This document shows positions 1 to 64,000 of a stretch of 64,000 bases of DNA, one piece after another. Position numbers and translations under genes: made by a program. Positions within the stretch are counted from its first letter, which is position 1, and each line of letters begins with the position of its first letter. The stretch lies in assembly GCF_044324875.1 (NCBI RefSeq), contig NZ_CP172185.1, one strand, 5' to 3'. Source of the stretch: Escherichia coli. GTDB lineage: Bacteria; Pseudomonadota; Gammaproteobacteria; Enterobacterales; Enterobacteriaceae. Under the pieces are notes generated by a model. The model made no database searches. It saw nothing but the letters and a program-made list of their open reading frames with translations, and had not been told where the DNA came from.

Positions 1-1199
1 CCGTGCTGCCGGTGGCGCTCTGGCATGTGAAGCGGATTGGTTGTGTGTTTATATTCATGTGTGCTGCGCGGATGTTGCGCCACACACTGCCCCTTGTGCC
101 AGAGCTGTACCACCGACTGCCCCGCCTTCAGTGACAGACGCTGACCGACCAGTTCGTGTGGAACGGAGTACCAGTGACGGGCATATTCAACGTGGTAGTC
201 AGGGCCAACCTTCACAGCTTTGTATTCCGTGTATTCATAAGGTGCCAGAGGCAGCGGAGAGAGTGCTGGCGCATCCAGTATGCGGAAGCGTTCTGCACGG
301 GTTTGATTGCCGTACCCCTTCATTGGCCGGTTATTCATGTCTGTCAGTAACTCCCTAAGGCGCGCATTCAGCGCCCTGAGCGTGTGGAAGGTTTCATTAC
401 GGATGCGGGCAAGAAGCCATCGTTCAACGATGAGGACGCCGTTTTCTGCTTTTGGTTTATCTTTAGGTTTGCGTGGTCGGGCCGGGATGATAACCGTGCC
501 ATAGTGCTCAGCCAGTGCCTGATAACTGTCGTTGATGACAGGCTCATATCGATCGGCCTTTTTCACTGCGCTTCTGAGGTTATCGGGGATGAGCAGCTTC
601 GGTACGCCGCCCAGGAAGGTCAGGCAACGGCTGTGGGCATTTAACCATGACATCATGTCCTGACCTTCGCACGCTTCAACGTAGGTATAGTTGGACGCCC
701 CCATTACGGCCACGAAGATTGCCACGCGGCGTATCTCACCGGTGTCCGGATTAATAACAGGAACCGTAGGACCACAGAAGTCGATAAAAAGCTTTTCGCC
801 GGCACGATGCTCCTGGCGCATGGAGAGACGTCGCGTTTTTTTCCACTCCCGGTAGCAACGGCAGAAGTGCGAGTATCCCATCGCTTTGTTACCCGCCTGT
901 GCCTTGTATTCCATCCACAACAGTTGCCGCGTCACACCTGGTTTTCTCATTTCCGTATCGAAGTACAACATGTCAGGCATTACAAGCTCTGATGCAAAGG
1001 TGTCTTTGGGCGGAAAAATGAGTTTCTCCAGCGTGTCATGGGATATATCAGCAGGTAATGGCCATGACAGAGAAGAGGCTTTGAAGCGGGCAAGAACCTC
1101 AAAAACGGTTGAGGCGCTGATGTGTAACGTCAGTCCGATACAACGGTTAGTCAGCTTCTTGTCGAACTTGAGCTGAAGGATCTTAAAACAGGTTTCCAT
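1..1199 (-). CDS. istA: IS21-family transposase IstA, N-terminal 399 codons; the ORF continues past the left window edge
   Basis: Hand translation of the minus strand from ATG at 1199 gives METCFKILQLKFDKKLTNRCIGLTLHISASTVFEVLARF...GEKLFIDFCGP...FVAVMGASNYTYVEA...LIPDNLRSAV...RPRKPKDKPKAENGV...HMPERHRQH with no stop through base 1. Missing from the ORF track because it has no in-window stop. HTH plus DDE layout typical of IstA. Confidence 0.8.
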   Translation of the reverse strand, partial: METCFKILQLKFDKKLTNRCIGLTLHISASTVFEVLARFKASSLSWPLPADISHDTLEKLIFPPKDTFASELVMPDMLYFDTEMRKPGVTRQLLWMEYKAQAGNKAMGYSHFCRCYREWKKTRRLSMRQEHRAGEKLFIDFCGPTVPVINPDTGEIRRVAIFVAVMGASNYTYVEACEGQDMMSWLNAHSRCLTFLGGVPKLLIPDNLRSAVKKADRYEPVINDSYQALAEHYGTVIIPARPRKPKDKPKAENGVLIVERWLLARIRNETFHTLRALNARLRELLTDMNNRPMKGYGNQTRAERFRILDAPALSPLPLAPYEYTEYKAVKVGPDYHVEYARHWYSVPHELVGQRLSLKAGQSVVQLWHKGQCVAQHPRSTHEYKHTTNPLHMPERHRQH

Positions 1200-1303
1200 A
1201 GTGCTCCTGGATTTTCTCTTTCTGGACATTGACGTCTCCACTGGTTTAAACACGGCAATGGAGACTGTGGTGAAAAGAGTTAATTCCCGGAGTGACTGGC
1301 AGG

Positions 1304-1431
1304 ATGCCAATCAATGATCGGAAGCATGCCAAATCGTGATCGATTGTGATGCCAAACTGTGATCGGAGATGGATGCCAAATCATGATCGATTCGAATGCC
1401 AAACTGCGATCGATTCAGATGCCATTTTGCA
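1304..1431. repeat. Multiple terminal repeats of the IS21-family end (about 6 copies of ATGCCAAAynnTGATCGaTT, spaced about 23 bp)
   Basis: Copies read at about 1304, 1325, 1348, 1372, 1395 and 1418. IS21-family ends are known to carry multiple transposase-binding repeats. Confidence 0.7.
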
Positions 1432-1569
1432 GTTCCCCGTTCTTTACATTCAGGCACTTCCGTTTCCTTTAACGTTTTCGTTACTCTCTGAAGCTTGTGG
1501 TATCTGTGATGGCTGATTCCTGCCGTCATACTGCGAAATTCCGGATATCAGACCGTGGAGGATTCTGCC

Positions 1570-2142
1570 ATGCAACGCTGGTTTCTGCCTTTTCTTTCGA
1601 CTCTGTTGCTGTTACAGGGTTGTGTTGCCGCTGCGCTGGTCGGTACGGCTGCTGTGGGTACTAAAGTGTCAGTGGACCCCCGAAGTGCTGGAACGCAGAT
1701 TGATGATGAAATTCTGGAAGCAAGGGTCAGCCGTGTGCTGTCGAAGGACTCACAACTCAGGGGGGATGCGCGAATCATCGTCACAGCATACCAGGGCACT
1801 GTACTGCTGACAGGGCAGGTACCAGACCGTAGTGAAGGTGAAAAAGCCCGTCAGATTGCAGATGGTGTTGAGGGGACTGTGCAGGTATGGAATGAAATAA
1901 GGACGGGAAAACCACTTCGTGCTGATAAAACAGCTACTGATGCGTGGCTGACCACAAAAATCCGGGCACAGTTACTGAAGAGCAGCAGGGTGAAACTGTC
2001 AGATGTTAAGGTACTGACGGAGAATGGTGAAGTCTTTCTTATGGGGAGAGTTACAGAGAAGGAAGGACAGGCTGCAGCTGATATCGCCAGTCGCGTGGCG
2101 GGGGTGAAACACGTCATCACCGCATTCAGTTATATACGCTGA
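1570..2142 (+). CDS. DolP/YraP-like dual-BON-domain lipoprotein (accessory paralogue)
   Basis: GGAGGA 7 nt upstream of ATG 1570. Lipobox LLLQGC. Collinear with E. coli YraP as I remember it (QGCVAAA.VGTAAVGTK...DPRS.GTQ.DD...TAYQG.VLL.GQ...ENGEVFLMG.VTE.E...AADIASRV.GVK.V..AF). Confidence 0.8.
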   Translation: MQRWFLPFLSTLLLLQGCVAAALVGTAAVGTKVSVDPRSAGTQIDDEILEARVSRVLSKDSQLRGDARIIVTAYQGTVLLTGQVPDRSEGEKARQIADGVEGTVQVWNEIRTGKPLRADKTATDAWLTTKIRAQLLKSSRVKLSDVKVLTENGEVFLMGRVTEKEGQAAADIASRVAGVKHVITAFSYIR

Positions 2143-2149
2143 GTATGGA

Positions 2150-2176
2150 GAGCCCGTTCGTTCGGGCTCTGTATTT
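2150..2176. terminator. Bidirectional stem-loop between convergent genes
   Basis: GAGCCCG-ttcgtt-CGGGCTC followed by tgtattt. Sits between the stop at 2142 (+) and the stop at 2189 (-). Confidence 0.6.
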
Positions 2177-2188
2177 AGCTTCATTCGT

Positions 2189-2542
2189 TCATCCCTGGCG
2201 TTGCCAGGTGGCACTTCCGTTCTTACAGTCAACGCTCACACGGTACTGAATATCTGCTTTCTTTCCACGGGCAGTGAGATGCACTGTGATGACATTATCA
2301 CCTTTATTTACCGGCTCACGAAGATTCACCCAGACAACGGGACGCTGCTGACCGAGAATTTCCTGGTCATCTTTCCACTGAAACACCTGTTTCTGGAGAT
2401 AGTCCCGTTTGACGCTGGCTGCAACAGCTGATGCTTCCTGTCCTTCACATCGTGGAAAACTGACGGTTCTGTTTTTTTCAGCGGCCAGTGATGATGCGCA
2501 GATACCGAAGATGAGCAGAATGGAAGAGAGTGCTTTGTTCAT
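2189..2542 (-). CDS. YebF-family secreted protein (paralogue)
   Basis: Signal peptide ending SLAAE. Matches the remembered YebF pattern: VSFPRCEG...AASVKRDY.Q..V..W.DDQ.I.GQ..PV.WV.L...RGK.ADI.Y.VSVDCK.G. Confidence 0.75.
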   Translation of the reverse strand: MNKALSSILLIFGICASSLAAEKNRTVSFPRCEGQEASAVAASVKRDYLQKQVFQWKDDQEILGQQRPVVWVNLREPVNKGDNVITVHLTARGKKADIQYRVSVDCKNGSATWQRQG

Positions 2543-2857
2543 TTACAGGACCTCCACAGGGGATAGTTTCATTGCGGAGTTACATTTTAACAACGTAAAA
2601 CAGCATTTCCCGTAACAATCCTCACATAACGTCTTATCCCGTCACTTCCCGTTTCACATGGACAGAACAGTCTGTTTTTTAACCCGTTTTTTCAGTCATT
2701 TCCATAAACAAATCTTCGCTGACGATAAATCTTTTTTCTGCTTAATGATCGATTTTGTCGATCGATACGATATGTACAATTCATTTTACCAATGAGAAAT
2801 CCGTCTTAAAATTGGACAAATTCATATGTCTGAAGGAAACATCAGGAGAGGTGGATT

Positions 2858-3601
2858 GTGAAAAAGTTACTGGCACTCACTGCGGTAGCTGCGCTTACCG
2901 GTACGTTTTCAACGCTGACGCTGGCAGATGCGGATAAAACCGGTTTCTATATCACGGGTAAGGCTGGTGCATCTGTTATCACTCAGGATAATCAGCGCTT
3001 TAGTCAGGACTTTGGGGATGATGTTTATAAGTATAAAGGCGGTGACAAGAGCGATACGGTTTTTGGTGCTGGCCTTGCGGTGGGATACGACTTTTATCAG
3101 CACTACAATGTCCCTGTACGCACGGAAGTTGAATTCTATGGTCGCGGCTCTGCGAATTCCCGCTATCCACTGGATACATGGGAGTCCCCATTTGGAGATA
3201 GTGGCCGGGAAGACACACAAAACAGGCTCAGCGTGAATACCCTGATGGTGAACACGTATTATGATTTCCGAAACAGCAGTGCTTTCACTCCGTGGGTATC
3301 AGCCGGACTGGGCTATGCGCGGGTACATCATAAGGCAACATACACCGATACCTACTGGAATAAATCAGGCGAAGTAAGTACTTCTGCATTACATTACTCG
3401 GGATATGATAACAATTTCGCATGGAGCCTTGGTGTTGGCGTGAAATATGATGTCACTCCGGATTTCAGTCTTGACCTTGCTTATCGCTATCTTGATGCAG
3501 GTGATTCAACCCTGACGTATAAAGACGGGCAGGATACATATAAATCCTCTGTTGATGTCAGAAGTAACGAATTTACGTTAGGCGCTACATACAGCTTCTG
3601 A
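2858..3601 (+). CDS. tia: Tia/Hek/PagN-type 8-stranded outer-membrane beta-barrel adhesin/invasin
   Basis: GTG start after AGGAGAGG. Signal peptide ...LTLADA. Alternating aromatic beta-strand pattern and C-terminal ...LGATYSF. Lies next to leoCBA, as in the ETEC tia island (from memory). Confidence 0.6.
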   Translation: MKKLLALTAVAALTGTFSTLTLADADKTGFYITGKAGASVITQDNQRFSQDFGDDVYKYKGGDKSDTVFGAGLAVGYDFYQHYNVPVRTEVEFYGRGSANSRYPLDTWESPFGDSGREDTQNRLSVNTLMVNTYYDFRNSSAFTPWVSAGLGYARVHHKATYTDTYWNKSGEVSTSALHYSGYDNNFAWSLGVGVKYDVTPDFSLDLAYRYLDAGDSTLTYKDGQDTYKSSVDVRSNEFTLGATYSF

Positions 3602-3612
3602 ATGTAATATCT

Positions 3613-3660
3613 GACTACACGTTGTTAAATTCAAAATCGCAGCGTGTAGTCTGATTTGAT
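3613..3660 (+). terminator. Stem-loop downstream of tia
   Basis: GACTACACG (3613-3621) pairs with CGTGTAGTC (3643-3651), followed by tgatttgat. The loop is long (21 nt), so confidence is moderate. Confidence 0.4.
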
Positions 3661-3687
3661 AGTTTAATACAACAGACAGGTACCTTC

Positions 3688-3882
3688 ATGGCACTTCCTC
3701 AGCCCCCGGTTACGTTCATTTGTACCAGATGTAAGTGGCGTAAAACCATTGTCCATATGGGATGTACTACTGGATTTTCACATTGTCCTCAATGTGGCAG
3801 TAATTCGGTAAAACGGGAAAATGCTGGTGTTGTTACTTCATTATTTTCCTCCCTTTCATCCGTTTTCATGAAAAAATCCTGA
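3688..3882 (+). CDS. Small zinc-ribbon protein (CxxC...CxxC), function unknown
   Basis: 64 aa with CTRC...CPQC. Same strand as leoC and about 100 bp upstream of it. Confidence 0.45.
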   Translation: MALPQPPVTFICTRCKWRKTIVHMGCTTGFSHCPQCGSNSVKRENAGVVTSLFSSLSSVFMKKS

Positions 3883-3983
3883 CTGCTGTTATTTTTATAT
3901 TGCTGGTACTTTATTAAAATCCGCTAAGGTTTTGTATCAGAAATAATTCTCAGACAGTAATCGTCATTCCATTCCGGGGATTT

Positions 3984-4652
3984 ATGAATACGAAAGAACA
4001 ATTCAACCAGCTTTATGATGATATCAGTAATCAGATACGCCAGACTGTGAATGATATTTCGCAACTGAGTGTTGAGAATGAAAAAGGACAGATACATCTC
4101 AATAAAATACGGGAACAACTACAGGCATTACATGATAACTTCAATCATAAGCTGGATTACCTGAAGGAGCATGCCGAATGGGACAGGTTTACTGTCGCTT
4201 TTTTTGGCGAAACGAATGCTGGTAAAAGTACCATAATTGAGTCGTTGAGAATATTATTTGATGAAACAACCCGTCGTGAATTCCTGAATAATAATCAAAA
4301 AGATTTACAAAAGTCAGAACAGGAGTTAAGTAAAAACCTGGAACAGTTAAGCCATGATTTGGAATGCGTTTATGGTGATATTGTCGATAAATTCCGTGAC
4401 ATTAGTTTGTCTGTCATGCAGTTACGACAAATTGTTGCTGATGAGAGCGCATTACGTATAAAAATGGAAGAAGATGAAAAGAATGCCCGTCTCCTTACAG
4501 AACAGAATGAAAGTCAGGCCCGGCTGAATATTTTACAGCAACAGACGAATACCAAAGCACGTTTCAGATTATTTGTGACGGCAATTATCAGCATGATTGT
4601 GGGAGGATGTGGATTTCTGTTGCTGAATCAAGTATTCGGGAGCTTACAATGA
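3984..4652 (+). CDS. leoC: LeoC-like dynamin fragment: G1 P-loop, coiled coil and a C-terminal TM helix
   Basis: FFGETNAGKSTIIESL (G1), a long coiled coil, then FRLFVTAIISMIVGGCGFLLL. The stop overlaps the leoB start (ATGA at 4649-4652). Confidence 0.7.
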   Translation: MNTKEQFNQLYDDISNQIRQTVNDISQLSVENEKGQIHLNKIREQLQALHDNFNHKLDYLKEHAEWDRFTVAFFGETNAGKSTIIESLRILFDETTRREFLNNNQKDLQKSEQELSKNLEQLSHDLECVYGDIVDKFRDISLSVMQLRQIVADESALRIKMEEDEKNARLLTEQNESQARLNILQQQTNTKARFRLFVTAIISMIVGGCGFLLLNQVFGSLQ

Positions 4653-6373
4653 GTAATATTCCATGTTCTGCAGATAATAATCCGGAAAAATATCCGGAAA
4701 CTGTCTGTCAGGAATATAATTGCACAGGCGGCGCGGATGATATCAGGTTCTTTTTTAAAAAAAGTCTGGAGCGTACTGTTAGTTCCGTTATCCGGACCGA
4801 AACATTAAGAAATACTGCAAAACGTGTGGATGGCCTGATCATCGGAACCGGTGAGGCTGATTTTACCAAAGACAACACACACTATAATTTACGCATTGAC
4901 GATAAAGATTTTCAGTTGATTGATGTTCCGGGTATTGAAGGTAATGAAACCTGCTACACACATCTTGTTAAAAAAGCCATTGCGCAGGCTCATCTGGTGG
5001 TTTACGTCAACGGTACCAATAAAAAGCCTGAAACAAGCACCGCAAAGAAGATCAAATCTTATCTGGAATATGGCACTCAGGTTTATCCGTTGATCAATGT
5101 ACGCGGTTATTCTGATGACTATGAATTTGAGGAAGATCGTGTCGCTCTCGAACAACAGGGTAGGGGCGGTGAGGCTTTATGCCAGACTGTTGGGGTGCTC
5201 GCTTCCGTATTAGGGGCGGATGTGTTGCTGAATGGGAACTGTGTACAGGGATTACTGGCATTTTCAGCGTTGGCTTATGACGACAATACACACAGAACAA
5301 CCATTCATCCGTTACGTGATCGAAATCTGGCGGTATATCAACGTGGTTTTTTTAATGTATTTCCTTCCCGTCAGGAAATGCTGACATTCAGCCAGATTGA
5401 TGCCGTCGCTCAGACAATTAAAAATAAGGTCGCAACGTTCCGTGAGGATATTATCGAAAGTAATAAATATAAAGTTCGTGAGACTCTGGATCAATACTTA
5501 CAGGTACTTGAAGAGCAATTAAACAGCCATCACTGCTTTTTACAAAAGACAATACCGGAATTTGAAAAATGCCGGACTGCGTTCAAAAATGCGACTGGTG
5601 AATTTGAACGCCGTATTGCGAACAGTCGTCGCAATCGCTGGAATAGCCTTTTTAATGACCTAGGGAATGCCTGTGATGGTATTGTCGAACATAATTTTGG
5701 TGACAGCAGTGCTATTTCCACACTGATACGTAATGAGTATGAAAAGCGCCGTAAAATGATGGAACAAATGATGCAGGAGGATACTGAAGAGAGTGTAAAG
5801 GTATTACAAGAGCAAACTCTTCAGGCGGTAAATCGTTTGCTGGAAGATATTCACAATGTGGAACTTCAACACCCCCTCAGTTTTGCTAACAGCCGCAGCA
5901 TCGAGTTTAGTGGAGAGATGGTACCTGGTTACGAGCTGGGGATGGCTGATTTCAGTTCAATGGTTTTAAAAATTGGCAGCTATGCAATGTCAGGCAGTGC
6001 AATTGGCAGCATCTTTCCCGTTATTGGTACGCTTGTTGGCTCTGCGGTTGGTGCGTTGCTTGGCATAATAATGACTATTGCGGGTATTTTTACCAGTAAA
6101 GCGTCAAAAATCCGCAAAGCACAAGGAAAAATACGCAACAAGCTGGAGGAAGTGCGGGATAAATCTCTCTGCAGCATACCTGATGAAACCCGCCTCCTGG
6201 TTGCAGCTATTGAAAAAGAACTTGAGTGTGGCCTGCTGCAAAAACTCAACGATATGCAGGTGGATCTGCAACAGCCTGTTGCCATATTCGAAACTCAAAT
6301 CAGTCGAATCACAACATTAAAGAAACAATTGGAGAAAATGCCTTATGGAACAATTCAAACAGTTCAGTATTGA
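4649..6373 (+). CDS. leoB: LeoB-like bacterial dynamin-like protein lacking its own P-loop
   Basis: The internal ATG at 4649 is coupled to the leoC stop. DVPGIEG (G3) is present but no GxxxxGK[ST]. A hydrophobic paddle (GSAIGSIFPVIGTLVGSAVGALLGIIMTIAGIF) lies near the C-terminus. Confidence 0.7.
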   Translation: MSNIPCSADNNPEKYPETVCQEYNCTGGADDIRFFFKKSLERTVSSVIRTETLRNTAKRVDGLIIGTGEADFTKDNTHYNLRIDDKDFQLIDVPGIEGNETCYTHLVKKAIAQAHLVVYVNGTNKKPETSTAKKIKSYLEYGTQVYPLINVRGYSDDYEFEEDRVALEQQGRGGEALCQTVGVLASVLGADVLLNGNCVQGLLAFSALAYDDNTHRTTIHPLRDRNLAVYQRGFFNVFPSRQEMLTFSQIDAVAQTIKNKVATFREDIIESNKYKVRETLDQYLQVLEEQLNSHHCFLQKTIPEFEKCRTAFKNATGEFERRIANSRRNRWNSLFNDLGNACDGIVEHNFGDSSAISTLIRNEYEKRRKMMEQMMQEDTEESVKVLQEQTLQAVNRLLEDIHNVELQHPLSFANSRSIEFSGEMVPGYELGMADFSSMVLKIGSYAMSGSAIGSIFPVIGTLVGSAVGALLGIIMTIAGIFTSKASKIRKAQGKIRNKLEEVRDKSLCSIPDETRLLVAAIEKELECGLLQKLNDMQVDLQQPVAIFETQISRITTLKKQLEKMPYGTIQTVQY

Positions 6374-8078
6374 AAAACTGGCTGCGATTAATTCGCTATC
6401 ACAGTTGCGCGGAATGTTAGAAATGTTGGGAGATTTGGGGATAGACATCAGTGACGATTTACAAAAAATTACTTATGCAATTAATTCCATCGAATCTGAT
6501 GTTCTGCGTATTGCTTTGTTGGGGGCGTTTTCTGATGGCAAAACCAGCGTTATCGCTGCATGGATGGGTAAGATAATGGATGATATGAATATTTCCATGG
6601 ATGAGTCCTCTGATCGGTTGAGTATTTACAAACCGGAAGGTCTGCCAGACCAGTGTGAAATTGTTGATACACCCGGGCTGTTTGGTGATAAAGAGCGTGA
6701 GGTGGACGGGAAACAGGTGATGTATGAAGACCTGACCAAACGCTATATATCTGAAGCTCATCTGATTTTATACGTGGTTGATGCCACTAACCCGCTAAAG
6801 GAGAGCCACAACGACATCGTAAAATGGGTATTGCGCGATTTGAATAAACTCTCTTCAACCATTTTTGTTATCAATAAAATGGATGAAGTGACTGATCTGA
6901 CAGAGCAGGCGCTGTTTGACGAGCAGGCAGCAATTAAAAAGGCGAATCTTAAAGGTAAATTGCAGCGTGCAGCTGCTCTTACCGCTCAGGAGTGTGATCA
7001 GCTAAATATCGTCTGCATTGCTTCAAACCCAAACGGTCGTGGCTTAACGTACTGGTTTGATAAACCAGAACATTATGAAAGTCGTTCGCGCATTAACGAT
7101 CTTAAAAATGCTGCCACCGACATACTGAAAACTAATGTGCCAGAGGTATTGTTAGCGAAAACAGGTATGGACGTGGTGAAAGATATTGTCATTCAGCGTG
7201 CCACCCAGGCAAGCAGACAGTTCGATGAACTGAATCTGTTTGTTGAGAAGAATGACGAGGACATGTGTCGTTTTCAGAACGACATTAAGCAAAGTCGCAT
7301 TGAGGTTAAACGGCTGGCCGGAGAGTTATTTGAAGAGCTGAACCTGATGGAAAAAAAGCTGATGAGTCAACTGCGTTCACTCGATCTGGACGATATCCGC
7401 CCGTTTATGGACGATGAGCTGGGATATACAGAAGATGGGGTTGGCTTTAAGCTTCATCTGCGCATTGAGCAGTCAGTTCATCGTTTTTTCGAACAGTCGA
7501 AAGCGGTCTCGCAACGCTTATCTGATGATATCACTTGTCAGTTGAGCTCCAGCGAGAGCTTTCTAAGTGGCTTAGGCGAAGGCGCATTTCGTTCTTTAGG
7601 CGGGACCTTTAAGGGAGTGTCGAAAATTAGTCCGGCGACGCTCAAAACGACTATTTTGACCGCACGCGATACGATTGGCAAACTAACGGGATATACCTAT
7701 AAATTTAAACCCTGGGAGGCCACGAAACTGGCCGGAAGCATTTCCAAATGGGCTGGTCCTGTGGGTGCAGTGTTTACGATTGGTTCTGATCTATGGGATG
7801 CCTATAAAGCACACGAGCGGGAGCAGGAGCTGAAAAAAGTAAAAGAATCGCTGGCGAAAATCATTAAAGAGCAGTTTGAATATATCTATGACGTACTGAG
7901 TTCTGATGAGAAAATATTCGCCTTTTTTGCACCGCAGATCCAAAAAATGGAGCAGGTTGTTACTGAGCTGGCAGAGAAAAGCCAGGCTATTCGCGACAAC
8001 CGGCAGAAACTGAGCATTATTCAGACGCAGCTTGCACAACTAATGGTTCCAGCCACAGAAAACCATACTGTCAGATAG
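6345..8078 (+). CDS. leoA: LeoA-like bacterial dynamin-like GTPase
   Basis: 577 aa. G1 GAFSDGKTS, G3 DTPGLFG, G4 INKMD. The length matches the LeoA I remember from ETEC H10407. Confidence 0.8.
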   Translation: MEQFKQFSIEKLAAINSLSQLRGMLEMLGDLGIDISDDLQKITYAINSIESDVLRIALLGAFSDGKTSVIAAWMGKIMDDMNISMDESSDRLSIYKPEGLPDQCEIVDTPGLFGDKEREVDGKQVMYEDLTKRYISEAHLILYVVDATNPLKESHNDIVKWVLRDLNKLSSTIFVINKMDEVTDLTEQALFDEQAAIKKANLKGKLQRAAALTAQECDQLNIVCIASNPNGRGLTYWFDKPEHYESRSRINDLKNAATDILKTNVPEVLLAKTGMDVVKDIVIQRATQASRQFDELNLFVEKNDEDMCRFQNDIKQSRIEVKRLAGELFEELNLMEKKLMSQLRSLDLDDIRPFMDDELGYTEDGVGFKLHLRIEQSVHRFFEQSKAVSQRLSDDITCQLSSSESFLSGLGEGAFRSLGGTFKGVSKISPATLKTTILTARDTIGKLTGYTYKFKPWEATKLAGSISKWAGPVGAVFTIGSDLWDAYKAHEREQELKKVKESLAKIIKEQFEYIYDVLSSDEKIFAFFAPQIQKMEQVVTELAEKSQAIRDNRQKLSIIQTQLAQLMVPATENHTVR

Positions 8079-8190
8079 ATGCATAATGCAGTTCCGTACA
8101 TCCGAATTTGAATAACGAATACTCTTTCAGAACTATCTGGATTGAAAGGATGCCTTCTGCTAATCATCGGAAATATGGCTTACTTAAGAC

Positions 8191-8400
8191 ATGAGGGATA
8201 AATCAGTGAGATTATTGTTAAAGGGACTGACTGGAATGGTTATGGCCTGGTTGGTGATCTATTTTGGTATGAAATTATTTTTTCTCACAGATCAGATTCA
8301 TCCGGCATTAAGAACTCTTGTCATGCTGGGGATGTTATTTATGTTGATAATGATTCCCTGTGTAATATGTGGTTCTTTTTTACGAAAGAGGCAGAAATGA
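8191..8400 (+). CDS. Small 2-TM membrane protein, unknown function
   Basis: 69 aa with two hydrophobic helices. AT-rich context. Confidence 0.4.
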   Translation: MRDKSVRLLLKGLTGMVMAWLVIYFGMKLFFLTDQIHPALRTLVMLGMLFMLIMIPCVICGSFLRKRQK

Positions 8401-8485
8401 TAATTCGTCCTGTAATAATGACGAATCAACAAGAAAAATTGATGCATAAGAATGATACATATACTTATCTGTATTAAAGGATGAT

Positions 8486-8971
8486 TTGATGAACATAAAA
8501 AATATTTTTCTGTTTCTTTTTTTTAGTTTATTAGCAGGTAATGCCTTTGCTGCTGCAACAGTGATGGGGTATTGTGAACTGAAGAATGGAAAAACGCTTT
8601 CTGTATGGGCTGGTGATAATGGAAGTTATAATTATACTTTATATGGCAAAAGTGGGACGACAGAGTTACAGCTAAAAGAAGGATTGTTTGGCGTCAGAGC
8701 TTTTCACTATTATCATTCCATACGTGATGGAGTGGGAGCGTTCAAGTACCTCCGGTTTAATAAAGGTGAATATGATTATGTTGTCATGTCGTATGAGGAT
8801 GGTCGTTCCCCCTATTTTGATGGTGTGATAGTATTCAGAAATGGAAACCGAATTGCTCGTCTCGAATGTGCCCATCCATTTACAGGAGCATTTTCTGTTG
8901 AAGAACTGGATGCAGGACATAATCAGGACAGTGAAGATATGGCTGAATATATTATGAGTAATTTTACCTGA
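8486..8971 (+). CDS. Secreted protein of unknown function
   Basis: Signal peptide ...AGNAFAAA. 161 aa. Confidence 0.55.
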   Translation: MMNIKNIFLFLFFSLLAGNAFAAATVMGYCELKNGKTLSVWAGDNGSYNYTLYGKSGTTELQLKEGLFGVRAFHYYHSIRDGVGAFKYLRFNKGEYDYVVMSYEDGRSPYFDGVIVFRNGNRIARLECAHPFTGAFSVEELDAGHNQDSEDMAEYIMSNFT

Positions 8972-9051
8972 ATATAATAAATTTAAATATATCAGAATAT
9001 TTTCTGACGATATTGCAATGAAAACTGAATATAATTTTCAGTGGATGAGAA

Positions 9052-9086
9052 AAACGGACTGATGAAATTATGGTTCTCAGTCCGTT
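9052..9086. terminator. Bidirectional terminator between convergent genes
   Basis: AACGGACTGA...TCAGTCCGTT stem flanked by an A-run (left) and a T-run (right). Confidence 0.6.
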
Positions 9087-9105
9087 TCATCATAAACTTT
9101 ATCAA

Positions 9106-9870
9106 TCAATCCAGTGTGATTTCTGCAGCCAGTTCTTCTGAGTCTGCATTTGCTATTTTGCTACGTAAGACTGCAACATAAATTACGGCAGGTATTGTAA
9201 CCCTGTAGGCTGTACCACCAACATCCACAAGAGTCCAGATTGCGGTAATCGCCCATCCTACAGGACCAGTTAATACAGCCATTGTTCTGGTCAAAATAGT
9301 ATTACCGGCAAAACTTAATCCTCTTCCGATTAAAGCTTTTAAAATAGCATTAGCCATAATTAATGTAAGCTGATACGATTTGAATCCACCTGCTTTAAAT
9401 ATGAACTGGAATGTTGAAACAAGTGCTTTCGGTGTAAGCCCATCGAGTTTTTTTACACCAATCTCTCGCGCAAATTCTTTCAGTTCATCATCACTCATTT
9501 TTTCAAATGCATCATTGAGTATTTTCAACATGAGGCATTGTTCTATATTTTCAATTGTGCTATTTTTGTTATAGTTAACTTTTAGTTTATCACAAACATC
9601 GGTAAGCACCTCTCTGTATTTAACACCTCGTCCTCCTCTGAGAAGTGTCGCAAAAGTATTACCGCCAAAGCATTGAATTTCAGCTGCAATTTCTCGCCAG
9701 TACTTACTGTGCTGAGGATTATATCTTTTGTAATATTCATTTCCAGAAAGTTCTTCAGTAAAGCGTTTCTTTCCGTCCTTATCATATATTAAGCAATCAA
9801 CCAAATCATTCAGTTCTGCATCAGAACATTTTGATAAAAACTCAAGGTCTTCATCATAACGATATGCCAT
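9106..9870 (-). CDS. YaaW-like protein (DUF3944 N-terminus plus UPF0174-type membrane-associated C-terminus)
   Basis: MAYRYDEDLEFLSKCSDAELNDLVD... N-terminus and ...GPVGWAITAIWTLVDVGGTAYRVTIPAV C-terminus resemble E. coli YaaW (memory). Confidence 0.6.
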   Translation of the reverse strand: MAYRYDEDLEFLSKCSDAELNDLVDCLIYDKDGKKRFTEELSGNEYYKRYNPQHSKYWREIAAEIQCFGGNTFATLLRGGRGVKYREVLTDVCDKLKVNYNKNSTIENIEQCLMLKILNDAFEKMSDDELKEFAREIGVKKLDGLTPKALVSTFQFIFKAGGFKSYQLTLIMANAILKALIGRGLSFAGNTILTRTMAVLTGPVGWAITAIWTLVDVGGTAYRVTIPAVIYVAVLRSKIANADSEELAAEITLD

Positions 9871-11051
9871 AAAATTTCCTATTTAAAGGTCAGGTGTTAA
9901 TGCTGACATGCGATTTTGAGACGTATAAATAGTCCTTGTCTATTATATTCTTATCAATTTTATTTTCAATGTTTTTATCTTCTTTTTATACACTCTTAAA
10001 AAGAACCGATTTTATTACCTGAGCATGTAATGTAAAAGTATATGTGTGATGATTAAAGTTTTTATCCTTATTTTTCCTGTAAGGACGAGCTTTCCGTGGT
10101 TGCTGTTCTCGTATGTATGCGGGGTATTACTTTCACTAATGGTTAAAATTCTTTCCTTCCGGTTAAAGCATTCATGTGTTTGTATTTTTCTTTGCTATTT
10201 GTTTTTTAGTACAGAATTTAATTAGTGTGGTTGTGATTTTTGTTGATATCACCACGCGCATTTTATATGAAATAGCCACATAACTTTCAACAAAATATAA
10301 AAATAAAATTATGCTATAGTAAACAACAGATTTTTATGTTTATGAAAGATGACCACTTTTTTAATTTGACTGAATTTTTTAAGATGCTTTTGAGTTGTGA
10401 AATATATTTTTCTTTATTGCTTTTTGGAATGTTGACGGGGCGTAGTTATGATTAATATAACAGAAGTTTCAGGAACGCTTTTTTCTTTTAAATGCCTGCG
10501 CATGACTTGTTCAATAATGTGTTTTCATCATATTTTTTTGGCATCAATACAATAATTAAAGATATAACGTTAAAATATTATTTATTGGCTTTTCCTGATG
10601 GAGTAAAAACAAATGTAACAACTAACTGCATGATAAATAAGTAGAATGGTCAGTATCATGTATATTATTTGGGTATAAGTGGTATTTGTAAAGAATCAGT
10701 TGTGTTACTCCGGAATATATCTCTTTGAGAGAGCAGAAGTGAAACAGATATTCTCTTGAAAGTATTGCATTATCGTTACCGTTTTTATATCAGAGGCTGA
10801 AAATACGTATTTTTATAAACAGGGTGGAGGCATTTTTGTGTTATGTATGGATTTTCAAACCGGGTGAATCATCCAGACAGGTAATAATATAATAAGAAAT
10901 GTTGCTGCCAGGCTAAAACAGGAACGTGTACTTCTGTGAAAATGTTGATGCGAAGCTACCATTATTTGGGGTAGGGTATCTTCGCTCATCAGATGATATT
11001 GAATATGGTCGCCTGAAATCAGAAATTAAAAAATACAAATGGTAGTTAACT

Positions 11052-11078
11052 CCCCACCAACCGCTGTGGTTGGTGGGG
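11052..11078 (-). terminator. 11-bp GC-rich stem-loop 10 nt downstream of the integrase stop
   Basis: CCCCACCAACC-gctgt-GGTTGGTGGGG. There is no immediate U-tract on the minus strand, so the terminator call is tentative. Confidence 0.35.
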
Positions 11079-11087
11079 GGGGATGGC

Positions 11088-12281
11088 TTATTTCGTTTGT
11101 ACGTTTTTCTCCATAAGTGAATCAATGTAATCAGCGTACCACTGCATCATTTCACGACGTCCATCGAGATACAGGGCATGATTATAGGTACCCCTGATGG
11201 AGTTTTTATCCACATGCGCTAACTGCATTTCAATCCAGGCAGAATTAAAGCCCTGTTCGTGCAGAATTGTGCTCATTGTGTGACGAAAACCATGGCCGGT
11301 TGCTCTGCCATCGTAACCGATGCGTTTTAGTACCATATTGATGCTGGCTTCACTCATCGGTTTGTTAACATCGCAACGTCCGGGGAATATAAGGCGATAC
11401 TGCCCGGTAAAACGATGCAATTCCTGCAGCAGTGAAATGGCCTGGCGTGACAGAGGAACAATATGATGCCTGCGCATTTTCATTCGCTCTTCAGGGATAT
11501 GCCAGAGTGCGTTGTCAGAATCAATTTCTGACCATTCGGCCAGCCGCAATTCAATCGTTCTGAGTCCGGTCAGCATCAGCAGGCTCGTCGCCATACGGGT
11601 GACAGGACTGCCATGATAGTCAGCGAGCTTCCGGAGAAAAACAGGAAGTTCATCCGCTCTCAGATGGGGAAAATGTGCGGTTTTTGGTGCCGCCAGCGTA
11701 CTGGTCAGTTCTGATGCAGGATTGACAGTGGCACGTCCTGTGGCAATGGCATAACGGAAAATCTGATTGCAGTATTGACGGACCTTGCGTAATTTTTCCA
11801 GAGAGCCACGTTTTTCAATACGACGCAAAATCTCCAGCATTTCCAGCGGGAGGATATCAGTCACGCTCCGGTTGCTCAGATACGGGAAAACGTCTTTATC
11901 CAGCGCTTCCAGTACGCTTCTGGCGTAACTGTCAGACCATGATAAAGATTTATGATGATGCCATTCCATTGCGAGAGCATGAAAGGTGTTGGTGACAGAG
12001 ATTTTCTGAGAGAGTTTTTCCCTTCGCTTCTTTTCACCGGGATCTCCACCCTCGGATATAATTTTTCGTGCATCGTCGCGTCTGGTTCTGGCTTCAGCAA
12101 GGGAGACGTCAGGATAGACGCCGAGGGACAGTTTTTTCTCCTTTCCTGCTGTTCTGTACTTAAGGCGCCAGTAGCGTGCTCCCGTGGTTTTTACCAGCAG
12201 ATATAAACCACGTTCATCAGAAAGTTTATAATCTTTGTCTTTAGGTCTTGCCGTTTCGACCTGTCTGGCTGTAAGTGCCAT
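11088..12281 (-). CDS. P4-type tyrosine integrase (DUF4102 N-terminus)
   Basis: MALTARQVETARPKDKDYKLSDERGLYLLVKTTGARYWRLKY..., HGFRHT (HxxR) and ...IRGTYNHA (catalytic Tyr). Adjacent to the tRNA-Phe fragment. Start chosen at ATG 12281 rather than the upstream Met at 12311. Confidence 0.9.
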   Translation of the reverse strand: MALTARQVETARPKDKDYKLSDERGLYLLVKTTGARYWRLKYRTAGKEKKLSLGVYPDVSLAEARTRRDDARKIISEGGDPGEKKRREKLSQKISVTNTFHALAMEWHHHKSLSWSDSYARSVLEALDKDVFPYLSNRSVTDILPLEMLEILRRIEKRGSLEKLRKVRQYCNQIFRYAIATGRATVNPASELTSTLAAPKTAHFPHLRADELPVFLRKLADYHGSPVTRMATSLLMLTGLRTIELRLAEWSEIDSDNALWHIPEERMKMRRHHIVPLSRQAISLLQELHRFTGQYRLIFPGRCDVNKPMSEASINMVLKRIGYDGRATGHGFRHTMSTILHEQGFNSAWIEMQLAHVDKNSIRGTYNHALYLDGRREMMQWYADYIDSLMEKNVQTK

Positions 12282-12457
12282 ATGGGGGCCCCTTAAACTG
12301 ACCGAACACAATGAGCCCCCAAATGTGCCCCCATTTAATGCTTGATTCAGGGGGTGTTCAATAGAATTCGGTGGAGTTCAAAATGTCCGGAACGATTATA
12401 AATCAGTGATTATACATGAATTTCGTGGAGTGCGGGGGATGTGTGTAGAAGTGAAGG

Positions 12458-12511
12458 TGGTGCCCTGACTCGGAATCGAACCAAGGAAACGGGGATTTTC
12501 AATCCCCGTGC
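12458..12511 (-). other. 3' fragment of tRNA-Phe (anticodon arm to CCA), an att-type direct-repeat remnant
   Basis: The reverse complement reads GCACGGGGATTGAAAATCCCCGTTTCCTTGGTTCGATTCCGAGTCAGGGCACCA (GAA anticodon loop, T-arm, acceptor 3' strand, CCA). No complementary 5' acceptor strand or D-arm exists upstream. Two differences from the E. coli tRNA-Phe I remember. Confidence 0.8.
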
Positions 12512-12558
12512 CATAATTGGCTGTGTCAGTTGGTTACACACCATTGAGGTGTGTACTA

Positions 12559-13437
12559 ATGAAAATACTGCCCGTTGTCTCCACAAAAGGTGGCGAAGGT
12601 AAATCAACACAATCCGCAAACCTGGCTGGTTTTCTCGCCGATGCAGGTATCCGTACCCTGCTGATTGACGGAGATCATGCTCAGCCCACGGCAAGCAACA
12701 TCTTTCCGCTGACATATGAAGCGTCAGCCGGTCTTTTTGAGTTGCTGATGCGCACGGCTGACCTCAGTCATCCCGATAACATCATTTCCCGCACGGCTAT
12801 CGACGGACTCGATCTGATAGTCTCCAATGACCCTCATGAGCAGTTAAAAACTGCGATGCTTCACGCCCCGGATGGTCGTCTGCGCCTCCGGAATGTCCTG
12901 CAGCATCCGCTTTTTCTGAACAACTACGATGTCATTGTAGTTGATTCTCAGGGAGCACGTTCTGTCATGCTCGAAATGATTGTGCTGTCGGCCACTGATT
13001 CGGTTGTCGGGATGGTCAATCCGGTACTCCCTGATGTGCGCGAGTTTATTCGGGGCACTGTCAATGTTATGGAGAACCTGCTGCCTTACCGGGAGCTGGG
13101 GATACCCCTGCCGAAAGTACGCACGCTGGTTAACTGCATGGATTATACGGCACTGGCCAGGAAGACGCTGGATGAGCTGGCCGGAATTATTCAGACCGGT
13201 CGTTACAGCAGACAGTTACCTGAAGGTGCGGTTTCCCTTCTTTCCACACAGATTTACGACCTGAATATTTACAAGCAGGGGCATGCGGCTGGTCAACCCG
13301 TACATCGTCTCGAAAAAGAATCCACACGTCGCAGTGATTCCGCGCTTGTCACGATGCACAGCCTGGCCTGTGAACTCTTTCCTGAGTGGAAACAGGCGTT
13401 TGACGGGCTGCTGGCGAACGGGGGAATACGTCAGTGA
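12559..13437 (+). CDS. parA: ParA/Soj-type partition ATPase
   Basis: MKILPVVSTKGGEGKSTQSANLA (deviant Walker A). Start only 47 bp from the tRNA fragment. Confidence 0.9.
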   Translation: MKILPVVSTKGGEGKSTQSANLAGFLADAGIRTLLIDGDHAQPTASNIFPLTYEASAGLFELLMRTADLSHPDNIISRTAIDGLDLIVSNDPHEQLKTAMLHAPDGRLRLRNVLQHPLFLNNYDVIVVDSQGARSVMLEMIVLSATDSVVGMVNPVLPDVREFIRGTVNVMENLLPYRELGIPLPKVRTLVNCMDYTALARKTLDELAGIIQTGRYSRQLPEGAVSLLSTQIYDLNIYKQGHAAGQPVHRLEKESTRRSDSALVTMHSLACELFPEWKQAFDGLLANGGIRQ

Positions 13438-13525
13438 TTCAGGTTAAGCGAGAACCATGCAGCTCCGTTACCCTGGCTTATGGACGTTATCAATACCGGA
13501 CAATATGACGAGAAGGATTAACCCT

Positions 13526-14020
13526 ATGAATAACAGCAGCAATACCACAACCCGTAATACGCTTTCACCCGTTGAGTCAGCCTGTCATGCCTTACTGGAT
13601 TTTATTGCCCGGGAAGTTTTTGAGAATAAAGCACCGGAAGAGGACGTCAGGGAACGTTGCAAAGTATTTACAGCGCTGCTTAACGAAGGATTTAAAGCCC
13701 TGCTTGATGAGGCAGGGCTGAATCTGTCAAACCTTCGTAAACAGTGTGAGGAACTGGAATCTCAGATAACCAGACTTGATTCTCAGTCCGATGCTATTTG
13801 TCGCAGAGGTGCTCAAATTGAACGCTTCATTGGTCACCATTTACCTTTTTTCGATTTGAACAAAGTTTTTGATACTGCCAGTCAGTCATGTGAACCAGCG
13901 CCTTCTCCGGCTCAGTCGGCTGTGTCCAGTAGTCAGCCCAGTAATCTGTCAGAGCAAGGGACATCTCAGCGGGTGTCATCTGTTCAACCGTTGCAGGGAG
14001 CCAGTGATGTTGATGAATAA
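13526..14020 (+). CDS. Hypothetical coiled-coil protein with a low-complexity S/Q/P tail
   Basis: AGAAGGA 8 nt upstream of ATG 13526. Its 3' end overlaps the convergent ORF 13827-14240. Confidence 0.5.
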   Translation: MNNSSNTTTRNTLSPVESACHALLDFIAREVFENKAPEEDVRERCKVFTALLNEGFKALLDEAGLNLSNLRKQCEELESQITRLDSQSDAICRRGAQIERFIGHHLPFFDLNKVFDTASQSCEPAPSPAQSAVSSSQPSNLSEQGTSQRVSSVQPLQGASDVDE

Positions 14021-14240
14021 GAGCAAACTTAACGGCTTGTTGAACGCTGATACTGTTATCGTCCAGAAAAAACCAGCGGCGGCTGTTAATCAGCCAGTGT
14101 CCGAGCCAGCAAAGTCGGTAAGCGAGCTTCCGGTCAGCTCCGGGAAAGATTTCTGTTCCCTGGTCAAAGAAGGTTTTGCACCGTTCCACATCGTCGGTGC
14201 TCATACCTCCGACTTTCCAGTTTTCATAATATTTTGCCAT
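13827..14240 (-). CDS. Hypothetical Trp-rich protein, antisense to the backbone operon
   Basis: GAGGA 7 nt upstream of ATG 14240 (MAKYYENWKVGG...). Globular-looking sequence. Upstream Mets at 14303 and 14378 are alternative starts. Confidence 0.5.
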   Translation of the reverse strand: MAKYYENWKVGGMSTDDVERCKTFFDQGTEIFPGADRKLAYRLCWLGHWLINSRRWFFLDDNSISVQQAVKFALIHQHHWLPATVEQMTPAEMSLALTDYWADYWTQPTEPEKALVHMTDWQYQKLCSNRKKVNGDQ

Positions 14241-14511
14241 GTTGCCATCCTCATCATGGTTGTTATCAATGCCGGACGGCAGTTGCTGATGATTTGTGTT
14301 CATAAGGTATTTCTCTTCGTAAACATGTTGATTATGAGCGCAAATATGCTGTACGTACCTTCTGACCGGGGTCGGCAAACTTACCGGTCGGAAAATGTAC
14401 AGAAAGTTATGGGCCTTTTATGCCCTGCAACTGTTCGTCCGGCACCCGTTTTCGTTTTTTTGCATGGTGGGTTTGCTGTGAAACAGGCTCCGTTTGCCCG
14501 GGAGGTGGCGT

Positions 14512-15900
14512 ATGTCTGAACGCTATATTCCACGCTCCGTTGATGCAGAGCAGGCCGTGCTGGGCGGCCTGATGCTCGATAATGAACGCTGGGATGAGGT
14601 GGTACTGATGCTCCGGGGGGAGGATTTTTCTCTGGCCGCACACCGGGTGATATTCCGCACCATGTCAGAGCTGGCAACCAGCGGTCAGCCGTTCGACCTC
14701 ATCACGCTGAGTGAGCATATTGAGAAAACAAACAATATTGAGGCACTGGGTGGTTTCGCTTATCTGGCTGAACTCAGCAAAAATACGCCTTCTGCAGCCA
14801 ATATTATCGCTTATGCCCGTATTGTTGCTGAAAAGAGCATGCTGCGTCAGTTGCAGGAGACGGGGAATGCGCTGATTACGGATGTGGCCGCACCGGATGC
14901 GACACCACGCACTGTTCTTGAATCCGCTGAACGTCGGCTCTTTTCACTTTCACAGACTGGCATGTTGCATGAGCGATGTGAAGTCAGTCTCACCTCGGCT
15001 ATGGAGCTGGCGCTGCGTCAACTGGAAGAGGGACTGAACGCCGGCGGGATGACGGGCACGCCCACGGGATTTGATGAACTGGATGAGATGACCTGTGGTC
15101 TGCAGCCCGGCGACCTCATTCTTCTGGCTGCACGCCCGTCTATGGGGAAAACAGCGCTGGGCCTTACCTTCTGTCTTAATGCCCTGTGTAACCGGACCGA
15201 TGAAACGGTATTTCTTTTCAGTATCGAAATGTCCCGGGAGCAGCTGATTCTGCGTGTCCTGTCAATGCTCTCCAGGGTGGAGCTGACACGTCTTCGCAGC
15301 AGCATGATGGATGATGAAGAGTGGGCGAGAGTCACGGCAACCATGGGACGCTTCATGAATGAAGCGTCATTCATCGGAGATGGAAACCGCCTGATAATTG
15401 ATGACACCTCCTTCCAGACGCCGTCATCGCTGCGTGCCAGCGCCCGTCGTTATGTCCGTCTGTATGGCAGACCTTCCCTGATAATGGTTGATTACCTCCA
15501 GCTGATTCGTTCTCCGGACCAGGAGAACCGAACGCAGGAAATTGCGGAAATATCCCGCGCCCTTAAGGCGTTAGGTAAAGAGCTGGGATGCCCGGTACTG
15601 GCACTGTCTCAGCTTAACCGTCAGGTGGAGCAGCGGGCGGATAAGCGCCCCAATAACGGTGACCTGCGTGATTCCGGGGCGCTGGAGCAGGATGCTGACC
15701 TCATTATGTTTATTTACCGTGATGAGGTTTATAACTCTGGCACGCTGGATAAGGGCGTTGCTGAAATCATTGTGAGCAAACAGCGGCAGGGGCCAACCGG
15801 AACGATACGGGTGAACTTCGACGGCCGCTACACCCTGTTTTCACCGTTTGAACGTGGATGGAATTTTGACCGTGCCGGAGGAAATGCGTATGTCAATTAA
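14512..15900 (+). CDS. dnaB: Replicative DNA helicase DnaB
   Basis: PRSVDAEQAVLGGLMLD N-terminus, Walker A ARPSMGKTA, IMVDYLQL, SQLNR, RDSGALEQDADL. Confidence 0.92.
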   Translation: MSERYIPRSVDAEQAVLGGLMLDNERWDEVVLMLRGEDFSLAAHRVIFRTMSELATSGQPFDLITLSEHIEKTNNIEALGGFAYLAELSKNTPSAANIIAYARIVAEKSMLRQLQETGNALITDVAAPDATPRTVLESAERRLFSLSQTGMLHERCEVSLTSAMELALRQLEEGLNAGGMTGTPTGFDELDEMTCGLQPGDLILLAARPSMGKTALGLTFCLNALCNRTDETVFLFSIEMSREQLILRVLSMLSRVELTRLRSSMMDDEEWARVTATMGRFMNEASFIGDGNRLIIDDTSFQTPSSLRASARRYVRLYGRPSLIMVDYLQLIRSPDQENRTQEIAEISRALKALGKELGCPVLALSQLNRQVEQRADKRPNNGDLRDSGALEQDADLIMFIYRDEVYNSGTLDKGVAEIIVSKQRQGPTGTIRVNFDGRYTLFSPFERGWNFDRAGGNAYVN

Positions 15901-17539
15901 ACGAAATCATTCCGTTGATCTGGGAGCTGCCATCATGCAACCGGGCCGTCAGACCAGCACGACGGGTAACGTGGTGGCGCTGGGGGAAACACCGATGATT
16001 CTGACGCTGGATCAACTGCGCCCCAACCCGGATAACCCGAGGACCACGCGTAATCCCCGGTACGACGATATTAAAAGTTCAATTTTCTCCCGTGGACTGG
16101 ATACGGTGCCCAAAGTCACCCGGATACCTGAGAGTGAGCCGGATATCTATATTTTCAGCGATGGTGGTAACACGCGATATCAGATCCTGAAAGAGCTGTG
16201 GGAGGAGACCGGCGATCAGCGTTTCTATCGTATTCATGTGCTTTTCAAGCCATGGCCGGGACGGCTTCAGTGCGTCATTGGTCACCTGGCTGAGAATGAA
16301 GTCAGGGGCGAACTGACGTTTATTGAAAAGGCCCGGGGTATCCATAACGCCCGGATGATTTATGAGGAGTCGATGCAGCGAACCGTGACGATCAGGGAAC
16401 TGGCGTCACTGCTGACGGATGAAGGACTTCCGGTAAGCCACTCATCTGTCAGCAGGATGGAGCATACTCTGAAATATCTGTATCCGTGGATCCCCGATCT
16501 TCTGGAATCAGGATTAGGAAGACCGCAGATCAATTCACTGTTGTCTCTCCGGCAGGATGCGGAACGCATCTGGGGACAGTTTGCGGTGGCAACAGAGAAC
16601 GGGGCGGATTTTGACCGCGTGTTTGGTGAATGCTGCAGCAAATTCAATTCACCGGAGCTCTGGTCACTGGAGATGTTCCGGGATGAGCTGATTGGTGATC
16701 TGCTGAAAGCGTTACCACATCCGGTGCTGGATTATGACCGCTGGTTGCTTGAACTGGATCCGCGGGAGCGTAACCGACGTCACCATTTTGGCGAACCTGA
16801 GCCGGTGCTCATTCCCGCAGACAGTGATGCGATGCCAGAGCCTGCGACTGACGGTGTGTCGGCAGTGACGGCGGAGAAGAACAGCGGAAGGGAGCAGTCT
16901 GTGATTTCCGCACCGGCTGACCATGACACAGTCATGAATACGGAGCAATCCCCGGCTGGAAAGGCGGAGAGTTCAGTTATCGAACAACGCGAAGAACGCC
17001 GTAGAAAGGAAGTCCAGCCGGATATGTATGGTGGTGAAGAAACATACAGCGGCGATTACGAAGAGGATGGCGATACCCGTGATGCTGCGGATCTGCCGGT
17101 AACGTCACCGGAAGAGGGGGCTCAGCAGAGCAGCGGTGAAATATTCAGTGAGCCGGTATTCAGTGTTGGTGAACTGGATGATATCGAATATCTGCAGAAT
17201 GAGGCATTTCACCTGGCATGGGAGCTGGCGTCACACACAGGCTGTGTCGATGAGCTGGCTATGGACAGGGAAAGCGAACTGTCTGCGGGATTCGGCGCGG
17301 CAGAGGCGAATTGTTCTCCGGTCATGGCATTTCTTGTCAGGCTGACCGGTGAGGAGGTTCTGCGGGTTAATCCGGTTTCTCTTGATGCACTGATGATTGG
17401 TGGCAGTACTGAAGAAGAGCCACCACTGCTGGATGATGAGCATGCCGGGAAGTTACTCCGTCTGCTTGGGGTGTTGCGTCGTCTGCGGGGGCTGCAGCGC
17501 CAGGTGGAAGAAGAGAACGTGGAGGGGCGTGATGAATAA
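15890..17539 (+). CDS. ParB N-terminal-domain protein (ICE PFGI-1-class ParB-like) with an acidic C-terminal half
   Basis: LDQLRPNPDNPR...FSDGGNTRYQIL motif. The start overlaps the dnaB stop. Confidence 0.8.
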   Translation: MSIKRNHSVDLGAAIMQPGRQTSTTGNVVALGETPMILTLDQLRPNPDNPRTTRNPRYDDIKSSIFSRGLDTVPKVTRIPESEPDIYIFSDGGNTRYQILKELWEETGDQRFYRIHVLFKPWPGRLQCVIGHLAENEVRGELTFIEKARGIHNARMIYEESMQRTVTIRELASLLTDEGLPVSHSSVSRMEHTLKYLYPWIPDLLESGLGRPQINSLLSLRQDAERIWGQFAVATENGADFDRVFGECCSKFNSPELWSLEMFRDELIGDLLKALPHPVLDYDRWLLELDPRERNRRHHFGEPEPVLIPADSDAMPEPATDGVSAVTAEKNSGREQSVISAPADHDTVMNTEQSPAGKAESSVIEQREERRRKEVQPDMYGGEETYSGDYEEDGDTRDAADLPVTSPEEGAQQSSGEIFSEPVFSVGELDDIEYLQNEAFHLAWELASHTGCVDELAMDRESELSAGFGAAEANCSPVMAFLVRLTGEEVLRVNPVSLDALMIGGSTEEEPPLLDDEHAGKLLRLLGVLRRLRGLQRQVEEENVEGRDE

Positions 17540-18263
17540 TGATGCAGCACGTCAGGAGCAACTGATTAAACGGATAAGAAAACTGCTGGCGCTGAGCCGG
17601 AATAACAGTAATCCACATGAGGCAGGTCAGGCTCTTTCCCGCGCACAGGCGCTGATGCGGAAGCATGGTATCACCGAACTGGATGCTGATATTTCGGTGA
17701 TAAAAACCTCATCATCAAAGGGAGCACCGTCAGAAGCGGAAAAAGTTCCGGTATGGATGGGGCGTCTTATGAATGTTGTTGCAGGGGCATTCGGATGCCA
17801 TACATACCTGGACTGGCGTATCACAACCGGAGGATACTGGCGGCGGATTGTCACATTTTATGGTTTTGGGGAGCGTCCGGTTGTGGCTGCGTATGCCTTT
17901 GATGTTCTCTGCCGGCAGATGCAAAAGGCGACAAAAGAGTATCTCTCAACCCAGAGCCGGAAATTAAAACACTCAACCCGTCGTGCAAGAGCTGCGATGT
18001 TTCGTGACGGCTGGGTTTATGGGGTGCGTGATGTGGTGGATGCATTCCGGCTCACGGAAGATGAGACGCGTGTAATGAATACGTGGCTGCAGAACCAGCA
18101 ATTTGAGGGAATGGTCGTCTTCCGGGAGGTAAAGGACTGCCATGGCGGTGACCATGCACGCTGGCAGGGATACAACGAGGGGAAAAAGGCAACGCTGAAT
18201 CACGGTGTTGGTTCCCGGGATCTGAGACCGGAAAGCCTGATATCGGGCGGAGGTGAGGTATGA
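17532..18263 (+). CDS. DUF2786-type protein (conserved ICE/plasmid protein)
   Basis: MNNDAARQEQLIKRIRKLLALSRNNSNPHEAGQALSRAQALMRKHGI is the typical DUF2786 N-terminus (memory). The ATG overlaps the upstream stop. Confidence 0.65.
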   Translation: MNNDAARQEQLIKRIRKLLALSRNNSNPHEAGQALSRAQALMRKHGITELDADISVIKTSSSKGAPSEAEKVPVWMGRLMNVVAGAFGCHTYLDWRITTGGYWRRIVTFYGFGERPVVAAYAFDVLCRQMQKATKEYLSTQSRKLKHSTRRARAAMFRDGWVYGVRDVVDAFRLTEDETRVMNTWLQNQQFEGMVVFREVKDCHGGDHARWQGYNEGKKATLNHGVGSRDLRPESLISGGGEV

Positions 18264-18838
18264 GTAACAACTTATCACAGGCCACCAACGGGCTGTTGAT
18301 GCAACTGGTGATGGATCTCAAGAGTGGCTATCTGCGGCGATGTGAAGCGCTGGGGCTTTCCCGGGAAGAAATGCAGATGCTGCAGGGGCTGAGCATTGAA
18401 GAAATTCACTATCTGTCAAATTCAGAAGTGTCGGTGCTGCGGCTGGATATTAACCACAACAATCTTGTGCGCATGTTGCAGCAGGCGCGGACTGAACAGA
18501 AACGTCTGCAGCGAATCGATCGCGCTCTGGCGCTGGGTGGGTCTATCGAACTCATGGCGTTTTATTTTGGTCTTTCCAGCGTGGATGTGGCTGCGCGGCG
18601 TCGTATCTCCGGTATTGATGTTCGTCCCGGAAGGGGGATCACCCTGAGTGACGATGAGAATTCTGAACTCTGGCGGTTGTGGCAGAAAGCCGGGATCAAT
18701 GATGTGGAGAGTGTGGATGGGCTGGATGTCATGATGCTTTGTGCTGAACAGATGAACATTCCACTGACGGCCATCTGGCATGCCGTCAGAGGGTGGCATA
18801 CAACCGGAAATCCGGATCAGGTAAGGAGTGCGTCATGA
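18260..18838 (+). CDS. DUF2857 / STY4526-YPO1902-family island protein
   Basis: Position after parB-like/DUF2786 and the sequence style match SPI-7-family islands (memory). Translationally coupled. Confidence 0.55.
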   Translation: MSNNLSQATNGLLMQLVMDLKSGYLRRCEALGLSREEMQMLQGLSIEEIHYLSNSEVSVLRLDINHNNLVRMLQQARTEQKRLQRIDRALALGGSIELMAFYFGLSSVDVAARRRISGIDVRPGRGITLSDDENSELWRLWQKAGINDVESVDGLDVMMLCAEQMNIPLTAIWHAVRGWHTTGNPDQVRSAS

Positions 18839-19083
18839 AGATGACAGAACTGGTTCCCGGAGTGCTGACAAGTCCGGGCGTCCCTCCCACCAGTCAGCGT
18901 AAGGCGGTTGAACTGGTCAATCGCTTCCGTCGTGGAGAGCGGAATTATCATGAACTGAAGGAAAGAGGATTTGGTTATTTCAAGATTGATGTTGGTCCTG
19001 ACTGGCGGTTACTGAGCCGGAATAAAGGGCTGACCTGGGCCCTGTTGAGTCATGAACGATACAACAACATGAGACTGAAGTGA
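18835..19083 (+). CDS. Small hypothetical protein
   Basis: ATG 18835 overlaps the upstream stop. 82 aa. Confidence 0.5.
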   Translation: MKMTELVPGVLTSPGVPPTSQRKAVELVNRFRRGERNYHELKERGFGYFKIDVGPDWRLLSRNKGLTWALLSHERYNNMRLK

Positions 19084-19092
19084 GGTGGAAAG

Positions 19093-19350
19093 ATGAGTAA
19101 TGCAGCAAGACTCCAGCTGGGTTTTTCTCCGTTTTCAAAAACTATCGTGCTGGCAAAAATGCGTAATCTTGACGACGGAACCAGTCTTCGTGTCGGTAAT
19201 GATCCCGGTCGCGATGTAACCAATGAGGCGGCTCAGCTTGTCTGGCATCTGGTCATGGCAGAAGGTGGTGAAATTATGTGGGAAATGGACGATGGCTCCC
19301 GCATGGTGCTGAAGGCTGAAAGTCAGGAGGCAACCAGTGAGCAAGATTAA
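19093..19350 (+). CDS. Small hypothetical protein
   Basis: 85 aa. GGTGGAAAG RBS region upstream. Confidence 0.5.
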   Translation: MSNAARLQLGFSPFSKTIVLAKMRNLDDGTSLRVGNDPGRDVTNEAAQLVWHLVMAEGGEIMWEMDDGSRMVLKAESQEATSEQD

Positions 19351-19945
19351 CTACCAGGCACTGCGTGAGGCGGCAGAGCAGGCAATGCATGACGACTGGG
19401 GATTTGACACGGATCTTTTCCATGAGCTGGTAACACCATCGATTGTGCAGGCACTGCTGGATGAACGGGAAGCCCAAAGCAAACACGTAGCTGAACTGGA
19501 GGCTAATTTATCGGCGATGACCGAAGACCACCAGAAAGCGACTGAGTCAATTAAGCAGGCTGATTCGGCTGTTAAGTTGGCACACGAGACGTTTTCGGCG
19601 CTGGCGGCGGAGAATGCAAAGCTGAAGAAGTTCTGCAAAGACGCTGCATTCGATGCCGATTACGAAGCAGAGTCAGGTATGGAGCGTGGTGGATTCAGTG
19701 ATGCGCTTAACGAAATCAAAATCACAGCCACCGACGCTTTCCTGGCTGAAGTACGGGCGCAGGGGGTGGATGCTGCTATAGACGCTGCAAAAAATCTGGT
19801 GGCTCAGGAATATGAGTATAAGGATTTCAAAGCGGCGCAGAGTGATTGCTGTATGTTTCCTGGTTCAGACCTGGTAGGGAAGGTTGAAATGACCGAGTGG
19901 TTAGTTGACTTTGCCGCAGAGCTTCGCAAAGGAGGCAACCAGTGA
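19337..19945 (+). CDS. ead/Ea22-like protein
   Basis: N-terminus MSKINYQALREAAEQA... typical of lambdoid Ea22-like proteins. Coiled-coil middle. Confidence 0.65.
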   Translation: MSKINYQALREAAEQAMHDDWGFDTDLFHELVTPSIVQALLDEREAQSKHVAELEANLSAMTEDHQKATESIKQADSAVKLAHETFSALAAENAKLKKFCKDAAFDADYEAESGMERGGFSDALNEIKITATDAFLAEVRAQGVDAAIDAAKNLVAQEYEYKDFKAAQSDCCMFPGSDLVGKVEMTEWLVDFAAELRKGGNQ

Positions 19946-20256
19946 ACAAGATTGACTATCAGGCACTGCGTGAGGCGGCAGAAGCAATAAAAATAGCAGC
20001 CACACCACAAAAATTGCTGGCATTTCGTATGAAAGTCACACCTCAGGTTGTGCTGGCGCTGCTGGATGAGCTGGAAACCAAAGAAGAACAGCGAGCTAAC
20101 TTGCAGGGACCAGAAGGATTGATTAAAGCAGTGCGCTTCTATGAACAGGTTAAGCGTGAAAATCCGCCAGTCGAAACCGGAGTATGGAAAGACGCTGTTG
20201 ACTGGGTGCTCAAAGAGGCTTGCCAGGCTGTAAACATTGGCATCAAAGGAGAGTGA
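19942..20256 (+). CDS. ead/Ea22-like protein (short)
   Basis: MNKIDYQALREAAEA.... Ends ...NIGIKGE at the conserved junction motif. Confidence 0.65.
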   Translation: MNKIDYQALREAAEAIKIAATPQKLLAFRMKVTPQVVLALLDELETKEEQRANLQGPEGLIKAVRFYEQVKRENPPVETGVWKDAVDWVLKEACQAVNIGIKGE

Positions 20257-20258
20257 GA

Positions 20259-20750
20259 GTGCAGATTTCACCGGTTACTCTTCGTGTTGCGAAGGCGTTT
20301 ATATCCAGACATCACCGACACAATAAACCCCCGGTGGGGCATAAATTCAGCATTGGTCTGAGAAATGATGCCGGAGAATTGATAGGTGTGGCGACAGCCG
20401 GTCGACCTGTAGCACGACATTTGGATGATGGATTAACGCTTGAAGTAAATCGCACATGTACCACAGGAGAACGCAACGCTAACAGCGCGCTTTATGGTGC
20501 TGTCTGGCGGGCAGCAAAAGCTATGGGTTATCAACGTTGTATTACGTACACCCGGGCAGATGAATCAGGAGCATCTCTTCGCGCAACTGGTTTTGTTCGT
20601 GTGAAAGAGCTTCCTCCAAGAAAAAGCTGGGCGGAATCAAGCGTCGCCCTGCGGAGTAAACGCGATCCAGTCGGAAACGGTGGTGTTCCTCGTGTGCTCT
20701 GGGAAATCAGGAGAATGAGTACCACTGGTATTCGCATCAAAGGAGAGTGA
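20259..20750 (+). CDS. XF1762-family protein (phage/ICE accessory, function unknown)
   Basis: GTG 20259 follows AAAGGAGAG. The sequence VQISPVTLRVAKAFISRHHRHNKPPVGHKFSIG resembles the XF1762 family (memory). Ends ...GIRIKGE. Confidence 0.5.
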   Translation: MQISPVTLRVAKAFISRHHRHNKPPVGHKFSIGLRNDAGELIGVATAGRPVARHLDDGLTLEVNRTCTTGERNANSALYGAVWRAAKAMGYQRCITYTRADESGASLRATGFVRVKELPPRKSWAESSVALRSKRDPVGNGGVPRVLWEIRRMSTTGIRIKGE

Positions 20751-20751
20751 T

Positions 20752-21267
20752 ATGGCGTTAACACACCACGAACTCTGTCAGATTGCGTACAAGTTCCTTA
20801 AGCGCAACGGGTTCAAGGTTTGCTTTCATGACCGCTTTATAGCTGTAACCAGTACCGGAGAACAGCCAGATGCTATGGGATTCAGAAATTCAGCATCATG
20901 CCTGATAGAGGCGAAGTGTTCTCGTGCTGACTTGTTGGCAGATAGAAAAAAGCGTTTCCGTAAAAATCCCTCACTTGGCATGGGCGACTGGCGATTCTTT
21001 ATTAGTGAGCCGGAAATTATTTCAGTTGAGGATTTACCTCCCGGCTGGGGATTACTTCACGTTGTTAACGGAAGAGTACGGAAAGTACATGGATGGCCCA
21101 GGGGTAATTGCTGTTGGGGTAATCCTGACGATAAGCCATTTACTGGGAATAAGCAGGTTGAATGCGATTACATGTTATCTGCATTAAGGCGCATGGAGCT
21201 AAGAGGACACCTTAATGAAATATATGACGGTGTAATTGTTAATAAGAAAGAAGGAAACGCAGCATGA
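20752..21267 (+). CDS. PD-(D/E)xK nuclease-fold-like protein
   Basis: QPDAMGF...CLIEAKCSRAD fits a D...ExK motif. ATG lies 1 nt after the upstream stop. Confidence 0.4.
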   Translation: MALTHHELCQIAYKFLKRNGFKVCFHDRFIAVTSTGEQPDAMGFRNSASCLIEAKCSRADLLADRKKRFRKNPSLGMGDWRFFISEPEIISVEDLPPGWGLLHVVNGRVRKVHGWPRGNCCWGNPDDKPFTGNKQVECDYMLSALRRMELRGHLNEIYDGVIVNKKEGNAA

Positions 21268-21513
21268 CCACTTTAACCGACAAAGAACTAATTAAAGAAA
21301 TCAGAGAGCGAATACCCCGCCTTGCCAGCGTCGGTAGTGCCTGAAGGACTGGTTAAAGCAGTGCGTTTCTATGAACAGGTAAAGCGTGAGAATCCGCCAG
21401 TCGAAACCGGAGCATGGAAATACGCTGTTGACTGGGTATTACAGGAAGCATGTCAGGCTGTTCATTGGTGCCGACAGATATCAGCCCTTCAGGAACAGGA
21501 GAATCATTCATGA
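21264..21513 (+). pseudogene. Frameshifted Ea22-like gene remnant
   Basis: ATG 21264 (MTTLTDKELIKEIRERIPRLASVGSA*) stops at about 21342. The Ea22-like C-terminal module PEGLVKAVRFYEQVKRENPPVETG... continues in another frame to 21513. Confidence 0.45.
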
Positions 21514-21725
21514 GAAAAATCAGTGGAATGTTGAATCTGGAGAAGGCCAGGATGCAGTTGCGTGTTTTGTTATCTGGACCTGTTCCTGCAATCACTCCGA
21601 TGGCGCATGCCGTGGCAATAAAAGTTGTGCTTGATGCTCTGGATGCGAGTGAGCGGAGGGTGGCTGAACTGGAACAGGTCTGCACTGCCGCGGGTATTCG
21701 TATCAAAGGGGAACAAGTGAAATGA
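21510..21725 (+). CDS. Small protein ending in the GIRIKGE junction motif
   Basis: AGGAGA upstream of ATG 21510, which overlaps the stop at 21513. Confidence 0.5.
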   Translation: MRKISGMLNLEKARMQLRVLLSGPVPAITPMAHAVAIKVVLDALDASERRVAELEQVCTAAGIRIKGEQVK

Positions 21726-21943
21726 AACGGAAAATGCAGACAATTTCGGGTCCTGTGATTATCGACAGTAATGAGGTGACACAGTTTTACCCGGACCATG
21801 AAAGTGGAGGGGAACTCACCGCTGTTGAGTACCTTGCTGACGGGGGAAGAATCACCGCGAGGGTGAGGCACTCTTTTTATCAGGTTGCTGCGGCACTTGC
21901 CGGGGCATGGCGTGCGGATGATGCATCAAAAAGCGGTGGGTGA
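21722..21943 (+). CDS. Small hypothetical protein
   Basis: The ATG overlaps the upstream stop. 73 aa. Confidence 0.45.
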   Translation: MKRKMQTISGPVIIDSNEVTQFYPDHESGGELTAVEYLADGGRITARVRHSFYQVAAALAGAWRADDASKSGG

Positions 21944-22203
21944 GGACTGTGCCGGAATGATTGTCTGTTCCGAAGCTGCTGAGCCGCGACATAAATTTTT
22001 TATGTTGCGGTGAAGCAGCCGACAAACGAAGAGCGTCAGCGTATCAACAGTTAAGGAAAATATCTTCTGAAGCCGGACGCGACAGTCAGTCCGGTGGTGC
22101 TCGTGTGGTGAAGTGTTTAGCCTGCATCTTTGACAGGGTTCAGTTATAAGCATTTCGGAAACCGTTCCCCGGGGCAGTCTGCCGGGATTTAAGGAGTTTA
22201 TTT

Positions 22204-23469
22204 ATGGCGCTACCTGCAGAAAGCCTTATTGCGCATACGCTCAGAAAAATGAAGGCCAGCATGGCAGAGAAAGCCAGTCGTGAGGACGGGAGGATACGCA
22301 GTGGGCTGTTGTTTACCGGCAATGTTCACGATTCGTATCCCCGCAGGCTGTTGCTGGATACGCGCCTTTCTCCCCTTGATAAAACTGCGTGGATGATGAT
22401 TCGTCTGCATGCCCTGAATAATGAGGGCGCAGTATTTCCGACGTACGATGAACTGCAGTTACAACTGGCATCTCCCGGGCGCGGGAAGGCGTCCCGTGAA
22501 ACAGTGAGCCGGGTGCTGACAATGCTGCGGCTTACGGGCTGGCTGAGTCTGTGTAAGCGGGTCAGGGATGAAAAAGGGCGGGTCCGGGGGAATATTTACG
22601 CCCTGCATGATGAGCCACTGACCTGCTGTGATGCAGAAAAGTTTGACCCACGATACCTGGATATGGTTCTGGATACTGTGAGCAGGAGCCGGAACAAGAC
22701 AATCCGGCACACAGCCAGTGAAGTGCTCAGTGATATCAAAAATGAGCCCGGTATGCGGCATTACCACAGCCATATCACTCTGTTTGAATCGCGTATGGGG
22801 GCAGCACAGACACCTGGTCAGCTGGCGGCGCGTCAGCGGGTGAACCCGATGGTGAATGAAAACACAGGCAGAGAGAGTGGTTCGGATTCCGTACATACCC
22901 CTGCACCTGTCGTGCAGGTAAACGAACTCAGTGATCCATTAATCGAACTCAGTGAAAAACAGGAAATGAGCCCACTCAGTTCGGATTCCGTACTGCCTGA
23001 AAAATCAGCAACTTATTACTCGGTTCGGAAACCGAACAATTACGTACGTAATATCACACACAGTGTGATTAAAAATACGTACGTATTGCCTGAGTCGGTG
23101 AAATCGCAAATCAGCGCAGAAGACACGGACATGCTGACAAAACAACTGCAGGCGTTGCCGGAAGAACTGGCAGGTAGTGTGCTGAGCAGCCTGTTACAGA
23201 TGCTCAGCAAAAACACGCTCCAGAATCCGGTTGGCTGGATGCTGGCTGTGATGAAACTTGCGCGTGAGGGACGTTTTAATACGCCGGATATGTCCGTGCA
23301 TGAATCCCGGTCGCCAGCCCGTGCACCATATCAGCCTGTGTACAACCGTGATGAACGTGAACGTCGTCGCGGGAAAGTGGCGTCACCTGAAACGGTGAGC
23401 AACATTGTCGCAGAATTCCGGGCCAGCCTGAAACGTGCAAATGCTGCCCGTCTGGCGGCGCGTGTGTGA
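22204..23469 (+). CDS. STY4528-family island replication-type protein (winged-helix region in the N-terminal half)
   Basis: YPRRLLLDTRLSPLDKTAWMMIRL...FPTYDELQLQL...SRETVSRVLTMLRLTGWLS resembles a Rep/HTH DNA-binding module. Immediately followed by the iteron array. Confidence 0.6.
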   Translation: MALPAESLIAHTLRKMKASMAEKASREDGRIRSGLLFTGNVHDSYPRRLLLDTRLSPLDKTAWMMIRLHALNNEGAVFPTYDELQLQLASPGRGKASRETVSRVLTMLRLTGWLSLCKRVRDEKGRVRGNIYALHDEPLTCCDAEKFDPRYLDMVLDTVSRSRNKTIRHTASEVLSDIKNEPGMRHYHSHITLFESRMGAAQTPGQLAARQRVNPMVNENTGRESGSDSVHTPAPVVQVNELSDPLIELSEKQEMSPLSSDSVLPEKSATYYSVRKPNNYVRNITHSVIKNTYVLPESVKSQISAEDTDMLTKQLQALPEELAGSVLSSLLQMLSKNTLQNPVGWMLAVMKLAREGRFNTPDMSVHESRSPARAPYQPVYNRDERERRRGKVASPETVSNIVAEFRASLKRANAARLAARV

Positions 23470-23483
23470 TGGTTAAAAGTCAA

Positions 23484-23807
23484 TCTATGGCGCTACTGGC
23501 ACCATAGTACAAAAAATAAGCGATGGTGCCACTGGCACCATAGTACAAAAAATGAGCGATGGTGCCACTGGCACCACGGTATAAAAAATGAGCGATGGTG
23601 CCACTGGCACCACGGTATAAAAAATGAGCGATGGTGACGCTGGCACCATAGTACAAAAAATAAGCGATGGTGCCACTGGCACCACGGTACAAAAAATAAG
23701 CGATGGTGCCACTGGCACCATAGTACAAAAAATGAGCGATGGTGCCACTGGCACCATAGTACAAAAAATGAGCGATGGTGCCACTGGCACCATAGTATAA
23801 AAACGAA
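23484..23807. repeat. Nine tandem 36-bp iterons, each with the 19-bp palindrome ATGGTGCCAcTGGCACCAT plus an A-tract spacer
   Basis: Units start at 23484 (degenerate), 23520, 23556, 23592, 23628, 23664, 23700, 23736 and 23772. Consensus GCGATGGTGCCACTGGCACCATAGTACAAAAAATGA. Confidence 0.95.
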
Positions 23808-23935
23808 CGCAATTCATACGCTCAATCCCGTTAATTTTAAAAGGTTCAAATCTGTTTTCCTGTTGTTGTTAATCCGGTTCTTTCTGACGATCTCACACTC
23901 AACTGGTGTTATTTCTGGTACTGAGTGGAGGTCAT

Positions 23936-24616
23936 ATGACTGATGAGAAAAAGACTGAACCTGGCGTGTTAAAAAGCTCCCTGACAATTAATATTCACAC
24001 TTATTACGCTATTCGGTTGTGGAACGGTCGCAAGCCTGAGACTGGTGCTGATAAGTCGGAACGTCGGCGCAGGATCATTGGCATGCCCGGGGTTATTTCC
24101 CGTGCGGGTATCGCAACAAAAGATTCTGAGAACAATAATCCGTGGGCGGATGAATTTTTGTTCAGCCTTGAGGAAAAGCTGAATCACTCAAAGCAAAAGA
24201 TTAATGACCTGGTTGAGCAGTTAAATGATGTTTTACGGGATGTGCCAGGGGATATTTGTATTTCTGAAATATCATCAACCAGTCCAGTAAATATTGGTGT
24301 GCACAGTCGTTCACCTCTTGGTTACAAATGTGTATGGCTGCTTGTCGGGTACGATGAACTGGTGCTTAAAGCCTTTCAGGCTTTCCACTATGGACTGATT
24401 GCCCGATCACGTCGTGATGAAATACTTAATGCCGGAGGGCATGCTGTACGTCAGATTTGTGCTCTTGCCCAGGGATATAAAACTGTACCTGCAACGAGGG
24501 GTGATATTTCTTCTGGCTCACAAAAAGGAAAAGATGCGATCAGCCGCTATGGCATGCCTGATCCTGACATCCTTACCGGGAAGAAACGGTCCTCCTTTTC
24601 TGCACCGCTGAAATAA
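23936..24616 (+). CDS. PFL_4669-family ICE protein (conserved, function unknown)
   Basis: GGAGG upstream of ATG 23936. Position directly upstream of topB as in PFGI-1-class ICEs (memory). Confidence 0.5.
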   Translation: MTDEKKTEPGVLKSSLTINIHTYYAIRLWNGRKPETGADKSERRRRIIGMPGVISRAGIATKDSENNNPWADEFLFSLEEKLNHSKQKINDLVEQLNDVLRDVPGDICISEISSTSPVNIGVHSRSPLGYKCVWLLVGYDELVLKAFQAFHYGLIARSRRDEILNAGGHAVRQICALAQGYKTVPATRGDISSGSQKGKDAISRYGMPDPDILTGKKRSSFSAPLK

Positions 24617-24628
24617 TCTGGTAACTCT

Positions 24629-26647
24629 ATGCGTCTCTATTTATGTGAAAAACCTTCACAGGCCGCTGATATAGCCAGAGTACTTGGGGCTGCCAGACGT
24701 GGTGATGGTGCGATTGAAGGTAAGGACTTTGTTGTGACCTGGGCCTTTGGTCACTTGCTGGAGCAGGCGCCACCGGAGGCGTATGGTGAACAGTTTGGCA
24801 GCCCCTGGAAAATTGACGTTTTGCCGGTCTTTCCTAAACAGTGGAAGATGGTGGTGAAGGATAATGTCGGGAAGCAGTTTAATGTGATCAGCCGCCTTCT
24901 CCGTAAGACTGATGAAGTGGTGATTGCCACTGACGCCGATCGTGAAGGCGAAATTATCGCAAGGGAACTGCTGGATTATTGTGGTTATACCGGCGTTGTG
25001 CGCCGTCTCTGGCTGTCCGCACTGGATGAGAGCAGTATCAGGGAGGCGCTGGACAGAATACTGCCCGGAGAGGAGACCGAGAAGTTATATGAAGCCGGTA
25101 AGGGACGCAGCCGGGCTGACTGGCTGACGGGGATCAACCTGACGCGTCTGTATACCCTGAAAGCCAGGGGGTGTGGTGTGTCCGGCGTCCTCTCTGTTGG
25201 CAGGGTGCAGACGCCCACGCTTGCGATGGTGGTCAGACGGGACGCGGAAATAAAAAATTTTATTCCGGTACCTTACTGGCAACTGTATCTCTGGCTGGAG
25301 AAGGATAATGTGCGTTTTCGTACCACCTGGATTGCGGCAGCGCAGTACTGCGATACTGAAAAACGGTGTGTGAATGTGCAGGCGGCAACAGCCGTCCTGT
25401 CACAGTGTCGTCAGGCAGGTGTTGCTGTTGTCAGGGATGTCAGCAGCAGACGGGAGAAAAAGCAGCCTCCGCTGTGTTTTTCGCTCGGAACGTTGCAGGA
25501 GGTCTGTTCGCGCAAATTTGGCCTCGGAGCGCAGGCTGTTCTTGATATAGCCCAGTCGCTGTACGAAAAGCATAAGGCGACAACATATCCGCGTACAGAT
25601 TGCGGTTATCTGCCGGTATCAATGCACAAAGAAGTGCCTGACGTACTGGCGGCGCTGGAAAAAACCGATCCGGATATTGCCACGGAGCTGGCAAAACTCA
25701 GTCCTGATATTGTGTCGGGGATCTGGAACGACAGGAAGATCACCGCGCATCATGCGATAATCCCCACCCGTCAGCCGTTTAATATTGTGGCGCTGAGTGA
25801 TAATGAGCTTAAGGTGTACCGGTTAATTCGTCAGCATTATCTGGCTCAGTTTTTACCCATGCAGGAGTCGGATGTCACAGAGGCCACATTTCTTGTTGCG
25901 GGGCAGTTGTTCGGAACGCGGGGACGGGTGGAGGTTGTCAGGGGATGGCGTGCGCTTTTTGTGTCAGATTCGGCGGGAGAGGAAGAGGATGTTGCAGACG
26001 ATGAGCAGGCGATGCCCCTTCCCGTACTGGCAAAAGGTGATGAATGTCGTCCTGCTGAAGCTGAACTCAAAGAGATGCAGACCACGCCACCACGTCATTA
26101 TACGGAAGGCACGCTGATTGCGGCGATGAAAAATGCTGCGGGTATGGTGAGTGATCCGGCACTGAAAAAAGTGTTACGCGAAAATGCGGGGCTGGGTACT
26201 GAAGCGACCCGCGCAGAAATACTGGAAACGTTGTTCACCCGCAAATATATCGAGAAGCAGGGTAAGCATATCCGTGCCACGCAACTGGGGGCGGAGCTGA
26301 TAGCGGGATTGCCGGAGGCGCTGACCAGTCCGGGAACAACGGCGCTGTGGGAACAGGCTCTGGATGATATTGCACAGGGTAAACTGTCACTGTCGTCATT
26401 TATGGAGAAGCAGAAACAGTGGCTTAACCACCTGGTGGCCGGTGCAAGGCAGCAGCCACTGCAGATCACGGCACCGGTTACGCCTGCATGCCCTCTTTGC
26501 AGGGGAAGAATGCGGAAGGTGAAGATGAAAAGCGGGAAAGGGGAATTCTGGAGTTGTCAGCGTTATCCGGAGTGTAAGGGAGTGATTTCAGAGCAGAAAC
26601 CGACATCCGGGAAACGGGGCGGCAGAAAAATTAAAAAGCGTGGATGA
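24629..26647 (+). CDS. topB: DNA topoisomerase III
   Basis: TOPRIM MRLYLCEKPSQA and ATDADREGE. Active-site region TTYPRTDCGYL. C-terminal zinc ribbon CPLCRG...CQRYPECKG. Confidence 0.92.
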   Translation: MRLYLCEKPSQAADIARVLGAARRGDGAIEGKDFVVTWAFGHLLEQAPPEAYGEQFGSPWKIDVLPVFPKQWKMVVKDNVGKQFNVISRLLRKTDEVVIATDADREGEIIARELLDYCGYTGVVRRLWLSALDESSIREALDRILPGEETEKLYEAGKGRSRADWLTGINLTRLYTLKARGCGVSGVLSVGRVQTPTLAMVVRRDAEIKNFIPVPYWQLYLWLEKDNVRFRTTWIAAAQYCDTEKRCVNVQAATAVLSQCRQAGVAVVRDVSSRREKKQPPLCFSLGTLQEVCSRKFGLGAQAVLDIAQSLYEKHKATTYPRTDCGYLPVSMHKEVPDVLAALEKTDPDIATELAKLSPDIVSGIWNDRKITAHHAIIPTRQPFNIVALSDNELKVYRLIRQHYLAQFLPMQESDVTEATFLVAGQLFGTRGRVEVVRGWRALFVSDSAGEEEDVADDEQAMPLPVLAKGDECRPAEAELKEMQTTPPRHYTEGTLIAAMKNAAGMVSDPALKKVLRENAGLGTEATRAEILETLFTRKYIEKQGKHIRATQLGAELIAGLPEALTSPGTTALWEQALDDIAQGKLSLSSFMEKQKQWLNHLVAGARQQPLQITAPVTPACPLCRGRMRKVKMKSGKGEFWSCQRYPECKGVISEQKPTSGKRGGRKIKKRG

Positions 26648-26690
26648 TGATTACATGCTTTTTTTTATTTGTTAAAGTGCATACGCTTTG

Positions 26691-26828
26691 ATGCGTACCC
26701 TGCTGACCACAGTAAAGAGCGGGCAGCTCTTCGGTCCGGTGATCGGCTCTACACACCAGCTGGATCACAAGGCGCATAAACTCCGTGAAAACCGCGCCGG
26801 GAGAAATCCCCGGAGACTGATGAGATAA
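26691..26828 (+). CDS. Possible 45-aa ORF (MRTLLTTVKSGQLFGPVIGSTHQLDHKAHKLRENRAGRNPRRLMR)
   Basis: Below the ORF-track cutoff. Followed by a strong terminator. No recognised family. Confidence 0.25.
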   Translation: MRTLLTTVKSGQLFGPVIGSTHQLDHKAHKLRENRAGRNPRRLMR

Positions 26829-26848
26829 ACTACAGGGCTGGTAACCCC

Positions 26849-26875
26849 GGGCACCGTTTTTACGGTGCCCTTTTT
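26849..26875 (+). terminator. Rho-independent terminator
   Basis: GGGCACCG-ttttta-CGGTGCCC followed by TTTTTATTTT. Confidence 0.8.
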
Positions 26876-26920
26876 ATTTTGGTATTGACTTTCTTTGTGT
26901 GAGCTTTAAATATGGCAGGG

Positions 26921-27240
26921 CTAACTTGTCGCTCCGGCGACCACCAATGTTCCATAGTGGCCTGTGAGGAACGCCTTCGGGTGGCCCATGTCGCTTCAGC
27001 GACCACCAATGTTCCATGTGGCCTGTGAGGAACGCCTTCGGGTGGCCCACGTCGCTCCGGCGACCACCAATGCTTCATCTGACCTGTGAGGAGCGCCTTC
27101 GGGTGGTCAGTTTTACACCTCCTGAGCCTGAAAGGAGCTGTGCGTACTGAAGGGATATATTCCCGGAAGTACGGGCAAATCTGCACACCTTTGAGAGCAG
27201 ATGTCACTGCGGTTTTCCGTGATGATGAAGGCTTTTTTTA
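26921..27240 (+). ncRNA. Tandem-pseudoknot structured element, STAXI-like, copy 1 (three 61-62-nt units plus a conserved 3' tail)
   Basis: Units GTCGCTCCGGCGACCACCAATGTTCCAT.GTGGCCTGTGAGGAACGCCTTCGGGTGGCCCA repeat 3 times. Hairpin GTCGC/GCGAC plus GTTCC/GGAAC and CCACC/GGTGG pairings. Located between topB and DUF3577/ssb. Confidence 0.55.
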
Positions 27241-27357
27241 CTGCACAGACAGCCGGAAATTCAGCTGATTCCGGCATCCCCGACGGGAACTATCACTCCC
27301 GTCAGGGCTGGTGATGTTCTCCGTCATATCTTTTTTTCACTCCATGGAGAAATCATC

Positions 27358-27822
27358 ATGTCTGCAACTAACTCTACTTCTGCAAAAACTGAATACTTCA
27401 ACCTGACCATGAAAGGTCTTGGGTATCTCAGCAATGTACGTCAGGTTAACCATCAGAACGGTTCGTTCCTCAGCTGTGTGATTAACGCACTGAGTGGACC
27501 AACGGACAATCCGTCCTATACGCGTTTTGATGTTACGGTTGCCGGTAAAGAGGCGACCACCCTGATCTCCCGCTGCCAGAAAGCAGTGGATGAGGACCGC
27601 AAGGTACTGCTTGGTTTTACGTTAAGCAACCTTGCCACCGACATTTTCACCCTGAACAAGGGGGAGCATGCCGGTGAGCAACGCGTCAGCCTGAAAGCCC
27701 GCCTGATCAAGGTGGACTGGATAAAAATAGGCCAGGAGCAGGTCTATAAGGCTGAAAAAGCGGAGTCCCAGCCACCGAGCCATGGCACCACAAAACGTGA
27801 ATACGCAGAAGACTCCTTCTGA
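27358..27822 (+). CDS. DUF3577 / STY4534-family ICE protein
   Basis: MSATNSTSAKTEYFNLTMKGLGYLSNVRQV... is the typical DUF3577 N-terminus (memory). Lies upstream of ssb. Confidence 0.6.
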   Translation: MSATNSTSAKTEYFNLTMKGLGYLSNVRQVNHQNGSFLSCVINALSGPTDNPSYTRFDVTVAGKEATTLISRCQKAVDEDRKVLLGFTLSNLATDIFTLNKGEHAGEQRVSLKARLIKVDWIKIGQEQVYKAEKAESQPPSHGTTKREYAEDSF

Positions 27823-27921
27823 TCGCGTATTTTTCTCACTGCCTCCCTGATAAAGAAAACAGACCACCATCAGGGAGGTCTGTTTTCTTATTGTGTTTAC
27901 TGAACTTTAAGGAAACAAATT

Positions 27922-28125
27922 ATGACTTCTACAAACGGTATTCTCGCAGCTGCGGCAGGTTATACATTACCTCTGGAAATACTCAAAAGTGGGCGCGGAT
28001 ATTATATTGGCACTCAGTGTTGTGAGGGGCCGGTATCCCGTGAATCAGAAGAGTATTTCAAAAAATATGAGCAGGCTGAGCGGGCGCTGAAAAATGGCAC
28101 CTGGACACAACGTCATGCCTGGTAA
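27922..28125 (+). CDS. Small hypothetical protein
   Basis: 67 aa. AAGGAAACA region upstream. Confidence 0.45.
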   Translation: MTSTNGILAAAAGYTLPLEILKSGRGYYIGTQCCEGPVSRESEEYFKKYEQAERALKNGTWTQRHAW

Positions 28126-28137
28126 TGAGGAGGTGCT

Positions 28138-28695
28138 ATGGCTTCACGTGGCGTAAACAAAGTTATCCTGATAGGACATCTGGGGCAGGATCCGGATATC
28201 CGGTATTTCCCCAATGGCGGTGGCGTTGTGGCGAATCTGTCACTGGCGACCAGCGACACCTGGCGGGATAAACAGAGCGGTGAAATGAAGGAAGTCACTG
28301 AATGGCACCGCGTTGTTCTCTATGGAAAACTGGCTGAAGTTGCCTGCGAGTACCTGCATAAGGGGTCGCAGGTGTATATAGAAGGCCAGCTTAAAACCCG
28401 TAAATGGTTTGACCAGCAGAATGGTGTGGACCGTTATTCAACTGAGGTTGTTGTGGGCGTGAATGGTGTCATGCAGATGCTGGGTTCATCGCGTCAGCAG
28501 GGCGCTTCCGGTAATGGTGCTTCAGCACCGGCACAAGGGGGCCAGGGACAGCCGCCGAAGACGACCGGACAGACTGGTCGTGCTACCCGGACAACTTCAA
28601 CAGGTAATGGTGCTCCACCTGTGGACTTTGACGATGATATCCCCTTTATGGGGATCGGGTATGGCATGGAACGGCGAATTATTCATGCCATGTAA
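28138..28695 (+). CDS. ssb: Single-stranded DNA-binding protein
   Basis: [20 protein letters not shown]...TEWHRVVL..., a Gly/Gln-rich linker and the C-terminal DFDDDIPF tail. Confidence 0.93.
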
Positions 28696-28741
28696 TATTA
28701 ACCATGGGGCGATACGCCCCACTTTTTTATCCGGAGGTTAC

Positions 28742-29734
28742 GTGAGTGAAAAAGTTAACAAAATCACTATGATTCATGACGGGGCGTTAAAGAAGACGCT
28801 TGAAGATCCCGCAGCAGTAAGGGACTTTCTTGAACAGGTCTTGACACACGATCAGATATCCCGCTGTAATCTTGATACAATAGAAGTTGAAAAGAATTCG
28901 TTCGTGACGGAAAGTTTGCGTCAGCATGCCTGTGATGTTTTGATCAGCATGAAGACAAACGACGGCAGGGACGGATACATTTATACCTTAATCGAGCACC
29001 AGAGTTCGCCGGATAAATTCATCCCGCTGCGTATGATGCGATATATCCTGGCTGTAATGGAGCAACATGTTGAAAAGCATAAGTGTGCACCTGTGGTGAT
29101 CCCCGTGCTGTTTTATCATGGTGCAGTGCGGCCATATCCGTATCCGCTGAACTGGGTGGATTGTCTGGATGACCCGGAGTACGGACGTGAGATTTATGGC
29201 GAGTCAAAGCCATTCAGTCTGGTGGATGTCAGTACGCTTGATGATGATGAAATTGAGCAGTATCGCCGGATGGCGGCGCTGATGTACACCATGAAGTCCG
29301 GAACTCAGGGTGATTTGATTGAGCTGATTGGTAAATCGATCACACTGACGGATAAGTATGGCAGCAGCGTTCACCTGAATACGGTGCTTACTTATCTGAT
29401 GGAACTTTACCAGATGGATGTTGCTGAACTTTTTGAAGCAATATCCACACACTATCCCAGCCACAAGGGGGTGATTATGACGATAGCGGAACAACTGGAA
29501 GAGAAAGGCCTTGAGAAAGGCCGTGCTGAAGGTCTTGCTGAAGGCCGTGCTGAAGGCCGTGCTGAAGGTCTTGCTGAAGGTCTTGCTGAAGGCCGTGCTG
29601 AAGAGCGTCAAAAAGCGCTTGCAGAAACCTATGCATCTGTCCGTCGCATGAGTGATATGGGGATGTCAACAGAAGTTATTAAGCAAGCTCTTCAGCTTTC
29701 TGATGAACAGATTCAGGAAGCGCTTAATAATTAA
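28742..29734 (+). CDS. Rpn-family recombination-promoting nuclease (YhgA-like PD-(D/E)xK)
   Basis: GGAGG then GTG 28742 (alternative ATG at 28769). HDGALKKTL, DVLISMKT...IYTLIEHQS, and C-terminal AEG[RL] tandem repeats. The longer track ORF from 28463 overlaps ssb and is rejected. Confidence 0.8.
   Translation: MSEKVNKITMIHDGALKKTLEDPAAVRDFLEQVLTHDQISRCNLDTIEVEKNSFVTESLRQHACDVLISMKTNDGRDGYIYTLIEHQSSPDKFIPLRMMRYILAVMEQHVEKHKCAPVVIPVLFYHGAVRPYPYPLNWVDCLDDPEYGREIYGESKPFSLVDVSTLDDDEIEQYRRMAALMYTMKSGTQGDLIELIGKSITLTDKYGSSVHLNTVLTYLMELYQMDVAELFEAISTHYPSHKGVIMTIAEQLEEKGLEKGRAEGLAEGRAEGRAEGLAEGLAEGRAEERQKALAETYASVRRMSDMGMSTEVIKQALQLSDEQIQEALNN
29477..29734 (+). CDS. Candidate nested in-frame small ORF (RpnS-type) inside the Rpn gene
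   Basis: AAGGGGGTG lies 4-5 nt upstream of the in-frame ATG 29477 (MTIAEQLEEKGLEKGRAEG...). Would give an 85-aa product. Confidence 0.4.
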   Translation: MTIAEQLEEKGLEKGRAEGLAEGRAEGRAEGLAEGLAEGRAEERQKALAETYASVRRMSDMGMSTEVIKQALQLSDEQIQEALNN

Positions 29735-29924
29735 CCTCACATCGTAATGATGTGGCAGAGCGCGACTGATGCGTCAGAATGCGTGATGCCCTGTGAACAC
29801 AGCGCCTGCCATTGTGCAGGCGTTTTTTTTGTCAACCGGAAATCAGTTGTTCATTGAGCCTCCCCTCACTTCTTCTGCAAATTGACCTCTGACTTTATCA
29901 CTTCACTGCAGAGGTAATTCCCTG

Positions 29925-30503
29925 ATGAAAATATCCCTTCTTTTTTCCGCGCTGTCTGCCTGTGTGTTGCTGGCGGGGTGCCAGAGTCCGCAAAAACTGC
30001 AGCAGAGGGCGGCTGCCGTCCCGGTACCGTCGGTGACAGTCAGCAACAATGTCCGTCCGGCAAATCCGGATGTGTACGCCGGTGCGGCGACACCGGAGGT
30101 GGTGCGTTATGACCGCTATCTGCTGGTTAACACGGCACCGGATACGGTACAGCGTGACCCGCTTTCCCAGGTGATTGACATCCGCATTCCGGCATCACTG
30201 AAGCCGACGGTGGCGGATGCGATGCGTTATGCCCTGAAACAGTCCGGCTACACACTCTGCGCCACGGGGCCTGCCAACGGTGTGCTCTACCGTCAGCCGC
30301 TACCGGCCGTGCAGTACCAGACCGGGCCGGTCAGACTGCGGAGCGCGCTGCAGATGATGGCGGGGCCGGCATGGCAGCTTGAGGTGGATGATGTGCAGCG
30401 CGTGGTCTGTCACAGTCTGCGTGAGGGTTATCAGTTACCGGCACGCCAGCTGGCGCCGGTACCGGCGGTGGTGAAGGTATCCGGTGCGGAGCAGAAAAAA
30501 TGA
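29925..30503 (+). CDS. PilL-like conjugative-region lipoprotein
   Basis: Lipobox LLAGC. VVRYDRYLLVNTAP...TVADAMRYALKQSGYTLC matches the PilL/PilL2 pattern (memory). Confidence 0.65.
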   Translation: MKISLLFSALSACVLLAGCQSPQKLQQRAAAVPVPSVTVSNNVRPANPDVYAGAATPEVVRYDRYLLVNTAPDTVQRDPLSQVIDIRIPASLKPTVADAMRYALKQSGYTLCATGPANGVLYRQPLPAVQYQTGPVRLRSALQMMAGPAWQLEVDDVQRVVCHSLREGYQLPARQLAPVPAVVKVSGAEQKK

Positions 30504-31279
30504 GTGAAAAGCAACAGGAGATATCAGCCGCTGCAGGTGGTTCAGGTGGCACCACACCGTCAGGAAGGGTGAAACGGCGTCCCTCTCCCGGTCTGTTCGC
30601 AGGGCTGGTGACGGTGGTGATGATGGCGATCGCGGTTGCCGGTCTGGTTCGTTATACGGGAGAGCAGGACAGGCGAATGACTGCGCTGGCGGTGCAGATG
30701 AAGGCGTATTCTGATGCGCTCGCCTTGTCCGGAACGGAACTGGTACCACTGAGGGAGAGGCTGGCTGAGACCGAAAAACAGCTGAAGAGTGTGGCGGAAC
30801 GTATTTCTCAGCTGGAAAAGCGTCCTGCACTGACGGAGGAAGAGCATGCGCGTACGGGAGAGATGGCCGCCAGCCTGGCATCACTGCAGACCTCACTGGC
30901 GCAACAGGGAGAAACGCTTCGCACGTATGAGCAGCGACTGGAGAAGGTGGAGAAGACTTCAGTCACCCCGGTATCACCGTCATCTGCGAAAGGCGCGGGC
31001 GGGACGATGAAGGGCACAGCGGCGGTTGCGCCACAGAAGAAACGAATGTCTGCCGGCGTGCCGGTGGTCAGTCGTACCGCGCCGTTTGTTCTGACCGGGA
31101 CAGAGCAGCGGGGAGGCCGTACGTATGCGGCAGTGGCCCCCCGTGGATTCAGCAGTCTTGCTGATGTGACGTTACTGGGTGAAGGGGAGAGCACGACAGG
31201 CTGGGTGCTTGAGCGTGCAGGACGTGGCGAGGCCACGTTCCGGGTGAATGGTCGTCAGGTCCGGGTCATGGTGGAGTGA
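30500..31279 (+). CDS. ICE T4SS-region protein (TM helix plus coiled coil)
   Basis: Translationally coupled (ATGA). One TM helix (LFAGLVTVVMMAIAVAGLV). Confidence 0.6.
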   Translation: MSEKQQEISAAAGGSGGTTPSGRVKRRPSPGLFAGLVTVVMMAIAVAGLVRYTGEQDRRMTALAVQMKAYSDALALSGTELVPLRERLAETEKQLKSVAERISQLEKRPALTEEEHARTGEMAASLASLQTSLAQQGETLRTYEQRLEKVEKTSVTPVSPSSAKGAGGTMKGTAAVAPQKKRMSAGVPVVSRTAPFVLTGTEQRGGRTYAAVAPRGFSSLADVTLLGEGESTTGWVLERAGRGEATFRVNGRQVRVMVE

Positions 31280-31283
31280 GAAA

Positions 31284-32003
31284 ATGAAGCTGAAAAGTCT
31301 GTCACTGGCGCTCATGCTGCTGTCCCTGCAGGCGATGGCCGCCGTACAGGAGAGTACGCAGCAGGGAACGCGCACCTCCTCATCCTCTCAGGTCAGTACC
31401 ACCACACAGGAACTGCAGCAGCAGGCCGGGCAGTGGGGACTCAGTGAGGAAGATTACCGGCGTTACCGTACCCTGATGGAAGGTCCCCGCGGTATTCAGT
31501 CTCCGGGGCTGGACCCGCTGACGGTACTGGGGATTGAAGCGCGGACGGATGCAGAGCGCAGGGTGCTGGCCGAAAAATGGGTTAAAGCTGAGTATGAACG
31601 CACTGAGAAGGAACTGGCTTTCCAGCGTGAAGTGAATGCCGCCTGGAAACGGTTGTATCCGGGGGTGATGCCGGTCAGCCTGGGGAATTCTGCCGGCATC
31701 GCCCGTGACACCGGGGGACGTCTTGCCCTGTTTGTCAGGTCGAAAGACTGCAGTACCTGTGATGCGCGGCTGGCCGCCGTGCTTTCATCCGGTCGTCAGG
31801 TGGATATTTACCTGGTCGACAGTCAGGGAAATGATGAAAAGCTGAGGCAGTGGGCCCGGGAGCACAGTATCCCGGCAGACCGTGTGCGCAGTCGCCACAT
31901 CACGCTGAACCATGACGGCGGTCGCTGGCTGCGGTTTGGGGAGGGGAGAATGCCGGTGGTACTTCAGCAGGGGGCTGACGGATGGCGCGTGGCAGCCTTC
32001 TGA
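31284..32003 (+). CDS. Thioredoxin-fold ICE protein (PFL_4693-family-like)
   Basis: Signal peptide MKLKSLSLALMLLSLQAMA. CSTC redox motif. Confidence 0.6.
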   Translation: MKLKSLSLALMLLSLQAMAAVQESTQQGTRTSSSSQVSTTTQELQQQAGQWGLSEEDYRRYRTLMEGPRGIQSPGLDPLTVLGIEARTDAERRVLAEKWVKAEYERTEKELAFQREVNAAWKRLYPGVMPVSLGNSAGIARDTGGRLALFVRSKDCSTCDARLAAVLSSGRQVDIYLVDSQGNDEKLRQWAREHSIPADRVRSRHITLNHDGGRWLRFGEGRMPVVLQQGADGWRVAAF

Positions 32004-32638
32004 TGTCGCTGCTGCTGATGGCAGTCAGCATTCCGGCGGGGGCGGCGCTGCATGATATCCCGGAGGGATACGTGCGTGTGGCGGAACAGCATGGTGTTCC
32101 GGCAGAAGTACTCTATGCCGTCTCGCTGACCGAGACGGCCATGGTCCCCTCCGCCATTGGTGCTGTAATGAAAAAACGGAATGAGGATTACAGGGTACCA
32201 GCAGTGGCACGTCCCTGGCCCTGGACCATCAATGTGGCGGGCCGGGGATACCGCTATGCCAGTCGACTGGAGGCCTGGCAGGCCCTCCAGGTTTTTCTGA
32301 AACGATATCCGGCCCGACGGATTGATGTGGGGATAGCCCAGGTCAATCTGGGCTGGAACGGGCACCGTTTTGCGTCCACATGGGCGGCATTTGACCCGTA
32401 CACCAGTCTGAACACGGCGGCGGTCATCCTGAGAGAATGTCGCCGTCGCCATCCTGACAGCTGGCTGCAGGCTGCCGGCTGTTATCACCATCCGGCAGGC
32501 GGCGCACCCGCAGTACGCTACATCGCGCTGGTGAGGCGGCATATTGACCGCCTCCACCGTGATGCGGTCAGTACGTCAGGTGTGACTGCCATGAATCCCC
32601 GTTATATCCGGACAGAACCCCGGGAGTTAACCCCATGA
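31982..32638 (+). CDS. Lytic transglycosylase (SLT domain)
   Basis: Signal peptide. VLYAVSLTETAM and DVGIAQVN motifs. Confidence 0.7.
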   Translation: MARGSLLMSLLLMAVSIPAGAALHDIPEGYVRVAEQHGVPAEVLYAVSLTETAMVPSAIGAVMKKRNEDYRVPAVARPWPWTINVAGRGYRYASRLEAWQALQVFLKRYPARRIDVGIAQVNLGWNGHRFASTWAAFDPYTSLNTAAVILRECRRRHPDSWLQAAGCYHHPAGGAPAVRYIALVRRHIDRLHRDAVSTSGVTAMNPRYIRTEPRELTP

Positions 32639-33162
32639 AACGATTTAAACGATATGTCATGACGACCGCAACGGGTCTGTTGCTGTGCGCGGCTCAGGCC
32701 GGCGCGGAGCTCAGGGTGATTGCTGACCTTGGTGGCAGTGATGCCGGCAGGTTTTATGAAGCAATAAACCGCCAGGCGGACAGCGGAACGTCGTCGCCTG
32801 TCACGGCGCTGCTGCCGCAGGGGGAGAGTGCGATGCTGCCGGTGTCCACACCGGAAATGTCTCCCGGAGAGGTGACGCCGAGATCACTGCAGTTACCGGG
32901 GCTGGGGGCACTGTTCCTCGTGGGGGATGATGCACTCTCCCGTCAGTGGCTGCAGACGAATGCGGCCGCGCTGCTTGAAAGGAAGGCTGCCGGTATGGTG
33001 GTGAGCGTGACGAATGAGAGCGGTCTGCAGGCGCTGCGGGCGCTGGCTCCCGGTGTGATGATGGTACCGGCTTCCGGTTCAGCACTGGCCCGCCGTCTGC
33101 AGCTTGACCACTGGCCGGTGCTGATAACGGACAGTGGTATCAGCAGTGTGGTGATGCCGTGA
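32635..33162 (+). CDS. PFL_4695-family-like periplasmic ICE protein
   Basis: Signal peptide ...AAQAGAE. Coupled to neighbouring genes. Confidence 0.55.
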   Translation: MKRFKRYVMTTATGLLLCAAQAGAELRVIADLGGSDAGRFYEAINRQADSGTSSPVTALLPQGESAMLPVSTPEMSPGEVTPRSLQLPGLGALFLVGDDALSRQWLQTNAAALLERKAAGMVVSVTNESGLQALRALAPGVMMVPASGSALARRLQLDHWPVLITDSGISSVVMP

Positions 33163-33752
33163 TGCAGAGACAACTGACGGACCTGTTACAGGAAGGCACG
33201 TGGCACGGCATTCTGCTGTGCGTACTGGTCGTGCTGTTTCTGTTTTTTCCGCTCCTGTGGGGGCGATGCAGACGTCGTGAACGCGCCAGTGAGCGTCGTC
33301 ACCGCCGTTACCGCGCTGCGGCTGAACGTGTGCTGACAAAGCTGCCGGAAGGTGGGGCGGGTGTGAAATACCTGCGAAAAATTAACCCGTATGTGTTTGA
33401 AGAACTGCTGCTTCTGGCGTTTGAACGCAGGGGGATGGCGGTCATCCGTAACACACGTTACAGCGGAGATGGTGGCCTGGATGGTCAGGTGCTGATTGAC
33501 GGCGAGCGGTGGCTGATTCAGGCCAAACGTTACGGACGGACCATCCGTCCGTCACATATTGATGATTTTGGTGACCTGCTGCGCCGTGAAGGCTGCCGTG
33601 GATTTTTTATTCACACCGGTCGTACGGGACCGGCCAGCCGGGCACGGCTGGCGCTGTGGCCGGATATTGAGCTGGTCAGCGGGCAGCGTCTGCTGAAACT
33701 GCTGAACGGGGCATTGCTGCCGGATGAACTTACCAGAGGAGCGCGGAGATGA
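33159..33752 (+). CDS. Membrane-anchored Mrr-type restriction-endonuclease-fold protein
   Basis: N-terminal TM helix (WHGILLCVLVVLFLFFPLLW), then FEELLLLAFERRG...YSGDGGLDGQV...WLIQAKRY (Mrr_cat D...QxK). Confidence 0.65.
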   Translation: MMQRQLTDLLQEGTWHGILLCVLVVLFLFFPLLWGRCRRRERASERRHRRYRAAAERVLTKLPEGGAGVKYLRKINPYVFEELLLLAFERRGMAVIRNTRYSGDGGLDGQVLIDGERWLIQAKRYGRTIRPSHIDDFGDLLRREGCRGFFIHTGRTGPASRARLALWPDIELVSGQRLLKLLNGALLPDELTRGARR

Positions 33753-34261
33753 TGACGGTAAAACGGATGTTTATGTTTTTATTCAGAATAACGATTGTCT
33801 GGCCATCCATGCTGACAGGATGCGTGATGATGCTGTATTTCGCGGAGGTCGCCGGCGGTGGTGTGGCGGGACTGGAGCAGCGTTACGGGGTGGAATCCGC
33901 CCGCTGGCGTGATGCGCCGGAAGGGATGGTGATGACAGCGCAGTGCCCGTCGCGTCCCTTTATGGCGCCTGTGAGTGCCGGGGAGTGGCGTGCACTGGCT
34001 GCATCTGATGATGAATGCAGCCAGGTTCCGCGCTCTTTCAGAGAAGCTGCAGAGGGCGATGTGCAGTCGCTGCGCAGAGTGGCACTGACACTTCTGCTGG
34101 CATCCGTGGTTCTGGAAGCGCTTTCAGCCTGCATTCTGCGCCGGGTAACGGCATCCGTCCGGGTATCACCACACTGTGGATATGGCTGCGGACGTGGTGC
34201 GGTGGCGCACTGGCCAGAGAGTCGCGTTCACGCTGCACCGGAGAAAGGAGAGCGGGTGTGA
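33749..34261 (+). CDS. Hypothetical membrane protein
   Basis: Coupled start. Hydrophobic N-terminus. Confidence 0.5.
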   Translation: MMTVKRMFMFLFRITIVWPSMLTGCVMMLYFAEVAGGGVAGLEQRYGVESARWRDAPEGMVMTAQCPSRPFMAPVSAGEWRALAASDDECSQVPRSFREAAEGDVQSLRRVALTLLLASVVLEALSACILRRVTASVRVSPHCGYGCGRGAVAHWPESRVHAAPEKGERV

Positions 34262-35043
34262 ACGTTTCATTTACTGAACAGGTGCAGAGGGATATGCCGC
34301 AATGGGCGAATGACCCGTTACTGGCATGGGATGCCACCGCGTTTGCGGCAATGTCGGATTTTATTACAGAGCACTACTGGACGGGACAGGGCAGCATCAA
34401 TGTGTTCCGCATTGTGGGAACTGACCATCCACAGTATGCCGGAATGACCTGGCTGGAGCTGCTGGAGCGCGGTAACCGTATGGACATCAATATCCCGTTA
34501 CTGGAAAAAAATCCGGGATACTACACGCAGGCAGAGCAACAGCATGCCGGGATGAGTTTTGTCAGCACGGATGGCGTTGACTGGTATGTCAGTACAGACG
34601 GCAATCACCGCAGTTGCCTGGCACGCTTTCTGTTTCACCTGCAGGGGGAGGAGCGCACACAGCTTCACAACGTGGCACAGAGTATTTATCACACAGACCG
34701 GGCGTTCTGGTCTGCCTGCCGGGAAATCCACAACCTGACTGACGCGCTGTCCCGGCATGGTGTATATATCCGTCTGCAGATCCGACGGCAGTGTGTTGCC
34801 CGCGAAGACCTGGCCTGCTGGAAAGTGGACCGTTTCAGCACAGAGGCGCAGCTGACAGTGGATGACGTGCGTGCCGGCGGACATGATATGCCTGCGGTGT
34901 ATAAGACGTTGCTGCTGAATGCGGCAGACGCATGGCGTGAGGTGATGGTATTACAGCGCAGACTGGAGGCGCTGTCTGCATCACCGGGGAACGATTTGCC
35001 ACGCACATGGTGGCGACGTCTTTTACGGAAGGGGGACATGTAA
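34258..35043 (+). CDS. Conserved ICE protein, possible ParB/Srx-fold (DGNHR)
   Basis: AAGGAG 6 nt upstream of GTG 34258, which overlaps the upstream stop. YVSTDGNHRSCLARF motif. The longer track ORF from 34015 is rejected. Confidence 0.5.
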   Translation: MNVSFTEQVQRDMPQWANDPLLAWDATAFAAMSDFITEHYWTGQGSINVFRIVGTDHPQYAGMTWLELLERGNRMDINIPLLEKNPGYYTQAEQQHAGMSFVSTDGVDWYVSTDGNHRSCLARFLFHLQGEERTQLHNVAQSIYHTDRAFWSACREIHNLTDALSRHGVYIRLQIRRQCVAREDLACWKVDRFSTEAQLTVDDVRAGGHDMPAVYKTLLLNAADAWREVMVLQRRLEALSASPGNDLPRTWWRRLLRKGDM

Positions 35044-37160
35044 TGAGCAACCGCTATGTCATTGAGGCATTGCTGAGACCGGCTGTGGAGTTCAATACGG
35101 CAGTGGTGGCAGCAACAGCAGCATGTATCTGTGTGACAGCCCCCTGGGCGGTGGCGCTGGCACCCACCGTCAGTTACGCCACTGCCGGTGGATTTGCCCT
35201 GCTGGCCGTGGTGCGTTTCCGGCAGGGGATGAACATCATCCGGTATCGCCGTAATCTGCGCCGGCTGCCCCGCTATGTGATGAGTACACGGCAGATCCCG
35301 CTCAGCCGTCAGCGGCTGTTTCTGGGGCGGGGATTTCGCTGGACCCAGAAGCATACCCAGCGTCTCCAGGATACGCTGCGACCGGAGGTGGCACACTATC
35401 TGCAGCCGGGCGGACTTTACCGGCTGGCGCGCTGGCTGGAAATGAAAACGGAACACCGTCTGCCCGCGCTGGGGAAACTGCTCCGGCATGAGTCGTCGCT
35501 GAATCCTGTGCGTCCTCTGCCGCCGGTGGGGGGAAATCCCGCCCTGCATGGTATTGAGCCGGATGAACAGGATGTGACGCTGGCTCTGGGGGAGCGTGTG
35601 GGGCATACCATTGTCTACGGCACCACCCGTGTCGGTAAAACCCGCCTGGCAGAACTGCTGGTCACTCAGGATATTCGCAGGGGAGAGGTGACCATTGTTT
35701 TTGATCCCAAAGGTGATGCTGATCTGCTGCTGCGTGTCTGGGCGGAAGCACACCGTGCCGGGCGGGGTGATGAACTGTATATTTTCCATCTGGGATGGCC
35801 GGAAATTTCGGCCCGATATAATGCGGTGGGACGCTTCGGGCGTGTTTCGGAAGTGGCTTCCCGTGTGGCCGGGCAGTTGTCCGGTGAAGGGAACTCGGCG
35901 GCTTTCCGCGAGTTCGCCTGGCGGTTCGTCAACATCATTTCCCGCGCCCTGGTGGCACTCGGTGAGCGCCCGGACTACCTGCTGATTGTGCGGTATGTGA
36001 ACAACATAGCCGATCTCTATATCCGCTATGCCGGAAAGGTGATCCGCGAGCGCATGCCGGAACTGGAGCAGGCGATTGCGAATAACCAGAATGTGATCAG
36101 CGAGGAGGATGTTCCCCGCACCATGCAGAACCAGCCGGATGCGGTACGTATCTGGTCCATCGAGATGGCCCTGAGCAGTGAGGAGGGTAAAAAAATTTAC
36201 GATCCGATCCTGGACGGGCTTCGCAGTGCGGTCCGCTATGACCGTACCTATTTTGACAAAATCGTGGCGTCCCTGCTGCCGCTGCTGGAAAAACTCACCA
36301 CGGGCAGGATCGCAGAGCTGCTGGCACCGGACTATCTGGACATGAACGATGCGCGACCGATTTTTGACTGGGAACAGGTGATCCGTAAAAAGGCGGTGGT
36401 CTATATCGGCCTGGATGCACTCAGCGACAGTGTGGTAGCCAGTGCTGTGGGGAATTCGATGTTTGCGGACCTGGTGAGCGTGGCGGGGCATATCTACAAG
36501 CACGGCATGCATGCCGGTCTGCCCGGTAAGGGGGAAGGCAAAAATGTGGTGAACCTGCACTGCGATGAGTTTAACGAACTGATGGGGGATGAGTTTATTC
36601 CGCTCATTAACAAGGGGGGCGGTGCCGGTATGCAGGTCACCGCGTACACCCAGACATCGTCAGATATTGAAGCGCGTATCGGTAATGCAGCCAAAACGGC
36701 GCAGGTTCAGGGAAACTTCAACAACATGATCATGCTGCGTGTCAGGGAGAACAGGACGGCAGAGCTGCTGACCACACAACTGCCTCAGGTGGAGATCTAC
36801 ACCAAGACGCTGGTCTCCGGTCACCAGGATACGGCGGACGTGTCTGCCGGTCAGGATTTCACGTCCAGCACCCAGGATCGTGTCGGCACGGTGAAGGTAC
36901 CTCTGCTGGAGCCGTCAGATATTGTCACCCTGCCCAAGGGACAGGCGTTTGCCCTGCTGGAAGGGGGGCAGCTGTGGAAAATCCGGATGCCGCTGCCGGC
37001 AGGGGATACGGATGACGTGCTGATGCCGGAGAACATTGCCCGGGTGGCAGAGGCGATGAGACAGAACTATCACACCGGTGAAGGATGGTGGAATGAGCCG
37101 CCGTCAGCGCAGGCCGCCGGAACAGATGAAGGAGGCGGATATGGCGGAAGCGCGTCGTGA
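35043..37160 (+). CDS. traD: Type IV coupling protein TraD (ICE class)
   Basis: Two N-terminal TM helices. Walker A GTTRVGKT. Walker B VVNLHCDEFNEL. Confidence 0.9.
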   Translation: MSNRYVIEALLRPAVEFNTAVVAATAACICVTAPWAVALAPTVSYATAGGFALLAVVRFRQGMNIIRYRRNLRRLPRYVMSTRQIPLSRQRLFLGRGFRWTQKHTQRLQDTLRPEVAHYLQPGGLYRLARWLEMKTEHRLPALGKLLRHESSLNPVRPLPPVGGNPALHGIEPDEQDVTLALGERVGHTIVYGTTRVGKTRLAELLVTQDIRRGEVTIVFDPKGDADLLLRVWAEAHRAGRGDELYIFHLGWPEISARYNAVGRFGRVSEVASRVAGQLSGEGNSAAFREFAWRFVNIISRALVALGERPDYLLIVRYVNNIADLYIRYAGKVIRERMPELEQAIANNQNVISEEDVPRTMQNQPDAVRIWSIEMALSSEEGKKIYDPILDGLRSAVRYDRTYFDKIVASLLPLLEKLTTGRIAELLAPDYLDMNDARPIFDWEQVIRKKAVVYIGLDALSDSVVASAVGNSMFADLVSVAGHIYKHGMHAGLPGKGEGKNVVNLHCDEFNELMGDEFIPLINKGGGAGMQVTAYTQTSSDIEARIGNAAKTAQVQGNFNNMIMLRVRENRTAELLTTQLPQVEIYTKTLVSGHQDTADVSAGQDFTSSTQDRVGTVKVPLLEPSDIVTLPKGQAFALLEGGQLWKIRMPLPAGDTDDVLMPENIARVAEAMRQNYHTGEGWWNEPPSAQAAGTDEGGGYGGSAS

Positions 37161-37902
37161 TGCGGAACGCAGCCCGCAGTCCCGGGCGCCCCGTCAGCAT
37201 GGTCTGCTGTACAATCTGGTGTGGGGCTGGCCGTGGGCACTGGTGGGGCTGATTTTATCCTCCCTGCTGCTGAGTCTGTTGATTGAGTATGCCGGTATGA
37301 CGTTTTTCTGGAGTGAGGAGGGGGCGGCGCACAGCCGCGCTGTCATGAACACGGAGCTGGGCTGGCTGTCAACGGAGTTCACCCGCAGTCTGCTGCTTTC
37401 CGCGCCGGCAGAAACGGTGCCTGCGTGGATTTCCGCCGCGTATCAGTGGCTGTTTGTGGACAGTGGCATGCAGACATGGCTGCATGCACAGCAGGCGGGG
37501 ACGGCGGCAGGCAGAAGCGTGTCTGAATTCAGCAGTGAGCTGAGTCAGTGGCTGGCTTATCATCTTCATGACTACCTGCTGGCGACGGTGTATGTGACGG
37601 TGGTGACGATGGTCAGGGTGGTTATTCTCGTCCTGTCCGTTCCGTTGTTTGTGATGGTGGTTCTGGTGGCCGTTGTGGAGGGGCTGGGGCGCCGTGATTT
37701 GCGGCGTTACGGCGCGGCTTATGAGTCCAGCTTTGTCTATCATCATGCAAAAAAATCAGTCAGACCGGCGATTTATGTCCCCTGCATTATTTACCTTTCC
37801 TGGCCCGGCGCGGTATATCCGAACCTGCTGATATGGCCGGCGGCCATGCTGCTGGGACTGGCGGTTACCGTGACTGTGGCATCGTTCAAAAAATATCTCT
37901 GA
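37141..37902 (+). CDS. PFL_4697-family-like ICE integral membrane protein
   Basis: ATG 37141 overlaps the end of traD. Multiple TM helices. Confidence 0.6.
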   Translation: MAEARRDAERSPQSRAPRQHGLLYNLVWGWPWALVGLILSSLLLSLLIEYAGMTFFWSEEGAAHSRAVMNTELGWLSTEFTRSLLLSAPAETVPAWISAAYQWLFVDSGMQTWLHAQQAGTAAGRSVSEFSSELSQWLAYHLHDYLLATVYVTVVTMVRVVILVLSVPLFVMVVLVAVVEGLGRRDLRRYGAAYESSFVYHHAKKSVRPAIYVPCIIYLSWPGAVYPNLLIWPAAMLLGLAVTVTVASFKKYL

Positions 37903-37909
37903 TTCATGC

Positions 37910-37955
37910 GCCGGACACCCCGGTGCAAAACGTGTTTTGTGGCGGGGTGTCGGCA
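37910..37955. terminator. Long imperfect inverted repeat between convergent genes
   Basis: CCGGACACCCCGGTGCAAAAC-gt-GTTTTGTGGCGGGGTGTCGG. Confidence 0.55.
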
Positions 37956-37985
37956 GACAAGCCACGTACTGACTGTCACAGCGCG

Positions 37986-38177
37986 TCAGCGTAAGAGCAC
38001 CGGCAGCAAGGGAATGACAACAATGGTGATGACGATGATGAGCAGGTTGATGCCCCTGATGACGTCATATAACCAGACAGGGCACTGTGGCTCTTCCCTG
38101 ACGATATATAACACAACAAAAAACCAGGTAAGACTGAACAGGGCCCGGTACGGAAGGGCGGTGAGGAGAAATTCCAT
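37986..38177 (-). CDS. Small 2-TM membrane protein on the opposite strand
   Basis: AGAGGA about 9 nt upstream of the ATG at 38177. 63 aa, hydrophobic. Confidence 0.4.
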   Translation of the reverse strand: MEFLLTALPYRALFSLTWFFVVLYIVREEPQCPVWLYDVIRGINLLIIVITIVVIPLLPVLLR

Positions 38178-38420
38178 GCTGATGTTTCCTCTTTACGGGG
38201 GGTCATTAGCGGGAAACTGTAGTGATGACCTGTTTCAGTAAACAGAAAAAATCATTAAAGATGGAATAAAATTGCGCCCCGGCGCGGGGATATGTTCCGG
38301 CATTCAGCCATGTCCGTTTTCCCTTAAAAATTTTCAGTTTTACAAATAGAGTTTATCGCTGACCGGCACACCTGCCTTCTTCATGCTGTACGCACCCACA
38401 GATTCTTAACGGAGGTGCGT

Positions 38421-38762
38421 ATGTTTTCTCTTCCCGCATTTCCCCGGCGTGCCGCTGCCCTGGCAGGTACTACCGGGATGATGCTTCTTGCCATTGTGGC
38501 TGTGCCGGCTCAGGCCGCCGAAAAGGATGAGCTGGCAACGGCCATGCGTCAGCTTGACCAGGTACGGGAGGCGCTTGACCGTGCGAGAACGGTTTCCCTT
38601 CAGGCCACGCCTCATGACGGGCGTTATTTCTTCGACTACCCGCGTGCACAGGCTGACATTCAGACCATACAGGCGGGTATTGACCGTTATCTCACGCCGT
38701 CCCGTGCCCAGCCCCGAAACGGCAGTGCCGTGACCGGTGAATACCGGCGGGAGCGTCCCTGA
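38421..38762 (+). CDS. RAQPRD-family ICE protein
   Basis: Signal peptide ...VPAQAAE. The signature appears as SRAQPRN near the C-terminus. Confidence 0.75.
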   Translation: MFSLPAFPRRAAALAGTTGMMLLAIVAVPAQAAEKDELATAMRQLDQVREALDRARTVSLQATPHDGRYFFDYPRAQADIQTIQAGIDRYLTPSRAQPRNGSAVTGEYRRERP

Positions 38763-39004
38763 TGGCGCTGACGTCGGCACAGACCACGGCCTTTATGGCG
38801 GCATCCGGTGGCCTGGCAGTGAATGAGCTGCATCTGACCGCTGTGGGAATACTGGTTGCCGTTCTCTTTCTCTGGGCCGCCTGGGGACTGTCGGATGCAT
38901 GGTCCGGGTGGCGTAACGGTGACGTCAGGGAATCTTCGTTTATCTGGTTTACCGTCCGTACCGCACTGCTGCTTGTCAGCAGTATCTGGATGTTTGCGGG
39001 CTGA
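38762..39004 (+). CDS. PFL_4701-family-like small membrane protein
   Basis: TGATG coupling. Two TM helices. Confidence 0.6.
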   Translation: MALTSAQTTAFMAASGGLAVNELHLTAVGILVAVLFLWAAWGLSDAWSGWRNGDVRESSFIWFTVRTALLLVSSIWMFAG

Positions 39005-39031
39005 TTTTCCGTTTTCTTTAAGGAGACATAC

Positions 39032-39397
39032 ATGTGTAAAAAGGTTTTTACTTTCCGTCACCTGCGTCTGGCGGGAATGGGACTGATTGCTTTTCTGCTG
39101 GGCAGTCTGACCCCGGCACTGGCCGATTTGCCCAAAATTGAGCCGCCATCATCCGGTGGGGGTGGTGGTTTTTTTAATCAACTCAAAGGCTATATCCAGG
39201 ATGGCATTGTGCTGTTTGGTCTGGTAGTTGCAGCGGCGGCCTTTGTGAAGGTGGCGGAGGCTGCCGTTACCACTTTTTCTGAGGTGCGTGACGGCAAGAC
39301 GGGCTGGGGACAGTTCGGGGCCATTATCGTGGTCGGGGTGGTGCTGCTGGTTGCGGTTATCTGGCTGCTCGGCAAATCCGCGAACATCATCCTGTAA
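39032..39397 (+). CDS. PFL_4702-family-like membrane protein (pilin-like)
   Basis: Signal peptide, Gly-rich stretch, two TM helices. Confidence 0.6.
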   Translation: MCKKVFTFRHLRLAGMGLIAFLLGSLTPALADLPKIEPPSSGGGGGFFNQLKGYIQDGIVLFGLVVAAAAFVKVAEAAVTTFSEVRDGKTGWGQFGAIIVVGVVLLVAVIWLLGKSANIIL

Positions 39398-39415
39398 TCC
39401 ACCAGAGGGCTGTTT

Positions 39416-39781
39416 ATGGAAACCATTCGTTTTCTGCCCGATCGTCTGAATGCCGAACCGACGGTGTTCCGGGGATTCACCACGCCAGAGCTGGGTCTGG
39501 CCGCACTGAGCGGTGTCTTTCTCGGTCTTCTCTGGACACTGCCACTGATACCGCTGTTCGGCTGGGTGATTATTCCCACCGGTGCCCTGCTCACTCCACT
39601 GCTTCTGGTCTGGACCGGCGGCGTGTGGATCACCCGGCTGAAACGGGGCAAACCGGATAACTGGCTCTGGCAGCGTATTGAAGAGAAAAAAGCGGCGCTG
39701 GGTGTGGGGCGCCCTGCATTTATCAGGGAAGCACAGGGCTGGTCCCTGCGTCGTTCCCGCGTCAGGGGAGGAAAAGGATGA
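39416..39781 (+). CDS. Conjugative-transfer-region membrane protein
   Basis: Two TM helices. Conserved position in GI-type T4SS. Confidence 0.55.
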   Translation: METIRFLPDRLNAEPTVFRGFTTPELGLAALSGVFLGLLWTLPLIPLFGWVIIPTGALLTPLLLVWTGGVWITRLKRGKPDNWLWQRIEEKKAALGVGRPAFIREAQGWSLRRSRVRGGKG

Positions 39782-40425
39782 GTCGTTTTCGTCATGCCCT
39801 GCAGGATCGTGACCAGCATATTTTGACGCTTCGTGTGTTCAGTGGTGTGCTGGCGGGGCTGCTTCTGATGGTCACCCTCGGCTGGATGTCTGCACCTGAC
39901 CGGCTGACCATCCATAATCCACCTGATTTACGTTCCGGCAGTACCCGTCCGTGGTGGGAGGTTCCGCCTTCCACTGTCTATTCCTTTGCGTATTACATTT
40001 TCCAGCAACTGAATGCCTGGCCGAAAAACGGTGAGGTGGATTATCCGGCAAAAATTCATGCCCTGTCGGCCTATCTGACACCGTCGTGCCGGGAAATCCT
40101 TGAAACGGATGCACGACGCCGTAAGGACGCGGGGGAACTGCTGGATCGTGTTCGTGTGGTGTATGAGATCCCTGAGCACGGTTACGGCGGACGTTACAAC
40201 CGTAATCCGGTCACGGTGGAAGGCCGGGACAACTGGCAGGTTCGTCTCGACTTAGTGGTGGATGAGTATTTTCATGCTGAGCCGGTCAAACGGGCGCTGG
40301 TCCGCTATCCGATGAAGGTGGTGCGTATGGAGGGCGATCCGGAACTTAATCCGTTTGCTCTGGCGCTGGACTGTTACAGCTCCACGCCGCAGCGTCTGGA
40401 AGCCGTGAAGGGAGGTGGTGAATGA
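39778..40425 (+). CDS. PFL_4704-family-like ICE protein
   Basis: Coupled start. N-terminal TM helix. Confidence 0.55.
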   Translation: MSRFRHALQDRDQHILTLRVFSGVLAGLLLMVTLGWMSAPDRLTIHNPPDLRSGSTRPWWEVPPSTVYSFAYYIFQQLNAWPKNGEVDYPAKIHALSAYLTPSCREILETDARRRKDAGELLDRVRVVYEIPEHGYGGRYNRNPVTVEGRDNWQVRLDLVVDEYFHAEPVKRALVRYPMKVVRMEGDPELNPFALALDCYSSTPQRLEAVKGGGE

Positions 40426-41342
40426 GAACCTGTGTACTGCGCAACCTGCTGCGTCCTGCCGCTGTGATGTTGTCGCTGTCAGTGATGTCCCTGACGGCGC
40501 AGGCAGATGAACTGATGAAGTGGGAGCGTATTCCGCTGGATGTCCCGCTGATGGTGGGGCAGGAGCGGGTCATTTTTGCCGATAAAAACGTGAGGGTGGG
40601 CTTTCCGCCTGCACTGAACGGCAGGCTGCGGGTGCAGAGCACCGGCGGTGCCGTCTACCTGAAAGCGGACAGCGCCTTTCCGAAAACGCGGGTTCAGCTG
40701 CAGGATGTGGAAAGCGGGGAGATGATCCTGCTGGATGTGACGGCCGCAGAAAAGGGGCCCACTGAGCCTGTCCGGATTGTGTATGACGGGGAGGTGAACA
40801 CGGTGAGCCGTGCCGGCGGCAGCGCTCCGGAGAGCGCGAAGGCGGGCAGCAGTGACGGACGTCCCGGGAAAGTCGGTGCGGATGACGGCACGCAGGCCCG
40901 CCGGACCGCCCCCCGTTATGACGAGCCCTTGCCGGTTCTGCTGACCCGGTATGCGGCACAGTCCCTGTATGCTCCGCTGCGCACCCTTGAACCGGTTGCG
41001 GGGATCAGACCGGTGGTGCCACCTCTTCCCCGGCAAATCACCACGCTTTACCCGTCTGAACCCCTGACGGTATCCCCGGTGGCGGCATGGTCCGCCGGCG
41101 GACGAACCGTGGTGGCCCTGAAACTCACCAGTACGGTGAGCCGGCGTATTGTGCTTGATCCGCGAGCCCTGCAGGGCCGTTTTGTGGCGGCCACCTTCCA
41201 GCACCGCTGGCTGGGTGCTGCCGGGACACCGGAAGACACCACAATGCTGTATGTGGTGACGGCAGGCCGCCCGGAGAAGGCCTTTGTGGCAGAGCCTGTG
41301 GCACCGCGCAGGACGGGCGGGGAGGTGAAACATGCAGATTAA
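40422..41342 (+). CDS. PFL_4705-family-like periplasmic ICE protein
   Basis: Signal peptide ...LTAQADE. Coupled start. Confidence 0.55.
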   Translation: MRTCVLRNLLRPAAVMLSLSVMSLTAQADELMKWERIPLDVPLMVGQERVIFADKNVRVGFPPALNGRLRVQSTGGAVYLKADSAFPKTRVQLQDVESGEMILLDVTAAEKGPTEPVRIVYDGEVNTVSRAGGSAPESAKAGSSDGRPGKVGADDGTQARRTAPRYDEPLPVLLTRYAAQSLYAPLRTLEPVAGIRPVVPPLPRQITTLYPSEPLTVSPVAAWSAGGRTVVALKLTSTVSRRIVLDPRALQGRFVAATFQHRWLGAAGTPEDTTMLYVVTAGRPEKAFVAEPVAPRRTGGEVKHAD

Positions 41343-42810
41343 GTCCAATACCCTGGTGAAATTTGTGGTACCTGCTGTGGTACTGGCGGGGCTGGTGATC
41401 ACGATGAAAAGCTGCAGCACACCGGAGAGCGGGAGTGAGAGTACAGCACAGAGCGGTGCGCTGGCCGGATTATCGTCAGAAGAGCTGCGTGCGCTGGGCG
41501 TGGAAGGGGACACGCCGGAGGATACCCTGCGGACCCTGGTTGCCCGCCTGAACCAGGTCAGGGATAACCAGAAAACGCTGGAGAGCCAGAATGCGCAGTT
41601 GCTGAAGGACAACGAACAACTGCGTCGCCGGGGGACGGATGTGTCCGGCCAGGTCAGTGAAGCCGTGGCGGGAATGCAGAAAACCTACGATCAGAAGCAG
41701 CGTGAACTGCAGGAGCAGCAGCGCTCCCTGATGTCGCAGATTGATGTGCTGCGGGGGCAACTGAGTGACCAGCTGACGGGAAGTCACACGAAGCTCAGCG
41801 ATATTCCTGACGGGCTGGGACTGGATTCAGGCAGTGGTTCCGGGTCGTTGATCTCGCAGGGGGCGGACGGGCTGATGTGGGTGAGTCCGGCCGATCAGTC
41901 ACAGGATGATCCGCTGAGCAGCGGCGGAAAGAGCGGTCCGCGTTTTCCGACCTCCTTCCTTGAAGATAACCCCCTGACCCGGCAGAAAGCAGCCTATGAG
42001 CAGCAGGTGAAGGGGTACAGCAATGAGCAGCAGGCGGCCACCACGCAGGCCGTGTACACCCTGCCGGAGAACTCAACCCTGACGGGCAGCCGTGCCATGA
42101 CGGCCCTGCTGGGCAGGGTGCCGGTAAACGGCACGGTGACCGATCCGTATCCGTTCAAGATCCTCGTGGGGCGCGATAACCTCACGGCAAACGGCATTGA
42201 ACTGCCGGATGTGGAGGGGGCTGTGGTGTCAGGGACGGCCAGCGGTGACTGGACGCTTTCCTGTGTGCGCGGACAGGTGAACAGCATCACCTTTGTGTTT
42301 GCTGACGGCACGGTACGCACGCTGCCACAGGCGGATGTGAACGGTACCACCAACAGCAATCAGCAGGCGAAAAACGGGAATAACGCAGGCGGGATTGGCT
42401 GGATTTCGGATGAGGATGGGATCCCGTGTATCAGCGGCACCCGTAAATCCAATGCGTCAACCTACCTGCCGACGATATTCGGGCTGGCCGCAGCCGGCGC
42501 GGCAGGGGATGCCCTGAGTGAGGGGCAGTACACCTCGCAGAACAATGTCAACGGTATAACCTCGACGCTGACCGGCAGTGCCGGTGAAGCGGCGCTGGGT
42601 AAGGCCCTTTCCGGCGGGATGAATGAGACCGCGGACTGGGTAAGACAGCGTTACGGGCAGACCTTTGATGCCATTTATGTGCCGCCGGGAAAAACGCTGG
42701 CCGTTCACATTACCCGTCAGCTGGCGATTGATTATGAAGAGCGTGGACGTCGTGTGCGTTATGACTTCACCCTGCCGGGAGAAGCGGGCGACCGGGGCGG
42801 CCTTGACTGA
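41332..42810 (+). CDS. ICE T4SS protein (TM helix, coiled coil, beta-rich C-terminus)
   Basis: N-terminal TM helix, coiled coil at about residues 60-140. Conserved position upstream of the lipoprotein and ATPase. Confidence 0.55.
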   Translation: MQIKSNTLVKFVVPAVVLAGLVITMKSCSTPESGSESTAQSGALAGLSSEELRALGVEGDTPEDTLRTLVARLNQVRDNQKTLESQNAQLLKDNEQLRRRGTDVSGQVSEAVAGMQKTYDQKQRELQEQQRSLMSQIDVLRGQLSDQLTGSHTKLSDIPDGLGLDSGSGSGSLISQGADGLMWVSPADQSQDDPLSSGGKSGPRFPTSFLEDNPLTRQKAAYEQQVKGYSNEQQAATTQAVYTLPENSTLTGSRAMTALLGRVPVNGTVTDPYPFKILVGRDNLTANGIELPDVEGAVVSGTASGDWTLSCVRGQVNSITFVFADGTVRTLPQADVNGTTNSNQQAKNGNNAGGIGWISDEDGIPCISGTRKSNASTYLPTIFGLAAAGAAGDALSEGQYTSQNNVNGITSTLTGSAGEAALGKALSGGMNETADWVRQRYGQTFDAIYVPPGKTLAVHITRQLAIDYEERGRRVRYDFTLPGEAGDRGGLD

Positions 42811-42827
42811 ACAGGGAGAATGAGTCC

Positions 42828-43232
42828 GTGAAACGATTACTGTTCGTGATGAGTGTGGCACTGGTGCTGTCGGGCTGTGCCACCTCTAAAGAAGAGCTGC
42901 TGCCTGCCGGAGAGCAGACGATGCTGGAGCTCTGGCAGGGTAAAACCGCAGGTGGCGGTCAGCGGCATGCGCTGGCCGCCCGGGAAACGTTGCGCCGTCC
43001 CCTTACGGTAACGGAGCAGCAGGGGATGAACGCGGAGGCGTACAGCTACAGCCGGACGCAGGAAAGCGAAATCAGCCAGCAGTTTCCGCGTCTGCCGAAT
43101 CCCGACATGGTGATGTATGTGTTTCCGCATCTGGCCGGCGGTACGTCGCCGGTTCCGGGCTACAGCACGGTATTTCCTTTTTACAGCAGGACGCAGTATG
43201 CGCTGCCAGGTGAGCGTACGGAGGCTCTGTAA
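42828..43232 (+). CDS. Conjugative-transfer-region lipoprotein
   Basis: Lipobox VLSGC. GTG start. Confidence 0.6.
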   Translation: MKRLLFVMSVALVLSGCATSKEELLPAGEQTMLELWQGKTAGGGQRHALAARETLRRPLTVTEQQGMNAEAYSYSRTQESEISQQFPRLPNPDMVMYVFPHLAGGTSPVPGYSTVFPFYSRTQYALPGERTEAL

Positions 43233-46081
43233 TGACATTCTCGCTTTTCAGACGCCGTGAGGAAAAAGGTACAGCAGAGACCAGGGAACGACCGGAAGCA
43301 GAAGCGGGGGCATCTTCATCGGCCTTTGTTCCGCCCTGTCCTCCGGGGGCACAGCCCCTGCGACGTCCGGGACAGATGACCCGTGATGCTGAGGCGGCGG
43401 TTTATCATGCCGGTCCGTCGGTTATTGATTTTCTGCCATGGGTGGAATATCTGGATGAGGAGCAGTGTCTGCTGCTTGACGACGGGGTGTCGGTGGGAGC
43501 GGTCTATTCGGTGACGCCGGCCGCAACGGAAGGGCGTACGGAAGAGCGCCTGGCGCAAATCAGGGACATGGTGGAGGATGCCCTGCAGGACAGTTTTGAT
43601 GAGTACGACACGCATCCCTGGGTGGTGCAGTTCTACTGTCAGGATGAAAATGATGTGGATGCGTACCTGGACTATCTGAAGGGGTATGTGAAACCCCACG
43701 CGCAGGGAACGGCATTCACGGAGGCCTGGCTGGGTGAAATGGCCCGCCATCTCAGGGGGATTGCCCGTCCTGAGGGACTGTTTACGGACACCCTGGTCAC
43801 CGGTCAGCCCTGGCGGGGACAGCAGCGACGAACCCGGATGGTGGTTTACCGTCGTATCGGGAAGAACAATAACGATCCGATGTCGCCGGTGGCGATGCTG
43901 AACCAGGTCTGCGACCGCGTGGTGTCCGCACTGGGTGGAGCCGGTATCCGCTGTACCCGGATGAACGGTCAGCAGGTGCACAGCTGGCTGCTGCGGTTAT
44001 TTAATCCGGCACCGGACTGGATTGCCCGTGAAGAGCTGTACCGGATGGCCTCACGGGTTGATCCGCGTGAGCGTGGTGATGATGTGATGCCGGTGATGAC
44101 GGATTTTGCCGAGAGCCTGTGGTTTAACCCGCCGTATTCCGATCCGGAGAACGGGGTGTGGTGGCTGGACGCCATGCCGCACTGTGCCGTGGTGGTGGAA
44201 AAGCTGCGTACGCCGCCGGAGCCGGGGACCATCACCGGAGAGATGCCCCGTGGGGAAAAAACGGTGAATGCGCTGATGGACACCTTTCCGGAGGGAACGG
44301 TGATGTGCATGACCATCGTGGTGCAGCCCCAGGACACCCTGGAGGACCGTTTCACCCGGCTGTCGAAAAATGCGGTGGGTGAGAACACGGAATCCATCCG
44401 GGCGCGTCAGGACGTGAAGGTGGTGAAGGAGCTGCTGGGGAACCGGCACAAGCTGTACCGGGCAGGGCTCACCTTTCTTCTGCGGGCAGAGGATATGGAC
44501 AGCCTGAAACGCCGGCGTGTGGAGCTGACCACGGTGCTTCTGGGGGCTGGTCTGCAGCCGGTGCGGCCTGAGTTTGACGTGGGGCCGCTGAACAGCTGGC
44601 TGCGGGCGCTGCCGATGTGTTTTGATCCGGATACGGACAAAAAGCAGTGGTACACGCGTCTGATGTGGGTACAGCACATGGCAGGATTGTTGCCGGTGAC
44701 CGGCCGGGATACGGGGACCGGACATCCGGGGTTCAGTTTTTTTAACCGGGGTGGTGATGTGCTGACTTTCGATCCGCTGAACAAGCTGGACCGTACCCAG
44801 AACGCGCATCTGCTGCTGTTCGGACCAACGGGGGCCGGTAAATCGGCCACGCTGTGTGCTTCACTGTCGCAGGTGATGGCAGTACACCGTCCCCGCCTGT
44901 TCATTGCCGAAGCGGGGAACTCGTTTGGTCTGCTGGCCGATTATTTTGAGAGTCTCGGGCTGTCGGTGAACAAAATCAGCGTCAGACCGGGAACCGGTGT
45001 GACCCTGCCGCCGTTTGCAGATGCGCATAAACTGGTTGAGGAAGGGCAGGATCTGCAGTGCGTGGATGAGCACTCACTGCCTGATATTGAGGATGAAGCC
45101 GGGGATGAAGGGGAGGATAAACGAGACATTCTGGGCGAGATGGAAATCTCAGCCAGGATGATGATCACCGGGGGGGACCCGAAAGAAGAGGCCGCGCTGA
45201 AGCGTGCGGACAGGGCGATGATCCGCGAGGCGCTGCTGATGGCCACACACCGGACATACCGTGAGGGGCGGCAGATGCTGCCGGAGGATTTGCAGTCCGC
45301 CCTGTGGGAGATCTCCCGTGACAGCAGCCGTAACGATGTGCGCAATGCAAAGGCGGCGGAGATGGCGGAGTCTCTGGGGATGTTCACCCAGAAGGGGAGT
45401 TTTGAGGCGGAGTTGTTCAACCGTGAGGGCGAACTGTGGCCGGAAGCGGATGTGACGCTGATTGACCTGGGGCATCTGGCCCGTGAGGGGTATGAGGCAC
45501 AGATGGCGCTGACCATGGTGTCGATGACCAACATGATCAATAACATTGCCGAACGTGATCAGTATCTGGGGCGTGACATCGTGTTTGCGGTGGATGAGGC
45601 GCATATCGTGACGGTCAATCCGCTGCTTTCGCCGTACATGACGAAGGTTGTGAAGATGTGGCGTAAGCTGGGAGCGTGGCTGTGGCTGGCGACACAGAAC
45701 CTGAAGGATTATCCGGATGTGTCGGAGAAGATGCTGAATATGGCGGAATGGTGGGTGTGTCTGACGATGCCACCGGAGGAAGTGAACAACATTGCACGCT
45801 TTAAATCACTGACGGAAGAGCAGAAAGCGGTGCTGATGTCGGCGAGTAAGCTGTCCGGCTGTTATACCGAAGGCGTGGTGCTGGCGAAACAGATTGAGGC
45901 GCTGTTTCGTGCGGTGCCGCCAAGTCTCTATCTGGCGCTGGGCATGACGGAGAAAGAAGAGAAGGCTGAGCGGCGCATGCTGATGAAGGAACATAACTGC
46001 AGCGAACTGGAGGCGGCGTTCCATGTGGCGCGTAAGCTGGACAGGCTGCGTGGTCTGTCGGCCATGGAGGCGGATGTATGA
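43232..46081 (+). CDS. Conjugative transfer ATPase (VirB4/TraC-like, PFL_4706 class)
   Basis: 949 aa. Walker A GPTGAGKSAT. Walker B IVFAVDEAH. Confidence 0.88.
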   Translation: MTFSLFRRREEKGTAETRERPEAEAGASSSAFVPPCPPGAQPLRRPGQMTRDAEAAVYHAGPSVIDFLPWVEYLDEEQCLLLDDGVSVGAVYSVTPAATEGRTEERLAQIRDMVEDALQDSFDEYDTHPWVVQFYCQDENDVDAYLDYLKGYVKPHAQGTAFTEAWLGEMARHLRGIARPEGLFTDTLVTGQPWRGQQRRTRMVVYRRIGKNNNDPMSPVAMLNQVCDRVVSALGGAGIRCTRMNGQQVHSWLLRLFNPAPDWIAREELYRMASRVDPRERGDDVMPVMTDFAESLWFNPPYSDPENGVWWLDAMPHCAVVVEKLRTPPEPGTITGEMPRGEKTVNALMDTFPEGTVMCMTIVVQPQDTLEDRFTRLSKNAVGENTESIRARQDVKVVKELLGNRHKLYRAGLTFLLRAEDMDSLKRRRVELTTVLLGAGLQPVRPEFDVGPLNSWLRALPMCFDPDTDKKQWYTRLMWVQHMAGLLPVTGRDTGTGHPGFSFFNRGGDVLTFDPLNKLDRTQNAHLLLFGPTGAGKSATLCASLSQVMAVHRPRLFIAEAGNSFGLLADYFESLGLSVNKISVRPGTGVTLPPFADAHKLVEEGQDLQCVDEHSLPDIEDEAGDEGEDKRDILGEMEISARMMITGGDPKEEAALKRADRAMIREALLMATHRTYREGRQMLPEDLQSALWEISRDSSRNDVRNAKAAEMAESLGMFTQKGSFEAELFNREGELWPEADVTLIDLGHLAREGYEAQMALTMVSMTNMINNIAERDQYLGRDIVFAVDEAHIVTVNPLLSPYMTKVVKMWRKLGAWLWLATQNLKDYPDVSEKMLNMAEWWVCLTMPPEEVNNIARFKSLTEEQKAVLMSASKLSGCYTEGVVLAKQIEALFRAVPPSLYLALGMTEKEEKAERRMLMKEHNCSELEAAFHVARKLDRLRGLSAMEADV

Positions 46082-46464
46082 TGTGTCTGAAATACCCGAA
46101 ACCGGAGGTGATGACAGAGGTCATGCCCGGGGGCAGCGTGTTTTTTCTGCCGCCGCAGGGAAAACCGGGTGTTGCGGATCTGGCGCAACCGCATCTGCAG
46201 CGCCTGCGGTCACAGCTTGAACGCAGGCTGGGTACGCTGCATCGTGTGGTGTGTCAGCCCCAGCGGGTGGGGCAGAGCAGCAGTGTGGCCGTGACAGCAG
46301 AAGGGGCGTGTGGCGAGGTGCATCTTCTGCTGACAGTAGGGGGGCATGAGAGCTGGCCCTCTGAAGAGGAATACCGGCATCCGCGCTGGTATATCCAGGT
46401 GGTGGATGCGGCCGATCTGTTCTACCTGCTGCTCTGGCTGTGTGATGGCGGGCAGGAAGCGTGA
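46078..46464 (+). CDS. Hypothetical ICE protein whose 3' end is duplicated at 48806-48871
   Basis: ATGA coupling to the ATPase gene. C-terminus ...VVDAADLFYLLLWLCDGGQEA. Confidence 0.55.
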   Translation: MMCLKYPKPEVMTEVMPGGSVFFLPPQGKPGVADLAQPHLQRLRSQLERRLGTLHRVVCQPQRVGQSSSVAVTAEGACGEVHLLLTVGGHESWPSEEEYRHPRWYIQVVDAADLFYLLLWLCDGGQEA

Positions 46465-46491
46465 AGTAAAAATACTTCCACTGGCAAACTG
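46399..46491 (+). repeat. Direct repeat A (3' end of the 46078-46464 gene plus 27 bp)
   Basis: Aligns with 48806-48895. The coding part is near-identical; identity falls after the stop codon. Confidence 0.85.
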
Positions 46492-46504
46492 CTCCAGTGG
46501 AAGT
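46474..46504 (+). terminator. 11-bp stem-loop after the 46078-46464 gene
   Basis: ACTTCCACTGG-caaactgct-CCAGTGGAAGT, followed by T-rich sequence. Confidence 0.5.
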
Positions 46505-46552
46505 GTATGTAATGTTTTGTTGTTTATTTTAATTTCTTGTAAAACACAAACA

Positions 46553-46571
46553 CTAATTATTCTCATTATTG
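46553..46571 (+). promoter_or_regulatory. Candidate Fur box upstream of the TonB-dependent receptor
   Basis: CTAATTATTCTCATTATTG resembles GATAATGATAATCATTATC, with the best match in the TCATTAT half. Lies 50-70 bp upstream of ATG 46620. Confidence 0.4.
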
Positions 46572-46619
46572 TTTAGATTTGTGTATCTTTCGCCCGATTA
46601 ATATAATCGGAGAGAAGAT

Positions 46620-48707
46620 ATGCGAATAACCACTCTGGCTTCAGTAGCCATCCCTTGTCTCGGATTTTCAGTCAGCAGCATGGCTGCGGAAGATGTGATG
46701 ATAGTCACCGCATCCGGCTATGAAAAAAAATTAACCAGTGCAGCTGCGAGTGTTTCGGTGATCAGTCAGGAGGACTTGCGATCCAGCCAGTATCATGATC
46801 TTGGGGAGGCACTGAGATCCGTAGAGGGGGTGGATGTTGAAAGCGGTACGGGTAAAACCGGTGGACTGGAAATCAGCATCCGTGGAATGCCTGCCAGTTA
46901 TACGCTGATACTGATTGATGGTGTCCGTCAGGGCGGGAGCAGAGACGTAACCCCGAACGGTTTTTCTGCCATGAACACGGGGTTTATGCCACCTCTGGCC
47001 GCCATCGAACGTATTGAGATTATCAGGGGCCCCATGTCCACTCTGTACGGCTCTGATGCCATGGGGGGCGTGGTGAATATCATCACCAAAAAGAATGCAG
47101 ACAAATGGCATTCTTCAGTTAATGCCGGGCTGAACCTGCAGGAAAGTAACAAATGGGGGAACAGCAGCCAGTTTAATTTCTGGAGCAGCGGCCCCCTGGT
47201 GGATAATTCTCTCAGCCTGCAGGTACGTGGCAGCACGCAGCAGCGACAGGGCTCATCGGTCACATCACTGAGCGGCACCTCAGCCACGCGCATCCCTTAT
47301 CCAACAGAGTCACAGAATTATAATGCAGGTGCTCGTCTTGACTGGAAAGCAACGGACAAGGATATGTTCTGGCTTGATATGGATACTGCACGACAGCGTT
47401 ATGATAACCGGGACGGCCAGCTGGGCAGCCTTACTGGCGGTTATGATCGTACCCTGCGCTATGAACGTAATAAAATTTCGGCAGGTTATGATCATGCATT
47501 CACCTTCGGAACCTGGAAGTCATCCCTGAACTGGAATGAGACGGAAAATAAAGGCCGTCAGCTTGTACGCAGCGTACTGAAGCGTGATAAATGGGGACTT
47601 GCCGGCCAGCCGAGGGAGCTTAAGGAGTCGAATTTTATCCTGAATTCCTTACTGCTTGCACCTGTGGGTGAATCTCACCTGGTTACTGTCGGTGGTGAGT
47701 ACCAGAACTCATCCATGAAAGACGGGGTTGTTCTCACCAGTACAGGCGAAACCTTCCGGCAGAAAAGCTGGTCGGCATTTGTTGAGGATGAGTGGCATAT
47801 CACGGATGCGGTTGCACTGACTGTGGGCAGTCGTTATGAACATCATGAGGTGTTCGGAGGACACCTCAGTCCGCGGGCATATATGGTCTGGGATGTGGCT
47901 GATGAGTGGACGCTGAAAGGTGGGGTGACCACGGGATATAAGGCACCCGGCATGGGGCAGTTACATAAGGGGATCAGCGGTGTGTCCGGTCAGGGGCGTA
48001 CGAATCTTCTCGGTAACCCGGACCTGAAGCCGGAGGAGAGTGTCAGCTATGAAGCGGGCGTGTATTACGATAATCATGCCGGTCTGAACGCCAATATCAC
48101 GGGCTTTATGACAGAGTTCTCCAACAAGATCGTATCTTATTCTATTGATGATAATACCCGCAGCTATACAAACAGCGGAAAGGCCAGGACTCAGGGTGTG
48201 GAGTTTGCCGGCACACTGCCTCTGTGGTCAGAGGATGTGACGCTGTCTCTGAATTATACCTGGACGCAGAGTGAACAACGGGATGGGGATAATAAAGGTG
48301 CACCACTGAGTTACACCCCTGAGCATATGGTGAATGCGAAACTGAACTGGCAGATTACTGAAGATGTGTCATCATGGCTGGGTGCCCGTTACCGCGGGAA
48401 AACGCCACGTTTCACCCAGAATTATTCGTCACTCTCAGCTGTACAGAAGAAAGTGTATGATGAGAAAGGTGAATATCTGAAAGCCTGGACGGTACTGGAT
48501 GCGGGCATGTCGTGGAAAGTGACGGATGCACTGACGCTGAATGCAGCGGTGAATAATGTGCTTAACAAGGATTACAGTGACGTAAGTCTGTATCGTGCCG
48601 GCAGTGGTACGCTTTATGCGGGTGATTACTTCCAGACGGGGGCATCGACAACAGGTTATGTGATACCGGAGAGAAATTACTGGATGTCGCTGAGCTATCA
48701 GTTCTGA
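46620..48707 (+). CDS. TonB-dependent catecholate-type siderophore receptor (CirA/IrgA/IreA-like)
   Basis: Signal peptide, TonB box DVMIVTA, plug motifs RGPMSTLYGSDAMGGVVNIITKK, C-terminal ...YWMSLSYQF. Collinear with the CirA I remember. Confidence 0.85.
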   Translation: MRITTLASVAIPCLGFSVSSMAAEDVMIVTASGYEKKLTSAAASVSVISQEDLRSSQYHDLGEALRSVEGVDVESGTGKTGGLEISIRGMPASYTLILIDGVRQGGSRDVTPNGFSAMNTGFMPPLAAIERIEIIRGPMSTLYGSDAMGGVVNIITKKNADKWHSSVNAGLNLQESNKWGNSSQFNFWSSGPLVDNSLSLQVRGSTQQRQGSSVTSLSGTSATRIPYPTESQNYNAGARLDWKATDKDMFWLDMDTARQRYDNRDGQLGSLTGGYDRTLRYERNKISAGYDHAFTFGTWKSSLNWNETENKGRQLVRSVLKRDKWGLAGQPRELKESNFILNSLLLAPVGESHLVTVGGEYQNSSMKDGVVLTSTGETFRQKSWSAFVEDEWHITDAVALTVGSRYEHHEVFGGHLSPRAYMVWDVADEWTLKGGVTTGYKAPGMGQLHKGISGVSGQGRTNLLGNPDLKPEESVSYEAGVYYDNHAGLNANITGFMTEFSNKIVSYSIDDNTRSYTNSGKARTQGVEFAGTLPLWSEDVTLSLNYTWTQSEQRDGDNKGAPLSYTPEHMVNAKLNWQITEDVSSWLGARYRGKTPRFTQNYSSLSAVQKKVYDEKGEYLKAWTVLDAGMSWKVTDALTLNAAVNNVLNKDYSDVSLYRAGSGTLYAGDYFQTGASTTGYVIPERNYWMSLSYQF

Positions 48708-48805
48708 TAACAACAAAACCGATATAACGCACAGTAAAATGTAAACATGCTGCTGCTGTCACTGCAGGCAGTGGCAGCAGCGTATAACCGCAGATGTTTG
48801 TCCAT

Positions 48806-48895
48806 GTGGTGGATGCGGTCGATCTGTTCTGTCTGCTGCTCTGGCTGTGTGATGGCGGGCAGGAAGCCTGAAAAAACTGCCGCTACTGGCAACTG
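48806..48895 (+). repeat. Direct repeat B (displaced 3' gene fragment encoding VVDAVDLFCLLLWLCDGGQEA*)
   Basis: Aligns with 46399-46491. Confidence 0.85.
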
Positions 48896-49244
48896 TGTCG
48901 TGGTGGCATGTTACTGGCAGGTGGTTTACGGAGTATGGGCCCAATTCTGGCCTGCCGGAACATGCCCTTATAACCTTTAACACAGCGGTTACATAAAAAA
49001 CAATGTCTTTTGTGCACAGCAGTATTGTGGCTGAAAGTGAAATAAAAGCGCGATATTATACTGCTTCGCGTCCGGTTGTCATTATCATGGATAGTGCGTT
49101 ATGTTTATAAAGGCGTGACGGACGCTTAATTCTCACGCAACGCACCCCTCTTAAATTTTCAGTTTCCGGTTTTGAATTTATTGCTGCTATTGGTGCTGCT
49201 TATGCGCACGCTGTAAGTCGGATATTGTCTGACGGAGGCGTACA

Positions 49245-49640
49245 ATGTACCGGATTTTCTGTTCCCTGTTTTTCCTGCCGCTGGCAGCGTCTGCCGGCAC
49301 AACAATTTATACCGATTCTCAGCACCTCCCCGTTAATCCTCCCGATGGTGTCAGGGTGGTTCTGCTGGATGCACCGGAGCAGCTTCAGACCCGCTTTTTT
49401 GGCACGTTGCCTGCTGATGCGGATAAGGCTGAAGCGGTGGTCAGGGCACGTATGCAGTCTCCCGAATGGCAGATGATGCAGGCGGAACTGGCTGCTCATT
49501 ACCGCGATGTGGCACATGCCTGGTCGCTGGGCGTGAAGAAATATCCTGCCGTGGTGTTTGATGACAGTGAGGTGGTTTACGGCATCACGGATGTGGTGGT
49601 GGCCGGGAAACTCCGTACTGAGGGAGGAGTTCAGCCATGA
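49245..49640 (+). CDS. PFL_4709-family-like periplasmic ICE protein
   Basis: Signal peptide ...LAASAGT. Immediately upstream of the TraU-like gene. Confidence 0.55.
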   Translation: MYRIFCSLFFLPLAASAGTTIYTDSQHLPVNPPDGVRVVLLDAPEQLQTRFFGTLPADADKAEAVVRARMQSPEWQMMQAELAAHYRDVAHAWSLGVKKYPAVVFDDSEVVYGITDVVVAGKLRTEGGVQP

Positions 49641-50611
49641 TGACCCTGAAAAGTCGTCTGCGTGCCTGCGTACTGTTACTGAGTGTGGCATCACTGCCTC
49701 TGGCGTCTGCGTCACTGAATACTGCCAGCATTATCGCCAGTGCGGCGGCACCGGACTGTATCAGCTGGCGTGTCAGCGGGATTTGTTACTGGCTTTACTG
49801 CAGCGCGTCTGGCTGTACGGTCAGAACTTCCGTGAAGGTGACACATTTCATCCCGGAAGTGGTTATTTCCACCTATACGGCACCGGGTGGTAATCCCTGG
49901 AAAGAGATGTCGCTGGTCAGCCGGACCGCAGGTGGCCCGGAGAATGCCATCACTGACGGCCTGTCCGGGCTGAGTGCCGGCGGGGGAAATCCGGCGGATA
50001 TGAAAATACAGGGGAAGCGCCGTTCAGCCATTCGTTTCAAATACGCAGATGCGCTGGGTCATCCGGCCACACAGCTTATCGGCGGGATGGTACCCGGATT
50101 CAGCTGTGATTCACCGGTGACACCGGCCATGCCCTATTTCCTCAGTACCCTGGACAGCATCGTCTGGCGAACGGGATTACCTGAATCCCTGTATCCAGAG
50201 GCACAGGTTCCCGGCAAACGCGAGATTGGCACCCAGGCCGATAAAAACATGTGGGGGAGCGTTTATCCCCGGAGTGGTTTTGTGATGCAGACCGATGATG
50301 ACCGGGCAGCGGCGGTGGTGGCCCAGCGGGTGGCCGACATTATCACGCGGACGGGGGAGCCGCATGTCTACAGGGAGGTTAAGGGCGTGAAACGTGACGG
50401 CTACTGGCCCCCGGAGGCGGTGGAGGAAAACACCGGCACCCGAAATCACAAATGGCAGCGACTGACGCCGTCAGTGTCGCGTTCCTGTGCCGTTTTCCCG
50501 GATGGTGAACATCAGGCAGCGGAGAACGGTAATGCCGCCTTTTCACTGTGGCAGCCCTATAGCTGCTGTAAAAAGCGCGGGCAGCGATTTCTTGGCAGTA
50601 CGAATTTTTAA
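49637..50611 (+). CDS. TraU-like ICE protein (PFL_4710 class)
   Basis: Signal peptide. Cys-rich CISWRVSGICYWLYCSASGC. Confidence 0.65.
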   Translation: MMTLKSRLRACVLLLSVASLPLASASLNTASIIASAAAPDCISWRVSGICYWLYCSASGCTVRTSVKVTHFIPEVVISTYTAPGGNPWKEMSLVSRTAGGPENAITDGLSGLSAGGGNPADMKIQGKRRSAIRFKYADALGHPATQLIGGMVPGFSCDSPVTPAMPYFLSTLDSIVWRTGLPESLYPEAQVPGKREIGTQADKNMWGSVYPRSGFVMQTDDDRAAAVVAQRVADIITRTGEPHVYREVKGVKRDGYWPPEAVEENTGTRNHKWQRLTPSVSRSCAVFPDGEHQAAENGNAAFSLWQPYSCCKKRGQRFLGSTNF

Positions 50612-50617
50612 GGAACC

Positions 50618-52039
50618 ATGATGATGAAGATGAAAACAGGTGTGGTGGCACTGAGTGTGATGCTGTGCTGCAGTACTCCGGTGATGGCTGATCTTCTTTC
50701 TCTGCCGAAACTGAATGACAGCACGTTCGGTTACGGGAAATCCGTTGATGGCGCCGTATCCGACAAACTGTTCTATACGCTGGGTGGCGGCTCGGTGATC
50801 TCACAGCCGGCCACGCGCAGCAACATGCAGAAGCTGGGTATGGACCTGGGCTGGAGCAGCGATCTGATGTGCGGCAACTTTGACCTGAAGACCACGGTGG
50901 GTAATCAGCTTAACGGCGTGACTGAAGGCTTTAAAAATCTGATGGGGGATGTGATTCAGGGGGCGACCGGCGCCGTTGCCAGTCTGCCGGCGATGGTGAT
51001 ACAGCGTGCCAATCCAGGCCTGTACGACATGATCACCAACGGTGTGCTGCAGGCGAATGTGGCTTTCGACAAGGCGCAACTGAACTGCCAGAACATGGCA
51101 AAACGGATGATGGACTTTTCTGATCGCAGCAAATGGACGCAGGCTGCGATGCTGGAAGAGTACAAGAAGGTGGTGAACAGCGGTGACGGTGATGCGGTGA
51201 AAGGGGATGAGGCCGGGCGTCAGGCCACCGGGAAGGAGGGTAAGAAATGGATTGGCGGACAGCAGCGCGGCGGGGCAGGTCAGCCCGCCATCCGGCCGGT
51301 GCATGATCTGACAGCGGCCGGGTTTAACATGATGAACAGTCTGCCCGTGACCAGTAGGGCCAGCGTCAGTGCCGGTAACTGTAACGGCAGCGCCTGTGAG
51401 ATGTTCCGGAATGCAGAAGAGGCCGCTAAGGCGGTGGTAAAGGTGCTGGGTGATCGTACCATGCGCACCTGTACGGATGCGAAGGCCTGTACCAGCGGGG
51501 ATAATGAACAGCAACAGGGAACCGTTGCAGGAACGGGGTTTGCGCCGGTGCTGGAAGAGGCGACTAGGGTGAACACGGAACAATTGGTCCGTCTGGTGAA
51601 TGGTCAGGAAAAACCCACTGCAGAGAATCTGGCAAAACTGAAAACCGGCAGTCTGGCTGTATCTGCAGGGGTGATCCATGCCCTGCGTCGTGACCCGGAC
51701 AATATGTCCCTGACGTCACGGCTGGCGGGAGAACTGGCGATGGCGCATACCGTGGAAACGGCTCTGGTGATGCGCAGAATGCTGCTCACCGGGATGTCTG
51801 AGCCGTACGCGGCCGCAGAAGATGCCGCGATTCAGGAAGGCGACCGGCGTATCGCTGCACTGGACAGGGAAATCATGGCGCTGAAGAACGAGATGGAGCT
51901 GAAACGCGATCTGGCACGTAACAGCGTGCTGACCATCATTGAACGCGACAATGAGCGCGTGGGCAGCAACCCGATGATCCAGCCTGCAGACAATACTGAC
52001 AGTCGTGTCCGGGCACTGGACATTCCGGACGGGGAGTAA
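50618..52039 (+). CDS. PFL_4711-family-like periplasmic ICE protein
   Basis: Signal peptide ...TPVMADL. 473 aa. Confidence 0.55.
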   Translation: MMMKMKTGVVALSVMLCCSTPVMADLLSLPKLNDSTFGYGKSVDGAVSDKLFYTLGGGSVISQPATRSNMQKLGMDLGWSSDLMCGNFDLKTTVGNQLNGVTEGFKNLMGDVIQGATGAVASLPAMVIQRANPGLYDMITNGVLQANVAFDKAQLNCQNMAKRMMDFSDRSKWTQAAMLEEYKKVVNSGDGDAVKGDEAGRQATGKEGKKWIGGQQRGGAGQPAIRPVHDLTAAGFNMMNSLPVTSRASVSAGNCNGSACEMFRNAEEAAKAVVKVLGDRTMRTCTDAKACTSGDNEQQQGTVAGTGFAPVLEEATRVNTEQLVRLVNGQEKPTAENLAKLKTGSLAVSAGVIHALRRDPDNMSLTSRLAGELAMAHTVETALVMRRMLLTGMSEPYAAAEDAAIQEGDRRIAALDREIMALKNEMELKRDLARNSVLTIIERDNERVGSNPMIQPADNTDSRVRALDIPDGE

Positions 52040-52043
52040 GCGT

Positions 52044-52403
52044 ATGGCGATGACTCAGGGGACAAAAGCGGGGCTGGTTCTGAAGGGCGTTAAGGTGGCC
52101 GGCATGTGGCTGTCGGGCCTTATTGCCATGATGATTCTGGCCCTCCTGGTGGCTGATACGGGCATGCGGAATACGCAGGAAGTGGAAGCATTACGGCTCT
52201 GGCTCCACGAGACACGTTTCGGATGGCTGGGGTGGCGGGTGTGCCTCTACGGTGCGCTGGCATGGGGATGCCGGAAAACCTGGCGTGCGCCGGGGTTCAG
52301 ACCGGAATACCGCCGTCCCTTTGCGCGGATTTGTCTGGTCAGTGCCCTGTTTGCGTTACTTTGCGAGTACAGCATTTTTTTCGGACCGGGGGTTGAACTG
52401 TGA
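52044..52403 (+). CDS. ICE membrane protein
   Basis: GGGGAG upstream of ATG 52044. Three TM helices. Confidence 0.5.
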   Translation: MAMTQGTKAGLVLKGVKVAGMWLSGLIAMMILALLVADTGMRNTQEVEALRLWLHETRFGWLGWRVCLYGALAWGCRKTWRAPGFRPEYRRPFARICLVSALFALLCEYSIFFGPGVEL

Positions 52404-53923
52404 CCACGAATAACTATCTGGAACACTTTCTGACCCTGCTGGGCTGGCTGGTGAATAATGGCCTGTGGGATCTGCTGACGGGGACGGGGCTGTTTGCCCT
52501 GCCACTGGCCTTCAGGGTTATCGGGATCTGGCTGAAAGTGCGGGAAGAGGGGGCGGATGAGGGAAATAAAGGGATGCTCTCACTGCCCCGCATTGAGCAT
52601 GCCCTGTATGGTGCATTTTTTGTGATGGTGGCCTGTTGTGTGCCGCTGGTACAGGTGACGCTGGACACGCTGAAATTTGATCGCAGCCGTGCCCAGACCT
52701 GCGGTGTGTGGACACCGAAAGCACCCGGTGATACCGGGTACAGCGGGGTGATCAGCAGCCTGGGTGACAGGACAGCGGCCGCCCCGGTGTGGTGGGTGGT
52801 GGTGCATAAACTCTCCAAAGGTGTGACGCAGGCTGCTGTGGCTTCCATTCCCTGCCGGCCGGATATACGGCAACTGCGTTTTGAGGTGCAGCGGACATTC
52901 ATTGCGAACCGGGCGCTGGCCGACGAGCTGCAGGATTTCACCAACGACTGTTACTCGCTGGCGCTATATCAGTGGAAGCAGCGTGACCAGGGGATGACGA
53001 AGGACAGGAAGCTGCTTTCGGATATCAGCTGGATTGGCAGCAGTACGTTCATGCAGGGTGACTACGGAACACTGCAGTCGAAAATGCCACGTGCGGCATT
53101 CCCGTGGAATAGCGCCCGTGACAGCGGCCGTCCGGATACGGGACGGGGTGGTTATCCCACATGCCGTGAATGGTGGAGTGACAGTAGTGTCGGGCTGAAG
53201 AAGCGGGTGACAGGGGAAGTCGATGAAGGACTGTGGTTGCGTATTTCGGCGGCAATGAAAATGCTGGGGAACGCGCAGGCGAACTACCAGGAGGAAATCA
53301 TCAAACGTCTGGTGAGTCCGGCGAACCTGACCCTGTCACAGGGTGGTGAGGTGTACCGCGGCTATGGCGGTAATGCAGATATGACGGCGGCGAATGCGGT
53401 CACGCGTGCAGCAGGCACGGCGGGGTCTGCCGTTGCGAGTCTGGCAGCGTTTCCGGCGTTTGATGCGATGCGGCAGGCGCTGCCGATGGTGCAGAGTATT
53501 CTGCTGATGGCGGTGTATATCATGCTTCCGTTGATTCTGGCGTTTGCGGCGTATGAATTCAGCACGCTGATCACACTGACGTTTGTGGTGTTTGCGCTGA
53601 ACTTCCTGACGTTCTGGTGGGAGCTGGCGCGGTGGCTTGACAGCTGGATGCTGACGGCCTTGTACAGTTCGGACACGCATTCCCGAGTGAACATGATGGG
53701 GCTGCAGAACACGTCGGATGATATCATCATGAATTTTGTGATGGGCACGATGTTTATTATATTGCCAGCGGTGTGGCTTGGGGCTTTATCCTGGGCGGGT
53801 ATTAGCGCAGGTGTTGCTATTGCTAATGCAGCCAGAGATGGAACAAGTGCAGCACATCAAGCAGCTTCAAAGGCAGGAGATCTTGTTGGGAAAGTAGGAA
53901 ATTCTTTAGGTAAAAATCAATAA
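52400..53923 (+). CDS. TraG N-terminal-domain conjugal transfer membrane protein
   Basis: GTGA coupling. Polytopic. 507 aa. Last gene of the high-GC T4SS block. Confidence 0.7.
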   Translation: MTTNNYLEHFLTLLGWLVNNGLWDLLTGTGLFALPLAFRVIGIWLKVREEGADEGNKGMLSLPRIEHALYGAFFVMVACCVPLVQVTLDTLKFDRSRAQTCGVWTPKAPGDTGYSGVISSLGDRTAAAPVWWVVVHKLSKGVTQAAVASIPCRPDIRQLRFEVQRTFIANRALADELQDFTNDCYSLALYQWKQRDQGMTKDRKLLSDISWIGSSTFMQGDYGTLQSKMPRAAFPWNSARDSGRPDTGRGGYPTCREWWSDSSVGLKKRVTGEVDEGLWLRISAAMKMLGNAQANYQEEIIKRLVSPANLTLSQGGEVYRGYGGNADMTAANAVTRAAGTAGSAVASLAAFPAFDAMRQALPMVQSILLMAVYIMLPLILAFAAYEFSTLITLTFVVFALNFLTFWWELARWLDSWMLTALYSSDTHSRVNMMGLQNTSDDIIMNFVMGTMFIILPAVWLGALSWAGISAGVAIANAARDGTSAAHQAASKAGDLVGKVGNSLGKNQ

Positions 53924-53970
53924 ATGGAAAAGAAAATAGCGTTTGTCGGAGTACAAACGCTATTAAAATT

Positions 53971-54177
53971 TTATTTTTGTTCTTCCCATTGTTGATATTC
54001 CCAATAGGGGCGAGAGTCTAAAAAGGCAGGTAATTCATCATTTTTTTCTGGTGAATTTGTCAATTTTATGGAATTTGACAACTCAACAGCCAAAAGTTTT
54101 TTCAGCAGAGAGCTGAAAGTCCATGGGGTATCAGATGTTTTGCAACTCCACATTGCTTTTTCTGTTTCATTGTTCAT
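53971..54177 (-). CDS. Small hypothetical protein
   Basis: 68 aa. Low-GC cargo region. Confidence 0.35.
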   Translation of the reverse strand: MNNETEKAMWSCKTSDTPWTFSSLLKKLLAVELSNSIKLTNSPEKNDELPAFLDSRPYWEYQQWEEQK

Positions 54178-54474
54178 CTCGTGCCTCCTGTAAGTGGATA
54201 ATCATCCTGGTACTATCATACGTGTTGTATGATAAATATTCAATGCTTGCAAATCCAGGTGTAATTGTCTGATTTTACTCTTCTTGCTGTACAGCCTGTG
54301 ATGTGGGCCAGGACGTGGCACTGCATGTCACAATAGCTCCAGGAGCTTCAGTCTCAGCCCTGCTGAACATTGTGTGATTAATTTTTAAAAATGCGAAAAG
54401 AATAATCTCTCTTTTTAGTCGTCCGGCTATGCCTTAATTCTCCCTGAGTCAAAACCTGTATCAGGAGAAGCTGA

Positions 54475-55047
54475 ATGAAAATATCAAAACTGGTTGTTAT
54501 GGCTACAGTATGTTCCACGTTGAGTGCATGCTCTGTGGAAGAGATGGCTGCTGTGAACAAGAAAATCAGTGACGGTGCATTTGCTGTGACGAAAGCGCTC
54601 AACGGGGGAACGGGCTACGCGGATAATGGTATGCCGATCCTTAACAAGCAATTGCCGCCGGAGCAGGATAAACGCGAAAATATTATTGATGTCCCTGTTG
54701 ATGTGGATACCGCAGCAGGCCGACTGAAACGCTATTACAAGTTTTACTCAAATGATGAGGTGAATGCGATACGCAATAACGGCACAACTGACGGAAAATG
54801 GCAGGCAAGTGCGATTATTGACAATGGACATATCTGGGATGCGATGCCGGGCAGTTACTACAAAATGGGAGGAAACTGGCGTAAAAGCAGCTTTGATGAT
54901 CACCTGACGATTGAGGTGGAAAAGAACGGTAAGGGAAGCCGGGTCTATATCACCTATGCTTCAGCTTCTCAGGCGCATTTGCAGGCAAGTTCTCTTGAGC
55001 CTCTGTTTAAGCGAGTGAAGGATGTGGCTGAAGGAAAGGTTCGTTGA
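54475..55047 (+). CDS. Lipoprotein of unknown function
   Basis: Lipobox TLSAC. AGGAGAAG RBS. Confidence 0.6.
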   Translation: MKISKLVVMATVCSTLSACSVEEMAAVNKKISDGAFAVTKALNGGTGYADNGMPILNKQLPPEQDKRENIIDVPVDVDTAAGRLKRYYKFYSNDEVNAIRNNGTTDGKWQASAIIDNGHIWDAMPGSYYKMGGNWRKSSFDDHLTIEVEKNGKGSRVYITYASASQAHLQASSLEPLFKRVKDVAEGKVR

Positions 55048-55270
55048 TGAGCACATCACGGGCAAGCCCTTATGGCTAAAGGAGAGGGAGATTGCCCGTG
55101 GCGGCCCACTTTTTTAATCATTTTTTTACCATGTTGTCCAGTATTTTTACATAAGTGAAACATCTGGTGTTGTTTTCTGTTCATCGTGCTGGAAGTTACA
55201 GGGCTTGTAATTGAACGGGGAGAGATGTAATTTACGTGCGCAAAAATTTTACTCAAGGGGGAGAAAACCG

Positions 55271-55534
55271 ATGAAACCGAATATCCATCCTGAATACCGT
55301 ACTGTGGTGTTCCACGATACCAGTATCGATGAGTACTATAAAATTGGTTCGACCATCAAGACTGAACGTGTGATTGAGCTTGATGGTGTCACCTATCCGT
55401 ACGTAACTATTGACGTTTCCTCTAAGTCGCATCCTTTCTACACCGGCAAACTGAGAACTGTTGCTTCAGAAGGTAACGTGGCGCGCTTTAACCAGCGTTT
55501 CGGGCGTTTTGTTGACACCAAAAAAGGTGCCTGA
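55271..55534 (+). CDS. ykgM: Ribosomal protein L31 type B (zinc-independent paralogue)
   Basis: [31 protein letters not shown]...[28 protein letters not shown] lacks the CxxC zinc motif. Near-identical to the E. coli YkgM I remember. Confidence 0.9.
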
Positions 55535-55580
55535 CCAGAAATTGATCACAGGCGCGCTTGATACGCAAAAGTATTATTTG
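55469..55580 (+). repeat. Direct repeat 1 (last 21 codons of ykgM plus 46 bp downstream)
   Basis: Aligns with 58864-58975; 101/112 identical by hand count. Confidence 0.9.
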
Positions 55581-55640
55581 TATTATTTCTGATATTTTAT
55601 TTCAAAGGCGGTATTTACCGCCTTAATTAGTTTTATCCGT

Positions 55641-56813
55641 TTATTTATTTCCTTTTGAACGATTATGCGTAACGCAAAGCATTTCGCAATTATCAGGCTT
55701 ACTTTCACCCCCCTTACTCCATGCGGAAACATGGTCGGCTTCCATTTCTTTCAAAGCCCAGATTTTTGTTTTATTGGCATTATCTGAACTGGCGCAAAGG
55801 GGGCAGTTTGAAATACCTTGTTGCTCCGCTTTATCTGTTTGCCTTTTGTAGGCTTGTTTTTTAATTTTTTCATCAAAAAAGCGAATGTTTAATAAACGTT
55901 TATCAGATTGACCACCTAACACATATTCCCAGATGCCTTTAATGTTTTTTACACTATCATCCTGATATAATTTATTGATTTGCGTGGCTAATTCACCTGG
56001 ATTGTATGGTTTGTCTTTATAGGTTTCGTATAAACGCCCCCATTCCAGTCCGCACATTTCTTTTTTTACCTCGGTAAATGTGGTGTTAACCCAGTCAATC
56101 ACGCTATTGAAATAGGTTTTTAATTCCTTGATATTGTCATCATTACGATGGGCATTCATGTATTCGCTGATATTTCCTTTACTGACCCAGTTTAACGCAC
56201 ATTCTAAAATTTCCTGGCGTTTAACATTACCTTTGATGTAAGCACTCCATTTTTGCACATTTGAATTAGCAGAATTACTGAATTCTGCTTTTGCCAGTGT
56301 AACAAATTTGCCCGAATACACCGCATTCAATAATTCTTGTTCATTTAAAGGGACGCCAGTAATATTAATCGTTTTAAACCATTCTTTAATTTCGCTTTCT
56401 GTACCCTTACATTTGTAAATCAGCAAAGTGGTTTGTTTGATTTTCTCTTGTTGGTCTTGCGGTAAACTATGGAAATAGTATGGCGTGCCTTTATCATCTA
56501 TAATGGCGAATTTTCCGGTAACAAACCGCCCAATACTGGTAATGCGCTGCTGACCATCCAGTACTTCAAATGTATCTTCTGTATCTTTGTCAGGTTGATT
56601 AAAATAAATCAAACCGAGCGGATAACCTTTTAATACTGACTGGATAACTGCCACATCTTTCTTACCGTCTGCATAAATATAATTGCGTTGATATTCGGGC
56701 TGAATGGTAAGCTTTCCTGATAAACCAAACAAGCCTTTTCCCTCCAGTTCATTATAAACAAATCCATCGCACAATTGTTCAACGGTGATTGATGTATCTA
56801 ATTGTGTTTTCAT
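55641..56813 (-). CDS. DUF262 (ParB-like nuclease N-terminus, DGQQR) protein with a C-terminal HNH nuclease
   Basis: [14 protein letters not shown]-terminal CPLC...[11 protein letters not shown]...N...[12 protein letters not shown]. Confidence 0.8.
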
Positions 56814-56828
56814 TTTTCACTTTTCCTT

Positions 56829-57983
56829 TTATTTATTTTGTGGATTGATGTGTTTAATAAGAATGCGTCCATAAGTACGTTTGCCGTTAATAACTGTACA
56901 CCCACCCCTATCTTCAGAATGTTGAGAATAATTTAAAATCTCCAGTATCTCTTCGGGAGTTGATGCTCGTGTATTACCACTTGCTTGCCAAATAATTTCA
57001 AACTGTTCAGGACAATATTTATCCAAAAAGCTAATTGGCACGCCCATAACTCCTGCATAATCGCTAGGAATACCGTTAGTTCTGGGCACTTCAATAGCAT
57101 CATAATTGTCATATGCCTGATAAGCGTTAGGGTCATTGATAATTTGTTTGTTGTATTTTAAATTATCCGCCATAGACATTAGCTGTAAAGATTGATGCCG
57201 TCTGCCGTGTTCAATATTGGTAAACCAACAAGAGTTACCCAAACGAGTATAATCACCTATATATCCTAGACGCTCCGCTTTTTTCTTATCAGCTTCCCTC
57301 ACATCAGCACCTTGTGGTACAGCAAAAACCATATCATTACCATTCCCAGTAGCACCCAACCAAATTTTATTTCCTTTGATAAGTGGAAAAATCTCTTTAT
57401 AAGTAATAGCATTCATATTACCGATAACGGCAAACTGCTTTTTACCTTCCATAATCCATGCCATAAATTCGCGAAACAGCGAAAAAGGCGGATTGGTGAT
57501 AATTATGTCGCTTTCATCGCGTAGAGCTTTGATTTCATCACTACGAAAATCGCCATCACCCTGCAGGTATTGCCATTTAATATCTTTAAAATCAATTACA
57601 CCATCGTGATTACTGTCTTCGGTTAGCGTGTAAATTTTGCCATGTTTCTGGCTTTTATCACTGTCGTATTGTTCACTTTCGCTTTCAAATAATGATGGCT
57701 GATAAGCTGTGTTTAACTGTTTGGATTGATGAGCGTAGCTGGTACTGATGAGCTTCTTTAATCCAAGTCGTTCAAAGTTTTGTGCAAAATAAAGTGTGAA
57801 ATTGCTCCACTCGGGGTCATCACATGGTAAGAGAATGGTTTTGCCACGAAATACGTCTTTATTGAAATCAAGATAGGCATTCATCTCTTTTTCAATATCA
57901 TGGTATTGGGTGTAAAATTCGTCATTTTTGGCTTTTTTTGCAGCAGAAAGATTACTGTTTTTGGCAGAAATATTCTTTGACAT
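56829..57983 (-). CDS. N6-adenine DNA methyltransferase, EcoRI-methylase-like family
   Basis: NDEFYTQ N-terminus, ILLPCDD, catalytic IIITNPPFSLF. GGAGG RBS. Confidence 0.75.
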   Translation of the reverse strand: MSKNISAKNSNLSAAKKAKNDEFYTQYHDIEKEMNAYLDFNKDVFRGKTILLPCDDPEWSNFTLYFAQNFERLGLKKLISTSYAHQSKQLNTAYQPSLFESESEQYDSDKSQKHGKIYTLTEDSNHDGVIDFKDIKWQYLQGDGDFRSDEIKALRDESDIIITNPPFSLFREFMAWIMEGKKQFAVIGNMNAITYKEIFPLIKGNKIWLGATGNGNDMVFAVPQGADVREADKKKAERLGYIGDYTRLGNSCWFTNIEHGRRHQSLQLMSMADNLKYNKQIINDPNAYQAYDNYDAIEVPRTNGIPSDYAGVMGVPISFLDKYCPEQFEIIWQASGNTRASTPEEILEILNYSQHSEDRGGCTVINGKRTYGRILIKHINPQNK

Positions 57984-58033
57984 TTCAAACCTCCAAAACA
58001 GTATTGAAGGTTTGAAAAAACGGGGTTACATTA

Positions 58034-58152
58034 TGCTTGTTGCTTGTTGCTTGTTGCTTGTTGCTTGTTGCTTGTTGCTTGTTGCTTGTTGCTTGTTGCT
58101 TGTTGCTTGTTGCTTGTTGCTTGTTGCTTGTTGCTTGTTGCTTGTTGCTTGT
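58034..58152. repeat. Perfect heptanucleotide microsatellite (TGCTTGT)x17
   Basis: 119 bp = 17 x 7, no interruptions. Lies 51 bp upstream of the methyltransferase ATG and 60 bp downstream of the ccdB-like stop (both genes on the minus strand). Confidence 0.98.
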
Positions 58153-58211
58153 ATTAGCATTGGATTTTCCCTTTTACTTGTCAAGTATTTTCTTTTGGAT
58201 TCTGAAGTTTT

Positions 58212-58538
58212 TCACGTATTCGTAACGATGGCATCAAGTGCAGCGATAATTTCATTTCTGGATGAAGAAATATTACATATAAAATCTTTGCTGTTTATTT
58301 TTTTTGCATCCAGGAACGTGAGCGCCGGGGTGAACACATAGAAATCCGATGTCTCTATTTTAACTAATGGCGTTATCCTTTTCTTTTTAAGCTCAATATC
58401 ATTTTTTGATACCAGAGGCACGACTATCCTTGTGGTTAAATCGTCAAAATAATCATTCTGGAGAATAAGGTAGAACGGCCAGAGTTTATTCGTTCTGACC
58501 GATGGATTGCGGTATACATCAAATTGCTTTGGCATCAC
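58212..58538 (-). CDS. ccdB: CcdB-family toxin
   Basis: FDVYRN...PFYLILQNDYFDDLTTRIVVPL resembles the CcdB N-terminal pattern. The start overlaps the antitoxin stop. Confidence 0.6.
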   Translation of the reverse strand: MMPKQFDVYRNPSVRTNKLWPFYLILQNDYFDDLTTRIVVPLVSKNDIELKKKRITPLVKIETSDFYVFTPALTFLDAKKINSKDFICNISSSRNEIIAALDAIVTNT

Positions 58539-58783
58539 AGACTCCCAAAGAAATCGTCATCCGTCAACATTCCTGCTTTTGCCATAAATTTATTCATAGT
58601 GTGCATATCCTGTTTTTCTTCTTCCCGCTCTACAGTTTTGGCCTCGATAGCCTGTGCCAGAAGGTTATCCAGTGTTGCCGACAGGTTCATGTCCATACTC
58701 CGGGCTTTATCAACCAGTGAGGCCGTCAGGTAAACGTTGGTGCTTCTTTTGTTGCTGTTACGAGTGGTGGCAACTGTATTCAT
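58535..58783 (-). CDS. ccdA: CcdA-family antitoxin
   Basis: AGGAG 9 nt upstream of ATG 58783 (MNTVATTRNSNKRSTNVYLTASLVDKARSMDMNLSATLDNLL...). The longer track ORF to 58879 runs into the ykgM-derived repeat and is rejected. Confidence 0.6.
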   Translation of the reverse strand: MNTVATTRNSNKRSTNVYLTASLVDKARSMDMNLSATLDNLLAQAIEAKTVEREEEKQDMHTMNKFMAKAGMLTDDDFFGSL

Positions 58784-58863
58784 TATGCTTGCTCCTGTGC
58801 GCAGATGTATGCGCATAATTATGATGGGGGAAGGATAAACAATCAAGTGTGATCCTTCCGTTA

Positions 58864-58975
58864 GAAGGTAATGTGGCATGCTTTAACCAGCGTTTCGGGT
58901 GTTTTGTTGACACCAAAAAAGGTGCCTGATCAGAAATCGATCACAGGCGCTATTGATATGCAAAAGTATTGCTTG
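58864..58975 (+). repeat. Direct repeat 2 (displaced ykgM 3' fragment encoding [21 protein letters not shown])
   Basis: Aligns with 55469-55580. Confidence 0.9.
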
Positions 58976-59189
58976 AGTGTCTGAGGTCGGTTATTTTATG
59001 TTTCACAAGTAAAGAAGCATTTAAAAAGAAACTCACAGTCCATATTCCTTCATCCCCGGTTACGGGGATTTTTTTTAGCTGCTGTCTGGTGAGGAGGAAA
59101 GGGGCTGTGTCGGGCAGGGCGCTGTAAGGCTGCGATTGTCCGGGTGATGTCTGAACATGCGGTATGTTTGTGTTAAACAAGGGGGGAGT

Positions 59190-59378
59190 ATGTGGATACT
59201 GATTTTCTGGCTTTCAACACCATATTCAGTGTCATCCAGCGTTGCCAGACAACCAACGCTTGCTGTTCATTCTCAGGAGTTCGCCAGCGAAAGGGCCTGC
59301 AGGAATGCGCTGGCTGAGATGAAGAAGGTGAATGTCGGAGAACTGACCCTGAGGGGTATCTGTGTCTCAAAAGAATAG
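59190..59378 (+). CDS. Small protein with a hydrophobic N-terminus
   Basis: GGGGGGAG upstream of ATG 59190. 62 aa. Confidence 0.35.
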   Translation: MWILIFWLSTPYSVSSSVARQPTLAVHSQEFASERACRNALAEMKKVNVGELTLRGICVSKE

Positions 59379-59430
59379 TGGGGGAGAGGGAGCGAACCAG
59401 GCAGTTTTATCAGGAATGTGATTCCGGCGA

Positions 59431-59490
59431 ACCCGCTCGCCGCAGTCCGGCGACCGAACGTCAGTGAGTAAGCGGACGAGGAAGCGGAAT
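59431..59490. other. Sequence resembling the ColE1/pBR322 region that holds a PriA-type primosome assembly site
   Basis: CCCGCTCGCCGCAGTCCGGCGACCGAACGTCAGTGAGTAAGCGGACGAGGAAGCGGAATG compared with the remembered pUC/pBR322 ACCGCTCGCCGCAGCCGAACGACCGAGCGCAGCGAGTCAGTGAGCGAGGAAGCGGAAGAG. Confidence 0.3.
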
Positions 59491-59709
59491 GTCACCGTTC
59501 TTTCATAATGCACGAACGCTGTGTGGTTACATGGGGAAAGGATGAATGTCACCATTCTGTATCTGTTTCTGAAAAACAGTTCCGCTTGTTACCCTGTAAT
59601 TGCCGACTGGCGTTAGCATACAGAGGCGGTATTATCCCCTGTGATATCAGGGGTTATTTTGTTTTGCTCTGTAAGACCTGGCCAGCTATTATGCTGGCCT
59701 TTTTGTGGT

Positions 59710-59868
59710 TTATTGTTCGCAGTCCAGCATTGCAAATAATTTTCGTTTCTGTTCCTTCACATACTCAACATCAACAGTACAATCCAGATAACTTAACTCA
59801 TCTTCTGTCCAGGCATTGATGGATTCTTTTATTCGGTGTGTCACATCAGGTGTGAGTATGTCGCGCAT
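59710..59868 (-). CDS. Possible 52-aa ORF overlapping the end of the upstream 61-aa ORF
   Basis: MRDILTPDVTHRIKESINAWTEDELSYLDCTVDVEYVKEQKRKLFAMLDCEQ. Below the track cutoff. 28-nt overlap with 59841-60026. Confidence 0.3.
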   Translation of the reverse strand: MRDILTPDVTHRIKESINAWTEDELSYLDCTVDVEYVKEQKRKLFAMLDCEQ

Positions 59869-60026
59869 TTCTCAATGGTATCCCGGCTTATTTCTCCTCG
59901 TGGAGATTCAAGCAGAGGAATTACGGCCTGATCTCCCGGAGGGAGTATAAGACGTAATTCATATTTAAGCGTTTCGTTGAGTAAACTACAGAAAGCACTG
60001 TATTTCTCTTTCCGGGTACTGTTCAT
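59841..60026 (-). CDS. Small hypothetical protein (61 aa)
   Basis: ORF track entry. First gene of a possible two-gene pair. Confidence 0.35.
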   Translation of the reverse strand: MNSTRKEKYSAFCSLLNETLKYELRLILPPGDQAVIPLLESPRGEISRDTIEKCATYSHLM

Positions 60027-60121
60027 CGTTTTATTCCTTCTAATTACTGTGCATGGGGTAAGATTAAAGTGTTTTGCAAAAAATGTACAAGTTGTTTTTA
60101 TCCTGATTTAATTTGATGTCA

Positions 60122-60775
60122 TCACTTTTCTTTTGTGTCAGTGGGTACTGCATTGTTTATTAGCCACGGCAATTGTTGATTATCCTGTATTTTTCGGATG
60201 TAGTTATCAATAATATCTTTTGTTTCATCAATATTATTATAAAAAGATTCAAGTGTGCATATAAAATCATCATTTAATGTAGGTAGCAGGATTATGTTTT
60301 TTACTGTGAACCGGATATGACGATTACTCAGTGTTTTTAAATAAAGTTTCTTTCCAATAACAGGATTTACATTGAAAATATTGTAACAGATTTCCACTGT
60401 GTTTTCTGAAGGTGCGTATAATACGTATACCGGATATTTTTTATGAAGTTTTATCAAGCAACTTATAAAATCTAAGTAATTTGTTTGTTTTGCTTTTTCT
60501 CGCATCTTATTTACGTGCTGCGAAAAGAAATATGCTTTTGTAAATATAAAAAGAAAAATAAACGCAGTGTTTAACAGAAATGTGATGACAATTGTTGTAA
60601 ATAACCATTTGCCTGAACCTGTATTAAAAATATGGGATGAAAGATACCCACCTGTCAGCAACAAAAATATAAATAATAATGACTGCATTTTTTCCTGGTT
60701 GTTTATTGATGATTTCAGACACAGAAATATAACAACACATGAAAAGGTCCAGAAAAATATAACAGCAAAATCCAT
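60122..60775 (-). CDS. Membrane protein (4 TM helices) with a soluble C-terminal domain, unknown function
   Basis: AAGGTG 6 nt upstream of ATG 60775. Very low GC. Confidence 0.55.
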   Translation of the reverse strand: MDFAVIFFWTFSCVVIFLCLKSSINNQEKMQSLLFIFLLLTGGYLSSHIFNTGSGKWLFTTIVITFLLNTAFIFLFIFTKAYFFSQHVNKMREKAKQTNYLDFISCLIKLHKKYPVYVLYAPSENTVEICYNIFNVNPVIGKKLYLKTLSNRHIRFTVKNIILLPTLNDDFICTLESFYNNIDETKDIIDNYIRKIQDNQQLPWLINNAVPTDTKEK

Positions 60776-60940
60776 ATTATCACCTTTTGTCTGACAGTTC
60801 ATTTGTTGATGCTATCACGATATTCGCGATGCGGTAAATATATCAATATGTTGGTTTATTTGTGTAATACATTATTTCCCATACGCCATAAATCAGTCTG
60901 TTGACGATAGCTTTTTTCTTTTGTTATTCTGTACCCGCTT

Positions 60941-61190
60941 TAACTGTCGCTTCGGCGACCACCAATGTTCCATGAGGCCTGTGAGGAACGCCTTCGGGTG
61001 GCCCACGTCGCTCCGGCGACCACCAATGCTCCATCTGACCTGTGAGGAGCGCCTTCGGGTGGTCAGTTTTACACCTCCGTAGCCTGAAAGGAGCTGTGCG
61101 TGCTGATGGGATATGTTCCCGGAAGTACGGGTAAATCTGCACACCTTTGCGAGCAGATGTCACCACGGTTTACGTGATGATGAAGGCATT
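60941..61190 (+). ncRNA. STAXI-like tandem-pseudoknot element, copy 2 (two units plus tail)
   Basis: Near-identical to 26921-27240 minus one unit. Same orientation. Confidence 0.55.
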
Positions 61191-61921
61191 CCGGATTTCG
61201 TCCGGTACTTTTACTTTTTCTCAGCAGACTTTCATAAAAATGCTTTATGGATCTGCTTCTTAAGATGTTTTCTGGCTTTCCGCATAAGCTTCTTATGACT
61301 GTGCGCACGGCATAAGGCCATTTGAAATTTGGCCGCTTGCGTGTGTACGTGGATTTTGAAGCCTTGCGGCGTCACTTGAGTGCGACCGTAGGGAACACCA
61401 AGTGACGCCACAACAATCTGCCCTGAAAGCAGCATCACGTAAGGCCAGCCAGAAAATCGTCGCTCGTGACCAGCGTTCTGATGACCGTTTCGTCTGTCTG
61501 ACAGCGTCTTTCAGTAACGTGTCCATGCCTTTCCGGCGCGTCCGTTTTCACGGACGGCCACGCCGGAATGTCTTTTTAAACTTCATAATACATGAGAGGT
61601 AAGTGTATTAACTTGTTGAAAAAAGGAATAAATATGAAAAATCGTTCTGAAGTCGGAAGGCGTCATCGTAAGATGACGGGGAGTAAAAAATCGCCCTGGT
61701 GCACAGGTAGCGAACTCCTGTAAAAACTCAACATGTGCAAGCTCTGCTACATCGACATCAAACGAGCCAGGAAGGCGAGCAACCGCGTTACAGAGCCGTC
61801 CGTGATGACGAAAAACTAACAATATCAACGATCTGGTCTGTTTATCGGAAGGGCATCTCATGCAGTTGAACTTTCAGAACGGATGGTTTTCTGCATCTTT
61901 TTTAACAGGGGGATTGACGTT

Positions 61922-62839
61922 ATGTCCCGTAAATCGTCACGTTCCAAAGTTGAAGTCTTTCGCAAGTCATTCATCTCACTTGCCCGTGATTGTGGTGGCA
62001 GCTACGCAACAACCGCTGACAGAATGCGAATTGCCAGATACTTTTTGAATTATTTGCAAGTAAACGGTATCAAACTTCGTCAGACGGGCAGTATTAAGAC
62101 GAGGCATATTTCTGGTTATCTTCTCAGCAGGAAAGAGCAGGGGATCTCTCACCGCACAATTCAGAATGAACGGGCAGTTATGCGCGCAATTCTAGAGAAA
62201 GATGGTCGCCTTAAAATAGCGGATCCGTCCAATCCTTTATTGAGCAATGAAGCTCTTGGACTCAGGGATACATGCCGTGATGGTAAAAAGATACCACTCT
62301 CACAGGATGAGTTTAATAAAGCCTTCAGTAAGGTTGAAAAAAATAATCCCGGTGTTGCTGCAGTAATGCAAATTTCTTATGTTCTTGGACTGAGGACAAA
62401 AGAAGCTGTTCAGTCTTGTAAATCAGTTAACTCGTGGCTACGTGAACTTGATTCAGGGCATGATTCTCTTCTCGTTGTTTTTGGGACGAAAGGTGGAAGG
62501 CCCAGAGATACAACGATCATTAATCGTGATGCAGTGAAACATGCGCTCATTTATGCAAAAAACATTATGGATAAACAGAATGGTAAACTTATCGATTGCC
62601 CCAATATTAAACAGGCTATAAACGTATATCGTTACCATGTAAGAAAAGCTGGTTTATCTGGAGTGAAGGCACCACATAGTATGCGTTATCATTTTTCGCA
62701 GGAAGCAAGGCAGTTTTATCGAAAAAGTGGATATGGAGATAAAGAAATTTACGCAAGGGTTTCCATGGACCTTGGTCATGGTGACGGAAGAGGGCGTTAT
62801 GTAAAACAGGTCTACTTTAAAGGCGATGATGAGAGCTGA
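61922..62839 (+). CDS. Tyrosine recombinase (plasmid/ICE integrase-domain family)
   Basis: GLRTKEA (Arg), HSMRYHF (HxxR), GRGRYVKQVY (Tyr). SAM-like N-terminal domain. Confidence 0.7.
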   Translation: MSRKSSRSKVEVFRKSFISLARDCGGSYATTADRMRIARYFLNYLQVNGIKLRQTGSIKTRHISGYLLSRKEQGISHRTIQNERAVMRAILEKDGRLKIADPSNPLLSNEALGLRDTCRDGKKIPLSQDEFNKAFSKVEKNNPGVAAVMQISYVLGLRTKEAVQSCKSVNSWLRELDSGHDSLLVVFGTKGGRPRDTTIINRDAVKHALIYAKNIMDKQNGKLIDCPNIKQAINVYRYHVRKAGLSGVKAPHSMRYHFSQEARQFYRKSGYGDKEIYARVSMDLGHGDGRGRYVKQVYFKGDDES

Positions 62840-62842
62840 TAT

Positions 62843-63583
62843 TTAAAATGAATCCGGAGGATATGTGTTTTTCGCGAACTTATTAATTTCTGTAATAAGA
62901 ATTTCTGATGCACGATTACACATGCTCTCATTAAAGTATCCTATATGGCATTCATGGATGCGGCAATTTAGTTTTCTGGATAGCCATCTGTTTGCCTCGT
63001 TACGGGATATATTTGTTTTTTGCTGATAGCTGTCAAAAAGTTTACGCACTTGTGCTCTGAGTATTCTCAAATTTTCTTTAGCTGGAGTACCTAATGGTCT
63101 CCCTGAATTTTTATGACATCCAACCCATGCATTGCATGGGCTGCAAATCCAGTAATATTTGTTTTCTGTAGTGGGTGTCGTGGAAAATGGCATAAGTGCA
63201 CCTTTTCTGAGTTGTGCCTTATTACCACAGTAAGTGCAGATTACAATTGGACGAACATCTGCAATATTCAGTGCTGCATAAGTAAGACGTTCATTTTTCA
63301 TCATGTTTCGTTTTCCACAGTCAGTGAGAATATGCTTTATTGTGTCTAATTCTTCTCGGAGTATTTTTGAACGGACGCCAGTTCGATAACGCTGTTGAAA
63401 GTAGAGCTCAATATGGCGTAGTTTTATACTATTTATTGATTTTATCTGTATATTGGATTCTTTAAGAAATGAAGCAAATCTTCTGGCTCTCCCCATATAT
63501 ACCAGTATGTCTTCTGGTGTCGGGGCGCATGCTTTAGCTATTTTGATTAGCTCATCTTTTAATTTTTTGTATTTCGATTTCAT
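62843..63583 (-). CDS. Integrase-N-terminal-like domain fused to a DUF3268-type 4-Cys zinc ribbon
   Basis: The N-terminus RARRFASFLKESNIQIKSINSIKLRHIELYF parallels RIARYFLNYLQVNGIKLRQTGSIKTRHISGYL of the neighbouring recombinase. CTYCGN...YWICSPCNAWVGCH...PLGTPA. Confidence 0.6.
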   Translation of the reverse strand: MKSKYKKLKDELIKIAKACAPTPEDILVYMGRARRFASFLKESNIQIKSINSIKLRHIELYFQQRYRTGVRSKILREELDTIKHILTDCGKRNMMKNERLTYAALNIADVRPIVICTYCGNKAQLRKGALMPFSTTPTTENKYYWICSPCNAWVGCHKNSGRPLGTPAKENLRILRAQVRKLFDSYQQKTNISRNEANRWLSRKLNCRIHECHIGYFNESMCNRASEILITEINKFAKNTYPPDSF

Positions 63584-63732
63584 CCTGATATCTCTCTTTA
63601 AGGTTCATTAAGAGTGTTACTGAGTAAAAAAATATCAAATTAAGTATTTATTGTCATTCAGTTGTAGCTTCTCAGCCGCTCCACGACAATAACAACTTGA
63701 AGTTTTATGCAGTTTGTGCTTACAATTTAAAC

Positions 63733-63990
63733 GCTAACTTGTCGCTTCGGCGACCACCAATGTTCCATGTGGCCTGTGAGGAACGCCTTCGGGTGGCCCA
63801 CGTCGCTCCGGCGACCACCAATGCTTCATCTGACCTGTGAGGAGCGCCTTCGGGTGGTCAGTTTTACACCTCCTGAGCCTGAAAGGAGCTGTGCGTGCTG
63901 AAGGGATATGTTCCCGGAAGTACGGGCAAATCTGCGCACCTTTGAGAGCAGATGTCACTGCGGTTTTCCGTGATGATGAAGGCTTTTTTA
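63733..63990 (+). ncRNA. STAXI-like tandem-pseudoknot element, copy 3 (two units plus tail)
   Basis: Near-identical to copy 1 and copy 2. Same orientation. Close to the window edge. Confidence 0.55.
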
Positions 63991-64000
63991 TCACTGTATG

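Follow-up and report, generated by a model that had tools for sequence, protein, structure and literature searches.

We analysed a 64,000-nt window of Escherichia coli DNA (GCF_044324875.1, contig NZ_CP172185.1), in which a compact gene islet lies beside ykgM at 55469-58975. The ykgM gene (55271..55534, plus strand) encodes a type B ribosomal protein L31 (Pfam Ribosomal_L31, 1e-24; NCBIfam 121.6 bits against a cut-off of 86) and belongs here to the cargo region of an ICE, not to the chromosomal ykgMO locus. A sequence-only reading of this DNA had placed the islet in the 3′ end of ykgM; the gene is instead complete and uninterrupted, and comparison with empty sites shows that the foreign DNA begins 46 nt 3′ of its stop codon. 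An identical YkgM protein is found in empty and filled ICEs alike. The inserted unit (55581..58863, minus strand; 3.28 kb) is defined both by its absence from empty sites and by its homology to independent copies in STEC islands. Its right end is exact at 58863/58864, the homology to the STEC copies stopping precisely at 58863, and its left end falls between 55581 and 55590, with this homology beginning at ~55579-55590. The flanking repeats described below abut the insert with at most 9 unexplained bases, and the same insert ends recur in the unrelated context of the STEC islands.

All of the cargo lies on the minus strand in the order ccdA, ccdB, heptamer tract, methyltransferase and DUF262-HNH nuclease, an arrangement first read from the letters and now borne out by Pfam. 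Neither Pfam nor the open reading frames place a recombinase or transposase within the insert; the four genes occupy the whole interval and therefore leave no space for one, in agreement with what had been proposed. The insert is low in GC (36-38%, against 58-60% in the conjugation genes), as had been noted, but its immediate flanks are themselves just 43-50% GC. A GC-rich hairpin with a T-rich tail, resembling a terminator (55605..55624, plus strand), sits at the left insert end, is common to the STEC copies, and now lies directly 3′ of both ykgM and the nuclease gene. A repeat search of the insert ends found no terminal inverted repeats, and the duplication measures 112 bp; a transposon or IS-bounded unit, for which a short duplication is expected, was rejected on these grounds. 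An integron gene cassette was also rejected, since the boundaries read GTTAGAA and CTGATAT where GTTRRRY core sites would be expected, an attC-like imperfect palindrome is absent, and the unit carries four genes.

The addiction module consists of the antitoxin gene ccdA (58535..58786, minus strand; Pfam CcdA 9.1e-16, 58.4 bits) and the toxin gene ccdB (58212..58538, minus strand; Pfam CcdB 1.5e-27, 96.2 bits), which overlap by 4 nt and match their families over the full length, as expected of a CcdAB type II toxin-antitoxin system. A promoter-like site near ccdA can be read from the sequence at 58846-58818 on the minus strand. At the nucleotide level, ccdAB is 86-89% identical to ccdAB of Klebsiella, Enterobacter and Citrobacter plasmids.

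Downstream lie an EcoRI-family N6-adenine methyltransferase (56829..57983, minus strand; Pfam EcoRI_methylase PF13651, E = 1.6e-131; PADLOC MTase_II 7.2e-96) and, after a spacing of 15 nt, a DUF262 (GmrSD_N) plus HNH nuclease (55641..56813, minus strand) identified by Pfam and predicted to be a Type II restriction endonuclease by a full-length PADLOC match (REase_II, 3.1e-86). Among 80 homologous loci from many phyla, 76 have the two genes side by side, unaccompanied by ccdAB, and the nearest relatives of the pair outside E. coli (72-78%) include Pasteurellaceae, Moraxella and Neisseriaceae. With separate M and R genes held together as a conserved pair, we interpret them as a predicted Type II restriction-modification (R-M) system; Pfam and PADLOC thus agree with the earlier suggestion of a restriction-like pair travelling with an addiction module. 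A search for a solved structure or a characterised homologue came back empty. The nuclease resembles the GmrSD-family Type IV enzymes in its N-terminal DUF262/GmrSD_N domain (76.8 bits). However, its C-terminus is a classical HNH domain (PF01844) and not DUF1524, it matches the Type II profile over its full length, and it is paired with a methyltransferase, whereas GmrSD Type IV enzymes act alone on modified DNA; the C-terminal domain and the recurrent methyltransferase partner led us to reject a Type IV assignment.

Between ccdB and the methyltransferase lies a heptamer microsatellite (58035..58152, minus strand; AACAAGC on the coding strand). The tract itself is as previously recognised, but the 17 copies counted then resolve into 16 perfect units and one partial unit. 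Across 29 otherwise near-identical loci the number of units ranges from 1 to 20, and eleven different tract lengths occur among ~16 assemblies with identical flanks. A 44-codon leader ORF, MLIQ(ATSNKQQ)n... (58026..58160, minus strand), runs through the tract. It is followed by a 14-bp RNA hairpin, an inverted repeat (57984..58016, minus strand; fold -17.8 kcal/mol, z = -2.5), which is predicted to pair with the GGAGG ribosome-binding site of the methyltransferase. In this window the leader ORF ends before the hairpin at a UAA (58026-58028), whereas a unit number of 2 mod 3 lets it read through the hairpin to a UGA one nucleotide before the methyltransferase AUG; in silico, the frame of the leader thus sets an early stop against read-through of the predicted hairpin covering the Shine-Dalgarno sequence. 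An Alysiella homologue has the same architecture. A variable tract inside a leader ORF, upstream of a hairpin over the ribosome-binding site, suggests a phase-variable Type II system in which the heptamer tract probably switches R-M expression.

The islet is bounded by two direct repeats, as the sequence-only reading had found. The left copy (DR-L, 55469..55580) covers the final 21 ykgM codons, the stop codon and the next 46 nt; the right copy (DR-R, 58864..58975) holds the corresponding ykgM fragment, codons 67-87, with its 46 nt. They are identical at 101 of 112 positions (11 mismatches), and a repeat search of the window extends the match to 55461-55580 and 58856-58975 (120 nt at 88%). The second copy still reads as 21 residues (GAA GGT AAT GTG GCA TGC ... 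GGT GCC TGA), including two Arg-to-Cys changes. The longest block identical in both copies is 29 nt (55506..55534 and 58901..58929) and ends on the ykgM stop codon; if the repeats came from a single crossover, this block would be the crossover interval. A 28-nt query from it occurs only twice in the 64-kb window (0 expected, 100 shuffles), and in E. coli genomes the repeat core is found in ykgM copies only, so it is neither a multicopy repeat nor an IS end. Three derived bases are common to both copies and absent from all empty sites (G at 55504/58899, T at 55528/58923 and C at 55531/58926); both copies therefore descend from one target sequence.

True empty sites, in which ykgM is followed directly by the sequence from 58976 onwards, had been named as something to look for, and they exist: ~50 complete E. 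coli genomes have them, as do ICEs that otherwise differ from the window by 0-2 mismatches per kb in their flanks. A single repeat copy is present in the empty sites L002, L003 and L097-L105, and relative to these the islet is a discrete insertion. The 19 examined contexts with intact junctions all show 100% identity at the junctions and in the repeats, which indicates one historical insertion event. In one assembly, L106, both repeats are of the empty-site type, which could reflect re-insertion, although the assembly contains homopolymer errors and its consensus may be chimeric. The search for other cargo at the same site, which the earlier reading had led us to look for, gave none in any ICE examined.

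The filled allele is embedded in a ~6-kb patch of diverged sequence (54828..60860) that differs from all empty-site ICEs in SNP maps against the near-identical empty ICEs L098, L102 and L105; the patch-unique SNPs run from 54828 to ~60860, and its right limit falls between 60747 and ~61480. Together with the mosaic structure of the ICE backbones, the position of the filled allele within this patch indicates that it has moved between backbones by homologous recombination. A 188-aa protein specific to the patch is accompanied by the insert in 9 of 9 contexts, with no donor-type empty site among them. Wherever the diverged flank type occurs the cassette is present too, so no excision product is seen. 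Metagenome contigs, searched for the circular junction that the sequence-only reading had anticipated, yielded neither a circle nor a tandem junction of the cassette. An element that currently inserts itself is thus not supported; the filled allele has moved as a homologous-recombination patch and not by its own mobility.

The STEC islands provide a second context for the cassette. Their copies are 96-97% identical, match the insert exactly in extent and share its ends, yet lack the 112-bp sequence altogether, and a flanking duplication of 14 nt or more was not found around them. A circular, attP-bearing form would carry the repeat and is therefore not supported. STEC-type ICEs also have a ykgM gene in the same orientation, with the cassette ~5.4 kb upstream of it; this ykgM is just 83-87% identical to either repeat copy.

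We interpret the islet, with a probability of roughly one half, as an R-M insertion with long target duplication in the ICE, which entered once and has been passive cargo since. A Type II R-M pair fused to a plasmid-type ccdAB addiction module would have inserted a single time into low-GC cargo DNA of an ICE of MPF-G type, 46 nt beyond the ykgM stop codon, duplicating 112 bp of target with neither recombinase nor transposase. By the route proposed for this pattern, the insertion would follow DNA breakage and repair, via staggered breaks or template switching. The unit would since have been inherited with the ICE, kept by its two addiction functions and carried between backbones by ordinary homologous recombination of the ~6-kb patch, while the repeat copies drifted to 90% identity and the ykgM fragment became a decaying pseudogene piece. 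Short gene-conversion tracts are visible in the repeats. Measured against the criteria of Furuta et al. 2010, R and M both lie in the insert, the insert is 3.28 kb (<20 kb), the repeats exceed 30 bp, no other mobility gene is present, a relative holds the sequence in single copy, and the repeat is neither multicopy nor an IS end. Some observations count against this explanation. The STEC context does not repeat the long-duplication signature, the L106 assembly may record a re-insertion, and the divergence within the repeats, discussed next, is concentrated on the cassette side.

The left part of DR-L is identical to empty-site alleles, and its right part (55535-55580) has 6 changes absent from DR-R and from empty sites; conversely, the left part of DR-R has 4 unique transitions, and its right part is the same as in the L003-type empty site and may be a short conversion tract. 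The unique differences therefore sit in the cassette-proximal halves (DR-R positions 1-37 and DR-L positions 67-112), the distal halves being native-looking, a layout that fits a single crossover between the target and an element-borne copy. Such a pattern would be predicted by an attP x attB exchange or by a homologous single crossover, although the statistics are weak (6 vs 1 changes in the non-coding part). A Campbell-type event, which we regard as unlikely, would account for it: a circle bearing the cassette and a diverged ykgM 3′ copy would have recombined once within the 29-nt block to leave hybrid repeats, by a RecA-dependent or ICE-recombination-dependent route that is not site-specific. 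About 29 nt is close to the minimum for efficient homologous pairing, the longest identical block between the repeats has just this length, and homologous recombination is demonstrably active in the region. Yet plasmids and E. coli genomes yielded no circular or plasmid source with a ykgM-like segment, replication functions are missing from the cassette, the STEC copy carries the cassette with no ykgM-like segment at all, and the three shared derived bases would require the foreign copy to be a close paralogue of the target.

The arrangement in STEC-type ICEs raises a different and rather more doubtful possibility, a two-step rearrangement with no insertion. Starting from a cassette upstream of ykgM, a deletion would have fused the right end of the cassette to codon 67 of ykgM, and an illegitimate join would then have added a complete ykgM with 46 nt downstream from another ICE lineage. 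The cargo region is indeed a mosaic with IS-mediated scrambling, and 10% divergence between the repeats would be expected of two lineages. This scenario, however, depends on two separate illegitimate joins happening to produce a clean duplication free of additional DNA, whereas the empty-site comparison resolves to a simple insertion; moreover, the low identity of the STEC ykgM fits poorly, and the three shared derived bases point to one lineage for both copies.

The sequence-only reading itself had envisaged an element that brings a replacement gene end and is inserted by an unknown or trans-acting mechanism; spelled out, this would be a non-autonomous integrative element whose attP mimics the ykgM 3′ end, inserted and excised by a site-specific recombinase acting in trans, either that of an Integrase_1-family gene (61883-62839) or the ICE integrase. 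We consider this improbable, even though the repeats lie at a gene 3′ end, empty sites exist, an integrase-domain gene (PF12835, 1.3e-51) lies 3 kb away, and an imperfect inverted repeat can be read in the sequence of the identical core (TTTTGTTG ACAC CAAAAAA). The integrase-like gene is also present in all empty-site ICEs, yet just one cargo and one event are seen; its product scores 19 bits against XerC (cut-off 335); and the model is further weakened by the missing donor-type empty site, circle and tandem junction, by a STEC copy with no att-like half site, and by the good fit of the published R-M pattern. A site-specific IME or CIME is accordingly not supported, with no recombinase inside, no excision or repeated integration seen in the contexts and metagenome contigs examined, and no att-like 112 bp at the STEC copy. 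Kobayashi's group reportedly hypothesised self-mobilising "virus-like" R-M elements, and it is hardly probable that the ccdAB and R-M unit is one of these, its insertion driven by breaks that its DUF262-HNH nuclease makes while the heptamer-controlled operon switches ON and OFF, the 112-bp repeats allowing amplification or release, and the ykgM site and the STEC island recording two jumps.

Several known systems offer a comparison. The islet resembles CIMEs and islands that integrate at gene or tRNA 3′ ends in its direct repeats derived from a gene 3′ end, the intact gene, the displaced 3′ fragment on the far side and the lack of an internal integrase. CIMEs, however, have the att sites of a known helper integrase at their ends and occupy the site where that helper itself attaches, often in tandem with it, whereas this islet occupies a site internal to an ICE, entered in a single event, shows no sign of excision and has a second copy with no repeat. 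The HS1-HS5 hotspots of SXT/R391 hold variable DNA at fixed intergenic positions of the ICE backbone, and like them the islet places defence and addiction cargo, lacking its own recombinase and exchanged by homologous recombination, in a conserved conjugative backbone. Its ICE belongs to a different family (TraG_N/TraU, TIGR03756/03757 type), and to our knowledge SXT hotspot insertions have not been described as flanked by 100-bp target duplications.

For the heptamer tract, the parallels are phasevarions and leader-peptide repeat switches, in which, as here, the length of a simple-sequence repeat differs between near-identical strains. In the pil1 locus of S. gallolyticus the repeat lies in a short upstream ORF, whose frame decides the opening of a downstream RNA hairpin (PMC3894217); the islet likewise has its repeat in a short ORF before a hairpin, but this predicted hairpin hides a ribosome-binding site and is not a terminator. 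In most known phasevarions the system is Type III or Type I and the repeat lies within a mod or hsd gene, whereas the islet is Type II, with the heptamer in a separate leader ORF and E. coli as host. A heptamer tract varying from 1 to 20 units is unusual in E. coli; if it truly switches the Type II pair through the leader ORF, phase variation of this form would be uncommon and would raise the question of how cells survive re-activation of the restriction enzyme.

The closest parallel is the pattern of R-M gene insertion with long target duplication, which is said to have been described since Nobusato et al. 2000. Such insertions are recurrent and have no other mobility gene (Furuta et al. 2010, PMC2853133); among the published examples are repeats of up to 423 bp and, in H. 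influenzae, 46-bp repeats that overlap the 3′ ends of genes (PMC2853133). The islet shares with this class R and M together in a short insert, target-derived direct repeats of >30 bp that may overlap a gene 3′ end, the lack of integrase and transposase, an empty site in a close relative, an insert GC below that of its surroundings, and nearest relatives in taxa with natural competence, Haemophilus and Neisseria among them. It departs from the class in adding ccdAB and a hypervariable microsatellite, in a target inside an ICE and not the chromosome, in repeats that are 90% identical (93-100% in most published cases), and in its host, the pattern being found mostly in naturally competent species, E. 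coli not among them (PMC2853133). Read in this way, the islet adds a clean new example to a published pattern and does not define a new type of mobile element; its defence and addiction genes have spread among ICE backbones through homologous recombination and not by their own mobility. As an E. coli example in a conjugative element, with near-isogenic empty sites and a second copy with identical ends, it offers, old as the event itself is, a convenient place to test recombinase-free R-M insertion, a question since 2000.

The sequence duplicated at the islet comprises the last 21 codons of ykgM and the 46 nt 3' of its stop codon, and is present at 55469-55580 (left copy) and 58864-58975 (right copy). 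Over these coordinates the 112-bp direct repeats proposed in the sequence-only reading differ at 11 of 112 positions, and a repeat search of the window returned a two-copy direct repeat of 120 nt at 88% (55461-55580 and 58856-58975). The longest identical stretch between the copies, 29 nt at 55506-55534 and 58901-58929, finishes with the ykgM stop codon; used as a query, a 28-nt piece of it matches the window at these two sites only, where chance would give none. The translation of the right copy also agrees with the one first read, and shows two Arg-to-Cys changes. Pfam bears out the gene content and minus-strand order assigned to the interval: ccdA (58535-58786), ccdB (58212-58538), an EcoRI-family methyltransferase (56829-57983) and a DUF262+HNH protein (55641-56813), all on the minus strand, with an AACAAGC tract on the same strand (58035-58152) found by repeat search. 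Because the genes take up the interval, there is no space for a recombinase between the copies, as had been claimed. The low GC content ascribed to the insert holds as well, at 36-38% against 43-50% for the DNA directly flanking it and 58-60% for the conjugation genes.

The islet is surrounded by an ICE of TraG_N/TraU type, a conjugative element that holds ykgM and the cassette in its cargo region. The proposed check for empty sites succeeded: in about 50 complete E. coli genomes that have this ICE region, ykgM runs straight into the sequence found right of 58975 in the window, and relative to these the islet is a true insertion. It does not lie in the 3' end of ykgM, where it had been placed; compared with the empty site, ykgM (55271-55534) is complete and foreign DNA begins 46 nt past its stop codon. 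The ICE family carries this type B L31 gene of its own, for a zinc-independent ribosomal protein (in the window and in the public loci L002, L003 and L005) without the partner ykgO, and in at least two alleles with just 83% nucleotide identity. Two segments, 60862-61480 and 63671-64000, are highly variable among ICEs that are otherwise identical; they hold near-duplicate ORFs (60924-61166 and 63734-63994), both ending ...PERRGPPEGVPHRPHGTLVVAEAT..., a sign that the integrase-like gene pair at 61883-63583 may be flanked by a repeated element.

In PADLOC, the nuclease gives a full-length match to the Type II REase profile (3e-86) and the methylase a match to MTase_II (7e-96); solved structures and NCBIfam yielded no named relative for either protein. 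The pair lies side by side in 76 of 80 homologous loci drawn from many phyla, with protein identities of 65-76%. Conservation of this degree is unusually high in a restriction enzyme and argues for extensive horizontal spread. The closest named relatives of the pair outside E. coli are in Haemophilus, Mannheimia, Moraxella and Neisseria. ccdAB is found in none of these homologous loci; the ccdAB part (58211-58848) has 86-89% identity to enterobacterial plasmid ccdAB, whose plasmid contexts contain neither ykgM nor R-M genes. The islet is therefore composite, an imported R-M pair with a plasmid addiction module joined to it upstream. At the same 65-76% identity, the pair (loci L007-L086) spans Bacteroidota, Chloroflexota, candidate-phyla-radiation bacteria, Pasteurellaceae and one archaeal MAG.

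Among 29 loci with near-identical cassettes the heptamer tract ranges from 1 to 20 units; about 16 assemblies with identical flanks show 11 different lengths between them. The tract is spanned by a minus-strand leader ORF of 44 codons, MLIQ(ATSNKQQ)n (58026-58160, start at 58160), and is followed by a 14-bp hairpin (57984-58016; -17.8 kcal/mol, z = -2.5) predicted to pair with the GGAGG of the methyltransferase. In two frames the leader ORF ends at a UAA right after the tract, which is the state of the window with its 16 units; when the number of units is 2 mod 3, it runs through the hairpin to a UGA one nucleotide before the methyltransferase AUG. Gene callers have annotated such read-through ORFs in three loci (L001, L088 and L121). 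Natural isolates of the 2-mod-3 class include GCA_027274645 with 20 units and GCA_050096165 with 11. This architecture is supported by homologues, since Alysiella crassa (L007:1-120) shares the hairpin and stop layout and has (AACACGC)8 as its tract, and a Methylotenera MAG (L083:6780-6940) has (GCGAACC)17 within the methyltransferase ORF's own 5' end. Taken together, the layout points to phase-variable expression by translational coupling, and hence to a predicted phase-variable Type II R-M pair in E. coli. The nearest precedent that we found is the leader-peptide repeat switch of S. gallolyticus pil1 (PMC3894217); literature searches on the repeat unit and on ICE-borne ykgM returned nothing relevant. 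A Treponema MAG contig (L052) starts with (GACA)13, some 50-100 nt from a partial methyltransferase match.

How often the cassette has entered this site can be judged from its distribution. The assembly collection indexes the exact nuclease protein in 1,479 blocks. Among the contexts listed for it, ten distinct ones were examined: in every one ykgM adjoins the nuclease gene, and in nine both junctions are present and the two repeats match those of the window at 100%. The remaining context (L095, GCA_030142865.1) is rearranged and lacks ccdAB and the right repeat. Carriers of the cassette include CP158308 (strain CM2) and AP026454 (strain TUM1886). At about 6650-6830 of this locus an ACGCA pentamer run and an N precede the heptamer tract, with IS1 copies close by, and the variant may be a rearrangement or an assembly problem. 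The suggested search for other cargos at the ykgM site came back empty, as the ten contexts examined for the exact L31B protein show two states only, empty or cassette. A further duplication of the ykgM 3' end was found in none of 5,426 E. coli genomes. The cassette thus represents one insertion event, with passive spread afterwards.

Part of this spread is recorded in the flanks. The empty ICEs L098, L102 and L105 differ from the window by 0-2 mismatches per kb over 8 kb leftward and from ~61480 rightward, and compared with such near-identical ICEs the window has SNPs seen in no empty site from 54828 to ~60860 (1-2% on the left, ~3% on the right and up to 8% immediately right of the repeat). 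The cassette therefore entered this backbone within a patch of ~6 kb, brought in by homologous recombination from a diverged ICE lineage already holding both repeats. Bases of the donor type include A at 54828, A at 54886 and AT at 55055-56 on the left, and T at 58999, T at 59020 and A at 59026 on the right. Exchanges are common in this region, as the carriers L093 and L119 have another mosaic, with an L003-type patch at 53719-54372. A genome with the ICE region twice, 1.7 Mb apart on the same 5.8-Mb contig and with one copy filled (carrying the cassette) and one empty (GCA_027274645.1; L100 and L101), is a natural setting for recombination between the two alleles. No excised site was seen in the contexts of a 188-aa protein encoded in the diverged right flank, because all 9 of its contexts (24 contigs read) lie beside the cassette. 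The circle/tandem junction pattern had 0 matches in metagenome contigs, where a right-end pattern hit one contig, in the same context. In the same flank, a 105-aa minus-strand gene (59710-60026) that is intact in empty-site ICEs is split into ORFs of 52 and 61 aa by a 1-nt deletion at ~59867, a frameshift linked to the cassette-associated flank.

The differences between the repeats bear on how the insertion arose. Three bases are common to both copies and absent from every empty site (G at 55504/58899, T at 55528/58923 and C at 55531/58926), which traces both copies back to a single target sequence. Four transitions within positions 1-37 are found in the right copy alone, and two of these are the Arg-to-Cys changes, as would be expected of a dead gene fragment; from position 68 to 112 and for 23 nt further the right copy is identical to the L003-type empty site, beyond which the flank is 8% diverged. 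Six changes, in positions 67-112, are peculiar to the left copy. We favor recombinase-independent insertion with target duplication, to which we give a probability of about one half. The layout of the repeats would fit an in-situ duplication with later decay and a short conversion tract, and would also fit a single crossover between the target and a diverged copy; with only 6 versus 1 changes the two are statistically inseparable. A homologous Campbell-type crossover of a circular intermediate, which such a layout would accommodate, we consider unlikely.

The locus L106 (GCA_027275365.1) is filled, yet both of its 112-bp repeats (9199-9330 and 12553-12680) are of the empty-site type, as are the adjacent flanks (window equivalents 55055-55557 and 58864-60747); its cassette differs from that of the window by three homopolymer indels and is otherwise identical. 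Double gene conversion, re-insertion or a chimeric consensus of two ICE copies could each produce this, and the last is probable. We set it aside as evidence for re-insertion, the three homopolymer indels being typical of a noisy long-read assembly, and discounted it further on account of a sister genome from the same project, the one with both a filled and an empty ICE.

A second context bears on the ends of the insert and on a cargo-region rearrangement in two steps. A copy of the four genes with 96-97% identity is found in STEC islands, related ICE remnants in which the copy is flanked by fragments of IS66 tnpB and ureB and lies ~5.4 kb upstream of a different ykgM allele. Homology between the window and these copies breaks off precisely at 58863/58864, where the right repeat begins, and has its left limit at ~55579-55590, 0-9 nt from the end of the left repeat. 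The 112-bp sequence is absent from the STEC copies, and a search of their flanks gave no direct repeat of 14 nt or longer. All STEC contexts are one lineage, and the cassette has just two close protein clusters, at 100% and 96% (STEC), the next being at 80% on short contigs. We regard the two-step rearrangement as unlikely. The STEC copies L001 and L004 have 11 and 8 heptamer units, both in the read-through frame. In one sublineage (L005, L006 and L109-L112) the tract is down to one unit, predicted to fix the leader ORF in the early-stop frame, and in L006 an IS1 additionally splits the nuclease gene.

Least probable is a site-specific recombinase acting in trans. An Integrase_1-family gene lies near the islet in the ICE (61883-62839). 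To look for other cargos or further duplications at the ykgM 3' end, 5,426 E. coli genomes and 72,556 plasmids were screened with a reconstructed 'attP' (left part of the right copy joined to the right part of the left copy), which recovered nothing but the same loci and ordinary copies of ykgM at 88% identity or less. The observation behind the sequence-only reading is confirmed, and its interpretation is partly borne out in structure; the unknown or trans-acting insertion process claimed to be still in use is not supported. Of the features of a site-specific element, the analysis found no recombinase, no repeated or reversed events and no att sequence moving with the cassette.

Those absences speak against a site-specific element among known classes. 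An integron was rejected (no attC, no core site), as were a transposon, no terminal inverted repeats having been found at the ends of the insert, and a XerCD/dif module (no dif-like 28-mer by eye). Beyond its hypervariable leader repeat, the other main interest of the islet is as a useful E. coli example of its insertion mode. The 'insertion with long target duplication', a pattern first described in H. pylori in 2000, is defined by a short insert that has an R-M pair but no other mobility gene, a target duplication of >30 bp and a relative with the empty site (Furuta, Abe, Kobayashi 2010; PMC2853133). It has been found for all R-M types, with repeats of 46-423 bp and with H. influenzae cases in which the repeats overlap gene 3' ends, and its authors suggest that DNA double-strand breakage is involved (PMC2853133). 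For PaeR7I, chromosomal capture has been selected for by experiment (PMC3031569). The islet has every one of the defining features of the long-target-duplication pattern, and belongs to this published R-M class.

Follow-up and report, generated by a model that had tools for sequence, protein, structure and literature searches.

A widespread two-gene restriction-modification module pairing an EcoRI-family methyltransferase of exchangeable segments with a constant DUF262-HNH nuclease

Introduction

The ParB/sulfiredoxin (Srx) nucleotide-switch fold occurs in proteins of chromosome segregation and also in those of type IV and phosphorothioate defence. Type II restriction-modification (R-M) systems consist of separate, adjacent genes for a methyltransferase and an endonuclease with intact catalytic motifs, and the EcoRI system, in which the endonuclease gene precedes the methylase gene on the plasmid, includes the PD-(D/E)XK enzyme R.EcoRI. 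Among DUF262 nucleases, GmrSD and BrxU act alone on modified DNA, while SspE is the restriction partner of a modification cluster and both SspE and DndI are effectors of phosphorothioate systems (PMC12707154). An earlier note on the DNA studied here had taken DUF262 nucleases to work without a cognate methylase; this does not always apply, as SspE and DndI, structural neighbours of the nuclease described below, serve phosphorothioate systems.

The locus considered in this work couples a methylase of the EcoRI family (M) to a DUF262 nuclease with a C-terminal HNH domain (R). It lies in a 64,000-nt stretch of Escherichia coli DNA (the window), where the pair would constitute a functional R-M cassette carried as cargo by an integrative conjugative element (ICE).

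Results

Organization of the locus

Reading of the open reading frames (ORFs) in the window confirmed both genes on the minus strand. M (positions 56829-57983, minus strand) encodes a 384-aa EcoRI-family (gamma-class) N6-adenine DNA methyltransferase, identified from its ORF, Pfam and PADLOC MTase_II matches and identity to M.EcoRI. It is followed after 15 nt, on the same strand, by R (55641-56813, minus strand), whose ORF, Pfam and PADLOC matches and AF2 model indicate a 390-aa protein comprising a ParB/Srx-like DUF262 domain, a helical middle domain and a zinc-HNH nuclease. The 15-nt spacer (56814-56828, minus strand) contains the ribosome-binding region of R. Both the domain assignments made in the earlier note (an EcoRI-type methylase, and DUF262 with DGQQR plus HNH) and the gene order it described were correct, as seen from the Pfam matches, the located motifs and the ORF coordinates. 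RefSeq annotation of an identical allele places ccdA, ccdB, L31 and hypothetical proteins among the neighbours. A terminator scan marked a GC-rich hairpin (55605-55624, no strand assigned), situated between R and the convergent L31 gene, as a possible two-way terminator, a weak candidate because the number of such sites was no higher than in shuffled sequence. No known RNA families were found in positions 54000-60000.

M is an intact EcoRI-family N6-adenine methyltransferase. The Pfam EcoRI_methylase family (PF13651) spans its full length (E 1.6e-131, 439 bits against a gathering cut-off of 26.4), as does the PADLOC model MTase_II PDLC03297 (E 7e-96, 320 bits). Catalytic motif IV, NPPF, was read at residues 164-167 (57483-57494, minus strand) and is invariant in homologue sets of 58 and 55 sequences. 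M is collinear with, and 40% identical to, M.EcoRI, the reference copy being the plasmid gene that adjoins an annotated 'type-2 restriction enzyme EcoRI'.

Domains and conserved residues of the nuclease

R is an intact nuclease, in which a ParB/sulfiredoxin-like DUF262 domain with its DGQQR pocket is followed by a helical middle domain and by an HNH active site stabilized by zinc. The DUF262/GmrSD_N domain covers residues 36-166 (56316-56708, minus strand; Pfam E 3e-21) and contains the invariant DGQQR motif at residues 86-90 (56544-56558, minus strand). In an alignment of 66 R sequences drawn from two subfamilies, A and B, residues Gln42, Arg43, Glu83, Asp86, Gly87, Gln88, Gln89 and Arg90 are invariant. 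The HNH domain occupies residues 337-390 (55644-55805, minus strand) and was assigned from Pfam HNH (PF01844, E 1.5e-6), invariant columns and structural matches of the C-terminus to HNH nucleases. Its motif reads C337-x2-C340 ... D360-H361 ... N375 ... C380-x2-H383-N384, with the CxxC and CxxH elements predicted to form the zinc site and Asp360, His361, Asn375 and Asn384 predicted to be catalytic. Cys340, Asp360, His361, Asn375, Cys380 and Asn384 are invariant in the same 66 sequences, Cys337 is kept in at least 90% of them and His383 is absent from the list of invariant columns.

The AF2 model of R (pLDDT 81) found its closest folds in BrxU, the top structural match, and in SspE, DndI and ParB CTPases. 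This fold, together with the invariant DGQQR pocket, suggests that R may bind a nucleotide. Pfam gave only DUF262 and HNH; there was no match to DUF1524 (GmrD) at E <= 0.01 and none to the RE_* families. No structural match to a helicase-like ATPase was obtained, and no known N6-methyladenine reader domain was detected by Pfam or structural matching.

Place of the pair in existing catalogues

The earlier note had raised the possibility of a new architecture, and this did not hold up: both proteins match PADLOC type II models and the family relatives number in thousands. R aligns through residues 20-390 with positions 17-372 of the 372-position REase_II model PDLC03418 (E 3e-86, 288 bits), and scores for subfamily B are higher (456 bits for REase_II and 408 bits for MTase_II). 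As these matches are full length, defence-finding tools would already report the pair as a type II R-M system. Neither of the PADLOC models, PDLC03418 and PDLC03297, names an enzyme, a recognition site or a mechanism. Of the possibility raised in the note that the pair is an already catalogued type II system with a defined site, the first part therefore stands at the level of profile models and the second does not; neither a paper or solved structure for the pair nor a defined recognition site was found in the literature searched, a 2008 survey of type II folds lying outside it. NCBIfam and sequence searches of the PDB gave no match. That existing resources label the family type II was counted against the reading favoured in the Discussion.

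Conservation of the pair across relatives

Related loci were collected by similarity to R, which narrows the diversity of R. An EcoRI-family M immediately precedes R in 149 of the 160 loci so obtained, which come from many phyla. In the 80 genome loci and the 80 metagenome loci, which were retrieved independently, M was directly upstream on the same strand in 76 and 73 respectively. The remaining 11 loci are on contigs that end early, with at most 848 nt of upstream sequence each, and among the 149 loci that could be judged none had R without an M gene or an M remnant. Starting from M, R was found downstream in all three look-ups; owing to these M-side look-ups and to the pairs of near-identical R described below, the bias of R-based retrieval is reduced, not removed. 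The module occurs in bacteria, CPR lineages and an archaeal bin, and on plasmids, ICEs and a phage. Plasmids of Moraxella, Aeromonas, Ruania and Dietzia carry the same arrangement, as does a Flavobacterium phage, and on a Chryseobacterium plasmid M persists only as a frameshifted remnant beside R. M and R are inherited together, with M first, essentially wherever the family is found, and the pair is a real, very widespread two-gene R-M module. Its recurrence is far beyond chance, and its retention across phyla, plasmids, ICEs and a phage bears out the functional coupling that the earlier note had suspected.

The two genes are usually separated by 0-30 nt or overlap by 1-4 nt, and in many loci the stop codon of M and the start codon of R overlap. 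One representative protein joins EcoRI_methylase, GmrSD_N and HNH in a single chain, although this could be an artefact of gene calling. Where large gaps separate M and R, these hold unrelated insertions (Bro-N-like, RhuM-like, Fic, nucleotidyltransferase or a second M copy). A conserved third gene was considered and rejected, the insertions being unrelated to one another and a single unknown protein being common only to loci L002 and L070.

M carries nonsense or frameshift mutations in four loci, mostly metagenome bins, where assembly errors occur, and R is intact in these loci, with 72-73 of 73 family-invariant residues kept. The tolerance of R without a working M in these four loci was counted in favour of an M-dependent R. 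The isolate plasmid L093, which carries one of the defective copies, could contain indel errors, and another methylase in the M-defective genomes could protect their DNA. Apparent in-frame stops in M of L116 and L129 were rejected as natural stop codons. In one E. coli strain IS1 interrupts R and M is kept.

Exchangeable segments of M beside a constant R

Two hypervariable segments are present in the C-terminal half of M, after the catalytic domain. Segment 1 (residues about 208-254; 57222-57362, minus strand) is indel-rich and segment 2 (residues about 331-368; 56880-56993, minus strand) falls into discrete types; both are presumed target-recognition modules, of type 8 and type 24 respectively in the window. 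Among 101 M proteins there are 15 discrete types of segment 1 and 32 of segment 2, and these reassort to give 75 combinations. Each type is kept across phyla, a pattern that speaks for function rather than for neutral loops. The position of the segments after the catalytic domain and their discrete, conserved types suggest that they may set specificity.

No hypervariable stretch was found in R in the alignment of homologues. In subfamily A (58 loci) mean identity is 74% for R and 71% for the M core and only 20% for the two M segments, and in subfamily B (41 loci) the corresponding values are 67%, 71% and 29%. The R proteins of the two subfamilies are approximately 40% identical to each other, and the M core tracks the R subfamily (identity 0.71 within A, 0.73 within B and 0.54 between them). 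The module types, however, are shuffled independently of R, being common to both R subfamilies and M.EcoRI. In 11 pairs of loci the intact R proteins are 88-97.5% identical and the M modules differ, one of these pairs being two strains of a single Haemophilus species. Likewise, R of the window is 95.9% identical to that of E. coli STEC2018-553, whereas over the 3' half of M the DNA sequences are only 57-73% identical and segment 1 has been replaced. A slower evolution of R than of M was considered and rejected: between loci whose modules share a type, M has diverged as far as R (66-69% against 65-69%), so that the gap in divergence is due to module replacement. Since M swaps its presumed DNA-reading segments and R barely changes, R probably takes its target from M and does not itself read DNA sequence.

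Upstream repeat, short ORF and CcdAB

Between ccdB and M lies a heptanucleotide repeat that reads (ACAAGCA)17 in the coding strand (58034-58152, minus strand), reported by TRF as 17.0 copies with 100% match. In seven E. coli alleles it has 17, 14, 11, 12, 9, 2 and 2 copies. A short upstream ORF (uORF; 58026-58160, minus strand), 44 aa long in the window, reads through the repeat, and an AAGGGA Shine-Dalgarno-like box ends 7 nt ahead of its ATG. With a copy number that is a multiple of three the uORF stops 1 nt short of the M start codon, over the M Shine-Dalgarno sequence, and with any other copy number it ends 42-47 nt upstream of the M start. Expression of M and R in E. coli is probably tuned by this slippage-prone repeat inside the uORF. 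The 'microsatellite' of the earlier note is thus a real repeat, but a hypervariable minisatellite of 7-nt units within a short upstream ORF rather than a classical microsatellite. A role for the repeat as a promoter spacer was rejected, as no sigma-70-like pair spans it; a TTGACA 25 nt upstream of the repeat lacks a good -10 box, and the minus strand has a single sigma-70-like site ahead of M, at 58818-58846, which is upstream of ccdA.

The antitoxin gene ccdA (58535-58783, minus strand; Pfam CcdA E 2.2e-15) and the toxin gene ccdB (58212-58535, minus strand; Pfam CcdB E 1.5e-27), both also annotated in RefSeq, lie directly upstream of M on the same strand. The pair has CcdAB beside it in the E. 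coli ICE alleles alone; none of the 80 non-E. coli genome loci checked has CcdAB. For this reason the two genes are regarded as neighbours and not as a conserved part of the M-R system, and their proposed role as a layer of control was not sustained.

Discussion

The reading favoured here, to which we give about an even chance, is that M sets specificity and that R is a specificity-agnostic, probably NTP-gated nuclease. DNA sequence specificity would reside in M, with two exchangeable recognition modules in its C-terminal half, and R would lack a matching specificity of its own. M would direct or license R at unmethylated M sites, much as type III Res depends on Mod, with the DUF262 domain of R serving as a switch that depends on NTP and controls the HNH cut, and methylation of the host sites by M would prevent self-cleavage. 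The earlier note suspected something other than a plain type II pair. In our view it was right, although the reason, shuffling of the M segments beside a constant R, was one that it could not have seen. That the family represents an unrecognized R-M class mislabelled as type II, a minimal, helicase-free counterpart of type III with repeat-mediated phase control in some lineages, is a tentative proposal that falls somewhat short of an even chance.

A rather unlikely, although still substantial, alternative is a classical type IIP system, in which R alone recognizes and cuts a fixed short site, plausibly one with AATT at its core, like those of other EcoRI-family systems, and M methylates the same site. 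The variable M segments would then be specificity-neutral surface loops, or all M variants would cover the site of R. The separate, adjacent genes with intact catalytic motifs and the full-length matches of both proteins to PADLOC type II models are in keeping with this, as are the deep co-divergence of R subfamilies with M cores and the E. coli strain with IS1 in R and M kept, which follows the usual order of type II decay. That R is small, separate and equipped with an HNH and zinc site of its own is also what a classical type IIP enzyme would show, and this was counted against the favoured reading. A fixed site is difficult to reconcile with 75 module combinations beside an R that has no variable region, with module types that are conserved across phyla and pair with R subfamilies only about 40% identical, with R proteins 92-97.5% identical that adjoin unrelated M modules, and with the retention of intact R in M-defective loci. 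AATT-core words were also not specially depleted in 797 kb of host loci, a weak test of palindrome avoidance that was uninformative as to the site.

The many-to-many pairing of M modules and R could also arise if R read N6-methyladenine in any context, sparing marked and cutting unmarked DNA, with M only writing the marks and making no contact with R. This less favoured sub-variant, which we consider improbable, is drawn by analogy with SspE and DndI; it would suit both the closest solved folds, which are those of the DUF262 modification sensors BrxU, SspE and DndI, and the role of SspE as partner of a modification cluster (PMC12707154). On this view cells that lose M should die, yet loci with a defective M and an intact R do occur; co-divergence of M core and R subfamily and the one fusion protein hint at direct contact between M and R, and R has no detected domain of the known N6-methyladenine readers. 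Tolerance of R without a working M in a few loci would instead be expected of a type IV enzyme, a GmrSD/BrxU-like nuclease directed against modified phage DNA with M as an independent passenger, such as an anti-restriction methylase of the mobile element. The DUF262 domain with DGQQR and the top structural match to BrxU point the same way. We consider this reading very improbable nonetheless: R is never found without M or its remnant in the 149 judgeable loci, stop and start codons of M and R overlap in many loci, the M core follows the R subfamily and the C-terminal domain of R is Pfam HNH rather than DUF1524. An independent passenger would not remain linked to R across phyla, plasmids and phage.

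Should M alone set specificity, thousands of 'type II' annotations of the family would be mechanistically wrong. The compact pair (about 380 and 390 aa) would in that case be a naturally modular system that joins exchangeable DNA recognition to a generic nuclease, which would bear on how restriction specificities diversify and on enzyme engineering, and the ParB/Srx nucleotide-switch fold would be extended to methylation-based discrimination of self from non-self. If the classical type IIP reading is right, the family is an ordinary, very widespread and uncharacterized type II family.

Comparison with known systems

In common with type II systems the pair has methyltransferase and endonuclease genes that are separate and adjacent and whose catalytic motifs are intact; with the EcoRI system it shares the Pfam family of the methylase. 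The segments of M.EcoRI itself fall into the types defined here (type 9 for segment 1 and type 1 for segment 2). The partner nucleases differ, R.EcoRI being unrelated to the DUF262-HNH protein, and the gene order is reversed, with M preceding R in the window family.

GmrSD and BrxU resemble R in domain order: DUF262 with DGQQR is N-terminal, a helical region follows and the nuclease at the C-terminus is of the His-Me finger type. They differ in size (about 580 aa against 390 aa) and in their C-terminus, which is DUF1524 rather than a Pfam HNH domain with a zinc site, and R does not share their stand-alone character, M being upstream in 149 of 149 judgeable loci. SspE and DndI are likened to R by fold and not by sequence-level membership; their nuclease domain is DUF1524, against HNH in R, and they work with phosphorothioate made by a multi-gene cluster, in contrast to N6-methyladenine made by a single methylase. 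PADLOC matches to Menshen NsnA (E 2e-29) and PD-T4-2_A (E 2e-14) are partial and cover only residues about 32-250 of R, that is, DUF262 and part of the middle region. On the question of Menshen NsnB and NsnC, a PADLOC scan of two neighbours only, ccdA and ccdB, gave no match.

The likeness to type III systems (Mod and Res, for example EcoP15I) is one of logic, not membership: a modification subunit with one or more exchangeable target-recognition regions stands beside a conserved NTP-binding/nuclease subunit, and the simple repeat upstream of M recalls phase-variable type III mod genes. Unlike Res, R has neither a helicase-like (SF2) ATPase nor a PD-(D/E)XK domain, being a 390-aa ParB/Srx-like protein with HNH, and Mod is of the beta class whereas M belongs to the EcoRI family. 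Res depends on Mod in type III systems, and the corresponding dependence of R on M is inferred here only from comparative patterns. The combination of a variable M with a constant R resembles that of Type I and Type III systems rather than that of classical Type II systems.

Domain organization of the methylase and nuclease

Both genes of the candidate restriction-modification pair described in the earlier note were confirmed on the minus strand, the nuclease R at 55641-56813 (390 aa) and the methylase M at 56829-57983 (384 aa), with the reported 15-nt spacing between them. M is matched end to end by the Pfam EcoRI_methylase model (E 1.6e-131) and carries its NPPF motif at residues 164-167, in agreement with the EcoRI-type assignment. 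It is 40% identical to, and collinear with, genuine M.EcoRI, the reference sequence being that of a 5.6-kb E. coli plasmid on which it adjoins an annotated 'type-2 restriction enzyme EcoRI'. A structure model of M (pLDDT 86) matched m6A methyltransferases such as M.TaqI, MmeI, HsdM and M.BseCI over the N-terminal 130-204 residues only, the match to these DNA methyltransferases amounting to about 150-200 residues, and structure comparison returned no solved counterpart for the C-terminal half.

In R, a ParB/Srx-like nucleotide-binding domain is followed by a helical middle region and a C-terminal HNH nuclease. The proposed DUF262-HNH fusion is borne out by Pfam, which places GmrSD_N/DUF262 at residues 36-166, including the DGQQR motif at 86-90, and HNH at residues 337-390. 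The C-terminal CPLC...DH...N...CVTHN motif is a zinc-stabilised HNH site. Pocket residues Q42, R43, E83 and D86-R90 and HNH residues C340, D360, H361, N375, C380 and N384 are invariant across both R subfamilies, A, to which the window R belongs, and B. No solved relative was found by sequence, and NCBIfam gave no matching model. Given that PADLOC models match both proteins (REase_II PDLC03418 covering R full length, MTase_II PDLC03297 matching M), defence-finding software would label the pair 'RM type II'; subfamily B outscores the window pair on both PADLOC models. The architecture is thus real and already catalogued in the PADLOC type II models, but as far as could be found it is uncharacterised: literature searches turned up no paper on a nuclease of the DUF262-HNH type with an EcoRI-like methylase as its partner, and neither a mechanism nor a recognition site was found for the pair. 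The accompanying premise that DUF262 nucleases act without a cognate methylase was incomplete, as SspE and DndI are DUF262 nucleases serving as the restriction arm of a modification system (PMC12707154).

Conservation of the pair

M and R form a unit and, in the co-occurrence analysis that the earlier note had called for, were found together far outside the window locus. R has thousands of relatives in very diverse taxa, including Pasteurellaceae, Moraxella, Neisseria, Acinetobacter, Bacteroidota, Chloroflexota, Patescibacteria and a Woesearchaeota bin. An EcoRI-family M lies directly upstream of R on the same strand at 76 of 80 species-level genome loci; in the four exceptions no more than 848 nt of sequence precedes R, and one of these carries a Bro-N-like insertion, as seen between M and R elsewhere. 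Subfamily B proteins (359-361 aa, ~40% identical to the window R) show the same pairing, with M present at 73 of 80 metagenome loci and upstream sequence of at most 463 nt at the remaining seven. Pairs of this subfamily occur on Aeromonas, Ruania and Dietzia plasmids, and on a Chryseobacterium plasmid M is reduced to a frameshifted remnant. A 9-kb plasmid of Moraxella and a phage of Flavobacterium also carry the pair, and reverse look-up from M homologues placed R downstream in all three cases. A search of 1.84 billion representatives gave 431 clusters at E <= 1e-30. Full-length matches at 37-52% identity are numerous among them, and one cluster is a single chain with EcoRI_methylase, GmrSD_N and HNH domains. 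On the Dietzia plasmid (L092 3613-6047), a Shedu nuclease gene and an Abi gene beside the pair give a defence-island context.

Unrelated genes have inserted repeatedly between M and R (loci L022, L032, L067, L034, L037, L016 and L051). Bro-N-like insertions occur three times (L022, L032, L067), a RhuM-like gene is present in L034, and L051 holds a second EcoRI-family M copy. Two gammaproteobacterial loci (L002 2984-3733 and L070 5120-5998) carry a homologous protein between M and R (26% identity, E 3e-14), which had no Pfam or PADLOC match and contains a QIDL...TIE(I/V)RSSFP stretch reminiscent of a PD-(D/E)XK motif.

Setting in E. coli and the upstream heptamer repeat

In the E. coli chromosome the cassette lies in the cargo region of an integrative conjugative element (ICE); genes for TIGR03756/03757 ICE proteins, a TraG-like protein and an integrase-domain protein are found in the flanking DNA. 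A type B (ykgM-like) ribosomal protein L31 gene on the element (55271-55534, plus strand) is convergent with R; it is present in window-type alleles and missing from the 2013C-3033 allele. Among 5,426 complete E. coli genomes, the cassette is present in only six. R has been lost repeatedly in the species, given that in strain 2015C-3121 it is split by IS1A with M and ccdAB intact (L083 4042-5991), and that a cluster of truncated 298-aa E. coli R proteins exists (P0043, 38 member sequences).

The ccdA and ccdB genes, identified by Pfam directly upstream of M on the same strand (58212-58783), accompany the cassette in each of the six genomes. Their proposed role as a layer of control was not upheld: ccdAB is missing from all 80 species-level genome loci, and is a neighbour in E. 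coli and no component of the pair. Toxin-antitoxin genes directly upstream of the pair also occur in unrelated contexts, with phd/yoeB in a JGI contig (L179 2347-2858); a PIN-like gene lies upstream of R in L111 (1-463).

Between ccdB and M are 17 perfect copies of a heptamer (58034-58152; ACAAGCA on the coding strand), with 14, 11, 12, 9, 2 and 2 copies in the six further E. coli alleles; alleles of one group are separated by multiples of three copies. A short upstream open reading frame (uORF, 58026-58160) opens 8 nt ahead of the repeat and runs across it; its ATG is preceded, at a distance of 7 nt, by an AAGGGA box. In alleles with a copy number divisible by three (12 and 9 copies) the uORF stops 1 nt before the M start, over the M Shine-Dalgarno sequence; with other copy numbers, including that of the window, it ends 42-47 nt upstream of M. 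The stretch from ccdB to M yielded no sigma-70-like promoter; the sole same-strand candidate lies upstream of ccdA. An independent 17-copy heptamer, GCGAACC, is located directly upstream of M in a Methylotenera bin (L077 4782-4937), likewise behind TTGACAAG and within a short open reading frame; the 63 further loci inspected had no such repeat ahead of M. A role of the repeat in phase-variable control of M-R is plausible.

Variable, presumed recognition modules beside a constant nuclease

Conservation of R is even along its full length with no variable stretch, whereas in M a conserved core is accompanied by two segments (about residues 208-254 and 331-368 of the window protein) that are hypervariable and rich in indels. 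Both segments appear to follow the catalytic domain, where gamma-class methylases carry the target-recognition domain. Across 58 subfamily-A loci identity was 74% for R, 71% for the M core and 20% for the variable segments; the values for 41 subfamily-B loci were 67%, 71% and 29%. Subfamily-A segments can be sorted into discrete types; each type is conserved in different phyla, and their distribution is independent of R and the M core (Spearman about 0.05). The 101 pooled M proteins contain 15 segment-1 types and 32 segment-2 types in 75 combinations, and segment types are common to subfamilies A and B and to M.EcoRI. The M core tracks the R subfamily (A-A 0.71, B-B 0.73, A-B 0.54).

Eleven locus pairs have intact R proteins 88-97.5% identical with adjoining M proteins of different module types, among them two Haemophilus paraphrohaemolyticus strains (R 96.6%, M 72.6%). 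Between the window and E. coli STEC2018-553, R is 95.9% and CcdB 97% identical; the M genes share 94-100% nucleotide identity in their 5' half and only 57-73% in their 3' half. The impression that R evolves more slowly than M was rejected, because the two diverge alike when module type is equal (66-69% for M, 65-69% for R); it reflects module replacement together with the R-based choice of loci.

M.EcoRI itself (L090 2447-3427, plasmid pU90-3) draws on the same module pool, with segment-1 type 9 and segment-2 type 1, and its core is nearer to subfamily-B M (0.66) than A is to B (0.54). Given both features, the classical EcoRI system may have arisen by a swap of nuclease partner. The known sites of EcoRI-family methylases include GAATTC. 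A RAATTY methylase has been reported in Campylobacter jejuni (PMC4335053). Palindrome avoidance in the host loci gave no signal pointing to a recognition site.

Models for restriction by the pair

A classical type II pair, in which both enzymes recognize the same site, is less probable, though it keeps an appreciable share of the probability, given near-identical R proteins beside unrelated M modules: it is implausible that nucleases 92-97% identical each adapted recognition of their own to such modules, and the same modules serve R proteins that share only ~40% identity. No R lacking both M and an M remnant was encountered, which makes it unlikely that R is an independent type IV nuclease and the methylase a passenger. 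We put at about even the chance that M sets specificity and R is specificity-agnostic and nucleotide-gated. M would then carry recognition, and R would cut by its HNH domain under nucleotide gating, without sequence specificity of its own.

Under this model M could guide R to its target, or R could read methyl marks. We lean towards guidance by M, since the M core co-diverges with the R subfamily, one M-R fusion protein exists, and four loci pair a nonsense or frameshifted M with an R in which 72-73 of the 73 family-invariant residues are retained (L093 1568-2501, a Chryseobacterium taklimakanense plasmid; L055; L059; L011). A defective M beside an intact R would be expected to be lethal on the classical as well as the mark-sensing model, but these loci are weak evidence: all except the isolate plasmid come from metagenome bins, indel errors are possible in that plasmid, and other methylases in those genomes could protect DNA.

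The comparative data point to non-classical, methylase-directed restriction. In Type I and Type III systems, the recognition domains that can be exchanged sit on the modification or specificity subunit, which works with a generic restriction subunit. The non-classical model is favoured because modules are shuffled against a constant R, and this many-to-many relation resembles Type I and Type III systems and is unlike classical type II pairs.

Follow-up and report, generated by a model that had tools for sequence, protein, structure and literature searches.

A perfect heptamer tract upstream of a Type II restriction-modification (R-M) operon in Escherichia coli is probably a contingency locus that, judging from the sequence, would be read as part of a leader open reading frame (ORF) and would gate translation of the R-M genes by frame-dependent coupling. 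The tract was found in a 64,000-nucleotide stretch of contig NZ_CP172185.1, here called the window, and all coordinates refer to this window. On the minus strand, positions 58034..58152 read as (ACAAGCA)17, and TRF returned a period of 7 with 17.0 copies, 100% matches, 0 indels and a score of 238. An earlier note on this DNA had described a perfect (TGCTTGT)x17 repeat, and both TRF and direct reading of the sequence bear this out. A two-unit probe gave 16 overlapping matches, all at this single site, versus 0.05 expected from shuffles. The geometry given in the same note also stands, since the methyltransferase ATG (57983) lies 50 nt past the tract, the ccdB stop (58212-58214) lies 59 nt before it, and the genes are all on the minus strand. 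By its location the tract is placed where control of the R-M genes is possible, as had been suggested.

The gene predicted to be switched (56829..57983, minus strand) encodes an EcoRI-family N6-adenine DNA methyltransferase of Type II (Pfam PF13651, E=1.6e-131; PADLOC MTase_II, 7e-96). It is followed 15 nt downstream, across an unstructured junction carrying an AAGGA Shine-Dalgarno (SD) sequence, by a gene for a DUF262 (GmrSD_N) and HNH nuclease (55641..56813, minus strand; Pfam; PADLOC REase_II, full length, 3e-86), the putative cognate Type II restriction enzyme. An identical methyltransferase is encoded in more than 1,300 public data blocks. The methyltransferase is a stand-alone enzyme of a Type II family, as expected for a Type II R-M system, and the adjacent, separate restriction endonuclease is recognized by homology, with the REase_II model covered end to end. 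Pfam and PADLOC uphold the identities assigned before (ccdB-like, methyltransferase and nuclease). A sequence search of the PDB retrieved no solved or characterised homologue of the methyltransferase or the nuclease, and NCBIfam held no model matching either of them. Upstream of the tract lie ccdB (58212-58535) and ccdA (58535-58783), both on the minus strand and identified by Pfam and by the RefSeq annotation of an identical locus. The proposed conjugative-element context is confirmed by the RefSeq annotation of identical loci, which includes TIGR03756/TIGR03757 ICE proteins, TraG and an integrase, and the R-M genes form low-GC cargo of this chromosomal ICE (36-37% GC versus 57-60% for the ICE backbone). 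A search of 72,556 plasmids gave matches to ccdAB only, and the R-M genes and the repeat were absent from them. The idea that ccdAB forms a module with the R-M genes did not hold up, as ccdAB is absent from locus L090 (CP126293.1) and from all homologous loci outside E. coli, and for the same reason we discarded it as an integral part of the switch. A promoter-like TTGATT-17-CATAAT is present at 58846-58818, and a scan for minus-strand terminator-like sites between ccdB and the methyltransferase gene found none. Because there is no such terminator in between, ccdAB is a likely source of read-through transcripts carrying the leader.

Tract length differs between nearly identical genomes. With n denoting the number of units, the window (n = 17) and the loci L001 (n = 11), L002 (n = 14) and L087 (n = 7) show 0 substitutions across 3,100 nt of flank, L089 (n = 11) shows 1 substitution in the same 3,100 nt, and more diverged E. 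coli copies have n = 12, 9, 2 and 2. The length of the tract therefore changes far faster than its flank acquires substitutions, and all three reading frames are found among natural alleles. The earlier note had proposed a substrate for slipped-strand mispairing and had called for a comparison of copy number across related isolates; this number proved variable (n = 7-17 at 0-1 flank substitutions), and a tract that is length-polymorphic among near-identical genomes indicates a hypermutable locus. Two hallmarks of simple-sequence repeat (SSR) contingency loci are thus directly visible, namely a long uninterrupted repeat of a short unit and length polymorphism in near-identical genomes, and the third, that a change in length alters gene expression, is an in silico prediction. 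Phase variation of the R-M genes by the heptamer tract is supported by these data. The two alleles with n = 2 are too short for ready slippage; one of them (L005) has intact R-M genes, and in the other (L006) the nuclease gene is split by IS1.

The repeat had been regarded as untranslated, which is not borne out, since it forms the body of a leader ORF that was missed in the earlier note. This ORF has its own SD-like sequence, AAGGGA (58168..58173, minus strand, by sequence reading), located 8 nt upstream of an ATG at 58160-58158. In the present frame it spans 58026..58160 on the minus strand, comprises 44 codons encoding MLIQ(ATSNKQQ)n..ATSIM, and ends at a TAA at 58028-58026. An SD sequence and a start codon of its own, upstream of the regulated gene, are what is found in leader-ORF control. 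Directly after the repeat, the sequence TAATGTAA (58026..58033, minus strand) provides two TAA stops in two frames. The first (58033-58031) closes the frame for n mod 3 = 1, 50 nt before the methyltransferase ATG, and the second (58028-58026) closes the frame for n mod 3 = 2, 45 nt before this ATG. When n mod 3 = 0, the leader frame reads through to a TGA at 57985..57987 (minus strand), 1 nt before the methyltransferase ATG, which is predicted to be a termination-reinitiation site. As 7 is not divisible by 3, every unit gained or lost shifts the leader frame, and leader termination occurs at -50 or -45 in two frames versus -4 in the third, the last one through a hairpin that covers the SD sequence of the methyltransferase gene. 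The in-frame TAA that had been reported 15 codons upstream of the methyltransferase ATG could be located at 58028-58026. It closes the methyltransferase frame, which excludes that the tract extends the enzyme at its N-terminus, and the locus does not have the SSR within the methyltransferase ORF that characterizes the described Type I and Type III phasevarions.

This anti-SD hairpin (57983..58017, minus strand) has a 14-bp stem, with a 5' arm at 58017-58004, a loop at 58003-57997 and a 3' arm at 57996-57983. Its paired bases include GGAGG (57994-57990) and the A that opens the methyltransferase AUG. Folding of 91 nt gave a minimum free energy of -20 kcal/mol (z=-3.33), and a 54-nt segment gave -17 kcal/mol (z=-3.96), with none of 200 shuffles equally stable. 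When the hairpins of nine loci were compared with shuffles, z-scores ranged from -3.3 to -5.0 in six and were weak in three, and the hairpins of the Haemophilus L077/L078 group were no better than shuffles. MAFFT combined with RNAalifold gave no consensus for the hairpin region, in which loop lengths differ, and conservation was judged by per-sequence shuffles and an AUG-anchored pair table. In this table at least 3/4 of the SD core is paired in 9 of the 11 loci, and there are compensatory pair changes between lineages, so that a stable structure over the SD sequence and start codon of the regulated gene comes with covariation support. Neither the intergenic region nor the upstream element of the Bacteroidota relatives matched an RNA family in Rfam.

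These elements suggest how the tract may act. With n a multiple of 3, ribosomes reading the leader would melt the hairpin and terminate beside the AUG, and the methyltransferase would be translated through coupling or reinitiation (ON). With any other n, ribosomes would drop off before the hairpin, the SD sequence would stay buried, and methyltransferase levels would be low (OFF). The untranslated operon would then likely be subject to polarity, lowering the downstream nuclease as well; this co-silencing assumes polarity, and the nuclease gene has its own SD sequence and an unstructured start region. The outcome would be stochastic, heritable and reversible ON/OFF switching of restriction and genome methylation in the ICE host. 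One point against the proposal is the danger of self-restriction when a classical Type II system goes from OFF to ON.

We computed the frame outcome for every E. coli copy and found SD, ATG, stop pair and hairpin intact in all of them. The window, in the -45 stop frame, is predicted to be in an OFF or low, uncoupled state, and 9 of the 11 natural E. coli alleles fall in predicted OFF frames, including both n = 2 alleles. Either enough methyltransferase is made in the OFF state or the system is often silent. The n = 12 leader of L003 has been annotated by PGAP as a 46-aa protein that ends 1 nt before the methyltransferase ATG, and ON-state leaders are present in databases (P0001 and P0002).

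The same layout occurs in other loci. The closest relatives of the methyltransferase are from Moraxella and Haemophilus, and upstream of homologous methyltransferases (60-81% identity) repeats end 55-68 nt before the ATG, compared to 50-51 nt in the E. coli copies. The repeat units are unrelated and measure 4, 5, 7, 8 or 11 nt, none of them a multiple of 3: (AACAGCG)10 in Moraxella and at least eight copies of AACACGC in Alysiella, (AATCA)13 in Mannheimia, (AACGC)13 in Spirabiliibacterium and (AAGC)9 plus two 11-mers in Haemophilus, and (CCTACAAG)5 in a metagenomic locus. An SD sequence and start codon precede the repeat in every homologous locus for which upstream sequence exists. Locus L090 has unrelated upstream DNA, yet an SD sequence and ATG lie directly before its compound tract (AACGC)n(ACAAGCA)12. 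Nearly all homologous loci keep two early stops in two frames, although a variant from S. suis/E. faecalis has a single early stop. In all homologues the third frame ends somewhere from -6 to +8 relative to the methyltransferase ATG, including TAATG- and ATGA-type overlaps. This architecture of two early stops and one near the ATG arises in only 2-7% of shuffles per locus. In M. pluranimalium the tract is degenerate and effectively fixed in length, in the read-through frame. Repeat-less relatives from Bacteroidota mostly have neither leader nor hairpin, indicating that leader, hairpin and repeat travel together.

The design is also present in front of another gene family. The ACAAGCA heptamer and the same arrangement are found upstream of Type III-like mod-res genes in S. 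suis, S. agalactiae and E. faecalis, and E. coli and Streptococcus share both the heptamer and the ACTTGACAAG motif. In the Streptococcus and Enterococcus loci the mod frame is already closed at 18 nt upstream, a TAATG joins stop and start, and hairpin stabilities range from -17 to -23 kcal/mol. A metagenome scan with the 29-nt conserved flank gave no matches, and a scan with the methyltransferase protein gave 80 loci, mostly Bacteroidota-like and without repeats, with one new SSR locus (L101). Mini-ORFs encoding the same peptide repeat in Treponema and Synergistaceae do not adjoin methyltransferase genes, so the heptamer alone is not diagnostic.

The tract might instead lie between a promoter (that of ccdAB or one with the TTGACA box described below) and the methyltransferase gene and tune expression gradually, at the level of transcription or in the 5'-UTR, through distance or helical phase to an upstream element or through mRNA stability and regardless of frame, which we consider unlikely. 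SSRs are known to act as promoter spacers (hif, opc and fim type) and as upstream or UTR rheostats (hmw1A/2A and uspA2 type), which are placed after the start(s) of transcription and before the gene and act on RNA level whatever the frame. The first arrangement is not what we find, as the repeat does not lie between a -35 and a -10 element; with 119 bp the tract is too long for a spacer, and no promoter-like pair flanks it. The second may apply, being compatible with the position of the tract, although the features tied to reading frame speak against it. A perfect TTGACA box is located shortly before the tract (58179..58184, minus strand, by sequence reading); it is part of the conserved ACTTGACAAG motif and is possibly the -35 element of a TTGACA-17-AATGCT promoter. 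This pair is conserved in Moraxella and Spirabiliibacterium. If it is a promoter, transcription would start downstream of the leader ATG and exclude it, leaving read-through from ccdAB as the only source of leader translation. However, AATGCT matches at 3 of the 6 positions, below the threshold of the scan, which lists no site there and no consensus promoter spanning or abutting the tract. The ACTTGACAAG motif also occurs in Moraxella and Streptococcus leaders, and in Streptococcus its TTGACA comes after a TGgTATAAT -10 and so cannot be a -35 element. The frame bias by itself is insufficient against DNA phasing, since 3 units amount to 21 bp, or two helical turns, and the series 17/14/11 and 12/9 keep helical phase, but the allele with n = 7 breaks these multiple-of-3 steps.

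There is a precedent for gradual tuning by 7-bp repeats in hmw1A and hmw2A of H. influenzae, with 13-38 units located ~70-105 bp upstream (Dawid et al. 1999, cited in PMC2651432). Like the tract described here, this is a long heptamer array upstream of, and outside, the controlled ORF. According to this secondary account the effect is transcriptional and graded, and neither a frame logic nor a stop arrangement or coupled stop-start is described there. Gradual tuning leaves unexplained the two-frame stop pair and the stop abutting the methyltransferase ATG, the SD sequence and ATG in front of every tract, including L090 with its unrelated upstream DNA, the anti-SD hairpin, and the lack of 3-, 6- and 9-nt units. 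The mechanisms favoured in the earlier note (promoter spacing, UP-element geometry or transcript stability) are accordingly disfavoured, as stop layout and anti-SD hairpin suggest frame-dependent translation.

It is also rather improbable that the module was functional in a low-GC donor, Moraxellaceae or Pasteurellaceae-like, and drifts in E. coli as a relic that exerts no meaningful control. The low GC content of the cargo compared to the ICE backbone, the nearest methyltransferase relatives in Moraxella and Haemophilus, the predominance of predicted OFF frames among the E. coli alleles, and the occurrence of n = 2 tracts or an IS1-split nuclease gene would fit such a history. Neutral microsatellites, however, usually gather interruptions and then collapse, whereas many E. 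coli genomes retain perfect, uninterrupted tracts of 7-17 units, and every copy has its SD, ATG, stop pair and hairpin intact. Moreover, translation in E. coli follows the same SD and hairpin rules, so that the module should work mechanically in this host. That the polarity is inverse, with leader ribosomes that terminate at the ATG occluding initiation, so that n = 0 (mod 3) would be OFF and the other frames basal, is very improbable: most alleles, including those with n = 2, are in early-stop frames with genes kept intact, as would make sense if these were the expressing frames, but a -17 kcal/mol hairpin over SD and AUG should block independent initiation, SD-sequestering structures and stop-start overlaps (TAATG, ATGA, TGAnATG) are associated with positive coupling, and the effectively fixed tract of M. 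pluranimalium sits in the read-through frame.

Frame-dependent coupling, the mechanism we favour, shares elements with several known systems. In ermC/cat-type attenuation, a short leader ORF precedes a hairpin that buries the SD sequence of the regulated gene, and whether this SD is exposed depends on where the ribosome stands on the leader. In ermC the signal is the stalling of ribosomes by the drug, a physiological state that can be reversed in the same cell, whereas here it would be a heritable change in DNA length that sets the reading frame. Known phase-variable R-M systems are of Type I, III and IIG, carry repeats or inversions inside their own genes, and are found mostly in host-adapted pathogens. 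[quoted passage not shown] Both loci have a strain-variable heptanucleotide SSR, an N6-adenine methyltransferase of an E. coli R-M system, an SD sequence and start codon immediately before the tract, and a 1-in-3 frame logic. In M.Eco131I, however, the tract lies inside the mod ORF of a Type III system and frameshifts the enzyme, whereas the tract described here lies in a separate leader ORF that would act only via coupling and the hairpin, on a Type II system with two separate enzymes. Poly-heptanucleotide phase variation has also been reported for neuO of E. coli K1 (PMC13001214), likewise slipped-strand switching on a horizontally acquired element, but there the tract is in the 5' coding region of the enzyme itself, an O-acetyltransferase and not an R-M protein. 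With heptanucleotide phase variation documented in neuO (PMC13001214) and the STEC Type III mod gene (PMC5909438), the statement that such an arrangement would be unusual for E. coli was too strong as far as the repeat is concerned, although the Type II system and the leader position of the repeat are indeed unusual.

A genome survey of H. influenzae biogroup aegyptius F3031 (Power et al. 2009, PMC2651432) listed a (CAAG)32 tract, 58 bp before an EcoRI-like adenine methylase. This tract shares the methyltransferase family and the location of the SSR with respect to the start codon, and by analogy very likely belongs to the same architecture. The survey proposed no leader ORF, stops, hairpin or mechanism. 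In tlpB of H. pylori, a G-repeat in the mRNA leader is targeted by the sRNA RepG (PMC8295292). This is also a variable SSR in an mRNA leader with a post-transcriptional effect on downstream genes, but it is a homopolymer that serves as an sRNA target site and acts in a graded manner, without a translated leader or choice of frame.

Searches of open-access papers and preprints for phase variation through a leader SSR or through translational coupling, as well as for the repeat-unit strings, gave no description of such a switch. There is about an even chance that SD, start, a repeat with a non-3n unit, a two-frame stop pair, an anti-SD hairpin and a stop at the next start together make up a portable and so far unrecognised cassette. 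If so, any downstream gene would become 1-in-3 phase-variable without repeats in its coding sequence, and the cassette would serve Type II R-M systems on ICEs of Enterobacteriaceae and in Moraxellaceae, Neisseriaceae and Pasteurellaceae, as well as Type III-like systems carried by mobile elements of Firmicutes. It would also follow that SSR surveys restricted to tracts within the methyltransferase ORF have overlooked a class of phase-variable methyltransferases, including Type II and E. coli ones. The layout gives a simple sequence signature to locate further such switches. The locus would add a classical two-gene Type II R-M system to those under SSR control, and an example on a conjugative element in E. 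coli. A switch in a leader ORF would leave the enzyme sequence untouched and be portable between gene families. For the host, stochastic ON/OFF switching of restriction would modulate phage defence as well as the readiness to accept incoming DNA, and epigenetic effects could arise if adenine methylation is turned ON and OFF.

The repeat at 58034-58152 consists of 17 uninterrupted copies of TGCTTGT, or (ACAAGCA)17 on the coding strand (TRF score 238, 100% matches, in agreement with direct sequence read-out). The perfect heptamer array described in the earlier note was thus borne out, and on re-reading its distances to the methyltransferase and ccdB genes were also correct, as was the in-frame TAA placed 15 codons ahead of the methyltransferase ATG. 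A two-unit probe gave 16 overlapping matches in the 64-kb window, all at the tract, compared to a shuffle expectation of 0.05, and TRF detected no comparable second array in the window. All flanking genes are on the minus strand: ccdA (58535-58783) and ccdB (58212-58535), identified by Pfam and by RefSeq annotation of identical loci, an EcoRI-family adenine methyltransferase (56829-57983; PF13651, E=1.6e-131), and a nuclease with DUF262/GmrSD_N and HNH domains (55641-56813; Pfam). In PADLOC, the methyltransferase scored as Type II (7e-96) and the nuclease as a full-length restriction enzyme of Type II (3e-86). The genes are carried by an integrative conjugative element in the chromosome; RefSeq annotation of identical loci places TIGR03756/TIGR03757 proteins, TraG and an integrase close by. 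The GC content of the restriction-modification (R-M) cargo is 36-37% versus 57-60% for the transfer genes. Elsewhere in the window, a ~61-nt element, GTCGCTCCGGCGACCACCAATG...GGGTGGCCCA, forms short tandem arrays at 26927-27106, 60946-61062 and 63741-63857, and 23487-23803 contains 8.8 copies of a 36-bp unit.

Tract counts were taken from the six complete E. coli chromosomes in which the cassette is present, and amounted to 11, 14, 12, 9, 2 and 2 units (L001-L006), all perfect; further contigs with an identical methyltransferase carried 7, 11, 11 and 12 units. The cassette is common, since its exact methyltransferase protein occurs in 1,374 data blocks. Over 3,100 nt of flank, there were no substitutions among the window, L001, L002 and the identical-methyltransferase contig L087, and one in the similar contig L089, and despite this near-identity the unit numbers were 17, 11, 14, 7 and 11, respectively. 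Because the lengths differ and the flanks hardly do, the rate of change of the tract exceeds that of the DNA around it by orders of magnitude. The comparison of copy number in related isolates, proposed in the earlier note, thus turned out positive (7-17 units between virtually identical flanks), and we regard the tract, with very little doubt, as a hypermutable contingency locus. Near the switch, an A/T run located ahead of the TTGACA box (58190-58200 in the window) also varies, its lengths in L005 and L006 being 1 nt apart. In L006 (E. coli 2015C-3121; 6458-7211) an IS1A insertion splits the nuclease gene, leaving the methyltransferase intact next to a tract of 2 units.

The repeat had been regarded as untranslated DNA, which overlooked a leader ORF with its own Shine-Dalgarno (SD) sequence and ATG: an ORF through the whole repeat opens at ATG 58160, with AAGGGA 8 nt ahead. 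The coding strand reads, from the ccdB-TGA onwards, ...ACTTGACAAGTAAAAGGGAAAATCCA-ATG-CTAAT-(ACAAGCA)17-TAATGTAACCCCG-TTTTTTCAAACCTTCAA-TACTGTT-TTGGAGGTTTGAA-ATG, the last codon being the methyltransferase start. As 7 is not a multiple of 3, the frame in which a ribosome exits the repeat is set by the unit number n modulo 3. The computed stops are frame-dependent: with remainder 1, the leader ends at a TAA adjoining the repeat (-50 relative to the methyltransferase ATG); with remainder 2, which is the state of the window (n=17), at a TAA at -45; and with remainder 0, another 15 codons are read up to a TGA that abuts the methyltransferase start, ending 1 nt before its ATG. Such read-through leaders exist as protein database entries (P0001, P0002), and in strain 2013C-3033 (n=12) PGAP independently annotates one of 46 aa ending 1 nt before the methyltransferase start. 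The 35 nt that end with the A of the methyltransferase AUG are predicted to fold into a 14-bp hairpin that pairs GGAGG and this A. This anti-SD hairpin is stable, with -17 kcal/mol in a 54-nt window (z = -3.96, no shuffle being equally stable) and an MFE of -20 kcal/mol in a 91-nt context (z = -3.33). Since the two early stops are located 8-13 nt upstream of the stem, the SD should stay buried when ribosomes end at either of them. Ahead of the hairpin, a T-run (58012-58017 in the window) measures 6, 8 or 7 nt between strains (L003, L004, L005 and L006 versus the window), and the 7-nt form in L005 and L006 abolishes the arrangement with TGA at -4.

The same layout recurs among methyltransferase relatives (60-81% identity, one genome per species). 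In a subset from host-adapted Proteobacteria, a repeat ends 55-68 nt before the start codon, the distance in the E. coli copies being 50-51 nt. The units are unrelated between genera: (AACAGCG)10 in Moraxella sp., at least 8 copies of AACACGC in Alysiella crassa, where the tract begins at the contig end, (AATCA)13 in Mannheimia haemolytica, (AACGC)13 in Spirabiliibacterium falconis, (AAGC)9 in Haemophilus sp., two different 11-mers (x11 and x6) in H. paraphrohaemolyticus, a TTCGG tract at the contig end in [H.] felis, a degenerate CAGCA tract in M. pluranimalium, and (CCTACAAG)5 in a metagenomic contig. Unit lengths are 4, 5, 7, 8 and 11, none divisible by 3, and an SD and ATG directly precede the tract in every locus with upstream sequence. 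Past the tract, two frames end at -42 to -57, and exactly one per locus reaches -6 to +8 of the methyltransferase ATG, TAATG- and ATGA-type overlaps included. This stop architecture arises in 2-7% of shuffled spacers per locus and has been retained despite extensive sequence turnover. Each locus has a predicted hairpin over its own SD, with z = -3.3 to -5.0 in six of nine tested by shuffling and weak values in the Haemophilus L077/L078 group, L071 and L007, and the stem is conserved through compensatory changes between lineages, e.g. U-A, G-C, A-U and C-G at the same AUG-anchored positions. Repeat-less Bacteroidota relatives mostly lack leader and hairpin, indicating that leader, stop pair and hairpin form one module. 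Several Bacteroidota homologs (L025, L026, L046, L053, L072, and also L009 and L081) share a conserved, structured-looking element of ~200 nt, ~250 nt upstream of the methyltransferase start, in which blocks such as ctattattc..aaaagc..aaact..ggggttc..cacctttct recur, with no Rfam 15 match at gathering thresholds.

In locus L090, the upstream DNA is entirely different and lacks ccdAB and TTGACA; GAGG and ATG directly precede a compound (AACGC)n(ACAAGCA)12 tract, an arrangement which suggests that leader modules can recombine. The tract (1286-1450) has (AACGC)~15 fused straight to (ACAAGCA)12, with one N in the assembly, and precedes a methyltransferase identical to that of the window.

A leader-peptide search retrieved ATSNKQQ-repeat mini-ORFs from Streptococcus suis, S. 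agalactiae, S. ruminantium and Enterococcus faecalis. In the loci inspected, from S. suis, S. agalactiae and E. faecalis (L091 3001-3165; L092 337-501; L096 2501-2665; L097 2501-2662), a TTG-initiated leader spanning (AGCAACA)11-12, the same heptamer as in E. coli, is preceded by a TGgTATAAT promoter and by AAGGAG as a strong SD. One or two frames meet an early stop, and another forms a TAATG overlap with, or terminates a few nt into, a Type III-like mod gene (N6_N4_Mtase); a ResIII-family gene comes after mod on these mobile elements. The mod frame is closed 18 nt upstream of the mod ATG, and the mod SD is predicted to be buried in a hairpin of -17 to -23 kcal/mol. By its sequence layout, the leader-repeat design reaches beyond the EcoRI-like methyltransferase family. 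The heptamer alone is not diagnostic, since Treponema and Synergistaceae mini-ORFs with the same repeat are not adjacent to methyltransferases. In Brachyspira hyodysenteriae (L093-L095, 3001-3213), a 70-aa mini-ORF contains (ACAAGCA)15 and shares 11 nt with a 941-aa gene at the GTG start of the latter, for which no Pfam match is on record. The hairpin is weak, and the mini-ORF may represent either a further switch of the leader type or simply a frameshifted N-terminus.

In E. coli, the 10-mer ACTTGACAAG (58178-58187, minus strand) lies shortly before the leader SD; Moraxella has ACTTGACAA, and both S. suis and S. agalactiae have ACTTGACAAGGAG (L008 ~2843-2852; L091 ~2960-2972; L097). In Streptococcus the ACTTGACAAG-type motif sits downstream of the -10 box and therefore cannot be a -35 there. 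The motif may reflect common ancestry of the leader module across phyla, or it may have another role. The conserved TTGACA-17-AATGCT could place a transcription start downstream of the leader ATG. A sequence scan revealed no terminator-like site between ccdB and the leader and a consensus-type promoter ahead of ccdA, thus read-through transcripts should carry the leader.

SD-sequestering structures and termination-reinitiation at adjacent stop and start codons are established, and on this basis we infer an ON/OFF switch. When n is a multiple of 3, ribosomes translating the leader would open the hairpin and feed the methyltransferase AUG (ON), and in the other two frames termination would occur upstream and the methyltransferase would be translated poorly (OFF or low). 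The window allele (n=17) is predicted to be OFF or low, and L003 (n=12) and L004 (n=9) ON; the read-through frame occurs in 5 of the 18 loci scored, compatible with ~1 in 3. The nuclease gene begins 15 nt downstream of the methyltransferase, with an AAGGA SD and no structure at its start, and its co-silencing would require polarity on the untranslated operon, an assumed step. Tract length may also act through DNA phasing: three-unit steps equal two helical turns, so the allele series alone fits phasing too, but the n=7 allele breaks this series. The n=2 alleles (L005, L006) are in an early-stop frame and too short to slip readily, with intact R-M genes in L005, which suggests that 'OFF' may be leaky or silence tolerated. 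A Type II system that switches from OFF to ON runs the risk of self-restriction. Support for the anatomy and its comparison is strong at the sequence level, and we favor, with some reservation, frame-dependent coupling through the leader ORF as the way the tract works. The idea of a phase-variation switch is supported in substance, whereas promoter spacing, UP-element geometry or transcript stability and read-through, put forward as its mechanisms, are not the best fit.

Phase variation of methyltransferases is on record for Type I and III systems, through in-gene repeats or inversions (PMC12707154; PMC10123105), including a Type III mod with the heptanucleotide CAGCGAC[n] in STEC (PMC5909438). 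Heptanucleotide switching is known for neuO of E. coli K1 (PMC13001214) and for H. influenzae, ahead of hmw1A/2A (PMC2651432). For H. influenzae biogroup aegyptius, the same survey (Power et al. 2009, PMC2651432) lists, uninterpreted, a (CAAG)32 tract 58 bp before an EcoRI-like adenine methylase, almost certainly an instance of the architecture described here. The published S. suis modS switch (PMC6265453) has GAGCA repeats within the ORF, and differs from the Streptococcus leader loci, which are separate and carry (AGCAACA) in a leader; the S. suis tracts in that paper may merit a fresh look given the leader-coupling design. Because we found no description, in open-access papers or preprints, of a simple sequence repeat in a leader ORF acting by translational coupling, the locus would belong to the known phase variation of R-M systems by simple sequence repeats, with a position, mechanism and system type that appear to be new.
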